Source: Anoxybacteroides voinovskiense (GTDB taxonomy: Bacteria; Bacillota; Bacilli; Bacillales; Anoxybacillaceae). Taken from it: DNA of 40,000 bases. A program made the translations under genes and the position numbers. Numbering within the stretch: the first letter of the stretch is position 1; each line of letters opens with the position of its first letter. The stretch is taken from contig NZ_JACIDE010000010.1 of assembly GCF_014196205.1 (NCBI RefSeq), positions 59,470 to 99,469 of the forward strand, written 5' to 3'. The notes beneath the pieces were generated by a model. The model saw nothing but the letters and a program-made list of their open reading frames with translations. It was not told the origin of the DNA and made no database searches. Positions 1 to 40,000 of the stretch are shown here, one piece after another.

Positions 1-1617
1 TAACAAGTGCAATACAGCATGCTCCGCACCGCCGATATAAATGTCAACTGGAAGCCACTTTTTCAATTTTTCCGGATCAGCTAACTGTTCAGGATTGTGC
101 GGGTCGATATAGCGTAAGTAATACCAGCAACTTCCCGCCCATTGCGGCATCGTATTCGTTTCGCGGCGCCCTTTTTTACCTGTTTTCGGGTCCACAACGT
201 TCACCCATTCTTCAATGTTCGCTAGCGGCGATTCGCCTGTTCCGGACGGTTTAATTTCATCTGTTTTTGGAAGCACAAGCGGTAATTCTTCTTCCGGTAC
301 GGGCGTCATCGTCCCATCTTCCCAATGGATGATCGGAATCGGCTCCCCCCAATAGCGCTGGCGGCTAAATAGCCAATCGCGAAGGCGATATGACACTTTC
401 TTCTCGCCTTTGCCGTTTGCCTCCAACCATTCGACCATTCTTTTTATCGCTTCTTCTTTATTCAAGCCGTTTAAGAAATCAGAGTTAATATGTTCCCCAT
501 CGCCCGTATACGGCTCTTTCGCCACATCGCCGCCAGCAACGACTTCTTTGATTGGTAAATGGAATTTTTTTGCAAATTCATAGTCGCGTTCATCGTGTGC
601 TGGCACTGCCATAATCGCCCCTGTGCCATAGCTCATGAGCACATAATCGGCAATCCAAATTGGCAATTTTTCGCCGTTGGCTGGATTGATTGCATACGCG
701 CCCGTAAATACCCCTGTTTTTTCTTTCGCTAAATCGGTGCGCTCAAGATCGCTTTTACTTTGAATTTGTTGTAAATATGCTTCCACCGCTTCTTTTTGCT
801 CTGGCGTCGTAATTTTTTCGACGAGCGGATGTTCGGGAGCAAGCACTGCATAAGTCGCACCAAATAACGTGTCTGGACGTGTCGTAAAGACGGTGAACGT
901 TTCATCATGGCCGTCAATGGCAAAATGAACGTGTGCTCCTTCCGAACGGCCAATCCAGTTGCGCTGCATTTCTTTAATGCTTTCAGGCCAATCGAGTTCT
1001 TCTAAGTCTTCCAACAAACGGTCGGCATATGCAGTAATCCGAAGCATCCATTGTTTCATCGGCTTGCGAATGACTGGATGTCCGCCGCGTTCGCTTTTCC
1101 CGTCAATGACTTCTTCATTCGCCAAAACCGTTCCTAACGCCGGGCACCAGTTGACTGGCACTTCATCCATATACGCTAAGCCTTTTTCGTATAGCTTTAA
1201 GAAAATCCATTGTGTCCATTTGTAATAATTTGGATCAGTCGTATTGACTTCCCGATCCCAATCGTAAGAAAAGCCAAGCGATTTAATTTGGCGACGGAAG
1301 TTGTTAATATTTTTTTCGGTAAACTCAGCTGGGTCGTTCCCGGTATCAAGTGCATATTGCTCTGCCGGCAAGCCGAACGCATCCCATCCCATCGGGTGAA
1401 GGACATTATAGCCTTGCATGCGCTTCATACGCGCTAAAATATCGGTCGCTGTATATCCTTCTGGGTGTCCAACATGAAGACCAGCGCCGGACGGATATGG
1501 AAACATATCCAAAGCATAAAATTTTCGCTTTCCTTCCTCTTCCGTCGTCTTAAACGTTTTGTTCTCTTCCCAATATTTCTGCCATTTTTTCTCAATCTCA
1601 CGATGATTGAAGCTCAT
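1..1617 (-). CDS. leuS: leucine--tRNA ligase, N-terminal 539 codons; the gene continues past the left window edge
   Basis: Reverse translation from ATG at 1617 reads [55 protein letters not shown] (HIGH-motif region). The frame stays open to position 1, so it is absent from the ORF track for lack of a stop. A Leu T-box lies upstream. Confidence 0.95.
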
Positions 1618-1671
1618 GTCATATCCTCCCATCTTTCTCTGTCTATGGTCAAAGTGTGAACAAAAAAGAAA

Positions 1672-1925
1672 ATAAAAAAACCCTCGTCCTTCATCAAAAG
1701 GGACGAGAGGTCGAATTTCCCGCGGTACCACCCTCATTAGCGCACAAAAAACGCTCACTCGACTCCTTAACGCAGATTCACGGCGCATGCTACTTCATTC
1801 GCACACGCAACTCCAAGGCGAGTTCGTAAACAAACTTCGGTTGACTCGCACCAGCCGTCAACTCTCTGCGCACCGTTTGTTCACTACTACTCCTTTTCAC
1901 GGTCATTTGGCAATATTTTATTATA
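1672..1925 (-). promoter_or_regulatory. T-box leader (Leu specifier CUC) with intrinsic terminator, controlling leuS
   Basis: The minus strand carries GCAGAGAG (AG box). Specifier context GAA-CUC-G has its codon at 1820..1822. The conserved T-box AATGAGGGTGGTACCGCGGG lies at 1719..1738. A terminator hairpin CCTCTCGTCC...GGACGAGGG plus a U-run follows. Confidence 0.85.
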
Positions 1926-1931
1926 ATCATT

Positions 1932-1960
1932 ATTTTAAGAAATTTATCACTTCGTTGCAA
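1932..1960 (-). promoter_or_regulatory. sigma-A type promoter for the leuS T-box leader
   Basis: Minus strand: TTGCAA (1960..1955), 17-nt spacer, TAAAAT (1937..1932). Confidence 0.6.
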
Positions 1961-2087
1961 GTGTCATCCAAATAATTTCGTACACTATTATACGAAACAC
2001 GTCTTTCGTTCGCTACTTTTCGCTTCCTCTCCGTTCGGTTTTTCTTGGCATTGGAAAAAGCACCCGGATTGTCTCCGAGTGCTTCGT

Positions 2088-2228
2088 TTATTGCTCAGGA
2101 TGGTATTCTGCTTTCGCTTCCTGTCCTTTTTTCGCGTTCCGTTGTTTCACTTCTTTTACCGGATCGTCGAAACTTTTCAAATGCAACGTTTTTTGTTCTG
2201 GATTATTTTGTTTGGAACGTTTTTTCAT
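2088..2228 (-). CDS. small basic hypothetical protein, 46 aa (below the ORF-track cutoff)
   Basis: ATG at 2228 follows AAAGGAGACAGCC. Product is MKKRSKQNNPEQKTLHLKSFDDPVKEVKQRNAKKGQEAKAEYHPEQ. It starts 11 nt after the ytzC stop and is followed by a hairpin plus T-run (about 2055-2085). Confidence 0.5.
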   Translation of the reverse strand: MKKRSKQNNPEQKTLHLKSFDDPVKEVKQRNAKKGQEAKAEYHPEQ

Positions 2229-2239
2229 GGCTGTCTCCT

Positions 2240-2503
2240 TTAATGGTCTAATAAAATCATGTCGTTTTGCAATTGCTCAAGCTGTAAGCGCATCCGATGC
2301 AACTGTTCGCGCTGCTGGGCGTTACAACTCAACGCCAAATGGGCTAAATCATTTACTGCCTGCTCAAGCATTTGTTGCGCGTTCATGTATTCTATGTCAT
2401 TGTCATGTTCTTGCCGCTGTGCCTCGTTATATTGCTCTTTCGCAAACCGAATGACATCTTCACAATGCTGTAAAAACTCATCTACTGATTGCCGCGTCGC
2501 CAT
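2240..2503 (-). CDS. ytzC: YtzC-like small helical protein (DUF2524-type)
   Basis: ORF 2240..2548, with the preferred start ATG at 2503 after GGTGGAGGGAAG (MATRQSVDEFLQHCED...). It sits next to ytqA as in B. subtilis. The family call is from memory. Confidence 0.65.
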   Translation of the reverse strand: MATRQSVDEFLQHCEDVIRFAKEQYNEAQRQEHDNDIEYMNAQQMLEQAVNDLAHLALSCNAQQREQLHRMRLQLEQLQNDMILLDH

Positions 2504-2653
2504 CGTCTTCCCTCCACCTAAAAAGTTGTCCATTTTTAATGTGCGCACTTCTCTTTCTCGTTATGACGCTAATGATTGGAAATTGTCGATTTTTCGGCTG
2601 AATCATGCTACAATGCTAAAATGACAACTATCAGTAAATACAAGGTGATGACG

Positions 2654-3607
2654 ATGAATCCTTTTCCATATACCAATGACAATAAGCGATACCATACGTG
2701 GAACTATCATTTGCGGCAAACGTTCGGCCATAAAGTGTTTAAAGTCGCCCTCGACGGCGGCTTTGATTGCCCGAATCGCGACGGTACGGTCGCATACGGT
2801 GGCTGTACATTTTGCAGTGCGGCTGGCTCTGGCGACTTTGCCGGCAACCGCGCCGATGACTTAGTGACCCAATTTCAAGACATTAAAGAAAAAATGCACG
2901 CCAAATGGAAAGATGGAAAATATTTAGCATATTTCCAAGCGTTCACGAACACCCATGCCCCTGTCGATGTGTTGCGTGAAAAATACGAAACCGTCTTACA
3001 ATTAGACGGCGTCGTCGGGTTGTCGATTGCGACACGTCCTGACTGCTTGCCGGACGATGTCGTTGACTATTTGGCGGAACTAAACGAGCGCACATATTTA
3101 TGGGTCGAGCTTGGCTTGCAAACGGTTCACGAACGAACAGCGCTCCTCATTAACCACGCGCATGATTTCGCCTGCTACGTCGAAGGGGTGCAAAAACTTC
3201 GCAAACACGGCATTCGTGTTTGTTCCCATATTATTAATGGATTGCCGCTTGAGGACTATGACATGATGATGGAAACTGCCAAAACGGTCGCCAACTTAGA
3301 CGTGCAAGGCATTAAAATTCATTTGCTTCACTTATTAAAAGGGACACCGATGGTAAAACAATATGAAAAAGGAATGCTAACGTTTTTATCGTTTGAGGAA
3401 TACGTTCAACTCGTTTGCGACCAACTCGAAATTTTACCGCCGGAAATGGTCGTCCATCGAATTACTGGCGACGGTCCGATTGACTTAATGATCGGTCCAA
3501 TGTGGAGCGTCAATAAATGGGAAGTATTAAATGCCATTGATGCCGAACTCGAACGACGCAATAGCTACCAAGGAAAATATTATAAAAAAGAGGCGATTTC
3601 CCGATGA
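2654..3607 (+). CDS. ytqA: radical SAM protein, TIGR01212/YtqA family
   Basis: CPNRDGTVAYGGCTFCS cysteine motif. Start chosen at ATG 2654 after AAGGTGA; the track ORF begins at 2576. The stop overlaps the ytqB start. Confidence 0.85.
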   Translation: MNPFPYTNDNKRYHTWNYHLRQTFGHKVFKVALDGGFDCPNRDGTVAYGGCTFCSAAGSGDFAGNRADDLVTQFQDIKEKMHAKWKDGKYLAYFQAFTNTHAPVDVLREKYETVLQLDGVVGLSIATRPDCLPDDVVDYLAELNERTYLWVELGLQTVHERTALLINHAHDFACYVEGVQKLRKHGIRVCSHIINGLPLEDYDMMMETAKTVANLDVQGIKIHLLHLLKGTPMVKQYEKGMLTFLSFEEYVQLVCDQLEILPPEMVVHRITGDGPIDLMIGPMWSVNKWEVLNAIDAELERRNSYQGKYYKKEAISR

Positions 3608-4179
3608 AGCTTGCCCGTATTTTGCCGTTTGCTCGCTCGCTGCTTGACCTTGCTGTCCAACCCGGAGACGTCGCAGTCGATGCTACAGTCGGCAACGGAC
3701 ACGATACGCTTTATTTAGCTGAACGCGTCGGGAAAACAGGACGCGTTTTCGGCTTCGATATTCAAGCACAAGCGATTGAAAATACGGTTGCCCGTCTAAA
3801 AGAACATCAAGCGCTGGAACAAGTGACATTATTTCAAAAAAGCCATGATGAATTGTGCGACGCAATTCCGACCGACTATCATGGACGCATTACCGGCGCC
3901 ATTTTCAATCTCGGGTACTTACCAGGCGGAAACAAGCAAATTGTCACGAAACCCGATTCAACGATTCGTGCAGTAGAACAATTACTTCACATCATGGCAC
4001 CGGAAGGAATTATCGTACTCGTCATTTACCACGGCCATCCAGAAGGAGCCATCGAGCGCGATGCGTTGCTTTCCTATGTCGAAACGATTGACCAGCAGCG
4101 CGCACACGTACTGCGTTATCAGTTTATCAACCAAATCAACCATCCGCCATTTATTATTGCGATTGAAAAACGACAATAG
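3604..4179 (+). CDS. ytqB: class I SAM-dependent (putative RNA) methyltransferase YtqB
   Basis: VDATVGNGHDT SAM-binding motif. ATGA overlap with ytqA. Synteny with B. subtilis. Confidence 0.85.
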   Translation: MKLARILPFARSLLDLAVQPGDVAVDATVGNGHDTLYLAERVGKTGRVFGFDIQAQAIENTVARLKEHQALEQVTLFQKSHDELCDAIPTDYHGRITGAIFNLGYLPGGNKQIVTKPDSTIRAVEQLLHIMAPEGIIVLVIYHGHPEGAIERDALLSYVETIDQQRAHVLRYQFINQINHPPFIIAIEKRQ

Positions 4180-4210
4180 GCTGCCTCCAACGAAAGGCAG
4201 CCTTCTTTGT
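4178..4210. terminator. bidirectional intrinsic terminator between ytqB and ytpB
   Basis: AGGCTGCCT (4178..4186) and AGGCAGCCT (4195..4203) form a perfect 9-bp stem, followed by a T-rich tract. Confidence 0.7.
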
Positions 4211-4229
4211 TCAACGCCAAAAAGATCGT

Positions 4230-5303
4230 TTACGCCCATTTTTGCCATGTGCGATATAGGCGACCGTTCCAGTAAAAAAAGCGAGAAATAGGACCACCCA
4301 CACGAAGCAACTGTTTTGCTAGCTGACGTATGTTCGAATGCGCCCGGGCTTTTTCATCTGATAAATACAACCCTAATAGCCCGCGATGAATCAACCGATG
4401 AAATGCCCCGTGCGGCAACTCTGAAAGACACCGCTCTGCTTCCTCCATAAAGTGACATAGCCGTTCCAATAACACGACATCGTTTGGATAATAAAAACAA
4501 AAATTTAAATCGCCGCCAAGCCGGTCTTCTTCTTGGTCAATAAAATAGTCAAGCAAAATATGCAAGCCTTGAATGTACGGAAAATAGCCATCACGAACGC
4601 GGTATGCTAACTCTTTCGAAAACGATTCATTGAACGCATATGCCACTAAACAAAAGATACCGAGCGTCGAACCCGAACATGCAGAAAACTCGTACCATTC
4701 CATTGGCGGGAGGTTGTTTTTATGCTGCGCAAACCATTGTGTCAACCGCGGAATGCGTTCTTCTTGTTTCACATGTTTATGTACTTGCAAATCGCAATAA
4801 TATCCCGCCAGTTCTTTTAAAAGCGGCGCAATCGTGTCATAATGAACGACTTTTTTCAATACATCTTGGCACGTATAGACAAGTTCATGTAAATAGCCGC
4901 CATCGTTTTGTTCGCTTCGATACCGGTAATAATTCGTCGGAACAGCATCGACACATAACGCATCGGGCATCGAATCATGAAGGGCGCGAAAGTCTAACGG
5001 ATCTAGCGATGTGCTTCGGTCGCATAAATTATCAAGATAATCGCTAATCGTTTGATAGGCGACAATAAACCGGATGCATTCTTCTCGATTCGCTTCTGCT
5101 AGTAACGCCAAAATCGCGCCGCCTTCGCAATGAAATGTTTTTGTATTCATGCTTGCGAGCGCTTGTTTGCGCAATTCCGGATCAGGAATGTTCTCCGCTT
5201 TTTTTCGCCAAAACGCCAATTCACGATGGACGATTGGAAACACATCGCGATAGACGTTTTTCATTAATGAAACAGGATGCGTCGGAATACTCAACAACCT
5301 CAC
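4230..5303 (-). CDS. ytpB: tetraprenyl-beta-curcumene synthase (YtpB, DUF2600 family)
   Basis: 357-aa ORF. Its N-terminus (VFPIVHRELAFWRKKAENIPDPELRKQAL) and its position between ytqB and ytpA match the B. subtilis locus. Confidence 0.8.
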   Translation of the reverse strand: MRLLSIPTHPVSLMKNVYRDVFPIVHRELAFWRKKAENIPDPELRKQALASMNTKTFHCEGGAILALLAEANREECIRFIVAYQTISDYLDNLCDRSTSLDPLDFRALHDSMPDALCVDAVPTNYYRYRSEQNDGGYLHELVYTCQDVLKKVVHYDTIAPLLKELAGYYCDLQVHKHVKQEERIPRLTQWFAQHKNNLPPMEWYEFSACSGSTLGIFCLVAYAFNESFSKELAYRVRDGYFPYIQGLHILLDYFIDQEEDRLGGDLNFCFYYPNDVVLLERLCHFMEEAERCLSELPHGAFHRLIHRGLLGLYLSDEKARAHSNIRQLAKQLLRVGGPISRFFYWNGRLYRTWQKWA

Positions 5304-5308
5304 CTCAA

Positions 5309-6103
5309 CTATGTTCTCCGAAGCATTAGCTGTGTGTCAAAAAATGTTTTCGCGTACAAAAACACATCCTCACGCTCCGGCTCATTAAAAATTTCATGAT
5401 ACAGCGAATCCCATTCTTTATATACTTTTTCTGAAATTGGTAGATCGTCAAACCATTGTTTGACAGCGGTCTTGTCCACAATTTTATCGTCGCCTCCCTG
5501 CATAAGCAACAGCGGAACATCGGGAAATTTGTCAATATTGCGTCGAGCGAGCTTCATCGCTTTTACTAGCTCACGATACCAACGGACAGATACTCTTGTC
5601 ACATAAAGCGAATCATTTTTGTCCATTTCGCGCACTTCTTCATTTCGCGTCGCCAGCTCCACCGACAGTCCAGAGTCAAACAACATCGCAGGCGCAACAT
5701 AATTCAACATTTTCGACAAAGCATCAAGCCCTTTGGACGGATAGGTGACAAGCCCTAAACATGGCGACGATAAAAGAACGCCACTTATTGGGAGATGCTT
5801 TTCTTGCAGCGTCCGAATGACGACAAGCCCGCCCATGCTATGACCAAGAAGGAAAATCGGCAAATGAAACGCTTTTGCGGCTTCGACCCACTCCGCCATT
5901 TCGTTTATATACTCATCAAACGACTGAATATGCCCTCGCTTTCTTCGCGTCGTCGTCCCTTGACCTGGCAAATCCCCCATAACGACATGAAACCCGCTCA
6001 AGCGAAACATTTCGATTAGCCACTTGTATCGGCCATGATGCTCTGCCGCCCCGTGAACAATTACGACAACTCCTTTCGGCTCTGTCGCTTCCCATTTCCA
6101 CAT
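5309..6103 (-). CDS. ytpA: alpha/beta hydrolase, lysophospholipase/monoacylglycerol lipase-like YtpA
   Basis: HGAAEHHGRY and GHSMGG nucleophile-elbow motifs. Start set at ATG 6103 (MWKWEATEPKG) after GAGGGA. The 85-codon upstream extension in the track overlaps ytoA and was rejected. Confidence 0.85.
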   Translation of the reverse strand: MWKWEATEPKGVVVIVHGAAEHHGRYKWLIEMFRLSGFHVVMGDLPGQGTTTRRKRGHIQSFDEYINEMAEWVEAAKAFHLPIFLLGHSMGGLVVIRTLQEKHLPISGVLLSSPCLGLVTYPSKGLDALSKMLNYVAPAMLFDSGLSVELATRNEEVREMDKNDSLYVTRVSVRWYRELVKAMKLARRNIDKFPDVPLLLMQGGDDKIVDKTAVKQWFDDLPISEKVYKEWDSLYHEIFNEPEREDVFLYAKTFFDTQLMLRRT

Positions 6104-6184
6104 AAAAATCCCTCGCTTTCGTTTACGAATGAAAAAAAAGTTTGTACACTTATAATACATACTGAAAAAGGAAGGAAGAAAGCA

Positions 6185-6703
6185 ATGATTTACCCATATA
6201 AAGACAAATATCCAAAAATCGCGCAATCGGCGTTTATTGCTGACTATGTAACCATTACTGGCGATGTAACAATCGGCGAGGAAACAAGTATTTGGTTTAA
6301 TACTGTCATTCGCGGCGATGTCGCACCGACAATCATCGGCAACCGTGTCAATATTCAAGATAACTCAGTTTTGCATCAAAGTCCAAACAATCCGCTCATT
6401 ATCGAAGACGATGTAACCGTCGGGCATCAAGTCATTTTGCATAGCGCCATCATCCGCAAAAACGCATTAATTGGCATGGGTGCTATCATCCTTGATGGAG
6501 CAGAAATTGGAGAAGGGGCGTTTATCGGTGCTGGAAGCCTCGTCCCACAAGGCAAAAAAATTCCGCCGCGCACACTCGCGTTCGGACGCCCTGCCAAAGT
6601 CGTTCGTGAATTAACAGAAGACGATGAACGCGAAATGGCACGCATTCGCCGTGAATATGTGGAAAAAGGGCAATATTACAAATCGCTCCAACATAACAAC
6701 TAA
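6185..6703 (+). CDS. ytoA: gamma-carbonic-anhydrase-like hexapeptide-repeat protein YtoA
   Basis: Left-handed beta-helix repeats (ITGDVTIGEETSIWFNTVIRGDV...). Start at ATG 6185 after AAAAGGAAGGAAG. Confidence 0.85.
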   Translation: MIYPYKDKYPKIAQSAFIADYVTITGDVTIGEETSIWFNTVIRGDVAPTIIGNRVNIQDNSVLHQSPNNPLIIEDDVTVGHQVILHSAIIRKNALIGMGAIILDGAEIGEGAFIGAGSLVPQGKKIPPRTLAFGRPAKVVRELTEDDEREMARIRREYVEKGQYYKSLQHNN

Positions 6704-6789
6704 CGGGGTTTCCACATATTTTTCACCGTTTTTTCATTGCTTATATGTTATGATAGGAGAAGAAATTCATAAACTAGGGAGTTAGCTAT

Positions 6790-7629
6790 ATGTACGTACT
6801 TTTCCTATTATTAACAATCCTAATAGTCGTTAGTGTCGTATATTGGCTAAAATCGCTCTGGAAAACTGCCACTGTTTTCTTTTGCATAGCAGTGTTAGCC
6901 GTTCCGTTACTATGGCAGCAACAAATCCAACAAGCAATCGAACAATGGAAACAGTCCGATTATATAAAAAAGACCGTACCGTTACGTCGAATCGTTGCTT
7001 CGTTGGAAGAAAATGAGATTAAGCCGTTTGTGTTGCTTGACGTCCCGCTCATTCAACAACTGCCAGAATTGCCGCGTGGCTGTGAAGTAACGAGCCTTGC
7101 GATGCTTCTGCAAGACGCAGGTGTACAAGTCGATAAAACGACGCTTGCCAAACAAATAAAAAAAGACCCGACCCCTTTTCAGCGCCGCAACGGCAAAGTA
7201 TATTTCGGTAATCCACATAACGGATTTGTTGGCGACATGTATTCGCTCACGACCCCTGGGCTTGGCGTATATCATGAGCCGATTGAGGAACTAGCGAAGC
7301 AATATTTGCCAAATCGAATCGTTAATCTCACCGGTAGCGATTTTTCTGAGCTGCAAAAATATTTATCGCAAGGCGCTCCCGTTTTAGTTATTACAAACAG
7401 TACGTTTCGAGCGCTTCCGGAATCTGCGTTTCGCGAATGGGATACCCCGAATGGTCCCATTAAAATTACGTATTACGAACATTCTGTTGTCATTACCGGC
7501 TATGACCAAGACTACATTTATTTCAATGATCCGCTTTCCGACCAAAAAAATAAAAAAGCACCGAAAGACGACTTTTTAGCCGCTTGGGTGCAAATGGGGA
7601 AACAAGCCATTACGTATCAGCCGAAATAA
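6790..7629 (+). CDS. membrane-anchored peptidase C39-like (YvpB-like) protein
   Basis: N-terminal TM helices. Catalytic-type motifs RGCEVTSLAMLL (Cys) and EHSVVITGYD (His). Confidence 0.7.
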   Translation: MYVLFLLLTILIVVSVVYWLKSLWKTATVFFCIAVLAVPLLWQQQIQQAIEQWKQSDYIKKTVPLRRIVASLEENEIKPFVLLDVPLIQQLPELPRGCEVTSLAMLLQDAGVQVDKTTLAKQIKKDPTPFQRRNGKVYFGNPHNGFVGDMYSLTTPGLGVYHEPIEELAKQYLPNRIVNLTGSDFSELQKYLSQGAPVLVITNSTFRALPESAFREWDTPNGPIKITYYEHSVVITGYDQDYIYFNDPLSDQKNKKAPKDDFLAAWVQMGKQAITYQPK

Positions 7630-7630
7630 A

Positions 7631-7665
7631 CCTCTCCCATCTACCGTGATGGGGAGGCTTTTCGG
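7631..7665. terminator. bidirectional intrinsic terminator (C39-like gene / asnB)
   Basis: CCTCTCCCATC...GATGGGGAGG hairpin flanked by T-runs on both strands. Confidence 0.65.
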
Positions 7666-7668
7666 TTG

Positions 7669-9564
7669 TTAAATCGATACGGGTTGCTTGTCTCTTTTTT
7701 CATGCGCAAAATCATATTTTTTTTCGATATACACTTGATGCCAAACCATAAAGGCAAGCACTGTCCAAATTTTTCGGCTATGGTCAGCTTTATTCGCACA
7801 ATGCTCTTCTAATAAGCGATAGAGCACATCTTTTCGGAACAAGTGATCCGTATCGCTTTCTTTGATGATTGTCTTCGCCCAATCGTACATTTCGTTTTTT
7901 AGCCAATGGCGAATTGGAACTGGGAATCCTAGTTTTTTACGATGCAAGACATGATCAGGAACAATTCCTTCCGCCGCTTTCCGTAAAATATATTTGGTCG
8001 TATTGTTTGCTGTTTTCCATTCCGGTGCGATTTTGGCAGCGACAGCAAATACTTCTTTATCTAAAAACGGCACGCGCAATTCAAGCGAATGTGCCATCGT
8101 CATTTTGTCTGCCTTCAATAAAATATCACCGCGTAGCCACGTATGAATGTCGACATATTGCATTCGGTTCACTGGTGGATAATTTGTTGTTTGTTCATAA
8201 AGCGGACGGGTCACTGTCGTATAATCTAGCCCATCGCGATAGCTTTTTAACAACTCTTGTTTTTCCGCTTCGCTAAACATTTTCGCGTTGCCGATATACC
8301 GTTCTTCCATCGGCGTTAAGCCGCGCTCAATAAAGCTTTTTCCTTTCACTCCATCCGGGAGCAGGCGGGCAATGACGCGCAGCGCGGATTTTGCTGCATT
8401 CGGCATCCGTTCAAACACTTCTAGCGACTGCGGTTCACGATAAATGTTGTAGCCGCCAAACAACTCATCTGCTCCTTCCCCGGACAATACAACTGTTACG
8501 TGCTTTCTCGCCTCTCGTGCAACGAAATAAAGCGGCACAGCGGCCGGATCGGCAAGCGGGTCGTCCATATGCCACATAATTTTTGGCAGTTCGTCCATAT
8601 ATTCTTGCGGGGAGATAACGTAGCTAATATTTTCTACTCCTAGTTTTGCCGCCGTTTCTTTTGCTACATCGATTTCACTAAACCCTTCCCGTTCAAAGCC
8701 GACCGAAAATGTTTTAATATTTGGATGAAAGTGTTTTGCAATCGATGCGATAAGCGATGAATCGATGCCACCAGACAAAAACGACCCGACCGGGACGTCG
8801 CTTCGCATATGCACTTTCACCGAGTCAAACAACACATCGCGAATTTCTTTTACTAGTTCCTCTTCTGTTTGCACAATCGGGTGAAACGTTGCTTTCCAGT
8901 ATGGATGAATCGTTAACGGCTCCCCGATTTTCTTTTGCATATAATGACCAGGCTCTAGCTTCCGAATATCCGCTGACATCGTGAACGGCTCAGGAACATA
9001 TTGGAACGTTAAATAATGTTGCAATGCATCGTAATGAAGGGAATCATGCCCAAGCGCATGCAAAATGCTCTTTTTCTCCGACGCAAAAAACGTACGTCCG
9101 TTTTGTTCAAAATAGAAAAACGGTTTAATACCAAACGGGTCGCGCGCGGCAAAAATCGTCTTTTCTTCTTTATCCCAAATGACAAAAGCAAACATGCCGC
9201 GCAGCTTTTCAACCGCTTTTTCTTTCGCATGGCTATAAAGAGCGATAATCACTTCTGTATCCGAATGAGTGGAAAATGTATACCCTTGTTCCAATAGTTC
9301 TTCGCGCAATTCGACGTAGTTATAAATTTCCCCATTAAAAATAATCCAATATCGCTCGTTTTCATAAGAAAGCGGCTGATGCCCCGCTTCTAAATCAATA
9401 ATGCTGAGCCGTCGAAAGCCGAAATGGACGTAGTCATCAAAAAAATACCCGTCATCATCCGGCCCACGATGGGTAATGATATCATTCATCTCTGTAAACG
9501 TTTGTTTCCATTGTTCATCCATTGTTTTCGGTTCATCATAAATACATCCAATAAACCCGCACAT
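7669..9564 (-). CDS. asnB: asparagine synthase (glutamine-hydrolysing)
   Basis: N-terminal MCGFIG catalytic Cys2, SGGIDSS PP-loop motif, 631 aa. Confidence 0.92.
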   Translation of the reverse strand: MCGFIGCIYDEPKTMDEQWKQTFTEMNDIITHRGPDDDGYFFDDYVHFGFRRLSIIDLEAGHQPLSYENERYWIIFNGEIYNYVELREELLEQGYTFSTHSDTEVIIALYSHAKEKAVEKLRGMFAFVIWDKEEKTIFAARDPFGIKPFFYFEQNGRTFFASEKKSILHALGHDSLHYDALQHYLTFQYVPEPFTMSADIRKLEPGHYMQKKIGEPLTIHPYWKATFHPIVQTEEELVKEIRDVLFDSVKVHMRSDVPVGSFLSGGIDSSLIASIAKHFHPNIKTFSVGFEREGFSEIDVAKETAAKLGVENISYVISPQEYMDELPKIMWHMDDPLADPAAVPLYFVAREARKHVTVVLSGEGADELFGGYNIYREPQSLEVFERMPNAAKSALRVIARLLPDGVKGKSFIERGLTPMEERYIGNAKMFSEAEKQELLKSYRDGLDYTTVTRPLYEQTTNYPPVNRMQYVDIHTWLRGDILLKADKMTMAHSLELRVPFLDKEVFAVAAKIAPEWKTANNTTKYILRKAAEGIVPDHVLHRKKLGFPVPIRHWLKNEMYDWAKTIIKESDTDHLFRKDVLYRLLEEHCANKADHSRKIWTVLAFMVWHQVYIEKKYDFAHEKRDKQPVSI

Positions 9565-9698
9565 GACGTTGTCACCTACTTTTTTTGTGTTTCAACTTAA
9601 GAATTATACCACATCTTTAGACAAACGATTACATTTAGTTTAGCCAGAAGCAGTTAACAATTAGTCGAATATAAGAAAGATTTCGTTTCAGGAAAAGA

Positions 9699-9729
9699 GA
9701 AAGAGAGCTACGATTCGTAACTCTCTTTC
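9699..9729 (-). terminator. intrinsic terminator downstream of metK
   Basis: GAAAGAGAG (9699..9707) and CTCTCTTTC (9721..9729) form the stem, followed on the minus strand by TCTTTTCC. Confidence 0.65.
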
Positions 9730-9734
9730 CGTTT

Positions 9735-10943
9735 TTACTTCGCTAACGCAAGTGCTTGCTCTTTTAACGCTTCTGCTTTATCTGTACGCTCCCACGGAAG
9801 GTCGATGTCTGTGCGTCCAAAGTGACCGTAAGCAGCTGTTTGTTTGTAAATCGGACGGCGCAAGTCTAGCATTTTAATGATGCCTGCTGGGCGAAGGTCG
9901 AAGTTGTTGCGGACAACTTCAATTAAAATGTCTTCAGATACTTTGCCTGTGCCAAACGTGTCAATCGAAATCGATACTGGCTTTGCAACACCGATCGCAT
10001 ACGCTAGTTGCACTTCGCATTTATCCGCCAGACCAGCAGCAACGATGTTTTTCGCCACATAACGAGCCGCGTATGCCGCCGAACGGTCTACTTTTGTCGG
10101 GTCTTTTCCAGAGAACGCACCGCCGCCGTGACGAGCGTATCCGCCGTATGTGTCGACGATAATTTTGCGGCCTGTTAATCCCGCGTCCCCTTGTGGACCA
10201 CCGATGACGAAGCGGCCTGTTGGGTTGATGAAGTATTTCGTATTTTCGTCAATTAACTCTGCTGGAACGACCGGTTGAATGACATGCTCTTTAATGTTGC
10301 GCACAATTTGGTCTTGTGTAATTTCTGGGTGATGCTGCGTTGAAACGACAATGGTGTCGATGCGAACCGGTTTGCCGTTCTCATCGTACTCGACCGTTAC
10401 TTGTGTTTTTCCGTCTGGACGCAAGTACGGCAAAATGTCTTCTTTGCGAACTTCCGCTAAGCGGCGCGCTAATTTGTGTGCCAATGAAATCGGTAGCGGC
10501 ATGAGTTCTTTCGTTTCATTGCAAGCAAAGCCAAACATTAACCCTTGGTCGCCTGCGCCAATTGCTTCGATTTCTTCGTCAGTCATCTGACCTTCGCGCG
10601 CCTCCAACGCTTTATCTACGCCCATGGCAATGTCTGGCGATTGCTCATCAATCGAAGTCAACACCGCGCACGTATCCGCGTCAAATCCAAACTTCGCCCG
10701 CGTATAGCCGATTTCGCGAACCGTCTCACGAACAATTTTCGGAATATCCACGTACGTCGATGTCGTAATTTCTCCACTCACTAATACTAAGCCAGTTGTT
10801 ACGCTCGTTTCGCATGCGACGCGCGCATTTGGGTCTTTCGCTAAAATCGCGTCTAAAATCGCGTCAGAAATTTGGTCACAAATTTTGTCCGGATGGCCTT
10901 CTGTTACAGATTCCGAAGTAAATAAACGGCGTTTTGCTGACAT
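9735..10943 (-). CDS. metK: S-adenosylmethionine synthase
   Basis: 402 aa with [20 protein letters not shown] and [16 protein letters not shown] signature motifs. Confidence 0.97.
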
Positions 10944-11036
10944 TCGTCAATTTCCTCCTCTTTTCTGTTCATCATGGAGCGTGTCTTGTGCCCCTTTTAA
11001 AAATTGATACGGCACTCATTTTCCCACGTCTATCAA

Positions 11037-11212
11037 CGAAAAAACCTTTCCTTCAACTGCGAGGAAAGGTGATTGCATTCTTATCGAGCCTTTCACTCTT
11101 ATCGTTCAAGGGCGTTGCCTTGCCACAGGTTAGCACCATTTCACATGTACAATTGTTGTGACGGTTGCTGGGTTTCATCGGGCCTGTCCCTCCACCAACT
11201 CGGGATAAGAGT
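11037..11212 (-). promoter_or_regulatory. SAM-I (S-box) riboswitch with terminator, upstream of metK
   Basis: Minus strand reads CTCTTATCCCGAGTTGGTGGAGGGACAGGCCCGATGAAACCCAGCAACC...GGTGCTAACCTGTGGCAAGG...GATAAGAG. The terminator CCTTTCC...GGAAAGG plus a U-run follows. Confidence 0.9.
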
Positions 11213-11228
11213 AACCGTTCAATATGTT

Positions 11229-11258
11229 ATCATAGCTTAAATAATAAAAAAAAGTCAA
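11229..11258 (-). promoter_or_regulatory. sigma-A type promoter of the metK S-box leader
   Basis: Minus strand: TTGACT (11258..11253), 18-nt spacer, TATGAT (11234..11229). It lies just upstream of riboswitch helix P1. Confidence 0.6.
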
Positions 11259-11432
11259 CCTCGTTTCAAATTTTTTTTGCGGATTGCCGTAGAAAAAAAC
11301 GCCATGAAAAGTTTGCAACAAAATAGACAAAAATAAAAACAAAAATTACATGAAATAGTATGGACTAATTATTCGAATGTGTTATACTATTTTCAAGGGT
11401 ATAAATTAACAAAAAAAAGGTAGGTATTGTAT

Positions 11433-13019
11433 ATGAGCATTGTTGACGTCACGAATAAATTGGCGGTATTGCTACACCAATCGAATGTGCAAGAAAACTT
11501 GTCCGTTCCTCAATTAGTGGAAAAAGTTCTTGCCCGCAAAGAAGGCATGTTGACGCTGACAGGTGCCGTCGCAACAACAACCGGAAAATATACAGGACGT
11601 TCCCCAAAAGATAAGTACATTGTTGAAGAAGCTTCCACAAAAGATAAAATCGATTGGGGTTCCGTTAACCAGCCAATTGCGGAAGAAGTATTCGAGAAAT
11701 TATACAATAAAGTGCTTGACTATTTAATGGCAAAAGACGAAATTTTCGTCTTTAAAGGATTTGCTGGCGCTGATCCGAAATCTCGCTTGCCAATTCAAGT
11801 CATTAACGAGTTTGCATGGCACAACTTGTTTGCCCATCAATTATTTATTCGTCCGACAGAAGAAGAATTGGCAGAACATCAAGCACAATTTACTGTCATT
11901 TCTGCACCGAATTTTAAAGCAGATCCTGCGGTAGACGGAACGAAATCGGAAACGTTTATTATTATTTCGTTTGAACGCCGCGTTGTCTTAATCGGTGGGA
12001 CGGAATACGCAGGCGAAATTAAAAAATCGATTTTCTCGGTCATGAACTATCTCCTTCCAGAGCAAAATATTTTGTCGATGCATTGTTCGGCCAACGTCGG
12101 TCAAGAAGGCGATGTTGCACTCTTCTTTGGGCTTTCTGGCACAGGAAAAACGACGCTTTCTGCCGACCCGAAACGTCGCTTAATCGGCGATGACGAGCAC
12201 GGTTGGTCGAATAGCGGCGTGTTTAATATTGAAGGCGGCTGCTATGCGAAATGCATTAACTTGTCACGCGAAAAAGAGCCACAAATTTTTGATGCCATTC
12301 GGTTCGGGGCAGTGCTAGAAAACGTCGTTGTCGATGAGCATACGCGCATTCCGAACTATGACGATGGCACGCTCACAGAAAATACACGCGCCGCTTATCC
12401 AATTGAAGCAATCGACAACATCGTTGTTCCAAGCGTTGCTGGCCATCCAACGACCATTATTTTCTTAACGGCGGACGCATTCGGAGTATTACCACCAATC
12501 AGCAAATTAACGAGAGAGCAAGCGATGTACCACTTCTTAAGCGGCTATACGAGCAAATTGGCCGGCACAGAGCGCGGCATCACTTCGCCACAAGCGACGT
12601 TCTCGACGTGCTTCGGTGCGCCGTTCTTGCCATTGCCAGCCACACGCTATGCAGAAATGCTTGGAAGAAAAATCGATGAACACAATGTGCAAGTGTTTTT
12701 AGTGAACACCGGCTGGACGGGCGGCGAATACGGCGTCGGCAGCCGCATGAAGCTGCAATATACGCGCGCGATGGTGCAAGCAGCGCTTGAAGGCGAACTA
12801 AACAATGTCGAAACAATCAAAGACCCGATTTTCGGTTTAGAAATTCCCGCACACGTCCCAGGCGTACCGGACGAAGTGTTGCAACCGAAAAACACATGGG
12901 CTAATCAAGAAGCGTACGAACAAAAAGCAAAAGAACTCGCAGCGAAATTCCGCGAAAACTTTAAAAAATTCACAAACATCGATCCGAACATCGAAAAACT
13001 CGGCGGACCGATTGTTTAA
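11433..13019 (+). CDS. pckA: phosphoenolpyruvate carboxykinase (ATP)
   Basis: [11 protein letters not shown] kinase P-loop and a length of about 528 aa. ATG 11433 follows AAGGTAGG by 7 nt; the track start is TTG 11427. Confidence 0.95.
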
Positions 13020-13026
13020 AGAAAAA

Positions 13027-13062
13027 ACGGGATGTCTTCCAAAGGAAGATGTCCCGTTTTTT
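13027..13062. terminator. bidirectional intrinsic terminator between pckA and ytmB
   Basis: ACGGGATGTCTTCC-AAA-GGAAGATGTCCCGT forms a 14-bp stem with 2 G-U pairs. An A-run precedes it and a T-run follows. Confidence 0.8.
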
Positions 13063-13312
13063 AGTTAATCGAATGTAGCGAAATGAGTTCATACGTGACA
13101 ATCGTTCGGTTGTTTGCCAATTCAATTTTTTTCACGACCGCTTGCCCGCTCGTTTCACTTTGTAGCGTCCGCTTCACTTCAAGCGGGATATCGATCGGAT
13201 AAATGCGGTACCCTTCTTTTTCAAGCAAAAACAAATTATCTTTCACCCGCTGCTCTTTCCCTTTGGTCACAATCATCGTTTGAAACTCTAACGGCATGCC
13301 CATCATCTTCAC
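13061..13312 (-). CDS. ytmB: YtmB-like small protein (DUF2584-type)
   Basis: An ORF of about 80 aa adjacent to pckA, as in B. subtilis. The start is ambiguous among GTG 13312 and ATG 13306/13303/13297. Confidence 0.7.
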   Translation of the reverse strand: MKMMGMPLEFQTMIVTKGKEQRVKDNLFLLEKEGYRIYPIDIPLEVKRTLQSETSGQAVVKKIELANNRTIVTYELISLHSIN

Positions 13313-13460
13313 CCTTTCCCAATTCTTACCCTTTTATCGTATCATAAATCATGCGTCTGTTTCATCTCCCTCTACTCACCACGCTAACTGTTTTAGGCAT
13401 TCACACATTTTTTCCCCGAGCATACGATAAGGTAAATTCATGAAAAGGAGGTAGGAACGG

Positions 13461-13805
13461 ATGAGAAAATGGCTACGTATCGCTACGATGTCATTATTCG
13501 CCATGCTGTTAGTCATTCCGATTGCCTGCACGAAACAAGAACCAACGAAAACTGTTCGCGTGGCGGAAGTGACGCGCTCCATTTTCTATGCACCACAATA
13601 CGTTGCCCTCGCCAAAGGATTTTTTAAAGACGAAGGGCTTAACGTCGAGTTAACGACGACATGGGGCGGAGATAAAACGATGACAACCCTTCTTTCCGGA
13701 GGCGCTGACATCGCCTTAGTCGGTTCAGAAACAACGATTTACGTCTATAGCCAAGGAACGAGCGATCCGGTCATTAACTTTGCCCATGCAAGGCAAACTT
13801 TTTAA
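13461..13805 (+). pseudogene. ytlA: 5' stub (114 codons) of an NMT1/THI5-type ABC-transporter substrate-binding lipoprotein (YtlA-like), truncated by the prophage junction
   Basis: Lipoprotein signal MRKWLRIATMSLFAMLLVIPIAC. The family-typical N-terminus (VRVAEVTRSIFYAPQYVALAKGFFKDEGLNVEL) ends abruptly after ...DPVINFA. Family members are about 330 aa. Confidence 0.65.
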
Positions 13806-13873
13806 CAGGTTAGTAACAACTTGACTCGTCTACTTTTCTTAACGAGATGATACCGCAAAAACAACGAAAAAAC

Positions 13874-13893
13874 AAGGCGGATCGCTCCGCCTT
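13874..13893 (-). terminator. intrinsic terminator after the minus-strand accessory operon
   Basis: AAGGCGGA-GCGA-TCCGCCTT hairpin followed on the minus strand by GTTTTTTCGTTGTTTTT. Confidence 0.65.
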
Positions 13894-13895
13894 CT

Positions 13896-14243
13896 TTAAC
13901 CAAAATAAGCGATAAGTAAAACGATAACAAAACACACCAGTGCCACCACATCGCTCGGCTTCATCTTTTCTTCAATGCGATACGTTCCATACGTACCATC
14001 CACCTTCACCAGCTTTATTTCTCGTGGCGGTTCATCTTCATATGTGACGTCATCCAAGTCTAATAACAATTCCCCCTGTTTCCCGAAACTGTATAGGTCG
14101 ATGTCGTTCGGAAGAAATCTCCCCCTCTCGTCGCGCAGGCGGTTCGACACGTCGATTCGTGGCCGATGCGTGTTGTTGTAGTTGTGTTCCTGCAACATGC
14201 TCAGAAGCAACCGAAGTTTCTCTTCTTCGTGTGGCGTTAGCAT
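13896..14243 (-). CDS. hypothetical C-tail-anchored membrane protein, 115 aa
   Basis: ATG 14243 lies 9 nt after GAGGAGGTGAGG. The product begins MLTPHEEEKLRLLLSMLQEH and ends with the hydrophobic VVALVCFVIVLLIAYFG. No family recognised. Confidence 0.55.
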   Translation of the reverse strand: MLTPHEEEKLRLLLSMLQEHNYNNTHRPRIDVSNRLRDERGRFLPNDIDLYSFGKQGELLLDLDDVTYEDEPPREIKLVKVDGTYGTYRIEEKMKPSDVVALVCFVIVLLIAYFG

Positions 14244-14505
14244 TGACGTCCTCACCTCCTCTTCTGTTTTCTGGGCATTGTTCCAGCCATAATTCGTGGT
14301 CTGTCATCGTCCAACTAGGGCAGGGGAGAGGGACGTCTTTTTTCTGATATTGCCTCAACATCATTTGAAATTCTTTTGTGTGCGCTGCGGTGAAAAGAGC
14401 TGCTCGAATAATTTGATTGCGGTCTAAAGTTGTTGCTCGAAACACAGCATCGACATAATCGCGAAAAACAGGCGCGTATCGGACAGTCGGACGATACACG
14501 CTCAT
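14050..14505 (-). CDS. hypothetical protein, 151 codons; the last ~65 codons overlap the next gene out of frame (possible lost stop or frameshift)
   Basis: Protein-like N-terminal ~85 aa (MSVYRPTVRYAPVFRDYVDAVFRATTLDRNQIIRAALFTAAHTKEFQ...), then an R/E/S/T-rich low-complexity tail. ATGA coupling to the upstream 39-codon ORF. Confidence 0.45.
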   Translation of the reverse strand: MSVYRPTVRYAPVFRDYVDAVFRATTLDRNQIIRAALFTAAHTKEFQMMLRQYQKKDVPLPCPSWTMTDHELWLEQCPENRRGGEDVNANATRRRETSVASEHVAGTQLQQHASATNRRVEPPARREGEISSERHRPIQFRETGGIVIRLG

Positions 14506-14621
14506 TTTGCTGACGTCACCGACGCTGTTCCGTTTACAATAGCTTCAAGCATCTTTCTCCCCTCTGACGTCAAATAGACGTCTTTCATTTGTAATAGTTG
14601 TTGAGCTAATTCTTTTGTCAT
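14502..14621 (-). CDS. small hypothetical protein, 39 aa (below the track cutoff)
   Basis: ATG 14621 follows AAAGGGGAA. Product is MTKELAQQLLQMKDVYLTSEGRKMLEAIVNGTASVTSAK. Its TGA overlaps the ATG of the next gene. Confidence 0.4.
   Translation of the reverse strand: MTKELAQQLLQMKDVYLTSEGRKMLEAIVNGTASVTSAK
14566..14582. repeat. tandem GACGTC-N5-GACGTC site (copy 1), inside the 39-codon ORF
   Basis: tGACGTCaaataGACGTCttt, with hexamers 11 bp apart. It has the same architecture as 14647..14663. Confidence 0.6.
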
Positions 14622-14646
14622 TCGCCATTTCCCCTTTCAGTATTTT

Positions 14647-14663
14647 GACGTCTGGGCGACGTC
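14647..14663. repeat. tandem GACGTC-N5-GACGTC site (copy 2), in the divergent intergenic region
   Basis: tGACGTCtgggcGACGTCttt, with hexamers 11 bp apart. It lies 26 nt upstream of the 39-codon ORF start. Confidence 0.6.
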
Positions 14664-14702
14664 TTTGGTACATGTTATGAACAGTTAAACGGTGATATAC
14701 CT

Positions 14703-14728
14703 AAAAATTAAATTTTAATTTAATTTTT
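14703..14728. promoter_or_regulatory. perfect 26-bp AT palindrome (candidate operator) between divergent accessory genes
   Basis: AAAAATTAAATT-TT-AATTTAATTTTT, with 12-bp arms that are exact reverse complements. Confidence 0.5.
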
Positions 14729-14804
14729 ATTAAATTAATGTATTAGAGGAATTGAAGTAATGTTGAAGAAATAAGGTCATATTAACTTTCGGGAGGGAGA
14801 AACC

Positions 14805-15044
14805 ATTAAAGGTGTTTTTCGCAACAGAATAAAATACTGGATAAAGGATAAAGGATTGATTCAAAAACGCGTGGCCGAGAAAATGGGGGTATCGGAACAA
14901 ACTTTCCATAAATGGTGTAAGAACATTACACAGCCAAGCCTAGAGGAAGCTTATTTGCTTTCACGTATAATTGGTGTGTCATTAGAGGATCTTTGCGAAG
15001 TCGTTTATGAGGAAACAAAAAAAGAGCCTGCTCATGGGGAGTAG
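14805..15044 (+). CDS. XRE-family helix-turn-helix protein, 79 aa if initiated at ATT
   Basis: The in-frame sequence from 14805 gives a complete HTH_3-like domain (FRNRIKYWIKDKGLIQKRVAEKMGVSEQTFHKWCKNITQPSLEEAYLLSRIIGVSLEDL). GGGAGGGAG lies 5 nt upstream of ATT 14805. The track start TTG 14856 would delete helix 1. Confidence 0.65.
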   Translation: MKGVFRNRIKYWIKDKGLIQKRVAEKMGVSEQTFHKWCKNITQPSLEEAYLLSRIIGVSLEDLCEVVYEETKKEPAHGE

Positions 15045-15062
15045 GTTTTTCTTCAACAAAAT

Positions 15063-15089
15063 AAAACCCGATCACCATGATCGGGTTTT
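15063..15089. terminator. intrinsic terminator after the HTH gene
   Basis: AAAACCCGATC-ACCAT-GATCGGGTTTT forms a perfect 11-bp stem including A/T runs, so it is bidirectional. Confidence 0.75.
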
Positions 15090-15315
15090 GTATCAATGGT
15101 CAAGCATCCTAATGGACGCCCTCGTTGGAACGGAGCACTTACAGTACTCTTACTACTAAGTAGCGATTCCACGAGCCAGACAGTCGTATAAAACGCTGTA
15201 ACCATATGATACAAATTTTTAAACAAATTGCAAAGGAATTTTGTTTCTTTTTGTCGAAAAGTATCCTGTCAGGTAAAAAACGAGAGGGGGAAGTCTAATA
15301 AAACAGAATCTTTCG

Positions 15316-15750
15316 TTGAGTGTAGAAGAATATATAAATGGCAGGTTAACAGAACAAATTAACTGGTATGACAAAAAGAGCATGCAGGCAAAAAAGCGTT
15401 ACATGATTTTTCAGACTATCGAGATTATTTCCGCTTCCTTAATTCCAATAGTGAATGGCTTGGTAACTGAATCCGCACAGATCAGAATTATTATTTCAAT
15501 ACTCGGTTCGATAGTCGTAATCTGCGGTTCGTTAGCAAGATTAGGAAAGTTTCATGAAAATTGGCTTCATTATCGTCAAACGTGCGAACTTCTCAAACAT
15601 GAAAAATACTTATTTCTTACATCTACCACACCATATGAAGAACAATCATTTCAACTCTTAGTAGAAAGAGTGGAAAGTATTATTTCGTCCGAAAATGTAA
15701 ATTGGTCTCAGCTCGCGACTGAAAAAAGAGAAGAAATGATCAGTCGGTGA
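15316..15750 (+). CDS. SLATT-like 2TM protein (DUF4231-like)
   Basis: N-terminal EEYINGRLTEQINWYDKKS motif. Two hydrophobic helices (MIFQTIEIISASLIPIVNGL and IRIIISILGSIVVICGSLARL) are followed by FHENWLHYRQTCELLKHEKYLF. Only a TTG start is available, and the SD-like GAGAGGGGGAAG is 21 nt upstream, so the start is uncertain. Confidence 0.7.
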   Translation: MSVEEYINGRLTEQINWYDKKSMQAKKRYMIFQTIEIISASLIPIVNGLVTESAQIRIIISILGSIVVICGSLARLGKFHENWLHYRQTCELLKHEKYLFLTSTTPYEEQSFQLLVERVESIISSENVNWSQLATEKREEMISR

Positions 15751-15934
15751 CTGGTTCGTAGGTTTTTTCAAAAATCTCAGGTTTACAAGGATATTGTTCG
15801 CCATGAATACCTGTAATTATCCAATCGCCGGGATTTGCTTTTAAAATGCCTTCCATTGTAGGAATGGTCATCTCAACTTTGGTTTGATAAGCTTCTACAA
15901 TAACCGGTTTTTTGCGAAATTTTCTTTTTTCCAT
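15740..15934 (-). CDS. PGDYG-domain small phage-associated protein, 64 aa
   Basis: MEKRKFRKKPVIVEAYQ...ANPGDWIITGIHGEQYPCKPEIFEKTYE. ATG 15934 lies 8 nt after GGAGG. The 3' end overlaps the SLATT gene 3' end by 11 nt (convergent). Confidence 0.7.
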   Translation of the reverse strand: MEKRKFRKKPVIVEAYQTKVEMTIPTMEGILKANPGDWIITGIHGEQYPCKPEIFEKTYEPVTD

Positions 15935-15997
15935 AGGTAAAACCTCCATTTTTCCGCTTGTAATATTATTATATCATACATAAAGGAGATGTTCTTT

Positions 15998-16426
15998 ATG
16001 AAGACTTATAACATTTTTATCAGTCATGCTTGGAAGTACAGCGAACATTATCATAAAGTTGTGCAGTGGCTTAATGAAGCTCAAGATGAAGGGCAATTTA
16101 AATGGAAGAATTATTCTGTTCCTGAACATGACCCTCTAATTGATCCAAACACTACGTATGGAAAAAAGAAATTAAAAGAAGAGCTTGAGGGTCAAATAAA
16201 ACCAACCTCCATTGTCATCATACTATCTGGTATGTATGCTGCATATAGTGAATGGATTGATTTTGAAATCGACACAGCTGTCTCATGTGAAAAATATATT
16301 ATCGGCGTCAAACCTTGGGGACAGGAAAGAATACCGAAAAAAGTGTCAGACAACGCAGACGTTATGGTTGGATGGAATAAAAACCCTATTGTTAATGCTG
16401 TTCTGGAAAGCAATAAAGGAGAATAA
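15998..16426 (+). CDS. TIR-like domain protein (DUF1863 / MTH538 / ThsB-like)
   Basis: YNIFISHAW N-terminal strand, then IVIILSGMYAAYSEWIDFEIDTA with a conserved W..E(Glu90, codon 16265..16267)..A motif and YIIGVKPWG. ATG 15998 lies 8 nt after AAAGGAGA. Confidence 0.75.
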   Translation: MKTYNIFISHAWKYSEHYHKVVQWLNEAQDEGQFKWKNYSVPEHDPLIDPNTTYGKKKLKEELEGQIKPTSIVIILSGMYAAYSEWIDFEIDTAVSCEKYIIGVKPWGQERIPKKVSDNADVMVGWNKNPIVNAVLESNKGE

Positions 16427-16515
16427 ACTGTCAAATATTATCCCTTACCTTATCCCATCATTCCGATCTGTCGATTTACTATCAAGATAGACAAGGAAAC
16501 TACTAAAGTAAAGTA

Positions 16516-16549
16516 GCCCGCTCTGATTCATCACAGAGACGGGCTTTTT
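16516..16549. terminator. bidirectional terminator between the TIR-like gene and the endolysin gene
   Basis: GCCCGCTCTG-ATTCATCA-CAGAGACGGGC hairpin followed by TTTTT. Confidence 0.7.
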
Positions 16550-16563
16550 ATATTTAAAGAAAG

Positions 16564-17232
16564 TTACTTCACGCGCAATTTTTGCCCGACGCGAATTAGA
16601 TTCGGGTTGCTAATCCCATTCAATTTCTGCAACGCATCTACTGTTGTATTGTGTTTTTTGGCGATGCCAGAAAGCGTGTCTCCTTTTTGGACAACATATA
16701 CATCCCCAGCGCTCATTTTCAACTTCACACGCTTTTTAAAGTTTTCAAATGCTTGTCCATTTTTGACCCACGGCGCAGGGCAGTTTTTGTGCGTGATGTC
16801 GTAGTGCCGTACAATGTCTTTGATTGGGTCTAATTTAAACTTCTTACACAGCTCCACGAATACATCTTCTGTGCGAGCGATTGTGTCAGGATGGAATGTG
16901 CCATCTTTCTCCACGCACATTTCCACACCGATAGACAAGAAGTTTGCATTTGGCTTCAGCTCTGGAACACCCCGATACGTGCCGTCATTGGCATGGTACG
17001 CCACTTCATCAAGAGGAATGATGTTGAGTGCTTCGTTTTTATCAACGAAAATGTGCGCTGAGGCGTATCGTTGTGCCTGGATGATGGTGCGATCAAAATA
17101 CGTGACATGATTGGCTGCCGATGCGCCTGGATTTGCCGTCCAATGCAAAACGAGTTTTTTCACGTCTTTCAGTTTTAACCCCGGACGCGAATACTTGTTT
17201 ACTCGGATAAACTTTTCTGTCCATACACTCAT
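16564..17232 (-). CDS. endolysin: N-acetylmuramoyl-L-alanine amidase (Amidase_2/PGRP) with C-terminal LysM
   Basis: [13 protein letters not shown]...AYHAND amidase motifs. The C-terminal [29 protein letters not shown] is LysM. ATGA overlap with the holin gene. Confidence 0.9.
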
Positions 17233-17435
17233 TGTTTGTCATCTCCATATCCTTTATTTTCTGTTGTCGGGTCGTTGATAATCCCCAACGTAACAAAGAA
17301 CGTTAAAACAGCATTGACGATGGTGTTATATTTTCCTGCATCTATCTGAACGCCGAATGTCTGCAAGACTAGAAGAATAAAAGATGCCAAGCTAATCCAA
17401 AGACCGTAATTTCGTAAACGTTTTTTTAGATTCAT
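17229..17435 (-). CDS. holin (phiLC3 / Phage_holin_1-like), 68 aa
   Basis: [25 protein letters not shown]...[15 protein letters not shown] 17435 follows AAAGGGGGTGG. Confidence 0.8.
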
Positions 17436-17653
17436 ATGTTGCCACCCCCTTTCATCGCCGCGAAAAGAATGGCCACGATGCCGCCGACCACCGAAACGAT
17501 GATTGCGTTTGTGATCGTACGTCGTAGCCATTTTGTGTCATCCTTAATTGCTCGGATATCTTCACGCATATCTTTGATGTTTGACTCCGCGACCGCCAAG
17601 CGTGTTTTTACATCCACCATGTCTGCCTCCAGTTTCTGAATGCGTTCTTCCAT
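17432..17653 (-). CDS. XhlA-like lysis-associated membrane protein
   Basis: Coiled-coil N-terminus (MEERIQKLEADMVDVKTRLAVAESNIKDMREDI) plus a C-terminal TM. It occupies the position before the holin, as in PBSX. Confidence 0.7.
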   Translation of the reverse strand: MEERIQKLEADMVDVKTRLAVAESNIKDMREDIRAIKDDTKWLRRTITNAIIVSVVGGIVAILFAAMKGGGNI

Positions 17654-17670
17654 CGACTCACGACCTTTCC

Positions 17671-17708
17671 ACAAAAATAAAAGCACACTCTCGTGTGAAA
17701 GTGTGCTT
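17671..17708 (-). terminator. intrinsic terminator separating tail genes from the lysis cassette
   Basis: AAGCACAC...GTGTGCTT stem followed on the minus strand by TTATTTTTGT. Confidence 0.55.
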
Positions 17709-17727
17709 GTTGCGCATAATCGTCCTA

Positions 17728-17859
17728 TTACGCCACAAAATCTTCACCTGTAATCAATTTATACTCTTCTAATGTGATAACTCCCCATGAAGCCGCTTCA
17801 TGCACATCATCTTTTGTTAGATACCCCATTTGGTAAAAGATTTTATAAAAATCGAACAT
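17728..17859 (-). CDS. XkdX-family small phage protein, 43 aa (below the track cutoff)
   Basis: MFDFYKIFYQMGYLTKDDVHEAASWGVITLEEYKLITGEDFVA shows the typical XkdX pattern (ITxEEYxxITG). Confidence 0.7.
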   Translation of the reverse strand: MFDFYKIFYQMGYLTKDDVHEAASWGVITLEEYKLITGEDFVA

Positions 17860-17860
17860 A

Positions 17861-18058
17861 TCACATACCACCTTTCCATTTCGTGATTTCGATGTTTAAT
17901 GCAGAAACTGTTTTTGTGAGTTGCGCAATCACAGCGTCTTTTTTCTTGTTTTCGAGCGCTAATTGCGCTAGTGTTAACGCTATACTTTTCTCCGTCATTT
18001 CAGATTGTTGTCGTTCTTGTTCAACAATCTCCAAATCTTTAATTCTAATACTCTTCAC
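17861..18058 (-). CDS. coiled-coil small phage protein (XkdW-position)
   Basis: GTG 18058 lies 9 nt after GAGGAGG. 65 aa, heptad-rich. No family recognised. Confidence 0.5.
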   Translation of the reverse strand: MKSIRIKDLEIVEQERQQSEMTEKSIALTLAQLALENKKKDAVIAQLTKTVSALNIEITKWKGGM

Positions 18059-18072
18059 TGTTTATCGCCTCC

Positions 18073-19347
18073 TCATTCGAATGAGAAACCAAACCCATCA
18101 ACAATGATTTGGTCTGTTGCTGTTCCTTTCAGTATCTCGAATTGTATGTTAATTCCCCAATTCGCAGCTGTTTTTGTTGTATTTGTAAACGAATAAGATT
18201 GACGGTTAATGAACGCTGTTGTGATGTCCTCCCATGTCGGCGAGGTGTCAAATCCGTTATTACACACTTTTACAGATAGCGTTGCCCCTGTTGGAACAGT
18301 AACTACACCACTAACAACAATCTTCTTTGACGCAACAGATGTTTGAATCGGATTTTTTAATGTAAATTTAATACGGTCATCTGTCTTGGTGAATGTATAT
18401 GTCCTTGTTGCCGTACCGCCTTTTCCGTCGTCAACAGTAATTGTGATTGTATGCGAGCCAAGCGATAAGCTCGACCATACACCACTCAAATCGAATGTAT
18501 ATGTTTGATTTCGCACCGCGTTGCTAATCGTTCGAATCGTTGTCGCATCAACTTTTTCTGTGACCGTGAGCGTGTCGCTTGTATCTGTGTCGTTGACAGT
18601 ATAGTCAATCGTAAAAGGCGCAGCTTTATTCCCGAGATTCGCGTCTGCGCCAGAAATCACAGGGGCAGAATTCAGAACTTCAAGGACGGGGCGCCAACCA
18701 ATGTACGTGTAGCGAGAGCCAGACGAATAGTAGTCCCAGAAACGAGCCGAGATGTACCCGCGAATCGCACGGGAGGCGCTGTTTCCTGTATAGGTCTCCT
18801 GCACCCATGAATAAACGCCCATCCAATTCCATTTTTGATTATGTGACCCGTTCTTATCTGTACTGTTTAGCGTTGAATCTAAATCTGATGCGGTTGGGGT
18901 AGGTAATCCGCTCAATCCCGCTTCGTTTACAATCCATCTATCCCACTCGTTTGACGTGGGTGAACCGCCACTATAAGCATCTGTACCGCTGCGATAATTT
19001 GACCCGCCTGTCAACAATCGCAGTTTATATTGTTGTCCGTCAATCGTTACCGTTTTTCCTGTAACCAATTGCTGTGCGTTTAAGTCATCCCAACTGATAT
19101 TGACGAGCATGACACGGTCGCAGACGAGATATTTTTTACCACCGTCATTCACTTCAATCCATTGCATTTCATAGTTTATTTCCGTGTTTCGAATCTCTAA
19201 TGTAGCGCCCGCGCTATAATTCTGTATATTCCCTACACCAGCACCTGTATAAGGTTCTGCGTCGTTTCGCCACGGGTTTGTCGGACGAGGAATCCTTGTA
19301 CCGCCCATATACAGCGTGCCAAGTTTAATCACATCTCCATTCGCCAA
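18073..19347 (-). CDS. DGR target protein: N-terminal lectin-type variable domain (VR = residues 190-221) followed by two beta-sandwich/Ig-like domains; probable receptor-binding tail protein
   Basis: Contains the VR. The VR ends in GWRPVLE, a typical DGR C-type-lectin-fold terminus. TTG 19347 lies 7 nt after GGAAGGAGAG inside the RT 3' end. Located in the tail-fibre region. Confidence 0.85.
   Translation of the reverse strand: MANGDVIKLGTLYMGGTRIPRPTNPWRNDAEPYTGAGVGNIQNYSAGATLEIRNTEINYEMQWIEVNDGGKKYLVCDRVMLVNISWDDLNAQQLVTGKTVTIDGQQYKLRLLTGGSNYRSGTDAYSGGSPTSNEWDRWIVNEAGLSGLPTPTASDLDSTLNSTDKNGSHNQKWNWMGVYSWVQETYTGNSASRAIRGYISARFWDYYSSGSRYTYIGWRPVLEVLNSAPVISGADANLGNKAAPFTIDYTVNDTDTSDTLTVTEKVDATTIRTISNAVRNQTYTFDLSGVWSSLSLGSHTITITVDDGKGGTATRTYTFTKTDDRIKFTLKNPIQTSVASKKIVVSGVVTVPTGATLSVKVCNNGFDTSPTWEDITTAFINRQSYSFTNTTKTAANWGINIQFEILKGTATDQIIVDGFGFSFE
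18685..18779 (-). repeat. DGR variable repeat (VR), 95 bp
   Basis: Aligns without gaps to 20528..20622 with 10 mismatches. Seven of these are at template adenines on the coding strand. Confidence 0.88.
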
Positions 19348-20392
19348 ACTTCATCTCTCCTTCCACTTTTATATACGGATATGGAGCGAATATTTTCTTT
19401 GCTAGGTTGTAAGAATTACTATGGCGTGCATGACCAAGCCAGCTATCAACAGCTTGTTTCACTTCTTTCTCCGTCAGCAATCCTTCCTTTAACTTGCGAT
19501 CCATCGCTTTTATCCGTCGTTTCATTGCCCGTTTTGATTGATCGCGTACTTTTCGATGAGTTGTCCATATTTTAAAACCGTACGCATTTACACCTTGTTT
19601 TAGAGGAAATATCTGTGTTTTCTTCTCGTTTTCTTTTAAGTTCAATTTTGTTCGTAAAAACCAAATCATTCGCTCTTTTAACAATTTCGCATCTTCTCTC
19701 GTTGGTACTATTGCTATACAATCATCCATATAGCGCACGTAATATTTGATACCTAAATAACGCTTCACGTATTGGTCGAGTTCATTAAGGTAGATATTCG
19801 CAAAGTCTTGACTGGTAACATTCCCAAGAGGGATGCCAACTTTTCCTTCTGGACTACTGTCAATAATCGTATCAAGAAGCCATAATGTGCGTTCGCAAGC
19901 TATTTTCTTGCGTAAGATTCGTTTCAATATTTCGCGGTCAATTGTATAGAAAAACTTTGAAATATCCACTTTCACAATCCAACCGCCACCAAAATTGCGT
20001 TCAGCCATCCTCATATATCGTTGGACAGCTTCAACCGCTCGGTGTGTTCCTCGCCCCTCAAGACAAGCATAAGAATCTTTAGTGAATACGCCTTTGTATA
20101 CATCTTTAATCACGTTATGCACAGCAAACTGAACAATCTTATCTCGAATATGTGGGGCGCTGACTAAACGTTCTTTTGGTTCATACACTTTGAATCGAAT
20201 ATAATCACCGACTCGATACACCCCTGTTTTTAATTCTTTCCATAGATTAAACAAATTCACATCTTCGACCATCGAAAACAAAATAGCATCTCTCTTGAAT
20301 TTTCGAGAACCTTTTGTGGTCTGTTTATAAGCAAAAAGAAGATTATTAAAATCAACAATCTTCTCGTACAAACGATCGTATCTTTTCACCAT
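19325..20392 (-). CDS. DGR reverse transcriptase
   Basis: YMDD catalytic box (VRYMDDCIAI) and the DGR-typical IPLGNVTSQDFANIYL motif. Adjacent to TR and Avd. ATG 20392 follows AAGGAGG. Confidence 0.92.
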   Translation of the reverse strand: MVKRYDRLYEKIVDFNNLLFAYKQTTKGSRKFKRDAILFSMVEDVNLFNLWKELKTGVYRVGDYIRFKVYEPKERLVSAPHIRDKIVQFAVHNVIKDVYKGVFTKDSYACLEGRGTHRAVEAVQRYMRMAERNFGGGWIVKVDISKFFYTIDREILKRILRKKIACERTLWLLDTIIDSSPEGKVGIPLGNVTSQDFANIYLNELDQYVKRYLGIKYYVRYMDDCIAIVPTREDAKLLKERMIWFLRTKLNLKENEKKTQIFPLKQGVNAYGFKIWTTHRKVRDQSKRAMKRRIKAMDRKLKEGLLTEKEVKQAVDSWLGHARHSNSYNLAKKIFAPYPYIKVEGEMKFGEWRCD

Positions 20393-20656
20393 ATCGGCTG
20401 CCTCCTTTTACGCTAGGCGATATGGCTATTCATGTGTTTACGCTCTTCGAGCGAAGGATTACAGCTCCCTTGAAGTTTCAAAGCCTGTTAGAAAAGCCGT
20501 AGCTGTTCTAATCGAAAATACTAACAAGACGGGGCGCCAACCAATGTTCGTGTTGCGATTGCCAGACGAATGGTAGTCCGAGTAACGAGCCGAGTAGTAC
20601 CCGCGAATCGCACGGTAGGCGCCCAAACAGCCGCAACCCTAGTGATTACTATTATG
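20393..20656 (-). ncRNA. DGR template RNA region (TR plus ~135-nt spacer between TR and RT)
   Basis: Non-coding interval between the Avd stop and the RT start that contains the TR. The layout matches avd-TR-spacer-RT cassettes. The RNA ends were not determined. Confidence 0.5.
20528..20622 (-). repeat. DGR template repeat (TR), 95 bp
   Basis: Cognate of the VR. In the VR reading frame it would encode GAYRAIRGYYSARYSDYHSSGNRNTNIGWRPV, with AAY/TAC codons at the diversified positions. Confidence 0.88.
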
Positions 20657-20998
20657 TTAAGTTCTCATCCATCCGCCAAGCAATTTGCCGAGTTCAAAAA
20701 TTTTCGTTTGGAAATATAAATGTTTCTTCTGCGAAAGATATTTCTGCTTCTTAGCGACACTAAACAAAACAAGAAGAAGTTTTATATATGCATCCACTTC
20801 TTCTTGGTACAATCGTCTTTTCGATTTTACGTTGTTCGCAAGCATTATATATTTTAAAAGGGAGTAGAATGCTTGTTTAATTTCTTGACACAAAGCAAAC
20901 TTCTCCGCTTTTGGGAAGTTTTTTAAAACGGGATAGACTTCGTGCAGTAATACTTCTGCCTTTTTATATAAAATTAAATCTGTTGCTGATTGGCTCAA
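20657..20998 (-). CDS. avd: DGR accessory variability determinant (Avd, four-helix-bundle family)
   Basis: 113-aa helical basic protein (YPVLKNFPKAEKFALCQEIKQAFYSLL...) immediately upstream of the TR. The TTG start abuts the tail-fibre stop. Confidence 0.8.
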   Translation of the reverse strand: MSQSATDLILYKKAEVLLHEVYPVLKNFPKAEKFALCQEIKQAFYSLLKYIMLANNVKSKRRLYQEEVDAYIKLLLVLFSVAKKQKYLSQKKHLYFQTKIFELGKLLGGWMRT

Positions 20999-21493
20999 TT
21001 AAAGCACCAACCTTTTATTTGCGCTGTCATAAATTCCGTTCATCAAGTTAATATCATTTAAGTTTGTAAATGTTTCAATGAAAATATTGGCGGTGACACC
21101 GTTTAATGTTGCTCCTTTTAACGTTTCAAGCTCAACCGCCATGTCTATGATATTGAGATTGATGTTTGTGAATTTTGTCGCAGTTTCCGCCGAATGCGCA
21201 ACAACTGCATCATTCACTTGTTTCACCGCATTTGCTGTTGCGGCTTGTGTCGTCGATGTGCTTGTCAGTGTGTCGTTGAGTTGGACAATACCAGCTTGTG
21301 TTGTGCTTGCAGACGGCAGCGACTGTTGCGGCAACTGTTCCGACAGAATTTTCCCATCTGGTCCTAGGATAGCGACTTTCCCATCAATTTTGTCCCAGTT
21401 GTCATTCAGCATTGTCTGTATATTAAACGTGTCATTTGCGTCTGCAATAGGGTCTTTCTTGTACAATCCTAATCGAGGTGTGTTACTCGCCAA
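20999..21493 (-). CDS. tail fibre protein (short, XkdV-position)
   Basis: TTQAGIVQLNDTLTSTSTTQAATANAVKQV fibre-type repeat. TTG start lies 7 nt after GGAGGTG. Confidence 0.65.
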   Translation of the reverse strand: MASNTPRLGLYKKDPIADANDTFNIQTMLNDNWDKIDGKVAILGPDGKILSEQLPQQSLPSASTTQAGIVQLNDTLTSTSTTQAATANAVKQVNDAVVAHSAETATKFTNINLNIIDMAVELETLKGATLNGVTANIFIETFTNLNDINLMNGIYDSANKRLVL

Positions 21494-21495
21494 TA

Positions 21496-22032
21496 TTATG
21501 CACCTCCTGCAAATTTATCGAGCGTTGTCGCTTCCAATTGCGAAAGCGTCATTACGTTATGAACATCTTTTATTAGCAAATAAGAAAACTCGAAGTCTAT
21601 CGCCAAATGAGCCGGAATAATTTCACGCAAAGCGTTTTGAATGTCGGCTAAATTCGGCGGAACTCCGAGTTTGCTAACGAATTTAATTTTTACGGTGTAA
21701 AGCGAAGGTTGTTCAGTTACTTCGACTTCGCCGTTGTACCATGACTCTGCGACGTTTTTAATGAGAGCGACTGTTACTGTTCCGATGCCGCGTAACTTTG
21801 ACTTGATCACGCTACGACGTTGTTCAATCGGCTTACTTTCATCGACAGGGATACCGCAAATGCGCTCCCAATTTGCAAGTCCCCATGTGGCTGTGTCAAC
21901 ATAGAACTGTTCCAAAACTTCATCTATTGTAGCACTCAATTGTTCAACTTCTTCGTTCTCTGTCCCTATTAAGGTTTGAAATTCTCGTATATCTTGATAG
22001 TAATTAGGGAGATATTGAAATAGATTAGACAC
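21496..22032 (-). CDS. XkdU/YmfQ-like baseplate/tail protein (DUF2313-type)
   Basis: 178 aa, LPNYYQDIREFQ...WGLANWERICGI N-terminus typical of the family. Synteny after baseplate J. Confidence 0.75.
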   Translation of the reverse strand: MSNLFQYLPNYYQDIREFQTLIGTENEEVEQLSATIDEVLEQFYVDTATWGLANWERICGIPVDESKPIEQRRSVIKSKLRGIGTVTVALIKNVAESWYNGEVEVTEQPSLYTVKIKFVSKLGVPPNLADIQNALREIIPAHLAIDFEFSYLLIKDVHNVMTLSQLEATTLDKFAGGA

Positions 22033-23065
22033 TTATTGATACCCTCCCACGAACAGGAACCTCCTCATCTTGCAACGCGACATTAGCCGTGCCCCCATTC
22101 ACAGTCAGTCCATTGTAATCAATGACACCTGGCGTGTTCAGTAAGAGTGTTCCGATTTTTGCGTAGCTGACATATGTCATTGAAAAAGCAATCTCTTTGA
22201 AATATTCATCCAACGATACCGCAAATGCGTCTTGCACGTTTTGCAACGTATATCCTGACGCAAGAATCACATTCGCTGAAACGCTGATTGGTTTACCCGT
22301 TGCCGAAACAACTGTCACCGTTGCTCCGATTGGTCGCATTTGTTCGATATATTCTTGTACTTGTGTAACTAAATCATTTGTAGCTGGTCGCATATCCGTA
22401 TTGACGATGGTGACTTTGACCGTGCCTGAACCATTCCAAAGAGGTGTCACTTTTGCCGCACCTACGCCTGCGACCTCGGTTGCCCATTGTTTATAGTCCG
22501 CCGCATTTCCGCTCGTTCCTGGCTCCCGTACCTTTTGCAAAAATCGTTTCCGCAGTGACTCGTCGCTCTCCTCGTCTTCGCCAGGAAACAACACATCTGC
22601 CAACGTTGCTGTCCCTAGTCCCTCGATCGGTTCAATCGGCAATAAATTCCCGAATTCCTGATTTCCCGCACTTCCTGGTGTTTCAGCCTGCATGCGAAAT
22701 TGGCCGTCCGTGATTTTTTCGATCGCTACATAGACCATATCGTTTAGTCTAAATCGGCTTCCGATTGGAATATTAAACGGTACATCGTTTCCATCCGTAA
22801 ATATTCCTTTTCGCACAGCAGGTGTTGCTTGCTTTCTGTATACACCAAAGTCCGCGGCACGCTTATCTAAATATTCGCCCGTTGATGTTTCTCCGAACGC
22901 AAGGCGCAAAACGATATCTAACTCGTCGTACATTTGTGCCAATTCGATTGCAGCTGGCGCTAAAGCATCATAAATAATCGACCCTTCTCGTTTGTCTATA
23001 TCATCCGGTATACGATCCAGCATACGGCGTAAAATCGTCTCGAACGTCTGATTTTCAAACAACAC
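22025..23065 (-). CDS. baseplate J-like protein (XkdT-like)
   Basis: 346 aa, MLFENQTFETILRRMLDRIPDDIDKREGSIIYDALAPAA N-terminus typical of Baseplate_J. PBSX synteny. Confidence 0.85.
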   Translation of the reverse strand: MLFENQTFETILRRMLDRIPDDIDKREGSIIYDALAPAAIELAQMYDELDIVLRLAFGETSTGEYLDKRAADFGVYRKQATPAVRKGIFTDGNDVPFNIPIGSRFRLNDMVYVAIEKITDGQFRMQAETPGSAGNQEFGNLLPIEPIEGLGTATLADVLFPGEDEESDESLRKRFLQKVREPGTSGNAADYKQWATEVAGVGAAKVTPLWNGSGTVKVTIVNTDMRPATNDLVTQVQEYIEQMRPIGATVTVVSATGKPISVSANVILASGYTLQNVQDAFAVSLDEYFKEIAFSMTYVSYAKIGTLLLNTPGVIDYNGLTVNGGTANVALQDEEVPVRGRVSISV

Positions 23066-23465
23066 CGTTCACCTCTTTCGGCAGTTCTATTTTTCCATAA
23101 ACGGTGTAGCACACGATTTTCGCAACGGCTGAATCCCCAGAAAATTGCACCGTCACGTCTACATCTGTTACTCGCTCATCCTGCAATACAGCTTCCTTAA
23201 TTCGTCGCGGCAATTCTGCTTGAACGAATAGTCTTTCTTTTCCAATCAAGTTTTCAAAGCCGTAATTATCGCTATAAATCAAATATTTAAAACGATCGGT
23301 GCTCAGCATTTTAAAAATGGATTGCTTAATCGCTTCTACTCCATCAACCATTCCACTGCATTGGCCATTTTCAAAATCAAGGCGATACGTTTTTGACGGA
23401 ATCGCCGATGGTTCCACCACTTCTGCTTCTTCAATTGTGATGTTTTCAGAAGGAAGTACCATCAT
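23055..23465 (-). CDS. XkdS-like baseplate protein (DUF2634-type)
   Basis: TYRLDFENGQCSGMVDGVEAIKQSIFKMLSTDRFKYLIYSDNYG pattern. Synteny. Confidence 0.7.
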   Translation of the reverse strand: MMVLPSENITIEEAEVVEPSAIPSKTYRLDFENGQCSGMVDGVEAIKQSIFKMLSTDRFKYLIYSDNYGFENLIGKERLFVQAELPRRIKEAVLQDERVTDVDVTVQFSGDSAVAKIVCYTVYGKIELPKEVNGVV

Positions 23466-23719
23466 TTCACCACCTTGTCTAAAACAACAAATTGTTGTCC
23501 GCCTTGGACGCGGAGCAAAATGACTTTATCTGCGCGTTTCAAATTAGCTTGGGTTACACGCTCTGTAATAACCAAAAACTCTTCGGTCAGCTTCAACTTC
23601 TGATGTATTTGAACCTCAAGGGGGCTTTCAGATACGACCGTGCCAAACAACACATGAACGGGATTCGTCGCTTCTACAGCCTTTACGGCAACCGTTTTAA
23701 TTAAATCTATTAAACTCAT
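23462..23719 (-). CDS. XkdR-like small baseplate/spike protein (DUF2577-type)
   Basis: 85 aa. Both its position and its size are as in PBSX. Confidence 0.6.
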   Translation of the reverse strand: MSLIDLIKTVAVKAVEATNPVHVLFGTVVSESPLEVQIHQKLKLTEEFLVITERVTQANLKRADKVILLRVQGGQQFVVLDKVVK

Positions 23720-23720
23720 A

Positions 23721-24683
23721 TCAAATCACCTTCAAATCAAGCTGCATCGTATGCACGCCACCTTCCCAGTTATGCGTGCATTCATCGACAAGGAAATATT
23801 GTTTAATGCCGATTTTTTCAATGTACACAAACACAAAGCATCCGGCACGCACTTTCCAATGACCAAGGCAATTAAGTTTCAATGATTTCGTTTCCCGATT
23901 TCGTAACTTAATCAGCTTGTCCAACAAATCTTTAATTTGCGCTGCCGTCATCTTTTCATCGACTTTGCGAAACTCTTGCAACCGTCCCCATTTAGCAATG
24001 TTCGCGCTGTCTTGGGCGATATAGACCTCGCGTTTGCCGGTTTTTTTATTGTCTTGCACAATCTTGACGCGATTATACGTTTCTTCGTCGATTGATTTTT
24101 TGTACTCAAAATCAAAAAGCAGACTCTCTTCCCCAATGTAGAAGTCGTCTGCTGAAATAGCCATGTTATTGATATTTCGCAATTCTAATTTTCCGAAATT
24201 ATCGAACAGCACATAGTTTCTGTTCGTCGCAATTAGCGTTGAATCTAAAAACTTCGCTACCACATCGAGCGCTTTTTTGTTGTCCTCGACCATCGCCGGC
24301 ACTTTGTATCCTGTATCTTCAAATGTTCCGATTTTTAATCCTGCATCGGCAGCAATTTTCTTTATGCCAGCTGTCGCTGTTGTCGAAGAAAATACAAATG
24401 TGTCGTTATACATAAGATATCGCAATTGGTCATATGCTTTTACACTAAATTCACTACTTGTGTTAAAACCTGTTTCGAACACATATCCGTAAAAAAAATT
24501 GTATTCCCCGTCTGTTACACGAATAATAGCGCCACTATTGACTGGGAATTTTGTTGGTTGTTCAATGATTAATTTTGCGTCCAACGTTCCAGCTTTTCCA
24601 ATTCGGCTAGTTTTCCACTGCACGCTCGAAACAGGCATATCCCACACCGTTCCATCCCGATTATCAATCAATACTTCCATCAT
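23721..24683 (-). CDS. XkdQ/YqbQ-like tail protein (late control D-like hub)
   Basis: 320-aa ORF between the LysM protein and XkdR-like. ATG 24683 or 24680 overlaps the upstream stop; the track start is TTG 24692. Confidence 0.7.
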   Translation of the reverse strand: MMEVLIDNRDGTVWDMPVSSVQWKTSRIGKAGTLDAKLIIEQPTKFPVNSGAIIRVTDGEYNFFYGYVFETGFNTSSEFSVKAYDQLRYLMYNDTFVFSSTTATAGIKKIAADAGLKIGTFEDTGYKVPAMVEDNKKALDVVAKFLDSTLIATNRNYVLFDNFGKLELRNINNMAISADDFYIGEESLLFDFEYKKSIDEETYNRVKIVQDNKKTGKREVYIAQDSANIAKWGRLQEFRKVDEKMTAAQIKDLLDKLIKLRNRETKSLKLNCLGHWKVRAGCFVFVYIEKIGIKQYFLVDECTHNWEGGVHTMQLDLKVI

Positions 24684-25357
24684 TTCACCCAATCTGTAGG
24701 AATTTTTAATACCAAACCGATTGGTAATTTCCGCAACTGACTATCCTTAATCCCGTTCAGCTTTTGTAACTCTGGATATCGGTTGCCATTGCCTGTATAA
24801 AGCTTGGCTACTTTCCAAAGGTTGTCGCCTGCTTTTAGCGTGTATGTCGTCGGCTTTGGCTTCGTATTAGGACGGGTTGGTGCGTTTTTTTTCAAGACTT
24901 GAACAGCCGATGACGTTTGTTTTTTAACCACTTGCATTTTCTTTGGAGCGAATGGCACGTATGTTTTTAATTCCAGTGAAAAACTGACGTCTTCACTACC
25001 AAACGATTCGTCGTATTCAAATCGCTCAATCGTGACTAATTCATTGATTGTAAAAGAGCCGTTGACATAGATATATCGAATCGGTTGTTTATTTCGCATC
25101 CATTTTTCTAACAAGTCAATGTAGTATTTCGGTTCTTTAAAAACCGCACCAGAATAATGAGTAGGTTGCGCAGGAAAAAAGGATTCGAGAGAGAAGCCCG
25201 ACAACTTTTTATCTTTCGGCACGTTTACACGCCCAAGCTTTGCAATTGTAAACTCCTCTCCGTCTCCTTCTGTTTTTACGTTCACCTTTTCAGGATTCAC
25301 AGGAAGCCGAAACATTTCTTGGTCATTTTCGTGAAAATAAATGGCTCGTTCCATCAC
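24680..25357 (-). CDS. XkdP-like tail protein with C-terminal LysM domain
   Basis: C-terminal YTLKAGDNLWKVAKLYTGNGNRYPELQKLNGI (LysM). ATGA overlap with the TMP gene. Confidence 0.8.
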   Translation of the reverse strand: MMERAIYFHENDQEMFRLPVNPEKVNVKTEGDGEEFTIAKLGRVNVPKDKKLSGFSLESFFPAQPTHYSGAVFKEPKYYIDLLEKWMRNKQPIRYIYVNGSFTINELVTIERFEYDESFGSEDVSFSLELKTYVPFAPKKMQVVKKQTSSAVQVLKKNAPTRPNTKPKPTTYTLKAGDNLWKVAKLYTGNGNRYPELQKLNGIKDSQLRKLPIGLVLKIPTDWVK

Positions 25358-27594
25358 GCATACGCTCCTTCCGCCGAACGGGCGATTTCGTTTACCATAC
25401 TTTCTTCAAAACGACGAACGAGTTGATCCACATCGACGTTATTTCGAATGTCCCCCGTCTTTACTTGTACAGTCGGCGTTAACGTGACGAAGTTTTGAAT
25501 AGACTTAATCGTTGCTAACTCTTTGAAAACTTGCAAATCTTCCTCCGCGATGTTAATTTCGTCGTCAATTTTCCCGATTTTATCGAGCTTACCGCCTGTC
25601 GGGTTCTTATCCTCTTTTCCACTCGCTAGAGGGTTTTTCATGCCTGGGCTATTTGCAATTTGGTTGCCTAATGATTGTTTAAACGGGTTTTCCATTTTCG
25701 TATTAGGCGCTAAACTTTTTGCTTTTTCCAATATCCCAGAAAGCTTTTCAGACATGTTTTTAGTAAATTTCATTCCTGCCGCATTTCCTGCCGCGAACGC
25801 TTGTGGGACATTCAACATTTTCATCCTAGGAATATTGACCATAAATTCGCTGCTTGTTGGCGGTTTTAGATTCGCCACAAAGTTTTTAAGCCCGTTGGAT
25901 ATACTACCTACCGAACCAGCACTCAGCTTACCAATCGCGCTAATGTTTACCCCCGGTATCATGTTTAAAGCTTTGATTAAACCGTTGACCGCGCCAATGG
26001 CGATATTTGCTCCTTTCACAAAAACACGCGCAAGAAAACTCGCAGCCGTGTCAAATGAACCAGTAAGCGCAGTCATATTGTCTACGACCATTTTTACCAT
26101 ATCGTAAAATAGCTTTTTCACCGCATATACAGGGTCAAAAAAGACGTTCATAATAAATTCAGCAACCATCGCAAACGCATTCCAAATATTCGCGACGATA
26201 TTCCAAATGAACGCTCCTAAACTTGCGAATAAACCTGTAATGAATCCAACTACTGTAGCTGTTTGGTCTGCCCAATTTACTGTCGCATAAATTACTAAGG
26301 CAAGTAACGCAATAATTCCTAGTAACACCCATGTAGCTGGCGAACTAAGCATAGCTGCATCATATACCCATTTTGCGGCTGCTGCCATGAGGGTGGCTGT
26401 TCGCACTATCAACCATTTCGCCGCAACGCCAAGCAAAATCGTGCCAATCCCAGCTAAAACAGAACCAATCACCGTTAAAATCGGCGCAATCCACGACCAG
26501 TTTTCTTCAAAAAACCGACCGACAGCACCGACCATTCGATAAAAGAACTCCAGCGCATCGAAAGCGAGATCAATTCCTTTAATGAACACATTGACAAAAA
26601 ACATTGCGTGTTCCGCCATTGTTGCGAACGCATCTGAGTTCACAAACTGATTAAAGCGAATGAGTAACGGTTCAAACGCACGGAGCGACCAGTTTTTAAA
26701 CATGGTCATCGCATCCGCAAACGTCAATGGCATGTTTTTGAATTTCTTTTCAATGTCATCGGCGGCTTTGAACAGGGCAGCTTTAACAATATTGGCCGTG
26801 ATCTTGCCTTCAGAAGCCAAATTTTTAAGCTCTCCTTTTGGAACCTTCATCATTTTCGCAATTGCATCTAAAAGAAAACCAGCATTATCTGCGATACTAT
26901 TGTACTCTTCTCCTTGTAATCTGCCTGCTGCCATAGATTGAGTGAGCTGATACATAGCTGATTCACGACCAATTTTTGATATACCATTTGCAGCAAATGC
27001 TTTCCCCATTAGTTCAGAAAAACGAATGATTTCATCGGTATTTCCAAACGCATCAGACGCCAACGACCCTAACTTAGCCACAGAGTTCGCCATATCCATA
27101 TACCCACTTCGGCTACGTTGCGCGGCTTGATATATTTTCTCTTGCAATTGCGCTTGTGTTTGTAAGCCGTCATTGATATTCGCTAGGCGTGCCGATGTAG
27201 AAACATAAGCGTCTGAGGCTTGAACAAATGACTGAATTCCGTTTTGAATTCCTTGTAGTGCAGCAAAAGCTGCTGTTGATAATAAAAATGCGCCAAAAAA
27301 CTCTTTCACAGCACCTGTCGCCCGACCAACAGGAGGAGGCAAGTTGGCGAATTTGGAGCCTAATGGCGCTAAAGAGCTATCCGCCTGTTTGGAAGCCACT
27401 ATTAATCGCTCTAAATCAGCCGATGCGTTCGTAATCGCTTTACGTGCTTTCGCTAATCCTTTTGTATCTAATTGCGTTGCGCTCGCATCCATCTTTTCCA
27501 TGACGCGAATGGTTGCATCCATCGCACGAATCATTTTCATGAGTGGTCCTGTCAATTTGTCGTTTAACGCCAACGTCGTTTGAACTCCAGCCAT
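25354..27594 (-). CDS. tail tape measure protein
   Basis: 746 aa with a helical N-terminus and a central hydrophobic block. It follows the chaperone pair. Confidence 0.9.
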   Translation of the reverse strand: MAGVQTTLALNDKLTGPLMKMIRAMDATIRVMEKMDASATQLDTKGLAKARKAITNASADLERLIVASKQADSSLAPLGSKFANLPPPVGRATGAVKEFFGAFLLSTAAFAALQGIQNGIQSFVQASDAYVSTSARLANINDGLQTQAQLQEKIYQAAQRSRSGYMDMANSVAKLGSLASDAFGNTDEIIRFSELMGKAFAANGISKIGRESAMYQLTQSMAAGRLQGEEYNSIADNAGFLLDAIAKMMKVPKGELKNLASEGKITANIVKAALFKAADDIEKKFKNMPLTFADAMTMFKNWSLRAFEPLLIRFNQFVNSDAFATMAEHAMFFVNVFIKGIDLAFDALEFFYRMVGAVGRFFEENWSWIAPILTVIGSVLAGIGTILLGVAAKWLIVRTATLMAAAAKWVYDAAMLSSPATWVLLGIIALLALVIYATVNWADQTATVVGFITGLFASLGAFIWNIVANIWNAFAMVAEFIMNVFFDPVYAVKKLFYDMVKMVVDNMTALTGSFDTAASFLARVFVKGANIAIGAVNGLIKALNMIPGVNISAIGKLSAGSVGSISNGLKNFVANLKPPTSSEFMVNIPRMKMLNVPQAFAAGNAAGMKFTKNMSEKLSGILEKAKSLAPNTKMENPFKQSLGNQIANSPGMKNPLASGKEDKNPTGGKLDKIGKIDDEINIAEEDLQVFKELATIKSIQNFVTLTPTVQVKTGDIRNNVDVDQLVRRFEESMVNEIARSAEGAYA

Positions 27595-27598
27595 TCGC

Positions 27599-27787
27599 TC
27601 ACCCCCTCATTTTGCTTTTTATGCGGTCATGCTCTTCTTTCTCTTTCTTTAGTTCAATCTGAATACTGGCTATGACAAAGGCCTTCTCTCTTCGGTCCAT
27701 TTCTAAAAACTCACGAGGACGCCAATGAAAACGGTGGAGAGCAATATGCGCATAGAACGCCTCTCCACCTTCCTCGATTAGTTTTTT
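27599..27787 (-). CDS. -1 frameshift extension of the tail assembly chaperone (XkzB-position, G/GT-type)
   Basis: The slippery heptamer A-AAA-AAC (27787..27781) lies directly before the chaperone stop. The -1 frame is open for ~62 codons (LIEEGGEAFYAHIALHRFHWRPREFLEMDRREKAF...) to TGA 27601..27599, with no SD or start of its own. Confidence 0.6.
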   Translation of the reverse strand, partial: KKLIEEGGEAFYAHIALHRFHWRPREFLEMDRREKAFVIASIQIELKKEKEEHDRIKSKMRG

Positions 27788-28179
27788 GCCTCTTCTACCT
27801 CTTCATCCATCGTCTTATCAAGCCCCGAAATTTCCGTTACCTTCTCAAGAATTTGGTTGGCTTCGCCTAAAAGGAACATTTCAGCAAACAGCTTGTCCGC
27901 ACCTAAAACACCATAGGACTCTTGCAGTTCGCGGTCATTTAAATCTGGGTACACAATCGATGCAACACAAATTTCACGATTGTATCTCACCACATCAAAA
28001 ACACGTTCCATTTTGCCGCCTTTTCCTGGGCGGAACTTGAAACAACGTTCGTTGATTGCATCAGCTTCGCCCGCAGTCAACGGGCGCAATACAAGTGGTT
28101 CGTCAAAACGCTCCAGCTTTAGCTCCACATTTTCATATGGTTTGACATTCCCTTTTAAAAACGCCTTAAACTTACTCAT
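27778..28179 (-). CDS. tail assembly chaperone (XkdN-like)
   Basis: 133 aa with an acidic C-terminus. It sits between the tube and TMP genes. Confidence 0.8.
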   Translation of the reverse strand: MSKFKAFLKGNVKPYENVELKLERFDEPLVLRPLTAGEADAINERCFKFRPGKGGKMERVFDVVRYNREICVASIVYPDLNDRELQESYGVLGADKLFAEMFLLGEANQILEKVTEISGLDKTMDEEVEEAKN

Positions 28180-28190
28180 GTGGCTCCTCC

Positions 28191-28652
28191 TTAGTTAATT
28201 TTGAATTGATCTAGCAAATCGAAATCATCAAATGTGAACGATACTTCATCTTTTAGAACGTCATCAGAATCGCCGTCCAATTTAGCAATCAACGTGCTAT
28301 CCGGCACGATATTTTTGATAATCGCCGTCTGTTTACCCGCCGCGCTCGTAATATCTGCATTCACCAACATCGCATCGAAAATCGGCGCTTTCCCTGTCCG
28401 TAAATATTCCAATGCCATCGCTCGAATTTCTGGGCGGTGGTAGTAATACGTCATGTTCCCTTTTCCGTTTGCCCCAACGATTTTACTTCCGTTCATACGT
28501 GCACCGACACGTTTGACGTCAGCTTTGATATATTCAATCGTGGCGTCAAATTTCACAATTTCCGCGAACTCATATGACTTTCCGTCAATCGTAATATATA
28601 ACGTCCCTTCTTTCGAAGAAATCGCGTCTTTTGATTCCATTACACGTGGCAT
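28191..28652 (-). CDS. tail tube protein (XkdM-like)
   Basis: ATG 28652 follows GGAGGTGA. SKEGTLYITIDGKSYEFAEIVKFDATIE pattern. Directly after the sheath gene. Confidence 0.85.
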   Translation of the reverse strand: MPRVMESKDAISSKEGTLYITIDGKSYEFAEIVKFDATIEYIKADVKRVGARMNGSKIVGANGKGNMTYYYHRPEIRAMALEYLRTGKAPIFDAMLVNADITSAAGKQTAIIKNIVPDSTLIAKLDGDSDDVLKDEVSFTFDDFDLLDQFKIN

Positions 28653-28670
28653 ATTTATCACCTCCGTTTA

Positions 28671-29969
28671 TTACTTGCACGCAACAATCATGTATAGTTT
28701 TTCCATCGCGTCAACGAATTTCAGCCCCATATTCACAAGTACAGCATCTTTTTCATCACCTTGCTCAACCACAACTTCATCTGGATTATATGGCTCTAAA
28801 GCCCCGACACGCACAAGAGGATCTAACACGGTTTTCATCACTTCTTTTTTGAACAAATTCCGTCCATCTTCGTTGTTGTTCACTTTTCCGATAAAATATT
28901 TAGAGTAGATATACTGCGTATTGTCCGAAACAATGTCCATTTCGCGAATGATTTTGTTTTTACGGAAGTCTTGGTTTTTCGTCGGCGTAAAAGAACGAAA
29001 TGTGTTAATGTCTTGTTCTACAACAACGGCATCACGATTGAACGTATAAACGATATGGCCATCTTTCAATGCTTGTTCAATTTCTTCATGTGTTTTACGC
29101 TCGCAGTCGATTGCTCCCGGATACTCGGCATAGGTTAATGACTTGACGCCAGCGCTCGCATACGCCGCCGCATACCAATACAGTGCTTCTTTTGCTGATA
29201 ACTGCTCGTTTCCCTCAAGCGTGACGCCATTGAGAACAGATACCACACCTTCATGATCGGCCGCGTTGTAATTGTTAGTGACAAGCGTCACATTTTTCCC
29301 ATAATTCTCGCGCCATTCTTTTACTTTTAGTGCTAACAACGCCTTCACGGTTGAATCGTCTGTGCCGACAGCTACCACTTTGAAGTCTTGCGTATCCAAT
29401 CCTGCGGCAAATTCAGCATATGCATCGTTTGTTGCTGTTCCTGTTGTTCCGCCAGTAAGCGTCAACGTTACATCAGAAGTCGGTAACTGGCCATTGAACG
29501 AAACAAAAGCGTTCGGCTGCAAGTCGGCAATCGCAGCTACCGTTTGTGTATCGACAACCGCCCCATCAAAGTATGTCTTCACTGTCGCGGTTCCGTCTAA
29601 ATTTGCTGTAACGACAACCGAAATTTTATTTCCGTCCGCACCCGCATATTTCGCTGTCGCTGTTAATCCTCCGCCCGTCGCTGTTGCTTTTGTTCCTTCG
29701 CTGTTCAAATTGTAAACGATCACTTGACTAGTCGCTTTGAATGCTTCCCGAACAGGAACAATTGCACTTAAATCTTTTCCGAACACTTCTTTAAACTTCG
29801 TATTCGGCGATACTTTTACAAATTTTCTTGTTTCACCCCAGTCTAGCTTGATCGGAATCACTACGATTGCATTTGAATCAGGCGCCATCGTGTTTAAACT
29901 GTTCGTTTCAAAGTTGATATACGCGCCAGGACGAATTTTATTTTGCGTTTTCCATGTTCCACCTGCCAT
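28671..29969 (-). CDS. contractile tail sheath protein (XkdK-like)
   Basis: ATG 29969 follows GAAGGAGG. MAGGTWKTQNKIRPGAYINF N-terminus typical of the family. 432 aa. Confidence 0.9.
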   Translation of the reverse strand: MAGGTWKTQNKIRPGAYINFETNSLNTMAPDSNAIVVIPIKLDWGETRKFVKVSPNTKFKEVFGKDLSAIVPVREAFKATSQVIVYNLNSEGTKATATGGGLTATAKYAGADGNKISVVVTANLDGTATVKTYFDGAVVDTQTVAAIADLQPNAFVSFNGQLPTSDVTLTLTGGTTGTATNDAYAEFAAGLDTQDFKVVAVGTDDSTVKALLALKVKEWRENYGKNVTLVTNNYNAADHEGVVSVLNGVTLEGNEQLSAKEALYWYAAAYASAGVKSLTYAEYPGAIDCERKTHEEIEQALKDGHIVYTFNRDAVVVEQDINTFRSFTPTKNQDFRKNKIIREMDIVSDNTQYIYSKYFIGKVNNNEDGRNLFKKEVMKTVLDPLVRVGALEPYNPDEVVVEQGDEKDAVLVNMGLKFVDAMEKLYMIVACK

Positions 29970-30151
29970 TATTGAACCTCCTTCACTTTCCACTCACTCA
30001 ACAGCGAGTCTACTTCTTCTTTCGTGTACGTTCTTGATTCATCGAGTAACACTTCAAGCAACAATCGATCTTTTGCGTATTCGGGCGCACGAATGAAGGC
30101 CGATTTCCCATATCTCACTTGTTTTTCAGTCTGCTTTGCCAATCCAAACAC
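29969..30151 (-). CDS. small hypothetical phage protein, 60 aa
   Basis: ORF with a TAATG stop/start overlap with the sheath gene. No family recognised. Confidence 0.45.
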   Translation of the reverse strand: MFGLAKQTEKQVRYGKSAFIRAPEYAKDRLLLEVLLDESRTYTKEEVDSLLSEWKVKEVQ

Positions 30152-30533
30152 CTCCCAATGTCTGCATCTTCGTTTCGGTCGTCACCTCTTGCAGACGTGC
30201 AGACACATCGAATGTAATCACCAGCACGTCATCCTGTTTCGTTCCTTCTAACCGATGCACATGATATTTGTTGGCGATATATTGAAATTCTGTTTGAAAC
30301 GTTTCAAACACGTCATCGCATTCAGCATCCACTTCCGTTGATTGTGGGAAATATACAACATTCCACGAGTACGTCCGCCACACTTGCCCTTTAATTTTTC
30401 GTTCTTGTTCAGACTGAATCATACGAACGAGAAAAGCAGGAGTTTGAAGCCCCTGCTTGACTTTTTCATCGTATACTTTGATGTTTCCAAAAACTTCTTT
30501 CATTTGCTGAATGACGAGCGTTTTAATCTCCAA
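30126..30533 (-). CDS. tail completion/terminator-type protein (XkdJ-position)
   Basis: 135 aa. Assigned by synteny between the gp10-like and sheath genes. Confidence 0.55.
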   Translation of the reverse strand: MEIKTLVIQQMKEVFGNIKVYDEKVKQGLQTPAFLVRMIQSEQERKIKGQVWRTYSWNVVYFPQSTEVDAECDDVFETFQTEFQYIANKYHVHRLEGTKQDDVLVITFDVSARLQEVTTETKMQTLGGVWIGKAD

Positions 30534-30921
30534 AGATCCTCCTCATCTCCTTTTCCATCTCCCGTTGCCACATGTTTGGGGCGATTTTTTGCATGTCGTT
30601 CATTGTCAATTTCAACATGAACCGGCCTTCCACCCATCCGACGGTCTGTCCAGCCACCACGATACGATGCCCGTTTTCTACAAACGACGCATATTCAGCT
30701 TGGTTGTAAATGTGAATATATATTGTATCGCCCTTGCTCATCACATAATACTTCCAATTGTTTCGCAAATTCCCTGTATCAACAGGCGTTAACTTCTTCA
30801 CTTTCCGAATGGCCAACTGAGCAATGCGTTGGGCTACCTTCATTTGCACTTGATGAGCGATTTTATTCAACTCTACTAATTGCTGTTTCAGTAATCGAAC
30901 TTCACTAAACTCATAGCCCAT
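30523..30921 (-). CDS. HK97 gp10-family head-tail joining protein
   Basis: LTPVDTGNLRNNW and AEYASFVENG motifs. Confidence 0.8.
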   Translation of the reverse strand: MGYEFSEVRLLKQQLVELNKIAHQVQMKVAQRIAQLAIRKVKKLTPVDTGNLRNNWKYYVMSKGDTIYIHIYNQAEYASFVENGHRIVVAGQTVGWVEGRFMLKLTMNDMQKIAPNMWQREMEKEMRRIFGD

Positions 30922-31286
30922 TATGCATAACCCTTTCGAACGAGCAATACTTCTTGGTGGGTAATATATACAAACGGTTCTTTTGCTGACTCGTAGCGCA
31001 CCCCATCGATCACAAACACATCGCCAGCTCGCACGTTAATGTCGCTAGACAAAAAAACTTTCACATCGTACTGAATAGCATTTACATCGTCCTGTGATGC
31101 GTTATTGAGCGTCTGCATGCCGACAGAAGAAAGGCGACAAGGCACGTTTTCGTGCTTTGTCACCCATTGCATTCCATCGGCGCCATTCGGCTTCTGATAC
31201 GCTTCATATCGCTGGATAGTAGCTGCTCGGTCATACAGCCGTTCCACCGCGGATTTGGCTTTGAGAAAGATGTCGCGAACTGACAT
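30921..31286 (-). CDS. head closure / head-tail adaptor protein (XkdH/YqbH-like)
   Basis: 121 aa. Synteny, with ATGA-type coupling. Confidence 0.6.
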   Translation of the reverse strand: MSVRDIFLKAKSAVERLYDRAATIQRYEAYQKPNGADGMQWVTKHENVPCRLSSVGMQTLNNASQDDVNAIQYDVKVFLSSDINVRAGDVFVIDGVRYESAKEPFVYITHQEVLLVRKGYA

Positions 31287-31287
31287 G

Positions 31288-31629
31288 CTACCACCTCATT
31301 TTACGAAACTTATACAAAGCGCTCTTATAGGAATGAACGATGCTTTCCACTTCTGTTTCTCCTTGGCTCTTTTCATGAGCCGTAAACGTGACTTGCACGT
31401 CCCCTTCTTTGATGGATTGAACAGCCGGTTCGGCATCGGGAGCATTTTTTTGCTTCAGACCAATGAAATCGACCACCATGTTCGCATGGACATACCGCAG
31501 TTCGTCCGGTATGTCATCGCGATTACAAAACGTTTTGATCACTTGACCTACTTCGTCAATGTATACAGCCAAGCGATCATCTGGTGGTGGATTGTCCAGC
31601 TTGGCTTTGACAATATCAAGCACTGTCAT
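31288..31629 (-). CDS. gp6-like head-tail connector protein (YqbG-like)
   Basis: 113 aa. Positioned after the capsid module. Confidence 0.6.
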   Translation of the reverse strand: MTVLDIVKAKLDNPPPDDRLAVYIDEVGQVIKTFCNRDDIPDELRYVHANMVVDFIGLKQKNAPDAEPAVQSIKEGDVQVTFTAHEKSQGETEVESIVHSYKSALYKFRKMRW

Positions 31630-31631
31630 CG

Positions 31632-31814
31632 TTATTCAGCTGCCTTTTCTGTTGCTTTCTTCGTTCCCTTTTTCTCTTCTTCACTCACTTCATATCCTTG
31701 CTCTTTAAACCATTGAATCAGCCATTTATTGTCAGTTTCCGCTTGACCATTCACAAACGTAAGCGAAGCGCTCACGCCGTTGTATTTCGGGTTAGGAGCT
31801 TTGATAATCGCCAT
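31632..31814 (-). CDS. small hypothetical phage protein (YqbF-position)
   Basis: 60-aa ORF directly after the major capsid gene. Confidence 0.45.
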   Translation of the reverse strand: MAIIKAPNPKYNGVSASLTFVNGQAETDNKWLIQWFKEQGYEVSEEEKKGTKKATEKAAE

Positions 31815-31827
31815 ATTGTTAACCCCC

Positions 31828-32823
31828 TTACGCTACCTTAATGTTGCGCAATACGCCCGCTTTCCGCGTCGCTTTCAATGCGATGGCCGCCACCATTTCA
31901 ACCTCACCTTTTTTGACCGCTCCCGGTAAATTGAAATCAGGCAAGTATGTGCGGATCACAGAATTTCCTTTTACCGTTACACCGTGGAAACCATCCATAC
32001 CGATGCTGATGGCATAAAGATCCGTTAAACCCGCTACATTTTGCGTATTAATAGTACGATTCACAATCGGTACGACCGGAACAGTAGTTGGAACACCGCT
32101 AGAAATTTGTACAAAATAACCCAAGTCTAAAAGTGGAATATTGTCATATCGATCGACCGTACGGCCGAACGCATCCTCCGATTGCGTCAAGTATCCGGCA
32201 CGGCGAGCAACCGATTTAATTTTGGTGATTAGCTTGTTATTGCCCATGAGCATGGTTGGACGACCATCTAGTTCTGAAAGAAAGCTATCAATCGCATCAA
32301 GCAATGCAAATTTATCCGCTTCAATAGCAGCGGCAGTCGATACGTCAATGACACCATCCGTGTTCAATTCCGTAGACGAACCGGCTAACGCCTTGTTCAA
32401 TCCGTCGAACGCTTTAGAGTCGAAGGCAGAATCACCGTTGATAACGGTGTAATGGAACAAATTGCGCGCTCCAATGATTTTTTGTTGTAGCTGGAACTGT
32501 ATTTCATCGATTTGGCCGCTTGTGTCTTGGATGACACGGTCAATTTCAAACGCACCACCGAAGATTTTGAGTTTTACATAGATGTCTTCGCGGTCTGCTT
32601 CGTTTGCTGCGTATTCTTCGTTGATGTTACGGAATTGAGCGGTAGACGGTGTTTTCAAGCGTTGGTATCCGTATGTTAATGTAGAGCCGCCTGTACCCGG
32701 CGAAACAGCATCATCGAATACTAAACGGTCAAGTAAAAGAGAAGAACGACGAAATTCATCGACTACTTGTTGGTCTACTTTGTCAGCCATACCGACTTTT
32801 GCTTGTTCTAATGTGATAGGCAT
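31828..32823 (-). CDS. major capsid protein (XkdG/YqbE-like)
   Basis: 331 aa and follows the scaffold gene. MPITLEQAKVGMADKVDQQVVDEFRR N-terminus. Confidence 0.85.
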   Translation of the reverse strand: MPITLEQAKVGMADKVDQQVVDEFRRSSLLLDRLVFDDAVSPGTGGSTLTYGYQRLKTPSTAQFRNINEEYAANEADREDIYVKLKIFGGAFEIDRVIQDTSGQIDEIQFQLQQKIIGARNLFHYTVINGDSAFDSKAFDGLNKALAGSSTELNTDGVIDVSTAAAIEADKFALLDAIDSFLSELDGRPTMLMGNNKLITKIKSVARRAGYLTQSEDAFGRTVDRYDNIPLLDLGYFVQISSGVPTTVPVVPIVNRTINTQNVAGLTDLYAISIGMDGFHGVTVKGNSVIRTYLPDFNLPGAVKKGEVEMVAAIALKATRKAGVLRNIKVA

Positions 32824-32862
32824 TTAACAACACTCCTTTTCAAATTTTTATCGTTGTGCTTT

Positions 32863-33423
32863 TTATCGTTGTGCTAGTCGCTGAGCTAATGCGTCGCGTA
32901 AACTAAACGGCTCACCGCCAGTCGGACTACCCTCTGCTGGTTTAATACCTGTAATTTTTGGTTGATTGTTTTCAGGCACAAATAAAAAGGACTTGGTTTC
33001 CTGCAGCGTCTTTAGCTGCTCCTCCAGTCCTTTTATGTTGCCATTTTCATCGAGTTCAATTGTATTTTTATCAAGAAGCGATGCCACTAAGTCGGCGTCA
33101 TGTACTTTTCCGTTGATTGCTAGTTTAATCGCGCTGTTCAATTGCGTTTCTTTGATTTTTGCCTCATATGCTGCCTTCTCGTCTTTATATCGCTTCTCTA
33201 AGTCCGCAAGCTTCGTTTGAAGTTCTTCATTTCCTTCTGCTTGCTTCTTGAGTTGTTTTAAGTCGTTGTCGCGTTGTTCTAGCTGTTTTTTCATGTCGTC
33301 GAGACTTGTTTTTAAATCGTCTACTCTCGCTTTTTGCGCCTCTACCGACTTCCCATGCTCAGCCATAATTTTGTCAATGACGTCTTTTTCGAGACCTAAA
33401 CTTTCAAGAAATTCGCGTTTCAT
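32863..33423 (-). CDS. scaffolding protein (Phage_GP20-like)
   Basis: 186 aa, highly charged coiled coil. MKREFLESLGLEKDVIDKIMAEHGKSVE N-terminus typical of the family. Confidence 0.85.
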   Translation of the reverse strand: MKREFLESLGLEKDVIDKIMAEHGKSVEAQKARVDDLKTSLDDMKKQLEQRDNDLKQLKKQAEGNEELQTKLADLEKRYKDEKAAYEAKIKETQLNSAIKLAINGKVHDADLVASLLDKNTIELDENGNIKGLEEQLKTLQETKSFLFVPENNQPKITGIKPAEGSPTGGEPFSLRDALAQRLAQR

Positions 33424-33511
33424 GGTATTCCTCCTCTGGTTACGTTTTTTAACGTGGTTACGGCCACGAACCGCTTTGTTCTTTAACGTCTACAAATGCT
33501 AAAAAGACGAG

Positions 33512-33555
33512 AGAAAATAAAAAAGCACGTAACCGTTTTAACTGGTTAGGTGCTT
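33512..33555 (-). terminator. intrinsic terminator inside the head module (after the 64-aa gene)
   Basis: The minus strand reads AAGCACCTAACC-AGTTAAAAC-GGTTACGTGCTT (one mismatch), followed by TTTTTATTTT. Confidence 0.55.
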
Positions 33556-33748
33556 ATTCTATGATTTCGATTGACTTAATTTCTGGTTCACCAACACCGA
33601 TATATTTCCCCTCAACAAACATGTCGAGGCTGTCATAATCATCATCAGTATCTTCTTGGTCGGTGTAATCTTGGACAATCCCCTCTAATATTTCACCATC
33701 TTTGAGAGTAACTCGTATTTTCTTCCCTACATATTCCCATAATCTCAA
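33554..33748 (-). CDS. small acidic protein, 64 aa; candidate immunity protein for the upstream MuF toxin domain
   Basis: ATGA-coupled to the MuF gene. MRLWEYVGKKIRVTLKDGEILEGIVQDYTDQEDTDDDYDSLDMFVEG. Confidence 0.5.
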   Translation of the reverse strand: MRLWEYVGKKIRVTLKDGEILEGIVQDYTDQEDTDDDYDSLDMFVEGKYIGVGEPEIKSIEIIE

Positions 33749-35202
33749 TGCTTCATCCCCCTTTCTTTTATTAAAGTTGGAACAATATGAGTTCCTGTCT
33801 TACTATAATGTATTTTAAAGTCTTTTGTTTTTACTTCTTTCCCTGTCGTTTGATCTACATATACCCCGATATATTCGTCGCCTTTTATGAGTTCTTTATT
33901 TATCCAATCTCCTTTACTGCTGAACTGAAGTGTACCAGTACCAGCATATTTTTTCACTAACTCATTAGCTTCTTCATAAGAAATTGTTAAATAGCTTGGT
34001 TTCTGTCTGCCCTTCGCTTTATTTCTTTGCACATAATCAAGATAACGCTTATGAGATGGATTATGCTTGTCGTAATGATTTCGGCTATGCTCCAACTTAT
34101 AAACACCATTACGAATATCAGCCCGTATCTGCTCTTCTAGCGCTTGTTCTTTCTCTCTTTCTTTACGTTCAGCCTCGAGTTTTGGTTTCAATACATTTTT
34201 ATTATACCACTCTTCATACGAAACGGAATCCACCAACCCATTCATCGACTGACGTTTTTCGCCGTTTGCGTACTCCGACTCATCGAAATATGGAATCGTC
34301 GTCGTTCGGCAACGGACATGAAATGGCGGCGCATTCGTTCCCGGCTTGTAATCTTTCACGTTATAAATCTTGCCGTCTTGGCTTCTACAAATATCCGATG
34401 TTCGCATATCGAGCGTGGCCAAAATCTCGTATTTCTCCATCCCTGCATCGCGATAGCTGTTTTGCGCAGCCAAATTGTGAAAGAAACTCGCTTCCGTCCT
34501 GACCAACGCTTCAGCGCGCGAGTATGCCACATCCGTCACTTTCACAATTTCTTTCGCTGTTTTGTCGATGGAACGACCAATGATAAAGCTTTGTTCGAGC
34601 GACTTTCGAATGTTCTGCATCGTTTCTTGTTCATGTCCCCAAATTCGCTCGGAAAATTCTTTCCCACTCCAGTTATACGACATCACTTCACGCATCGTGC
34701 TGTCGTCAAGAATTTGCACATTGGCAGGTATACCAGCCATCGCAAAGTCGTACATAAAGTGATAGTACGAGTTTTGGTACACATCGACTAGCCCTGTGTA
34801 AACGTAGTCTTGTAAGCCATTTTTACCGCCGTATAAATGCAGCATCGTCATTTCTATTTGCGCCAAAAGCAGCTCTAATCGCGAAATTCGAACGCGATAG
34901 CTAATCGCATTCAATAGATTTTCGTATTGCGGATTCCCTTCAAGCGCCATCGCGCGAAACCGAGCAAGGTCAACTTCCTTGAACGCTTCTATTTCTTGTG
35001 ATGTTAGCAGCTTCCTTGCCTCATGTAACGAAATTTGATTATCTCTCGCATATCGAGCATAAAAGGCTTCAATTTGTCTTAAAATGTCTTGCTGCGCTTC
35101 TTTCAGTCGCTGCTGCATCTGCGCTAAATACTTCTCAACGATCAGCTGTGCTTCCTGTTCTCTTTGCGTCGCGCGTTGTTCCCAATATTGACGACTATTC
35201 AT
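33745..35202 (-). CDS. SPP1 gp7/Mu F-like head morphogenesis protein with C-terminal polymorphic-toxin-type-50-like domain
   Basis: MuF core (...NAPPFHVRCRTTTIPYF). After a charged linker comes KHNPSHKRY...LVKKYAGTGTL...WINKE...YIGVY...KIHYSKTGTHIVP, which resembles the Ntox50 consensus as I remember it. Confidence 0.8.
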   Translation of the reverse strand: MNSRQYWEQRATQREQEAQLIVEKYLAQMQQRLKEAQQDILRQIEAFYARYARDNQISLHEARKLLTSQEIEAFKEVDLARFRAMALEGNPQYENLLNAISYRVRISRLELLLAQIEMTMLHLYGGKNGLQDYVYTGLVDVYQNSYYHFMYDFAMAGIPANVQILDDSTMREVMSYNWSGKEFSERIWGHEQETMQNIRKSLEQSFIIGRSIDKTAKEIVKVTDVAYSRAEALVRTEASFFHNLAAQNSYRDAGMEKYEILATLDMRTSDICRSQDGKIYNVKDYKPGTNAPPFHVRCRTTTIPYFDESEYANGEKRQSMNGLVDSVSYEEWYNKNVLKPKLEAERKEREKEQALEEQIRADIRNGVYKLEHSRNHYDKHNPSHKRYLDYVQRNKAKGRQKPSYLTISYEEANELVKKYAGTGTLQFSSKGDWINKELIKGDEYIGVYVDQTTGKEVKTKDFKIHYSKTGTHIVPTLIKERGMKH

Positions 35203-36619
35203 TTACGTTCCCATCTTTCTGTTGTTGCTGGAACACGCCTTGATAGCCGTTGTACATCTGTTCTTGTTGCTGTTGCTTTTTCAATCGTTCTTCCACTTGT
35301 TCCGTATACCACGGATGGTTTTCTCGAATCGTTTGGTCGTCAAGAATGCCAACCGATGCCTGGCAGTTGGCGATTACCTCTGACTCATTGATAATGATGT
35401 CACGGTTAAAGATGATTGAAATGGGCTCATTCGTAAAATCGCCTTTTCCTGTCATCAGCAAATATTGGTCAATGAACCAAATCAATTGCTCGAGGCTTGA
35501 TTGAAATTCGGTTTCAAGAATATTGCAGTCCATATCCAAGTCAGAGTATCGGTATCGCAACGCCACTCCACTTGCATTGCCTAAGTTTTCGTCTTGTGTG
35601 TCGACACCGCGACCAAATTCATAAATGGCCTTGCGAATGCGCAATAACTCTTTTTCGACCGCATCTGTCTGTAAATCGGCTTGTAGCTTATCTACATCGC
35701 CGTTTTCGTCTAACTTCACCGCGCGATATCGGTTCAAGTCGTTTAAAAATTCCTGTAAGTCAACGCCGCCGTAATTCACAAGCTTGTAAATAAAATTCGG
35801 GATGTCTGCGAGTAAATCTGCATTTACAGAAGCTTGCAAGTTGTAATCGTCAACGAGCGACTTGATACAGTCGATGAGAGGTTGCTCCTCTTCGTTGTAC
35901 TTAAACGCAATTAACGGCATGCGCTCCCACAAATACGGCTTTTCGTTGATCATGAAATGATAGTTTGTTTCCACTCCAGCCAACACGTCTGGGACGAGTG
36001 AATCGGCTTGTAACACGTAATATTTAATGCCTTTTGGATGGTGATACTCCACTTTCTTTTGTTTTTGCTTTTGTGTGTTCGTGTACACCACTTCTTCATA
36101 CACACGAATAAACGACACAATTTCTTCATGGTCGTTATCTTTCCAAAACGGGATAATTTGTTCGCTCGGAATCTTTTTAAACGCCAGCTCGCCCTTTTCA
36201 TCAATGTACACATACAAAAAAGCGATTCCTTTATTGATCGCTTCTTTGCCAAGATTTTTAATCACTTTTAATAGCCGTTTATCGAACATGTCTTGCATGA
36301 TTTTGCGATAGTCTTCGTTTTCTGTCGCAATCGTCGGCTCTTTCGAAAGTAAATAGCCGACCTTCTGATTCACCAACTTCTTCACGAAGTCATGCGCCAA
36401 CTTTTGATTCGAGCGCCATGTAATGTCTTGGTTCTTCTTTTCGATATCCATTTTCGTGCGATAATATCGCTCGCCAAGCACCATTAATTTGCGCTTATCG
36501 CTCGTTTCCCAGTCTTTCACTATCGCCGCCAAAAGCTGTTCATCTGTCATGATTCCTTTTGATAACTCTGAAAGCACTTGTTCATGCCATGGCGCGCGAA
36601 ATAAATCTTCAATCAGCAC
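35195..36619 (-). CDS. portal protein (SPP1 gp6 family)
   Basis: 474 aa, directly after TerL and before MuF. Q-rich C-terminus. Confidence 0.9.
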   Translation of the reverse strand: MLIEDLFRAPWHEQVLSELSKGIMTDEQLLAAIVKDWETSDKRKLMVLGERYYRTKMDIEKKNQDITWRSNQKLAHDFVKKLVNQKVGYLLSKEPTIATENEDYRKIMQDMFDKRLLKVIKNLGKEAINKGIAFLYVYIDEKGELAFKKIPSEQIIPFWKDNDHEEIVSFIRVYEEVVYTNTQKQKQKKVEYHHPKGIKYYVLQADSLVPDVLAGVETNYHFMINEKPYLWERMPLIAFKYNEEEQPLIDCIKSLVDDYNLQASVNADLLADIPNFIYKLVNYGGVDLQEFLNDLNRYRAVKLDENGDVDKLQADLQTDAVEKELLRIRKAIYEFGRGVDTQDENLGNASGVALRYRYSDLDMDCNILETEFQSSLEQLIWFIDQYLLMTGKGDFTNEPISIIFNRDIIINESEVIANCQASVGILDDQTIRENHPWYTEQVEERLKKQQQQEQMYNGYQGVFQQQQKDGNVNE

Positions 36620-36631
36620 GCGCTCACCTCC

Positions 36632-37894
36632 CTACTTCAAAATTGATACCGATGGTCGTTTCATATCGTCTTCAAACGCATACCGAGTGGCATCGATTGT
36701 ATGGTTATTTTTATCTTCCAGCTTCGGTTTTGGATTCCCATCGGAGTCCACTTGATAATCGATGGACTCAAACTCTCTTGCAATGTTCGGCGTACGCTTC
36801 GGGTCAATGACAATCGCCTCTAAATCATCGAGCCATTTTTCGCCGTACTCCACGCTTCCGGGACCTTTTTTGGCGCCTTTAATTCGCAGGATGCCGTGTT
36901 CTTTCTTCATCTCATCCACCGACTTTGGCTCGGCGCTATCGGCGATAATCGGCTCTACGTGATAATTTTTCGCTTTAATTTTTTCAGCTGCTTCTCGATT
37001 CGACAGCTTCACGCCATAGATTTCATCGATGGCGTAGATGATTCGCCGTGTTTTATCGTAGTGCCAACGTACAAACGCAAACGGATCGACTCCATATCCC
37101 CAGTCAATGCCCTGGCGGATGTTATCAAACCGTTTAATTTCCTCATCAGTAATCGTTCGAAATACTAAATTATCGAACGGCACCACACCACTTCCAATCG
37201 GCTCGCCGAGATATTCATGGCGGTACTTCATCTCATTCGTTCGCTTCGTATGCTCGGCTTCTTCGATGAAATCTTTAGATAAAAATGGGTTATCGAGATA
37301 CGTCGAATGGTGAACAAACGTGTTTTCAGGAATAAATTGCGTTTCGTACTTTTGGTTGACCCACGACTGTCTTCGCTTTGGCGGGTTATAGCTGTAAAAA
37401 AACGTGTACCGCAATCCGTCTGGAAGTTCTCCGCGCAGCACGGACTTTTCGATAACGGACACTTCTTCTTCCGTCTTGAACTCAGCGAGCTCCTCAATCC
37501 ACATAACGGCCAACGGAAAGCGCGAGGCTTTAATCGATTTGATTTTTTGCGGATCATCAGCACCACGGAACAAAATACGGTTTCCTCGCGGTAGATACGT
37601 GATCCGCATTGGGTTCACGGTAATTTGAAAGTACTCGGTGACACCTAGTATTTCCATCGCTTCTTTCAACTGTTCCAACACCGAATCAGCGAGCGTGTTC
37701 CCGACTCTACGCACAACCAAAGCAGTCACTGGGAAGCGCATAACCAGCAACAACACCATCATCGCAATATGTGTAGACTTCGCGCTGGCGCGGCCGCCTT
37801 TCAACACATAACGCAAATAGCGCTGCTCTTTTACCAGCGCCCATACTTTTTGAAATGTAGGCGTAAACACTTCGGAAAGCCTAATCTTCTTCAT
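36632..37894 (-). CDS. terminase large subunit (PBSX family)
   Basis: Walker A VLKGGRASAKST. About 420 aa. ATG 37894 (MKKIRLSEVF) overlaps the TerS 3' end. Confidence 0.92.
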   Translation of the reverse strand: MKKIRLSEVFTPTFQKVWALVKEQRYLRYVLKGGRASAKSTHIAMMVLLLVMRFPVTALVVRRVGNTLADSVLEQLKEAMEILGVTEYFQITVNPMRITYLPRGNRILFRGADDPQKIKSIKASRFPLAVMWIEELAEFKTEEEVSVIEKSVLRGELPDGLRYTFFYSYNPPKRRQSWVNQKYETQFIPENTFVHHSTYLDNPFLSKDFIEEAEHTKRTNEMKYRHEYLGEPIGSGVVPFDNLVFRTITDEEIKRFDNIRQGIDWGYGVDPFAFVRWHYDKTRRIIYAIDEIYGVKLSNREAAEKIKAKNYHVEPIIADSAEPKSVDEMKKEHGILRIKGAKKGPGSVEYGEKWLDDLEAIVIDPKRTPNIAREFESIDYQVDSDGNPKPKLEDKNNHTIDATRYAFEDDMKRPSVSILK

Positions 37895-38309
37895 CTGTCC
37901 CACCAACATCGTCGATAATTTGAACGCCGAAATTCGCGTCGATTTGCTGGCGCTCGGTCCACATCGCGAAGCGTTTGCCGAGAAGCTCGGCTGCTTTGAT
38001 ACGATCTTTAATATTCGGAGTATTTTCCACTAATTCAAAAAAGTCTTTTCCTGTCATCGGTATTTGTTCTGTTTCCTCGCCACGAAGCACTTTTGTTAAA
38101 AACGCTAGTATCTCATCTTGCGAGGCGATACGTTCCTTGTCTTTTTCAGCCAATCGTTGCTGGATGTACTCTCTAATTGTAGTATTTTGTAGTAGCTTCG
38201 TTGTATTGCCTCTAGCGCTATATCCAGCCCTTTTTGCCGCCTCTTCTGCGTTGCCAAGTTCGATGTAGTAATCAGCGAATCTTTTTTGCTTTTCCGTCAA
38301 CTTCCGCAT
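37881..38309 (-). CDS. terminase small subunit (Terminase_2-like)
   Basis: LTEKQKRFADYYIELGNAEEAAKRAGYS HTH motif typical of the family. Confidence 0.85.
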   Translation of the reverse strand: MRKLTEKQKRFADYYIELGNAEEAAKRAGYSARGNTTKLLQNTTIREYIQQRLAEKDKERIASQDEILAFLTKVLRGEETEQIPMTGKDFFELVENTPNIKDRIKAAELLGKRFAMWTERQQIDANFGVQIIDDVGGTDEED

Positions 38310-38347
38310 CTACATCTCACCTACCTCCTCATTCGCACGATTTTTAC

Positions 38348-38551
38348 TTAAAACACATATTTCCCCAACGCTAATCCGATAACTAGAAAAATTGTGACAA
38401 AAAAAATAACTAAACATATGGCAGGTGTTACAAAATCCAAACTCCCTTTGTCAAAGAAATGAAAAACCAAATAATCAATAGCTAGCCCGACAGCCAAAAT
38501 GATAAGCAACACACACCAAAAAGGGATACTAACCAAAACTATTCCCCTCAC
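38348..38551 (-). CDS. small 2TM membrane protein, hypothetical
   Basis: 67 aa, two long hydrophobic segments. Confidence 0.45.
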   Translation of the reverse strand: MRGIVLVSIPFWCVLLIILAVGLAIDYLVFHFFDKGSLDFVTPAICLVIFFVTIFLVIGLALGKYVF

Positions 38552-38700
38552 TTTCTTCGAATCGCCCCACGCACTCGCTTATACGTATCACGCCGGACGC
38601 CCATTAATTCGAGCAAAACACGACGGCTCATTTTCTCTTTTTTCTTCGCCTTTAATTTCTTTATTTCATCATCCGATAAATGGTCACATAACTTATACAT
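38548..38700 (-). CDS. small basic protein, ~50 aa, hypothetical
   Basis: ATG 38700 follows GGGGTGATGAGG. Product is MYKLCDHLSDDEIKKLKAKKKEKMSRRVLLELMGVRRDTYKRVRGAIRRK. The stop overlaps the next gene's start. Confidence 0.4.
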   Translation of the reverse strand: MYKLCDHLSDDEIKKLKAKKKEKMSRRVLLELMGVRRDTYKRVRGAIRRK

Positions 38701-38822
38701 CCTCATCACCCCATGCATAAAATAAGTGCCTAGCGCATGACTAGGCACTCAAAAAAAGGAGGACAGTTCTACATATTAGTGGCATTTACACGACAAAAAA
38801 GCACAAAATAACGAAAAAAGTA

Positions 38823-38851
38823 TTGATACGTATTATTATACGTGTTATAAT
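38823..38851 (+). promoter_or_regulatory. consensus-like sigma-A promoter of hicAB with an embedded inverted repeat
   Basis: TTGATA (38823..38828), 17-nt spacer, TATAAT (38846..38851). The spacer holds ACGTAT-TATT-ATACGT (38828..38843). Confidence 0.6.
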
Positions 38852-38871
38852 AAAATCAAGGAGGGAGGGAA

Positions 38872-39063
38872 ATGAAGAGTTACTCTTCAAAAGAATTAAT
38901 TAAAATGATACAGCAAGACGGATGGTACATAGTCAGAACGACTGGCAGTCATCATCAGTTTAAACATCCCAGTAAACCCGGATTAGTGACCATCCCTCAT
39001 CCTAAGAAAGACTTACCAACTAAAACAGTAAAAAGCATACTTAAACAGGCGGGACTACTTTAA
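38872..39063 (+). CDS. hicA: HicA-family mRNA interferase toxin
   Basis: 63 aa. SSKELIKMIQQDGWYIVRTTGSHHQFKHPSKPGLVTIPHPKKDL is the classical HicA pattern. Confidence 0.9.
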   Translation: MKSYSSKELIKMIQQDGWYIVRTTGSHHQFKHPSKPGLVTIPHPKKDLPTKTVKSILKQAGLL

Positions 39064-39089
39064 GTCCCTCCTAAAGGAGGTTAACATAT

Positions 39090-39500
39090 ATGCATAAAAA
39101 AGACCGTTATATTTATCCAGCCATTTTCGATTATGGTAGCGACGGAATATCTGTTGAGTTTCCTGATCTTCCTGGCTGCTTTACTTGCGGAGACACGGAA
39201 GAAGAAGCATTTCAAATGGCAAAAGAAGCGATGGCATTACATCTGTATGGATTAGAGCAGGAAAATGAAGAAATCCCTCAGCCTTCAAAAGTATCGGAAA
39301 TTCAAACAAAAAAACACCAAGTCGTTGTGTTCGTCGAGGTATGGATGCCACCTTTTCGTCACGAAATGGAGAACAAAGCCGTCAAAAAGACATTGACCAT
39401 TCCTAAATGGCTTGACGACCTTGCGAAACAATACGATGTGAACTATTCGCAGATTCTCCAAGAAGCATTAAAAAAACATTTGGGAGCTACCGACCGATAA
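39090..39500 (+). CDS. hicB: HicB-family antitoxin with C-terminal RHH-like DNA-binding tail
   Basis: YIYPAIFDYGSDGISVEFPDLPGCFTCGDTEEEAFQMAKEAMALHL (HicB fold). C-terminal TLTIPKWLDDLAKQYDVNYSQILQEALKKHL. Confidence 0.9.
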   Translation: MHKKDRYIYPAIFDYGSDGISVEFPDLPGCFTCGDTEEEAFQMAKEAMALHLYGLEQENEEIPQPSKVSEIQTKKHQVVVFVEVWMPPFRHEMENKAVKKTLTIPKWLDDLAKQYDVNYSQILQEALKKHLGATDR

Positions 39501-39505
39501 TGTAA

Positions 39506-39540
39506 AAAGCCTCTTCAGCTACACATGCAGAAGAGGCTTT
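39506..39540. terminator. bidirectional hairpin terminator after hicB, overlapping the last codons of the convergent sigma-like gene
   Basis: AAAGCCTCTTC (39506..39516) and GAAGAGGCTTT (39530..39540) form a perfect 11-bp stem, followed by CTTTT. Confidence 0.7.
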
Positions 39541-40000
39541 CTTTTATGCGTTTTTTGATTTTTCTTTCAGCGCGTTCAATCATCGTCTGAACACTACTCG
39601 ATGAGATACAAAGATAATTCGCAATCTCGCTATATGTTAAGCAATATCCTCGTGACATAAGATACACTTCCCGTTCTCGTTCGGTGAGCACGGATAAAGC
39701 GTCCTCAATGCGTTCCCGATCCCAGCTCGTAATAACACTTTCCCTTTCGTGATCGTCCCACTCATAGACAGGTTCGCTGGAACGGAAATATTTTTGCATC
39801 AGTAACGGGTCAAAAAGTTTCTCGCGTTGATAGGCAGCGCGTCGCTCGATGCCACGTCGATTTTCCGGTCTTCTTCCTGTTGCCAACCACTCTATCGTAA
39901 ATTCAAGATCCGAAATCATTCCTCTGATTATCTTTTTATCTTCATCTGATGCCGTTTCTAGGAGCTTCCTTGCTAATCGCAACGATTCGCGGTACTGTTT
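39515..40000 (-). CDS. sigma-70 region-4-like phage late transcription regulator; the 5' end is probably outside the window
   Basis: LTEREREVYLMSRGYCLTYSEIANYLCISSSSVQTMIERAERKIKKRI is a region-4/LuxR-type HTH. The frame stays open upstream of the track TTG (39982) to position 40000. Confidence 0.7.
   Translation of the reverse strand, partial: KQYRESLRLARKLLETASDEDKKIIRGMISDLEFTIEWLATGRRPENRRGIERRAAYQREKLFDPLLMQKYFRSSEPVYEWDDHERESVITSWDRERIEDALSVLTEREREVYLMSRGYCLTYSEIANYLCISSSSVQTMIERAERKIKKRIKESLFCMCS

Follow-up and report, generated by a model that had tools for sequence, protein, structure and literature searches.

Type VII Thoeris is a defence system composed of ThsB, a TIR-domain protein, and ThsH, a SLATT protein, and uses canonical cyclic ADP-ribose (cADPR) as its signal. 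It has been validated experimentally and was described as a two-gene operon (Yirmiya et al., December 2025; bioRxiv 10.64898/2025.12.03.692087). Defence and cADPR production were demonstrated for ThsB of Pseudohongiella nitratireducens. Three type VII TIRs, from different TIR clusters, yielded a signal, which was canonical cADPR in each case, and both ThsH effectors tested responded to cADPR only (Yirmiya et al., 2025). The validated Gram-negative systems function as two genes, and a Bacillus licheniformis system, also listed as two genes, did defend (Yirmiya et al., 2025). Three of the six type VII systems tested gave no defence in heterologous hosts, including those of B. nitratireducens BM02 and Bacillus sp. 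P003 (Yirmiya et al., 2025). Further, the anti-Thoeris proteins Tad1 and MoTad2 fail to inhibit type VII Thoeris, and the system was reported in Bacillota among other phyla (Yirmiya et al., 2025).

Here we analysed a stretch of 40,000 nucleotides (hereafter, the window) that carries a SLATT-TIR gene pair. We use S and T for the SLATT and TIR genes, MID (M) for an antiparallel third gene that we found between them and trio for all three.

The SLATT-TIR pair is low-GC prophage cargo

A sequence-only reading of the window had proposed two plus-strand genes as a candidate Thoeris-like module, and both ORFs were confirmed at the positions listed in Table 1. The GC content of the module was 0.355, compared with 0.456 in the left flank, 0.444 in the lysis genes and 0.433 in the whole window, and GC as low as this occurred in 0.4% of equal-sized windows. 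The AT-richness that had been judged by eye was therefore borne out by computation. The terminators said to bracket the pair were also found, as hairpins that bound the module on both sides. The left hairpin ends the upstream HTH gene and also faces the MID strand; the right hairpin lies between the TIR gene (plus strand) and the amidase gene (minus strand). Further, the pair runs against the late operon, as had been noted, with all three genes of the lysis cassette on the minus strand.

The pair had been placed between the lysis cassette and an att junction. The lysis cassette was found on one side and a truncated NMT1-family host gene on the other. This truncation fits an integration junction near 13,800; no att repeat was found. 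We concluded that an Anoxybacillus voinovskiensis prophage carries the pair as low-GC cargo at its lysis-proximal end.

Upstream of the module is an XRE/HTH_3 gene. In its translation the HTH_3 domain starts upstream of the first canonical start (TTG at 14856), and ATT at 14805 is the sole candidate start that has a ribosome-binding site (RBS; GGGAGGGAG). HTH/XRE repressors are the commonest left neighbours of the S-MID-T trio elsewhere. In the window this gene is probably context and not a part of the system.

Table 1. Positions of the module, its bounds and its neighbours in the window.
Feature	Position	Strand	Remarks
NMT1-family gene, truncated host gene	13461-13805		Covers profile positions 5-61 of 216 only
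XRE/HTH_3 gene	14805..15044	+	Pfam HTH_3, 3.9e-9; profile positions 12-55 only
Bidirectional intrinsic terminator, left bound of module	15063..15089	both	-18.9 / -16.3 kcal/mol; T-runs on both strands
thsH-like effector gene, SLATT_1/DUF4231	15316..15750	+	144 aa; TTG start; two TM helices, then two cytoplasmic helices
MID, PGDYG-like small beta-barrel phage protein	15740..15934	-	64 aa; ORF runs to 15949
Divergent MID-TIR spacer	15935..15997		63 nt; back-to-back RBSs CCTCC at 15943-15947 (MID) and AAAGGAG at 15982-15988 (TIR)
Extended -10 element TGATATAAT	15976-15968	-	Putative promoter element, read from the sequence
thsB-like gene, ThsB/DUF1863-type TIR	15998..16426	+	142 aa; Pfam, PADLOC and phrog matches
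Codon of Glu90, predicted catalytic glutamate of TIR	16265..16267	+	From alignment
Terminator hairpin, right bound of module	16515..16548		-21.5 kcal/mol; plus strand then TTTTTATATTT; minus-strand T-tract weaker
Amidase-LysM gene	16564-17232	-	Lysis cassette
Holin gene	17229-17531	-	Lysis cassette
XhlA gene	17432-17686	-	Lysis cassette

The pair belongs to type VII Thoeris

The protein encoded by the first gene matched Pfam DUF4231 (E = 9e-26; 90.7 bits, cut-off 24.7), SLATT_1 of both Pfam (E = 1.2e-11) and NCBIfam (E = 3.8e-38), and phrog_7395 (1e-53). Hydropathy and an AlphaFold2 model placed hydrophobic helices at approximately residues 31-51 and 57-76. The model (pLDDT 86.8) was all-alpha with two transmembrane helices, and a structure search found no solved structure that resembles it. 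The motifs INWYDKKS and WLHYRQTCELLKHE, from which the sequence-only reading had recognised a DUF4231/SLATT protein with two transmembrane helices, both coincide with invariant positions of the family alignment (W17, Y18, K21, S22, E81, W83, Y86, R87 and E91). With an above-cut-off profile match and two transmembrane helices, the protein is a member of SLATT_1 (PF18181 / NF033634) / DUF4231.

The second gene had been read as a DUF1863/MTH538-type TIR of the ThsB class. Its product matched Pfam ThsB_TIR (E = 5.8e-17; 62.4 bits, cut-off 21.2), PADLOC ThsB (E = 4.1e-14) and phrog_6988 (9.6e-34), and was related to MTH538/1eiw (E = 1.6e-5), in agreement with this assignment. Thus, the profile searches proposed for the pair returned SLATT and TIR-like families above the curated cut-offs (Pfam, NCBIfam and PADLOC). 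The TIR ORF opens at 15989, and the ATG at 15998, also preferred in the sequence-only reading, is favoured by a properly spaced AAAGGAG RBS and agrees with the 142-aa public annotation. Glu90, in the conserved segment where a catalytic glutamate had been expected, aligned with the glutamate of all validated Thoeris TIRs, and glutamate was found in 112/112 SLATT-adjacent TIRs. We therefore regard Glu90 as the predicted catalytic residue.

The S gene lies 248 nt upstream of the T gene on the same strand, which is the adjacent-effector arrangement of type VII. The window TIR was 37.5% identical over 136 aa (E = 4e-31) to P. nitratireducens ThsB. The preprint gives no ThsH sequences, and the link from the window SLATT to the validated systems runs indirectly through one locus (L010), whose SLATT is 46% identical to that of the window and lies beside a TIR 68% identical to that of Pseudohongiella. 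Further, S and T were both present in 30/30 complete loci of the window TIR clade, so that the pair co-occurs in other genomes, a test that had been named for it; an adjacent TIR was found in about 50 of 80 SLATT-anchored loci. Thus, a ThsB-class TIR with the conserved glutamate, an adjacent SLATT gene and homology to a validated component were all found here. Because the architecture matches that of type VII and the TIR is homologous, the pair belongs to an already described system. The roles that had been proposed, TIR as signal generator and SLATT as membrane effector, are those of this architecture; the label Thoeris-like holds, and the module is no longer a candidate for a new system. Our literature search found nothing that linked DUF4231 with TIR.

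In Pfam and PADLOC profile searches of the ORFs from 13,900 to 17,700, none had a SIR2, SLOG or Macro domain, in line with the earlier view that a ThsA of this kind is missing. A suggested link to Rst_2TM_1TM_TIR, a system of P2/P4 hotspots, found no support in the PADLOC scan, in which the TIR matched only ThsB and PDC-M50B and the SLATT gave one weak, unrelated match (PDC-M03A, E = 0.008); PADLOC-DB v2 presumably carries Rst models.

A conserved antiparallel gene lies between S and T

The gap between S and T had been treated as empty, and this proved wrong: it holds MID, a conserved minus-strand gene nested antiparallel in the spacer, whose stop overlaps that of the SLATT gene by 11 nt. A GGAGG RBS favours the ATG at 15934 as its start. 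MID matched phrog_419 (E = 5.8e-25). Its match to Pfam PGDYG (PF14083; 1.7e-4, 22.3 bits) was below the 27-bit cut-off, and many of its homologs at 70-80% identity carry PF14083. The homologs formed 3009 clusters, and 28 of the 64 alignment columns were invariant. The AlphaFold2 model (pLDDT 89.4) had six strands and one helix, and a fold search of BFVD retrieved PGDYG proteins at a TM of 0.8, all of them uncharacterised. From the phrog_419 match, the PF14083-bearing homologs and the BFVD fold matches, we assigned MID to phrog_419 and regard it as a probable short PGDYG protein.

A search of PDB sequences with the MID profile found nothing. Foldseek against the PDB gave no match at E < 0.7, with generic Tudor/SH3-like barrels only, and the comparison with Tad2 (8wje) was insignificant (E = 3.4). 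No informative fusions of MID were found, only tandem repeats, a zinc ribbon and giant repeat proteins. There were weak hints of fusion of the family to nucleotide enzymes (MazG-like phrog_4159, E = 0.0036; a QueE fusion in BFVD), which are too weak for use. The literature search found no papers mentioning PGDYG, and the anti-Thoeris papers describe families other than MID. The main text of the preprint makes no mention of a MID-like third gene (Yirmiya et al., 2025).

The divergent spacer between MID and the TIR gene contains a candidate extended -10 element on the MID strand (Table 1). Across the homologous loci, spacers of the 62-66 nt class keep TGnTATAAT on this strand. Most loci have only 23-40 nt from start to start, too short a distance for independent promoters.

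MID is linked to SLATT-TIR loci of Bacillota

MID was found in 28 of 80 SLATT loci, always antiparallel, and all 28 also carried a TIR gene. It was present in 27/29 named Bacillota SLATT loci, compared with 0/50 loci from other phyla, and in 30/30 complete loci of the window TIR clade; no analogous small antiparallel gene was conserved in the MID-less (non-Bacillota) S-T loci. The trios occurred in three gene orders (S-M-T, S-T-M and T-S-M), and the same SLATT family was found with MID beside three different TIR families. The SLATTs of these loci have diverged to about 41-52% identity with the linkage to MID kept. Their hosts include a C. difficile phage, a Streptococcus satellite and Staphylococcus phage X2, and the trio was also found in two different Anoxybacillus/Geobacillus prophages with different lysins. 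The tail-to-tail overlap ranged from -49 to +10 nt. The presence of MID departs from the two-gene architecture of type VII; it is an architecture variant and no ground for excluding the locus from type VII.

The trios lie in lysogeny modules, with an integrase or recombinase in 15/25 loci and XRE, ImmA and S24 neighbours, which fits cargo that needs to spare its own carrier. MID is the lone opposite-orientation gene in trio loci, whereas stand-alone MIDs are co-directional with their own operon. We rejected a model in which MID is a resident late-operon gene around which S and T were inserted: the flanking genes of the trios run with S and T, and MID alone is opposite.

MID also occurs widely without S and T. 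Among 80 MID-anchored loci, S or T was present in only 26 and MID was alone in 53, and its relatives comprise 747 phage records, including lytic phages, and 22,200 representative clusters. The neighbours of stand-alone MIDs were heterogeneous (DnaB, RecJ, dCMP deaminase, portal, lysin and integrase). The MID neighbourhood of SPO1L1 consisted of small unannotated genes, with no Tad2, Acb4, PF21825 or known anti-defence gene. All invariant residues are the same in trio and stand-alone MIDs, and the two are interleaved in the tree, with about 10 switches; much of the linkage could be due to shared descent of the cassette. MID could be an ordinary phage gene of unrelated function that was trapped in an ancestral Firmicute SLATT-TIR cassette and inherited without a role in defence or its control. 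The enormous, mostly S/T-independent family and the identical invariant residues of trio and stand-alone copies are in keeping with such a passenger, and one SLATT family is common to all trios, so a single ancestral linkage is possible. However, the linkage has outlived the SLATT divergence, three gene orders, TIR swaps among three families and movement between unrelated phages and satellites, and is near-complete in the Bacillota and TIR-clade loci. Further, MID is always antiparallel and abuts its neighbour within a few nucleotides, and if it were a neutral 200-nt passenger, frequent losses from the compact moron cargo would be expected. We consider this explanation possible but less likely.

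Proposed mechanism and alternatives

We consider it likely that the locus is type VII Thoeris carried as abortive-infection cargo by the prophage, with MID as a putative functional accessory, perhaps an off-switch. The domain identities, the homology to validated components, the conserved glutamate, the strict co-occurrence and the mobile-element cargo status were observed here, and from them we infer a defence phenotype as follows. In the lysogen, ThsB would remain inactive until an infecting phage is sensed. Activated ThsB would then convert NAD+ into a cyclic ADP-ribose signal, presumably canonical cADPR, as in the type VII systems that have been validated. The cytoplasmic helices of ThsH would bind this signal, and ThsH would oligomerise in the membrane and breach it, so that the cell would be killed or arrested before the invader finishes its cycle.

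The validated Gram-negative systems work as two genes, so MID is unneeded for defence there. In the window, MID appears to have a functional link with the SLATT effector or with its signal. As a hypothesis, it would most likely serve as an antidote or off-switch and be expressed in the lytic direction, so that the lytic growth of the element itself would not be aborted; MID transcription would also oppose that of S and T. A more specific version, which we put forward tentatively and do not expect to hold in full, is that MID/PGDYG mini-proteins form a widespread and so far unrecognised family of phage counter-measures against SLATT-based (cADPR) Thoeris, which might act as a signal sponge, a signal hydrolase or a ThsH blocker. 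Firmicute temperate phages and satellites would have embedded them antisense in their own type VII cassette as a self-immunity switch, with the defence ON in lysogeny, and the antidote ON and S-T transcription opposed in the lytic cycle.

The two-component signalling could be the same with a signal other than canonical cADPR (N7-cADPR or another ADPR derivative) to which the SLATT is tuned. The window TIR shared 45% identity with the type IV TIR of E. coli 328, which makes N7-cADPR, and 49% with a '3TM'-associated TIR, but only 37.5% with the validated type VII TIR, and its 'FISH[AS]W' family works with type IV, VII and VIII effectors. The window TIR is thus closer to the type IV than to the type VII TIR, so TIR homology does not fix the signal. 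However, canonical cADPR was made by every type VII TIR that yielded a signal, across different TIR clusters, and was the only signal to which the ThsH effectors responded; the window SLATT is also in the same family as the SLATTs beside Pseudohongiella-like TIRs. A different signal is therefore unlikely.

Alternatively, MID could be a required positive component, such as a phage-sensing adaptor or a ThsB/ThsH assembly factor, of a true three-protein system. MID is near-obligate in Bacillota loci; BM02 and P003, whose TIRs belong to a Bacillus TIR cluster found in S-T-M trios, failed as pairs of TIR and effector; and one locus (L197), whose TIR is a 45% relative of the B. licheniformis TIR, has a MID trio. 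Against this, the B. licheniformis system, listed as two genes, defended, the convergent, overlapping antisense layout is ill-suited to co-expression, and identical proteins stand alone in lytic phages without S or T, which makes a required role improbable. Finally, some bacterial TIRs are NADase effectors, yet it is very improbable that the window TIR itself depletes NAD+ beside an unrelated or independently triggered SLATT membrane protein, since such TIRs belong to CBASS, Pycsar, pAgo or Avs settings and Pfam and PADLOC searches found none of these at the locus, S and T strictly co-occur (30/30 clade loci) and signalling has been validated in homologous pairs.

Implications of a three-gene cassette

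The SLATT-TIR pair alone is an added example, from a thermophile prophage, of a system described in late 2025. MID makes Firmicute type VII Thoeris a three-gene cassette with an unusual antisense layout, undescribed as part of the system. We know of nothing that inhibits type VII Thoeris or signalling by canonical cADPR, and MID is a concrete candidate for an inhibitor of type VII. If MID is an antidote or off-switch, this would account for prophages and satellites being able to carry an abortive-infection system that spares their own growth, and would give a function to one of the largest uncharacterised families of small phage proteins (phrog_419/PGDYG, >20,000 clusters). It would also bear on the failed heterologous tests of Bacillus type VII systems, depending on whether the clones held the downstream antisense gene. 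If the counter-measure version is true, the trio would be the first defence-plus-antidote cassette for Thoeris and MID the first type VII inhibitor.

Comparison with known systems

Type VII Thoeris and the window locus share a ThsB-class TIR with the conserved glutamate and an adjacent SLATT effector with two transmembrane helices, without ThsA; the TIRs are homologous (37.5% with Pseudohongiella) and the effectors belong to the same SLATT_1 family. Unlike the two-gene operon as published, the window and nearly all Bacillota loci carry an antiparallel third gene between or just after the pair. Further, the validated B. licheniformis TIR belongs to another TIR cluster, and its similarity to the window TIR was insignificant (E = 0.19).

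In type I/II Thoeris, as proposed for the window, an infection-activated TIR produces an ADPR-derived second messenger for a cell-killing effector. That effector is ThsA (SIR2-SLOG or TM-Macro), whereas the window encodes a minimal 144-aa SLATT without these domains, and the signals are 3'cADPR or His-ADPR, whereas canonical cADPR is expected here. In CBASS with a SLATT effector, the effector likewise has two transmembrane helices and is thought to oligomerise and breach the membrane when it binds a nucleotide messenger. The messenger of CBASS comes from a CD-NTase/SMODS cyclase, in contrast to the TIR of the window; Pfam and PADLOC searches found no such cyclase at the locus, where the neighbours are HTH, MID, TIR and amidase genes.

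Tad1, Tad2 and the newer anti-Thoeris sponges are small proteins of phages, like MID widespread in the form of stand-alone genes, and neutralise the signals that TIRs make, which is the kind of activity we propose for MID. They have no detectable sequence similarity or significant fold similarity to MID. BstA/aba is a prophage-borne defence with cognate self-immunity (PMC8585504). There, the self-immunity element is aba, a stretch of DNA within bstA; MID, in contrast, codes for a protein, and its self-immunity role is hypothetical. By analogy only, and without homology, each would be a same-locus element that spares the lytic cycle of its carrier.

Identity and prophage setting of the SLATT and TIR genes

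Two plus-strand open reading frames, read from the sequence alone as a DUF4231/SLATT gene (S) and a ThsB-class TIR gene (T), were both found in the window (table below). T starts behind an AAAGGAG ribosome-binding site at good spacing, and this start matches the public annotation. Profile searches bore out both assignments, and the domain identities are thus established. The product of S matched Pfam DUF4231 (E = 9e-26; 90.7 bits, cut-off 24.7 bits), Pfam SLATT_1 (1.2e-11), NCBIfam SLATT_1 (3.8e-38) and phrog_7395 (1e-53). In an alignment of 26 homologs, the motifs quoted in the sequence-only reading were invariant columns and the start position was the same as in S. Hydropathy and an AlphaFold2 model (pLDDT 86.8) predict an extended N-terminal helix that continues into TM1, followed by TM2 and two cytoplasmic helices.

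The product of T matched Pfam ThsB_TIR (5.8e-17) and PADLOC ThsB (4.1e-14) and is related to MTH538/1eiw (1.6e-5). Glu90, proposed earlier as the catalytic residue, lines up with the Glu of every validated Thoeris TIR, and all 112 SLATT-adjacent TIRs collected have Glu in this column. Public proteins with 100% identity came from Anoxybacillus voinovskiensis. Pfam and PADLOC scans detected no ThsA-type or cyclase domain near S and T, as expected from the claim that a canonical ThsA is absent, and PADLOC gave no support to the link to Rst_2TM_1TM_TIR considered earlier.

Coordinates of features in the window
Feature	Position	Strand	Remarks
Truncated NMT1-family substrate-binding gene	13461-13805	+	114 aa; profile positions 5-61 of 216
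ORFs between junction and HTH gene	13896-14673	-	119, 151 and 42 aa; two overlap
XRE/HTH_3 gene	14766-15044	+	upstream of module; frame open from 14775
Hairpin terminator	15063-15089		strong
S, SLATT gene	15316-15750	+	144 aa; TTG start
MID	15740-15949; ATG 15934	-	64 aa, as in public annotation; GGAGG site favours ATG 15934
Putative extended -10 element, TGATATAAT	15976-15968	-	precedes MID; read from sequence
T, TIR gene	15998-16426	+	142 aa; ATG 15998; ORF opens at 15989
Glu90 codon of T	16265-16267	+	aligned with Glu of every validated Thoeris TIR
Hairpin terminator	16515-16548		strong
XhlA, holin, amidase-LysM genes	16564-17686	-	profile matches; right of module
Probable diversity-generating retroelement	18073-20622		
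95-nt repeat pair	18685-18779; 20528-20622		89% identical
Reverse transcriptase gene	19325-20392	-	RVT_1, E=9e-21
Head-morphogenesis gene	33745-35202	-	Phage_Mu_F; C-terminal Ntox50, E=5e-26
HicB-like antitoxin gene	39090-39500	+	
Sigma-70 region-4 protein gene	39515-39982	-	

The module that holds these genes is established as mobile-element cargo. Its AT-richness, judged previously by eye, was confirmed: GC was 0.355, compared with 0.456 in the left flank, 0.444 in the lysis genes and 0.433 in the whole window, and only 0.4% of equal-sized windows were as low. The proposed bracketing by terminators also held, with a strong hairpin on both sides. The module had been placed between a lysis cassette and an att junction. 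The lysis genes lie to its right, with tape-measure, portal and terminase genes further on, and the truncated NMT1-family gene marks the probable prophage-host integration junction; that end of the prophage yielded neither an att repeat nor an integrase. The three ORFs next to the junction had no family match in Pfam, PADLOC or PHROGs. The XRE/HTH_3 gene lacks a canonical start codon for the full domain (the HTH_3 match begins at profile position 12, TTG 14856), and its sole start with a good ribosome-binding site (GGGAGGGAG) is ATT 14805. Either it uses a rare ATT start or it is a decaying gene.

Elsewhere in the prophage, a reverse transcriptase gene adjoins an Ig-domain tail-fibre-like gene. 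In the nearby 95-nt repeat pair, seven of ten mismatches have A in the 20528 copy on the coding (minus) strand, a pattern of template and variable repeats, and the region is probably a diversity-generating retroelement. A related Geobacillus prophage (locus L198) carries Mtd_N proteins in the same place. By its domain matches, the head-morphogenesis product is a virion protein with a fused polymorphic-toxin domain. The HicB-like antitoxin gene adjoins the sigma-70 region-4 gene at the far end of the late region.

A conserved antisense gene accompanies the pair

The 248-nt gap between S and T, in which the sequence-only reading noted no gene, contains a minus-strand gene, MID, whose stop overlaps that of S by 11 nt and whose start lies 63 nt from that of T. 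MID matched phrog_419 (5.8e-25) and, weakly and below the cut-off, Pfam PGDYG (1.7e-4). More than 3,000 homolog clusters were found at E<=0.001, the best 120 of which were about 70-90% identical; 28 of 64 alignment columns were invariant. A confident model (pLDDT 89.4) predicts a small six-stranded beta-barrel with a C-terminal helix. The broad family is ubiquitous in phages. It comprises 22,200 representative clusters and occurs in 747 annotated phage records, among them those of lytic SPO1-like phages, mycobacteriophages and Acinetobacter phages. Up to 30 tandem MID/PGDYG domains occur in giant proteins of the fusion survey (P0328, 3743 aa; P0330; P0331), one with annexin repeats. Fold, fusions, neighbourhoods and literature did not reveal the biochemistry of MID.

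Neighbourhoods were surveyed from SLATT, TIR and MID anchors. Among 80 SLATT-anchored genome loci from many phyla, scanned with iterated profiles, 28 carried MID, in every case with a TIR gene and on the opposite strand (28/28 each). These comprised 27 of 29 named-Bacillota loci and one from an unclassified bacterium; MID was absent from all 50 loci of other phyla. The gene order was S>-<M-T> in 13 and S>-T>-<M in 15. From the TIR anchor, all 30 viral contigs with a close TIR relative and enough flank were S(+)-M(-)-T(+), so that the co-occurrence of SLATT and TIR genes anticipated earlier was seen in 30/30. The obligate linkage of S and T and the conserved nested MID are thus established. From the MID anchor, S and T were present in just 26 of 80 viral loci, with T-S-M as a third order, and about half of the MIDs at least 60% identical to that of the window stood alone. 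Thus, the dependence is one-sided: the Firmicute pair almost never occurs without MID, whereas MID often occurs without the pair. No analogous conserved antiparallel gene was present in 22 MID-less S-T loci.

In the S-T-M loci the TIR families differ widely, while SLATT family and MID stay the same; MID therefore tracks the effector or its signal and not the TIR type. One TIR family (L013, L014, L019, L028, L037, L046, L068 and L072) is 60-85% identical to the TIRs of B. nitratireducens BM02 and Bacillus sp. P003; a second family is a 197-aa form from Streptococcus. TIR genes flanked SLATT on both sides (T-S-T, once T-S-T-T) in L004, L006, L026, L062 and L014, mostly Gram-negative. TIR was absent within the flanks of 23 of 80 SLATT loci, and the SLATT family therefore probably serves other partners too.

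The trio of S, MID and T moves as a unit among different carriers and positions. It lies between a CI-like repressor and an integrase in C. difficile phage phiCDKH01, Streptococcus satellite Javan277 and Staphylococcus phage X2, and at the lysis end of two Anoxybacillus/Geobacillus prophages that differ in endolysins, holins and host junctions. Integrases or recombinases (15), XRE repressors (14), ImmA peptidases (12) and S24 repressors (4) predominate next to 25 genomic trios, which marks these surroundings as the lysogeny modules of temperate elements. Stand-alone MIDs run with their varied neighbours (DnaB, RecJ, dCMP deaminase, portal, lysin, integrase); in trio loci it is MID alone that is on the opposite strand, and the flanking genes share the direction of S and T. 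This reversed pattern rules out the simple view that the morons were inserted around a MID already resident in the phage. In the MID tree, trio and stand-alone copies were clustered yet interleaved (about 10 context switches, versus 33 with shuffled labels), and all invariant residues were in common, which indicates biochemically the same protein in both contexts.

Arrangement of the three genes

Across loci, the MID stop lies -49 to +10 nt from that of the converging gene. In most S-M-T loci the MID and TIR start codons are 23-40 nt apart, the length of two back-to-back ribosome-binding sites, and the stops abut, so that separate promoters and terminators have no room. With its 63-nt spacing, the window falls into a class of 62-66 nt, in which a putative extended -10 element precedes MID. 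As read from this layout, T would most simply be transcribed by read-through from S across MID antisense, and MID could be transcribed only antisense to S, T or both. MID runs with the late/lysis operon, against which S and T run. The layout appears to favour mutually exclusive expression of MID and S/T.

Relation to type VII Thoeris

A December 2025 survey of TIR-containing defence operons validated TIR-SLATT pairs as type VII Thoeris (Yirmiya et al., bioRxiv 10.64898/2025.12.03.692087). There, ThsB makes canonical cADPR solely upon infection, supplied cADPR, and not 2'- or 3'-cADPR, kills cells carrying the system, and the model of the SLATT effector, ThsH, is an oligomer that spans the membrane and has positively charged pockets. 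We compared the window TIR directly with the TIR sequences of the tested systems (Table S1 of that study). Its identity to the validated Pseudohongiella type VII TIR, a cADPR producer, was 37.5% (E=4e-31); it was 30-33% to the two validated type VIII TIRs, also cADPR makers, 45% to a published type IV TIR and 49% to a TIR accompanying a '3TM' protein. Similarity to the validated type VII TIR of B. licheniformis, which falls in another cluster, was not significant (E=0.19). TIR homology alone is thus not enough to assign the signal, for which the effector serves better. One TIR family (N-terminal FISH[AS]W, central GMYA.YS.WI..EI, C-terminal VGWN) partners at least four effector types, namely caspase-like type IV, SLATT type VII, CMP-hydrolase type VIII and '3TM'; the signals reported for these differ (Yirmiya et al.), so that signal chemistry switches inside a single family.

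S is 46% identical to the SLATT of L010, whose TIR is 68% identical to that of Pseudohongiella. Membership of the type VII family is well supported by these comparisons, and the earlier reading of a TIR signal maker with a SLATT effector was right in mechanism, for a system already described. In a lysogen, ThsB would sense an infecting phage and make a cADPR-type signal; ThsH would bind it, oligomerise and breach the membrane, causing abortive infection. We regard membership together with this logic as very likely and, given membership, canonical cADPR as the probable signal.

We consider it fairly likely that MID is a functional accessory of some kind. Its most plausible role, put forward tentatively, is that of an antidote or off-switch transcribed in the lytic direction; by sequestering or degrading the signal or by blocking ThsH, it would protect the carrier's own lytic cycle. 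If so, the stand-alone MIDs of other phages would serve counter-defence. That MID is a neutral hitch-hiker is less likely than not, about on a par with the antidote reading. A required positive component is improbable. We know of no inhibitor of type VII signalling. A point mutation in MID would leave S and T untouched.

Of the tested type VII systems, three gave no defence (Yirmiya et al.), BM02 and P003 among them. The TIRs of these two fall in the S-T-M cluster, and the presence or absence of MID in those clones may therefore matter. With these failures, the simple mutation and the lack of a known inhibitor, the locus merits modest follow-up.

The antidote reading would be analogous in its logic to BstA/aba, in which the carrier is self-immune (PMC8585504). 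Like type VII Thoeris, the locus pairs a TIR homologous to validated ThsB with a SLATT effector gene, as ThsH; unlike it, Firmicute loci add a conserved nested-antisense third gene, an architecture that the main text of the preprint does not mention (Yirmiya et al.). We conclude that the pair is a further example of a described system and that the Firmicute trio architecture is the new part.

Follow-up and report, generated by a model that had tools for sequence, protein, structure and literature searches.

A structurally complete diversity-generating retroelement of the FP_Mushu type in a prophage of Anoxybacillus voinovskiensis

Introduction

Diversity-generating retroelements (DGRs) with tentaclin/FP_Mushu-type targets have been known mainly from gut viromes. 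Cornuault et al. (2018, PMC5883640) showed hypervariation of the variable repeat (VR) following induction of Faecalibacterium phage FP_Mushu. Tentaclins, described from gut viromes and frequently accompanied by a second target gene, range in size from 313 to 649 amino acids and possess a C-terminal anchoring Ig-like domain bearing a seven-residue consensus (Baykov et al. 2023, PMC10743442). DGRs with the order avd, template repeat (TR), reverse transcriptase (RT) and target are covered by architecture B1 in the scheme of Wu et al. (2018, PMC5758913), and the Ig-associated VR class has since been re-read as tail fibres (Roux et al. 2021, PMC8144416). A structured RNA associated with such elements, the RT-9 RNA motif, was described by Weinberg et al. 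(2017, PMC5737381).

In this study a DGR module was analyzed in a prophage of Anoxybacillus voinovskiensis. Our analysis indicates, with high confidence, that this is a bona fide and structurally complete DGR of the Firmicute-phage lineage that includes FP_Mushu, and that it is part of the distal tail genes in a contractile-tail prophage resembling PBSX. The element belongs to an already described lineage.

Results and Discussion

Organization of the locus

All coordinates refer to the window, that is, the whole 40-kb stretch of A. voinovskiensis DNA that was analyzed. The DGR module lies on the minus strand and is composed of the following features.

20999..21493 (-): tail-fibre repeat protein, 164 aa (Pfam Phage_fiber_2, 1.3e-12; several tail-fibre PHROGs)
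20657..20998 (-): avd, 113 aa, DGR accessory four-helix-bundle protein
20528..20622 (-): TR, 95 nt, non-coding, 16 adenines
20527..20393 (-): spacer between TR and RT, 135 nt
19325..20392 (-): RT of the DGR type, 355 aa (motifs YMDD and IPLGNVTSQ)
18073..19347 (-): target gene, 424 aa, 'tentaclin' type, TTG start
18685..18779 (-): VR, 95 nt, encoding target amino acids 190-221
18673..18699 (-): IMH-like target-recognition element, GGTTGGCGCCCCGTC plus the VR-specific CTTGAAGTTCTG
17861..18058 (-): 65-aa ORF 3' of the target, with a possible role in fibre assembly
17728..17871 (-): XkdX-family small protein (Pfam Phage_XkdX, 2.4e-12), end of the tail-fibre module

The ORF and repeat analysis reproduced the coordinates that a first-pass annotation had given for Avd, TR, RT, target and VR, as well as its spacer length. 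The 23-nt overlap between the RT and target genes was found as claimed, with the Shine-Dalgarno sequence (AGGAG, about 9 nt upstream of the target TTG) inside the RT gene. The cassette likewise lies between a tail-fibre gene and XkdX: the Phage_fiber_2 repeat protein is encoded directly upstream of avd, and XkdX is found downstream of the target, as it is in relatives. An ORF of 65-67 aa follows the target in every close relative; the 65-aa ORF of the window had no family match among Pfam, PHROG and NCBIfam profiles. The gene order had been called atypical, and it does differ from that of BPP-1. It is not unusual: avd-TR-RT-target is the rule in the RT clade of this locus, and all close RT relatives that were examined share it, as does the active phage FP_Mushu.

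Template repeat, variable repeat and adenine bias

The TR and VR (20528-20622 and 18685-18779) align over 95 nt without gaps between unrelated flanks, and 85 of the 95 positions are identical, in agreement with the 89 percent reported in the first-pass annotation. The similarity ends sharply on both sides. The sequence GGTTGGCGCCCCGTC occurs at only two sites in the window, one in the TR and one in the VR, against a chance expectation of 0.04. Seven of the ten mismatches on the coding strand fall at adenines of the TR, which has 16 among its 95 nt (hypergeometric P=9.4e-5). All 16 adenines occupy codon positions 1 or 2, and none of the possible A-to-N outcomes gives a stop codon.

Polarising the mismatches with the TRs of 13 relatives placed all eight VR-side changes at ancestral adenines (P=3.6e-7). 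At the three exception sites the relatives' TRs carry A in 13/13, G in 11/13 and A in 12/13; the three non-adenine mismatches are read as later changes on the TR side, and the VR was thus written with 8/8 changes at adenines. TR/VR mismatches in close relatives are 100% adenine-specific (for example 13/13, 10/10 and 17/17), and the pooled value for 40 related loci is 93%. Among 23 close homologues, VR variation is concentrated at codons with TR adenines.

Analysis of codon usage in 14 target genes revealed that only 4 of 56 invariant degenerate amino-acid columns use a single codon throughout (CCC, CTT, GAA and CTG), and all four fall within 18673..18699. The GC-rich 15-mer at the repeat end is followed in the VR by CTTGAAGTTCTG, the next ~12 nt (18673-18684), which is VR-specific and frozen at synonymous sites; the TR counterpart diverges after GTC. 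The GC-rich, IMH-like end pointed out in the first-pass annotation is indeed shared by TR and VR. Since the 15-mer is common to both, it provides by itself no basis for the direction of transfer, and the VR-specific part is CTTGAAGTTCTG. Synonymous-site freezing suggests that the VR 3' edge would function as an IMH. No conserved inverted repeat or stable fold of the kind seen in the BPP-1 hairpin/cruciform was found in the 75 nt past the VR at 14 loci.

Structured RNA around the template repeat

Conservation within the module is highest in the spacer. Its RNA at 20424..20513 (-) was identified as Rfam RF03080, RT-9 (cmscan 76.1 bits, gathering threshold 46.1; the match spans all 92 model positions). 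The RNA elements are as follows.

20629..20640 (-): 5' strand of a 12-bp duplex, AGGGTTGCGGCT, upstream of the TR
20535..20541 (-): TR 3' segment GTTGGCG, predicted to pair with spacer CGCCTAGC (20412-20419)
20488-20511 (-): spacer stem of 9 bp with UACG tetraloop, part of the RT-9 RNA
20455-20466 (-): 3' strand of the 12-bp duplex, in the spacer, pairing with 20629..20640 and so bracketing the TR
20441-20453 (-): spacer hairpin, part of the RT-9 RNA
20429-20441 (-): invariant GTAAACACATGAA, part of the RT-9 RNA

In an alignment of 15 relatives the 12-bp duplex is paired in 99.4% of cells and shows compensatory double changes in 7 of its 12 pairs; all 12 are intact in the window. Its position is like that of the BPP-1 'cPRT Stop' duplex (preprint 10.1101/2023.10.23.563531). 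The helix between GTTGGCG and CGCCTAGC is the weakest element, with 95% of cells paired in 15 sequences and one compensatory pair; by analogy with the BPP-1 TR:Sp pairing it is a candidate template:primer duplex. For the spacer, 97.6-98% of cells are paired, compared with at most 51.5% when the partners are slid, and none of 500 shuffles reached the covariation score. Taken over the whole RNA, 33 pairs are 98% paired, 20 have compensatory changes and all 33 are intact in the window.

The two hairpins of the RF03080 model correspond to helices 2 and 4, which were found here independently. The model leaves GAGnnnnAnUCC unpaired, whereas in our analysis it forms a strongly covarying helix with sequence about 175 nt away, on the upstream side of the TR; the TR 3'-end pairing also falls outside the model. 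A local helix 3 proposed by RNAalifold (AGGGA/TCCTT) showed almost no covariation. It was replaced by the long-range duplex with which it competes and for which the support is much stronger.

Reverse transcriptase and Avd

Avd, which most but not all DGRs encode, scored above the curated equivalog cut-off (NCBIfam NF033474 DivGenRetAVD, 93.2 bits against 80) and matched Pfam bAvd (1.8e-25) and phrog_3206, 'Avd protein of DGR'. The RT matched RVT_1 (9e-21) and phrog_1423 (7e-127) and shares 46% identity with the DGR RT of FP_Mushu (E 3e-102). It carries YxDD as YMDD and, in motif 4, the DGR-type xGxxxSQ motif as IPLGNVTSQ; against the curated group II, retron and Drt profiles it scores well under the cut-offs. 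All conserved residues are retained in both proteins, the RT showing no deviation at any of 46 columns with 95% or higher conservation among 81 relatives.

Target protein

The target consists of a lectin-like region (aa 1-225), a Big_9 Ig-like domain (aa 226-320; Pfam E 9.5e-7, with beta-sandwich secondary structure in the model) and a C-terminal beta-sandwich (aa 325-423). A fold search with the full-length protein was swamped by Ig-like domains, and the N-terminal domain was hence modelled alone; AlphaFold2 pLDDT was 91.7 for the full target and 96.3 for this domain. In the model the VR, at aa 190-221 of 424 and hence internal to the protein, makes up the four final beta-strands of the lectin-like domain. 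A second variable patch is present besides the VR.

Foldseek matches of the N-terminal domain in the PDB were exclusively FGE/C-lectin-fold proteins, including TvpA (2y3c), and these matches were weak (best E 5e-3, TM 0.33-0.38); BFVD matches include DUF6273 proteins. At E<=1 the target had no match to a Pfam lectin or FGE family, nor did the 41 family members match FGE-sulfatase or DUF1566. The assignment of a lectin fold is accordingly based on structure and literature, and the modelled N-terminal domain is best described as lectin-like. Diversification of this protein would probably alter the receptor bound, and by analogy with known systems it may allow tropism switching.

Proposed mechanism

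By homology with BPP-1, a transcript spanning the avd 3' end, TR and spacer would fold into a ribonucleoprotein with RT and Avd. The 12-bp duplex would bracket the TR in this particle, with the UACG stem-loop and second hairpin forming in the spacer; pairing of the GC-rich TR 3' end with spacer sequence would probably position priming. The RT would then copy the TR, misincorporating at adenines, and the cDNA would replace the VR as directed by the IMH at the VR 3' edge. Up to 13 codons (~3.5e9 protein variants) could be rewritten in this way on the surface of the N-terminal lectin-like domain. The biochemistry of this scheme, the receptor-binding role and current activity are inferred.

Template drift and time of last homing

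Of five close TRs compared, the window TR has the most lineage-specific changes, seven against one to four in sister lineages. The changes at positions 6, 11, 38 and 59 are also present in the VR, which shows that TR-to-VR transfer took place after the split from relatives; those at 27, 43 and 51 are confined to the TR. Four of the seven are at codon positions 1 or 2. One converts TGG to TCG (Trp to Ser), at a site where 11 of 13 relatives' TRs have TGG and all 23 closest proteins have Trp. The window TR has 16 adenines, compared with 19-22 in the four closest TRs and 17-25 across all 13 relatives, having lost three on this lineage (A6T, A27T, A51C) and gained none. As a bias of the TR, adenine loss was not significant (3 vs 6 changes, P=0.11), and with seven lineage-specific changes listed the outcome is non-significant either way.

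Since the last homing three substitutions have thus accumulated in the TR only, against none at non-adenine positions of the VR, and the element would accordingly have been silent for a substantial time. This pattern suggests long quiescence or early decay, and the element may be starting to decay. In view of these TR-side substitutions a complete DGR cannot be equated with an active one.

The target proteins in two assemblies of the species are identical, VR included, and a search of the 90% cluster for this strain's backbone carrying another VR found none. Two metagenome contigs (L095 and L097) encode an identical RT protein, within the 90%-identity cluster of the window RT, and have an identical TR; their VRs differ at 18 positions, of which 13 correspond to adenines of the TR (P=3e-7). 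Seven further differences lie 54-87 nt downstream and five non-adenine differences are at the VR 5' end, so recombination is possible and these contigs are not clean proof of activity.

Alternative explanations

That the locus is a complete DGR, as the first-pass annotation had proposed, is borne out by the Avd score, the DGR-type RT, the adenine-biased repeats, the structured spacer RNA and the IMH-type constraint. Against this, a partial gene duplication that diverged at random beside an unrelated RT (retron, group II intron or defence RT) could appeal to the three of ten raw mismatches outside adenines and to the public label 'retron-type' for the RT. The first-pass annotation had named such a duplication among the cases that would overturn its reading, and the adenine bias (P=9e-5, and 8/8 after polarisation) effectively excludes randomness. 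A duplication also has to contend with a non-coding TR, sharp repeat ends, the presence of Avd, the RT profile scores and xGxxxSQ motif, and the recurrence of the layout in relatives with the same bias; it is effectively refuted. A relic in early decay, with genes and RNA intact, homing ended, the TR drifting free of selection and the VR fixed, is a more serious possibility, although we consider it rather less than even. The three TR-only substitutions, the excess of lineage-specific TR changes, the reduced adenine count, the Trp-to-Ser template change and the identical VRs of the two assemblies all fit a relic, as does the rarity of at least three non-adenine mismatches (4 of 40 related loci). 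The family also includes a case of DGR-core loss: one member (L086) retains the target and XkdX with an RT remnant of just 59 aa. On the other side, neither RT nor Avd departs from its conserved columns, the IMH and all 33 RNA pairs have been preserved, three substitutions are few, and TRs also vary between contigs whose RT proteins are identical. Some TR variants of this kind in relatives are A-to-N changes (L090; possibly L094). Together with the three adenines lost and none gained on the window's lineage, they would fit erosion of the TR by the element's own chemistry, adenine-mutagenised cDNA occasionally retrohoming into the TR when IMH/IMH* discrimination fails. We regard this as improbable; if true, DGRs would have a built-in route to self-inactivation, of which the locus would be a snapshot.

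The function of the target can also be read differently, as a Hoc-like capsid decoration or an environmental adhesin whose variation tunes surface attachment and not host range. Family members are annotated 'Hoc-like head decoration' (phrog_10993 and the FP_Mushu record), the target contains Ig-like domains, and Baykov et al. 2023 (PMC10743442) left the possibility open. However, the target gene always follows baseplate or Dit/Tal-type genes and precedes XkdX and lysis genes, in myovirus as well as siphovirus contexts, and its Ig repeat matches a solved PDB chain deposited as tail fiber protein; the tail placement is based on this synteny and this match. The re-reading of the class as tail fibres (PMC8144416) points the same way. 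A. voinovskiensis is a hot-spring bacterium, and such a thermophilic host makes binding to mucus or immune cells implausible, which argues against explanations of tentaclins built on these and for the binding of bacterial receptors. A capsid or adhesin role is hence unlikely, and a complete DGR acting on a tail-fibre-type protein remains our preferred reading.

Comparison with known systems

The element shares with that of Bordetella phage BPP-1 (mtd-avd-TR-brt) the presence of Avd and RT, adenine-specific TR-to-VR transfer, a GC-rich IMH-type end and a probable tail-protein target with a predicted lectin fold. It also shares a spacer of ~135-140 nt, a stem-loop just past the TR, a TR-bracketing duplex and, likely, pairing of the TR 3' end with the spacer (10.1101/2023.10.23.563531). 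In the BPP-1-type order the target is upstream and its VR is C-terminal, whereas here the target is downstream of the RT and the VR is internal, which places the IMH inside coding sequence. BPP-1 has a hairpin after the VR, in contrast to the 14 loci compared here; its spacer is RT-10 and that of the window RT-9 (PMC5737381); and the target has no detectable sequence similarity to Mtd. With the 'Ig1/Ig2' VR classes of Wu (PMC5758913) the locus shares the avd-TR-RT core order, an internal VR and Ig-like domains in the target. The VR is, however, not in an Ig fold and encodes the last strands of the lectin-like domain preceding the Ig domain, in agreement with the re-analysis by Roux et al. 2021 (PMC8144416).

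The target resembles tentaclins (Baykov et al. 2023, PMC10743442) in its layout, with a predicted N-terminal C-lectin/DUF6273-like domain that holds the VR, an Ig-like domain and a putative C-terminal anchoring beta-sandwich, and its size is inside the tentaclin range. Unlike tentaclins in gut viromes, the window has a single target and a non-gut thermophile host. Synteny with FP_Mushu (record MG711460) covers baseplate J, a Mu gp48-like gene, bAvd, TR, RT, target and two small ORFs, and the VR is internal in both. The two targets are 52% identical over the lectin-like domain and first Ig domain and 41% identical over the C-terminal part (41% for the C-terminal 200 aa against the Mushu tentaclin C-terminus, E 2e-40). 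The FP_Mushu target has 574 aa and three Ig repeats, that of the window 424 aa and one, and the small ORF 3' of the FP_Mushu target has no detectable similarity to the window's. FP_Mushu is a transposable, Mu-like phage that infects a gut anaerobe, whereas the DGR described here belongs to a PBSX-like prophage in a thermophilic member of the Bacillaceae; a blastn search of a phage collection found no close phage, with weak matches to the Mushu VR region only.

What a DGR is remains unchanged by these results. They extend the tentaclin/FP_Mushu type to a cultivable hot-spring thermophile, a tractable host whose RT, Avd and RNA are possibly heat-tolerant and of use for DGR-based mutagenesis tools. 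To the comparative picture they add a covarying duplex through which the Rfam RT-9 motif is joined to sequence on the upstream side of the TR, an IMH-like element whose place inside coding sequence is shown by synonymous-site freezing, and a timing of the last homing that can be read from which lineage-specific TR changes reached the VR.

A complete DGR in the tail module

Analysis of the minus strand revealed every part of the diversity-generating retroelement (DGR) described in the first-pass annotation:

20998..20657, minus strand: avd, ORF of the accessory protein
20528-20622, minus strand: template repeat (TR), ungapped 95-nt direct repeat copy
20392..19325, minus strand: reverse transcriptase (RT), ORF with YMDD and IPLGNVTSQ
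19347..18073, minus strand: target (diversified protein), ORF of 424 aa with a TTG start
18685-18779, minus strand: variable repeat (VR), ungapped 95-nt direct repeat copy

Comparison of the repeats in the window gave 85 identical nucleotides out of 95, no gaps and unrelated flanks, in agreement with the gap-free 89 percent identity first noted. The GC-rich end said to be common to both repeats, GGTTGGCGCCCCGTC, was found at two sites in the window, those in TR and VR only (chance expectation 0.04). The overlap of RT and target is 23 nt and AGGAG lies ~9 nt 5' of the target TTG start, so the Shine-Dalgarno sequence claimed inside the RT gene is present. The cassette also occupies the claimed site between tail fibre and XkdX (a small tail-module protein), flanked upstream by a protein of 164 aa with tail-fibre repeats and, on the downstream side, by a 65-aa ORF and then XkdX.

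The locus is a real, complete DGR, as had been proposed. Seven of the 10 TR/VR mismatches fall at TR adenines (coding strand; 16 A in 95 nt; P=9.4e-5). All TR adenines occupy codon positions 1 or 2, no A-to-N change creates a stop codon, and the theoretical target repertoire is ~3.5e9 proteins. Avd scored 93.2 bits against a cut-off of 80 for the NCBI curated equivalog 'DGR protein Avd'. The RT scored far under the group II, retron and Drt model cut-offs and showed no deviation at any of 46 columns whose conservation among 81 relatives is 95% or more. Public annotation in A. voinovskiensis lists the RT as 'retron-type' and the target as 'hypothetical'.

Template drift and the history of homing

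The non-adenine mismatches were analyzed against 13 related cassettes recovered with DNA. In most of these the TR/VR mismatches are wholly adenine-sited (e.g. 13/13, 10/10, 17/17, 10/10 and 13/13); pooled over 40 loci, adenines account for 93% of mismatches, and at least three exceptions occur in only four loci. At the three exceptional positions of the window (27, 43 and 51) the TRs of the relatives carry A (13/13), G (11/13, in a TGG Trp codon) and A (12/13); the corresponding bases of the window VR are A, G and T. In all three cases the mismatch thus arose by substitution in the window TR (A27T, G43C and A51C). After polarising by relatives, the VR was written from an earlier TR with eight of eight changes at adenines (P=3.6e-7). 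The alternative that the repeats reflect a duplication with random differences is effectively refuted by this adenine siting, both raw (7/10) and polarised (8/8).

Lineage-specific TR changes number seven in the window vs one to four in the four closest relatives. Those at positions 6, 11, 38 and 59 are present in the VR too, which proves that TR-to-VR transfer took place on the window lineage after its split from relatives. The other three are absent from the VR, so no homing (copying of mutagenised TR into VR) has occurred since they arose. One TR-only change converts a Trp codon to Ser; this Trp is invariant in the 23 closest proteins, and the next homing would therefore put Ser at a conserved scaffold position. 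VR variation among isolates was looked for, and the two assemblies of the species share the same VR. Overall, our analysis suggests that the DGR, although complete, has been inactive for a substantial part of the time since its lineage split off, and adds evidence of template drift since the last homing.

Among relatives, the VR of Faecalibacterium phage FP_Mushu, which carries a related DGR, was shown experimentally to be hypervariable after induction (PMC5883640). Two contigs from different metagenomes (L095 and L097) have an identical TR and an identical RT protein, which clusters with the window RT at 90% identity; the contigs show no differences over ~2.99 kb and then differ at 18 VR positions, of which 13 coincide with TR adenines (P=3e-7). 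Recombination may have contributed to some extent, since the VR 5' end holds five differences that are not at adenines and another seven differences occur 54-87 nt downstream.

Two further contigs encode the same RT protein as related locus L089. L090 (2271-2365) carries the TR variant A28T + G60A, and L094 (1-47) has a sequence at the TR position with four A-to-N changes which, being at the contig start, may be a TR/VR assembly chimera. Several metagenome contigs with this RT (L090-L094, L096) stop within a few hundred bases past the RT gene, short of the VR or close to it; this probably reflects low coverage, and VR microdiversity breaking assemblies is a possible cause. In Brevibacillus sp. 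B_LB10_24 (L002, 1798-2134) a perfect tandem duplication in the target gene (two 168-nt copies, start-to-start 169 nt) includes the VR, and both VR copies are almost unmutated, ~98% identical to TR.

Frozen codons at the VR 3' edge

Invariant degenerate amino-acid columns number 56 across 14 target genes, and in just four of these columns is one and the same codon used by all 14 (CCC, CTT, GAA and CTG). All four are at the VR 3' edge, and TR and VR part ways immediately after GTC. The codon pattern points to selection on the nucleotides themselves, as expected of an IMH (the recognition element at this edge) inside coding sequence; the putative IMH is seen here as frozen synonymous sites. A hairpin downstream of the VR was looked for on the DNA side and none was found.

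The TR-RT spacer RNA

The module is best conserved in the 135-nt spacer between TR and RT, with 90-96% nucleotide identity vs 86-94% for the RT in four close relatives. The spacer is a full-length match to Rfam RF03080, the RT-9 RNA (76.1 bits vs a gathering score of 46.1). Weinberg et al. 2017 list RT-9 with other RT-associated motifs; they attributed RT-10 to Bordetella phage BPP-1, the textbook DGR, and guessed that the remaining RT motifs serve other DGRs (PMC5737381). Alignments of 15-18 relatives, independent of Rfam, revealed a 9-bp stem with a UACG tetraloop ~17 nt past TR and a second spacer hairpin, both with many compensatory changes. Whereas the Rfam model leaves AGCTGTAATCCT (20455-20466) unpaired, in the window and relatives it forms a 12-bp duplex with AGGGTTGCGGCT (20629-20640) just upstream of TR. 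This TR-bracketing duplex is 99.4% paired in the alignment of relatives, with double compensatory changes in seven pairs, and extends the RT-9 motif. The TR 3' end GTTGGCG is able to pair with CGCCTAGC (20412-20419), a helix with little covariation. All RNA pairs are intact in the window.

Target protein and its probable tail placement

AlphaFold2 modelled the target confidently (pLDDT 91.7; N-terminal domain alone 96.3, pTM 0.92). A globular domain at aa 1-225, with the VR as its final four strands, is followed by a Big_9 Ig-like domain (aa 226-320) and then by a C-terminal beta-sandwich. Informative PDB hits of the N-terminal domain all belong to the FGE/C-type-lectin fold group and are weak (E>=5e-3): PvdO, the DGR variable protein TvpA (2y3c), FGE, CarF, PorK and EgtB. 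Hits in BFVD were stronger, to jumbo-phage 'virion structural proteins' and DUF6273 proteins. A second patch variable among homologues, NYRSGTDAYSGGSPTS (aa ~117-132; about 18952-18999, minus strand), is modelled as a beta-hairpin and lacks a counterpart in TR; it may line one binding surface together with the VR.

The target is supported as a probable tail component, as first proposed, because of its gene position, the gene order of phage phi8074-B1 and a chain match. In the window, relatives and FP_Mushu the gene always lies between baseplate/fibre genes and XkdX plus lysis genes, and its Ig repeat matches a chain of solved structure whose deposited name is 'Tail fiber protein'. The cultured Clostridium siphovirus phi8074-B1 (6986-9664) encodes an 892-aa protein with the same lectin-like domain at its N-terminus (48% identity over aa 6-223). 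The genes there run TMP, Dit-like protein, 481-aa protein, 892-aa protein, two small ORFs, tail protein and lysis genes. The two ORFs (63 and 50 aa) echo the 65-aa ORF and XkdX of the window. No RT gene is annotated within the phi8074-B1 region examined, and there is no DGR near the 892-aa protein.

Prophage setting

By gene content the window holds a PBSX-like contractile-tail prophage (terminase, portal, capsid, sheath, tube, tape measure, baseplate J and Mu gp48-like genes, then XhlA, holin and amidase) adjoining host pckA, metK and asnB. Other genes observed were:

15316-15750, plus strand: DUF4231/SLATT_1 two-TM effector gene (9e-26)
15989-16426, plus strand: ThsB-type TIR-like gene (5.8e-17)
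33745-35202, minus strand: 485-aa protein, phage Mu F-like head-morphogenesis domain (aa 196-303) and C-terminal Ntox50 toxin domain (aa 375-475; 5e-26)
38872-39063, plus strand: presumed HicA-like toxin
39090-39500, plus strand: presumed HicB-like antitoxin
39515-39982, minus strand, at the window end: presumed ArpU/Xpf-like late regulator (sigma region 4-like)

The SLATT_1 and TIR-like genes, on the opposite strand and immediately beyond the endolysin, where the prophage ends, look like a prophage-borne defence gene pair. The Ntox50 fusion would be a virion-associated toxin domain. The last three genes, whose identities we take from their translations, place the HicA-like/HicB-like pair between the small terminase gene and the regulator.

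Gene order and comparison with known DGRs

The first-pass annotation regarded the gene order as atypical. It does differ from that of BPP-1, but avd-TR-RT-target is the rule in every RT relative at least 55% identical with a detected TR/VR pair, the VR lying ~1.85 kb downstream of TR; more distant RT relatives are evenly split between this and the textbook order. FP_Mushu has the same synteny as the window from baseplate J through two small ORFs past the target, and Wu et al. 2018 filed the order as architecture B1 and recorded internal VRs in 'Ig' classes (PMC5758913). Though unlike BPP-1, such an order is thus ordinary for the lineage. The module itself is mobile, with different baseplate/fibre genes in front of it in five related loci (L081-L085). 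In Geobacillus sp. (VRMI01000004.1, 5844-7641) a homologous target, a small ORF and XkdX stand in a siphovirus-type tail module (Dit) with an RT remnant of 59 aa only and without avd; this target is an orphaned VR gene left by loss of the DGR core.

'Ig' targets were re-read by Roux et al. 2021 as tail fibres with Ig domains beside a non-Ig VR domain (PMC8144416). The predicted domain topology of the window target is the defining one of the 'tentaclins', a family of DGR targets (Baykov et al. 2023) that explicitly takes in the FP_Mushu 'Hoc-like' protein (PMC10743442), to which the window target is related in two segments (52% identity, E 1e-99; 41%, E 2e-40). The window DGR adds one member, in a thermophilic Bacillaceae prophage, to the described FP_Mushu/tentaclin lineage with the Rfam RT-9 spacer.
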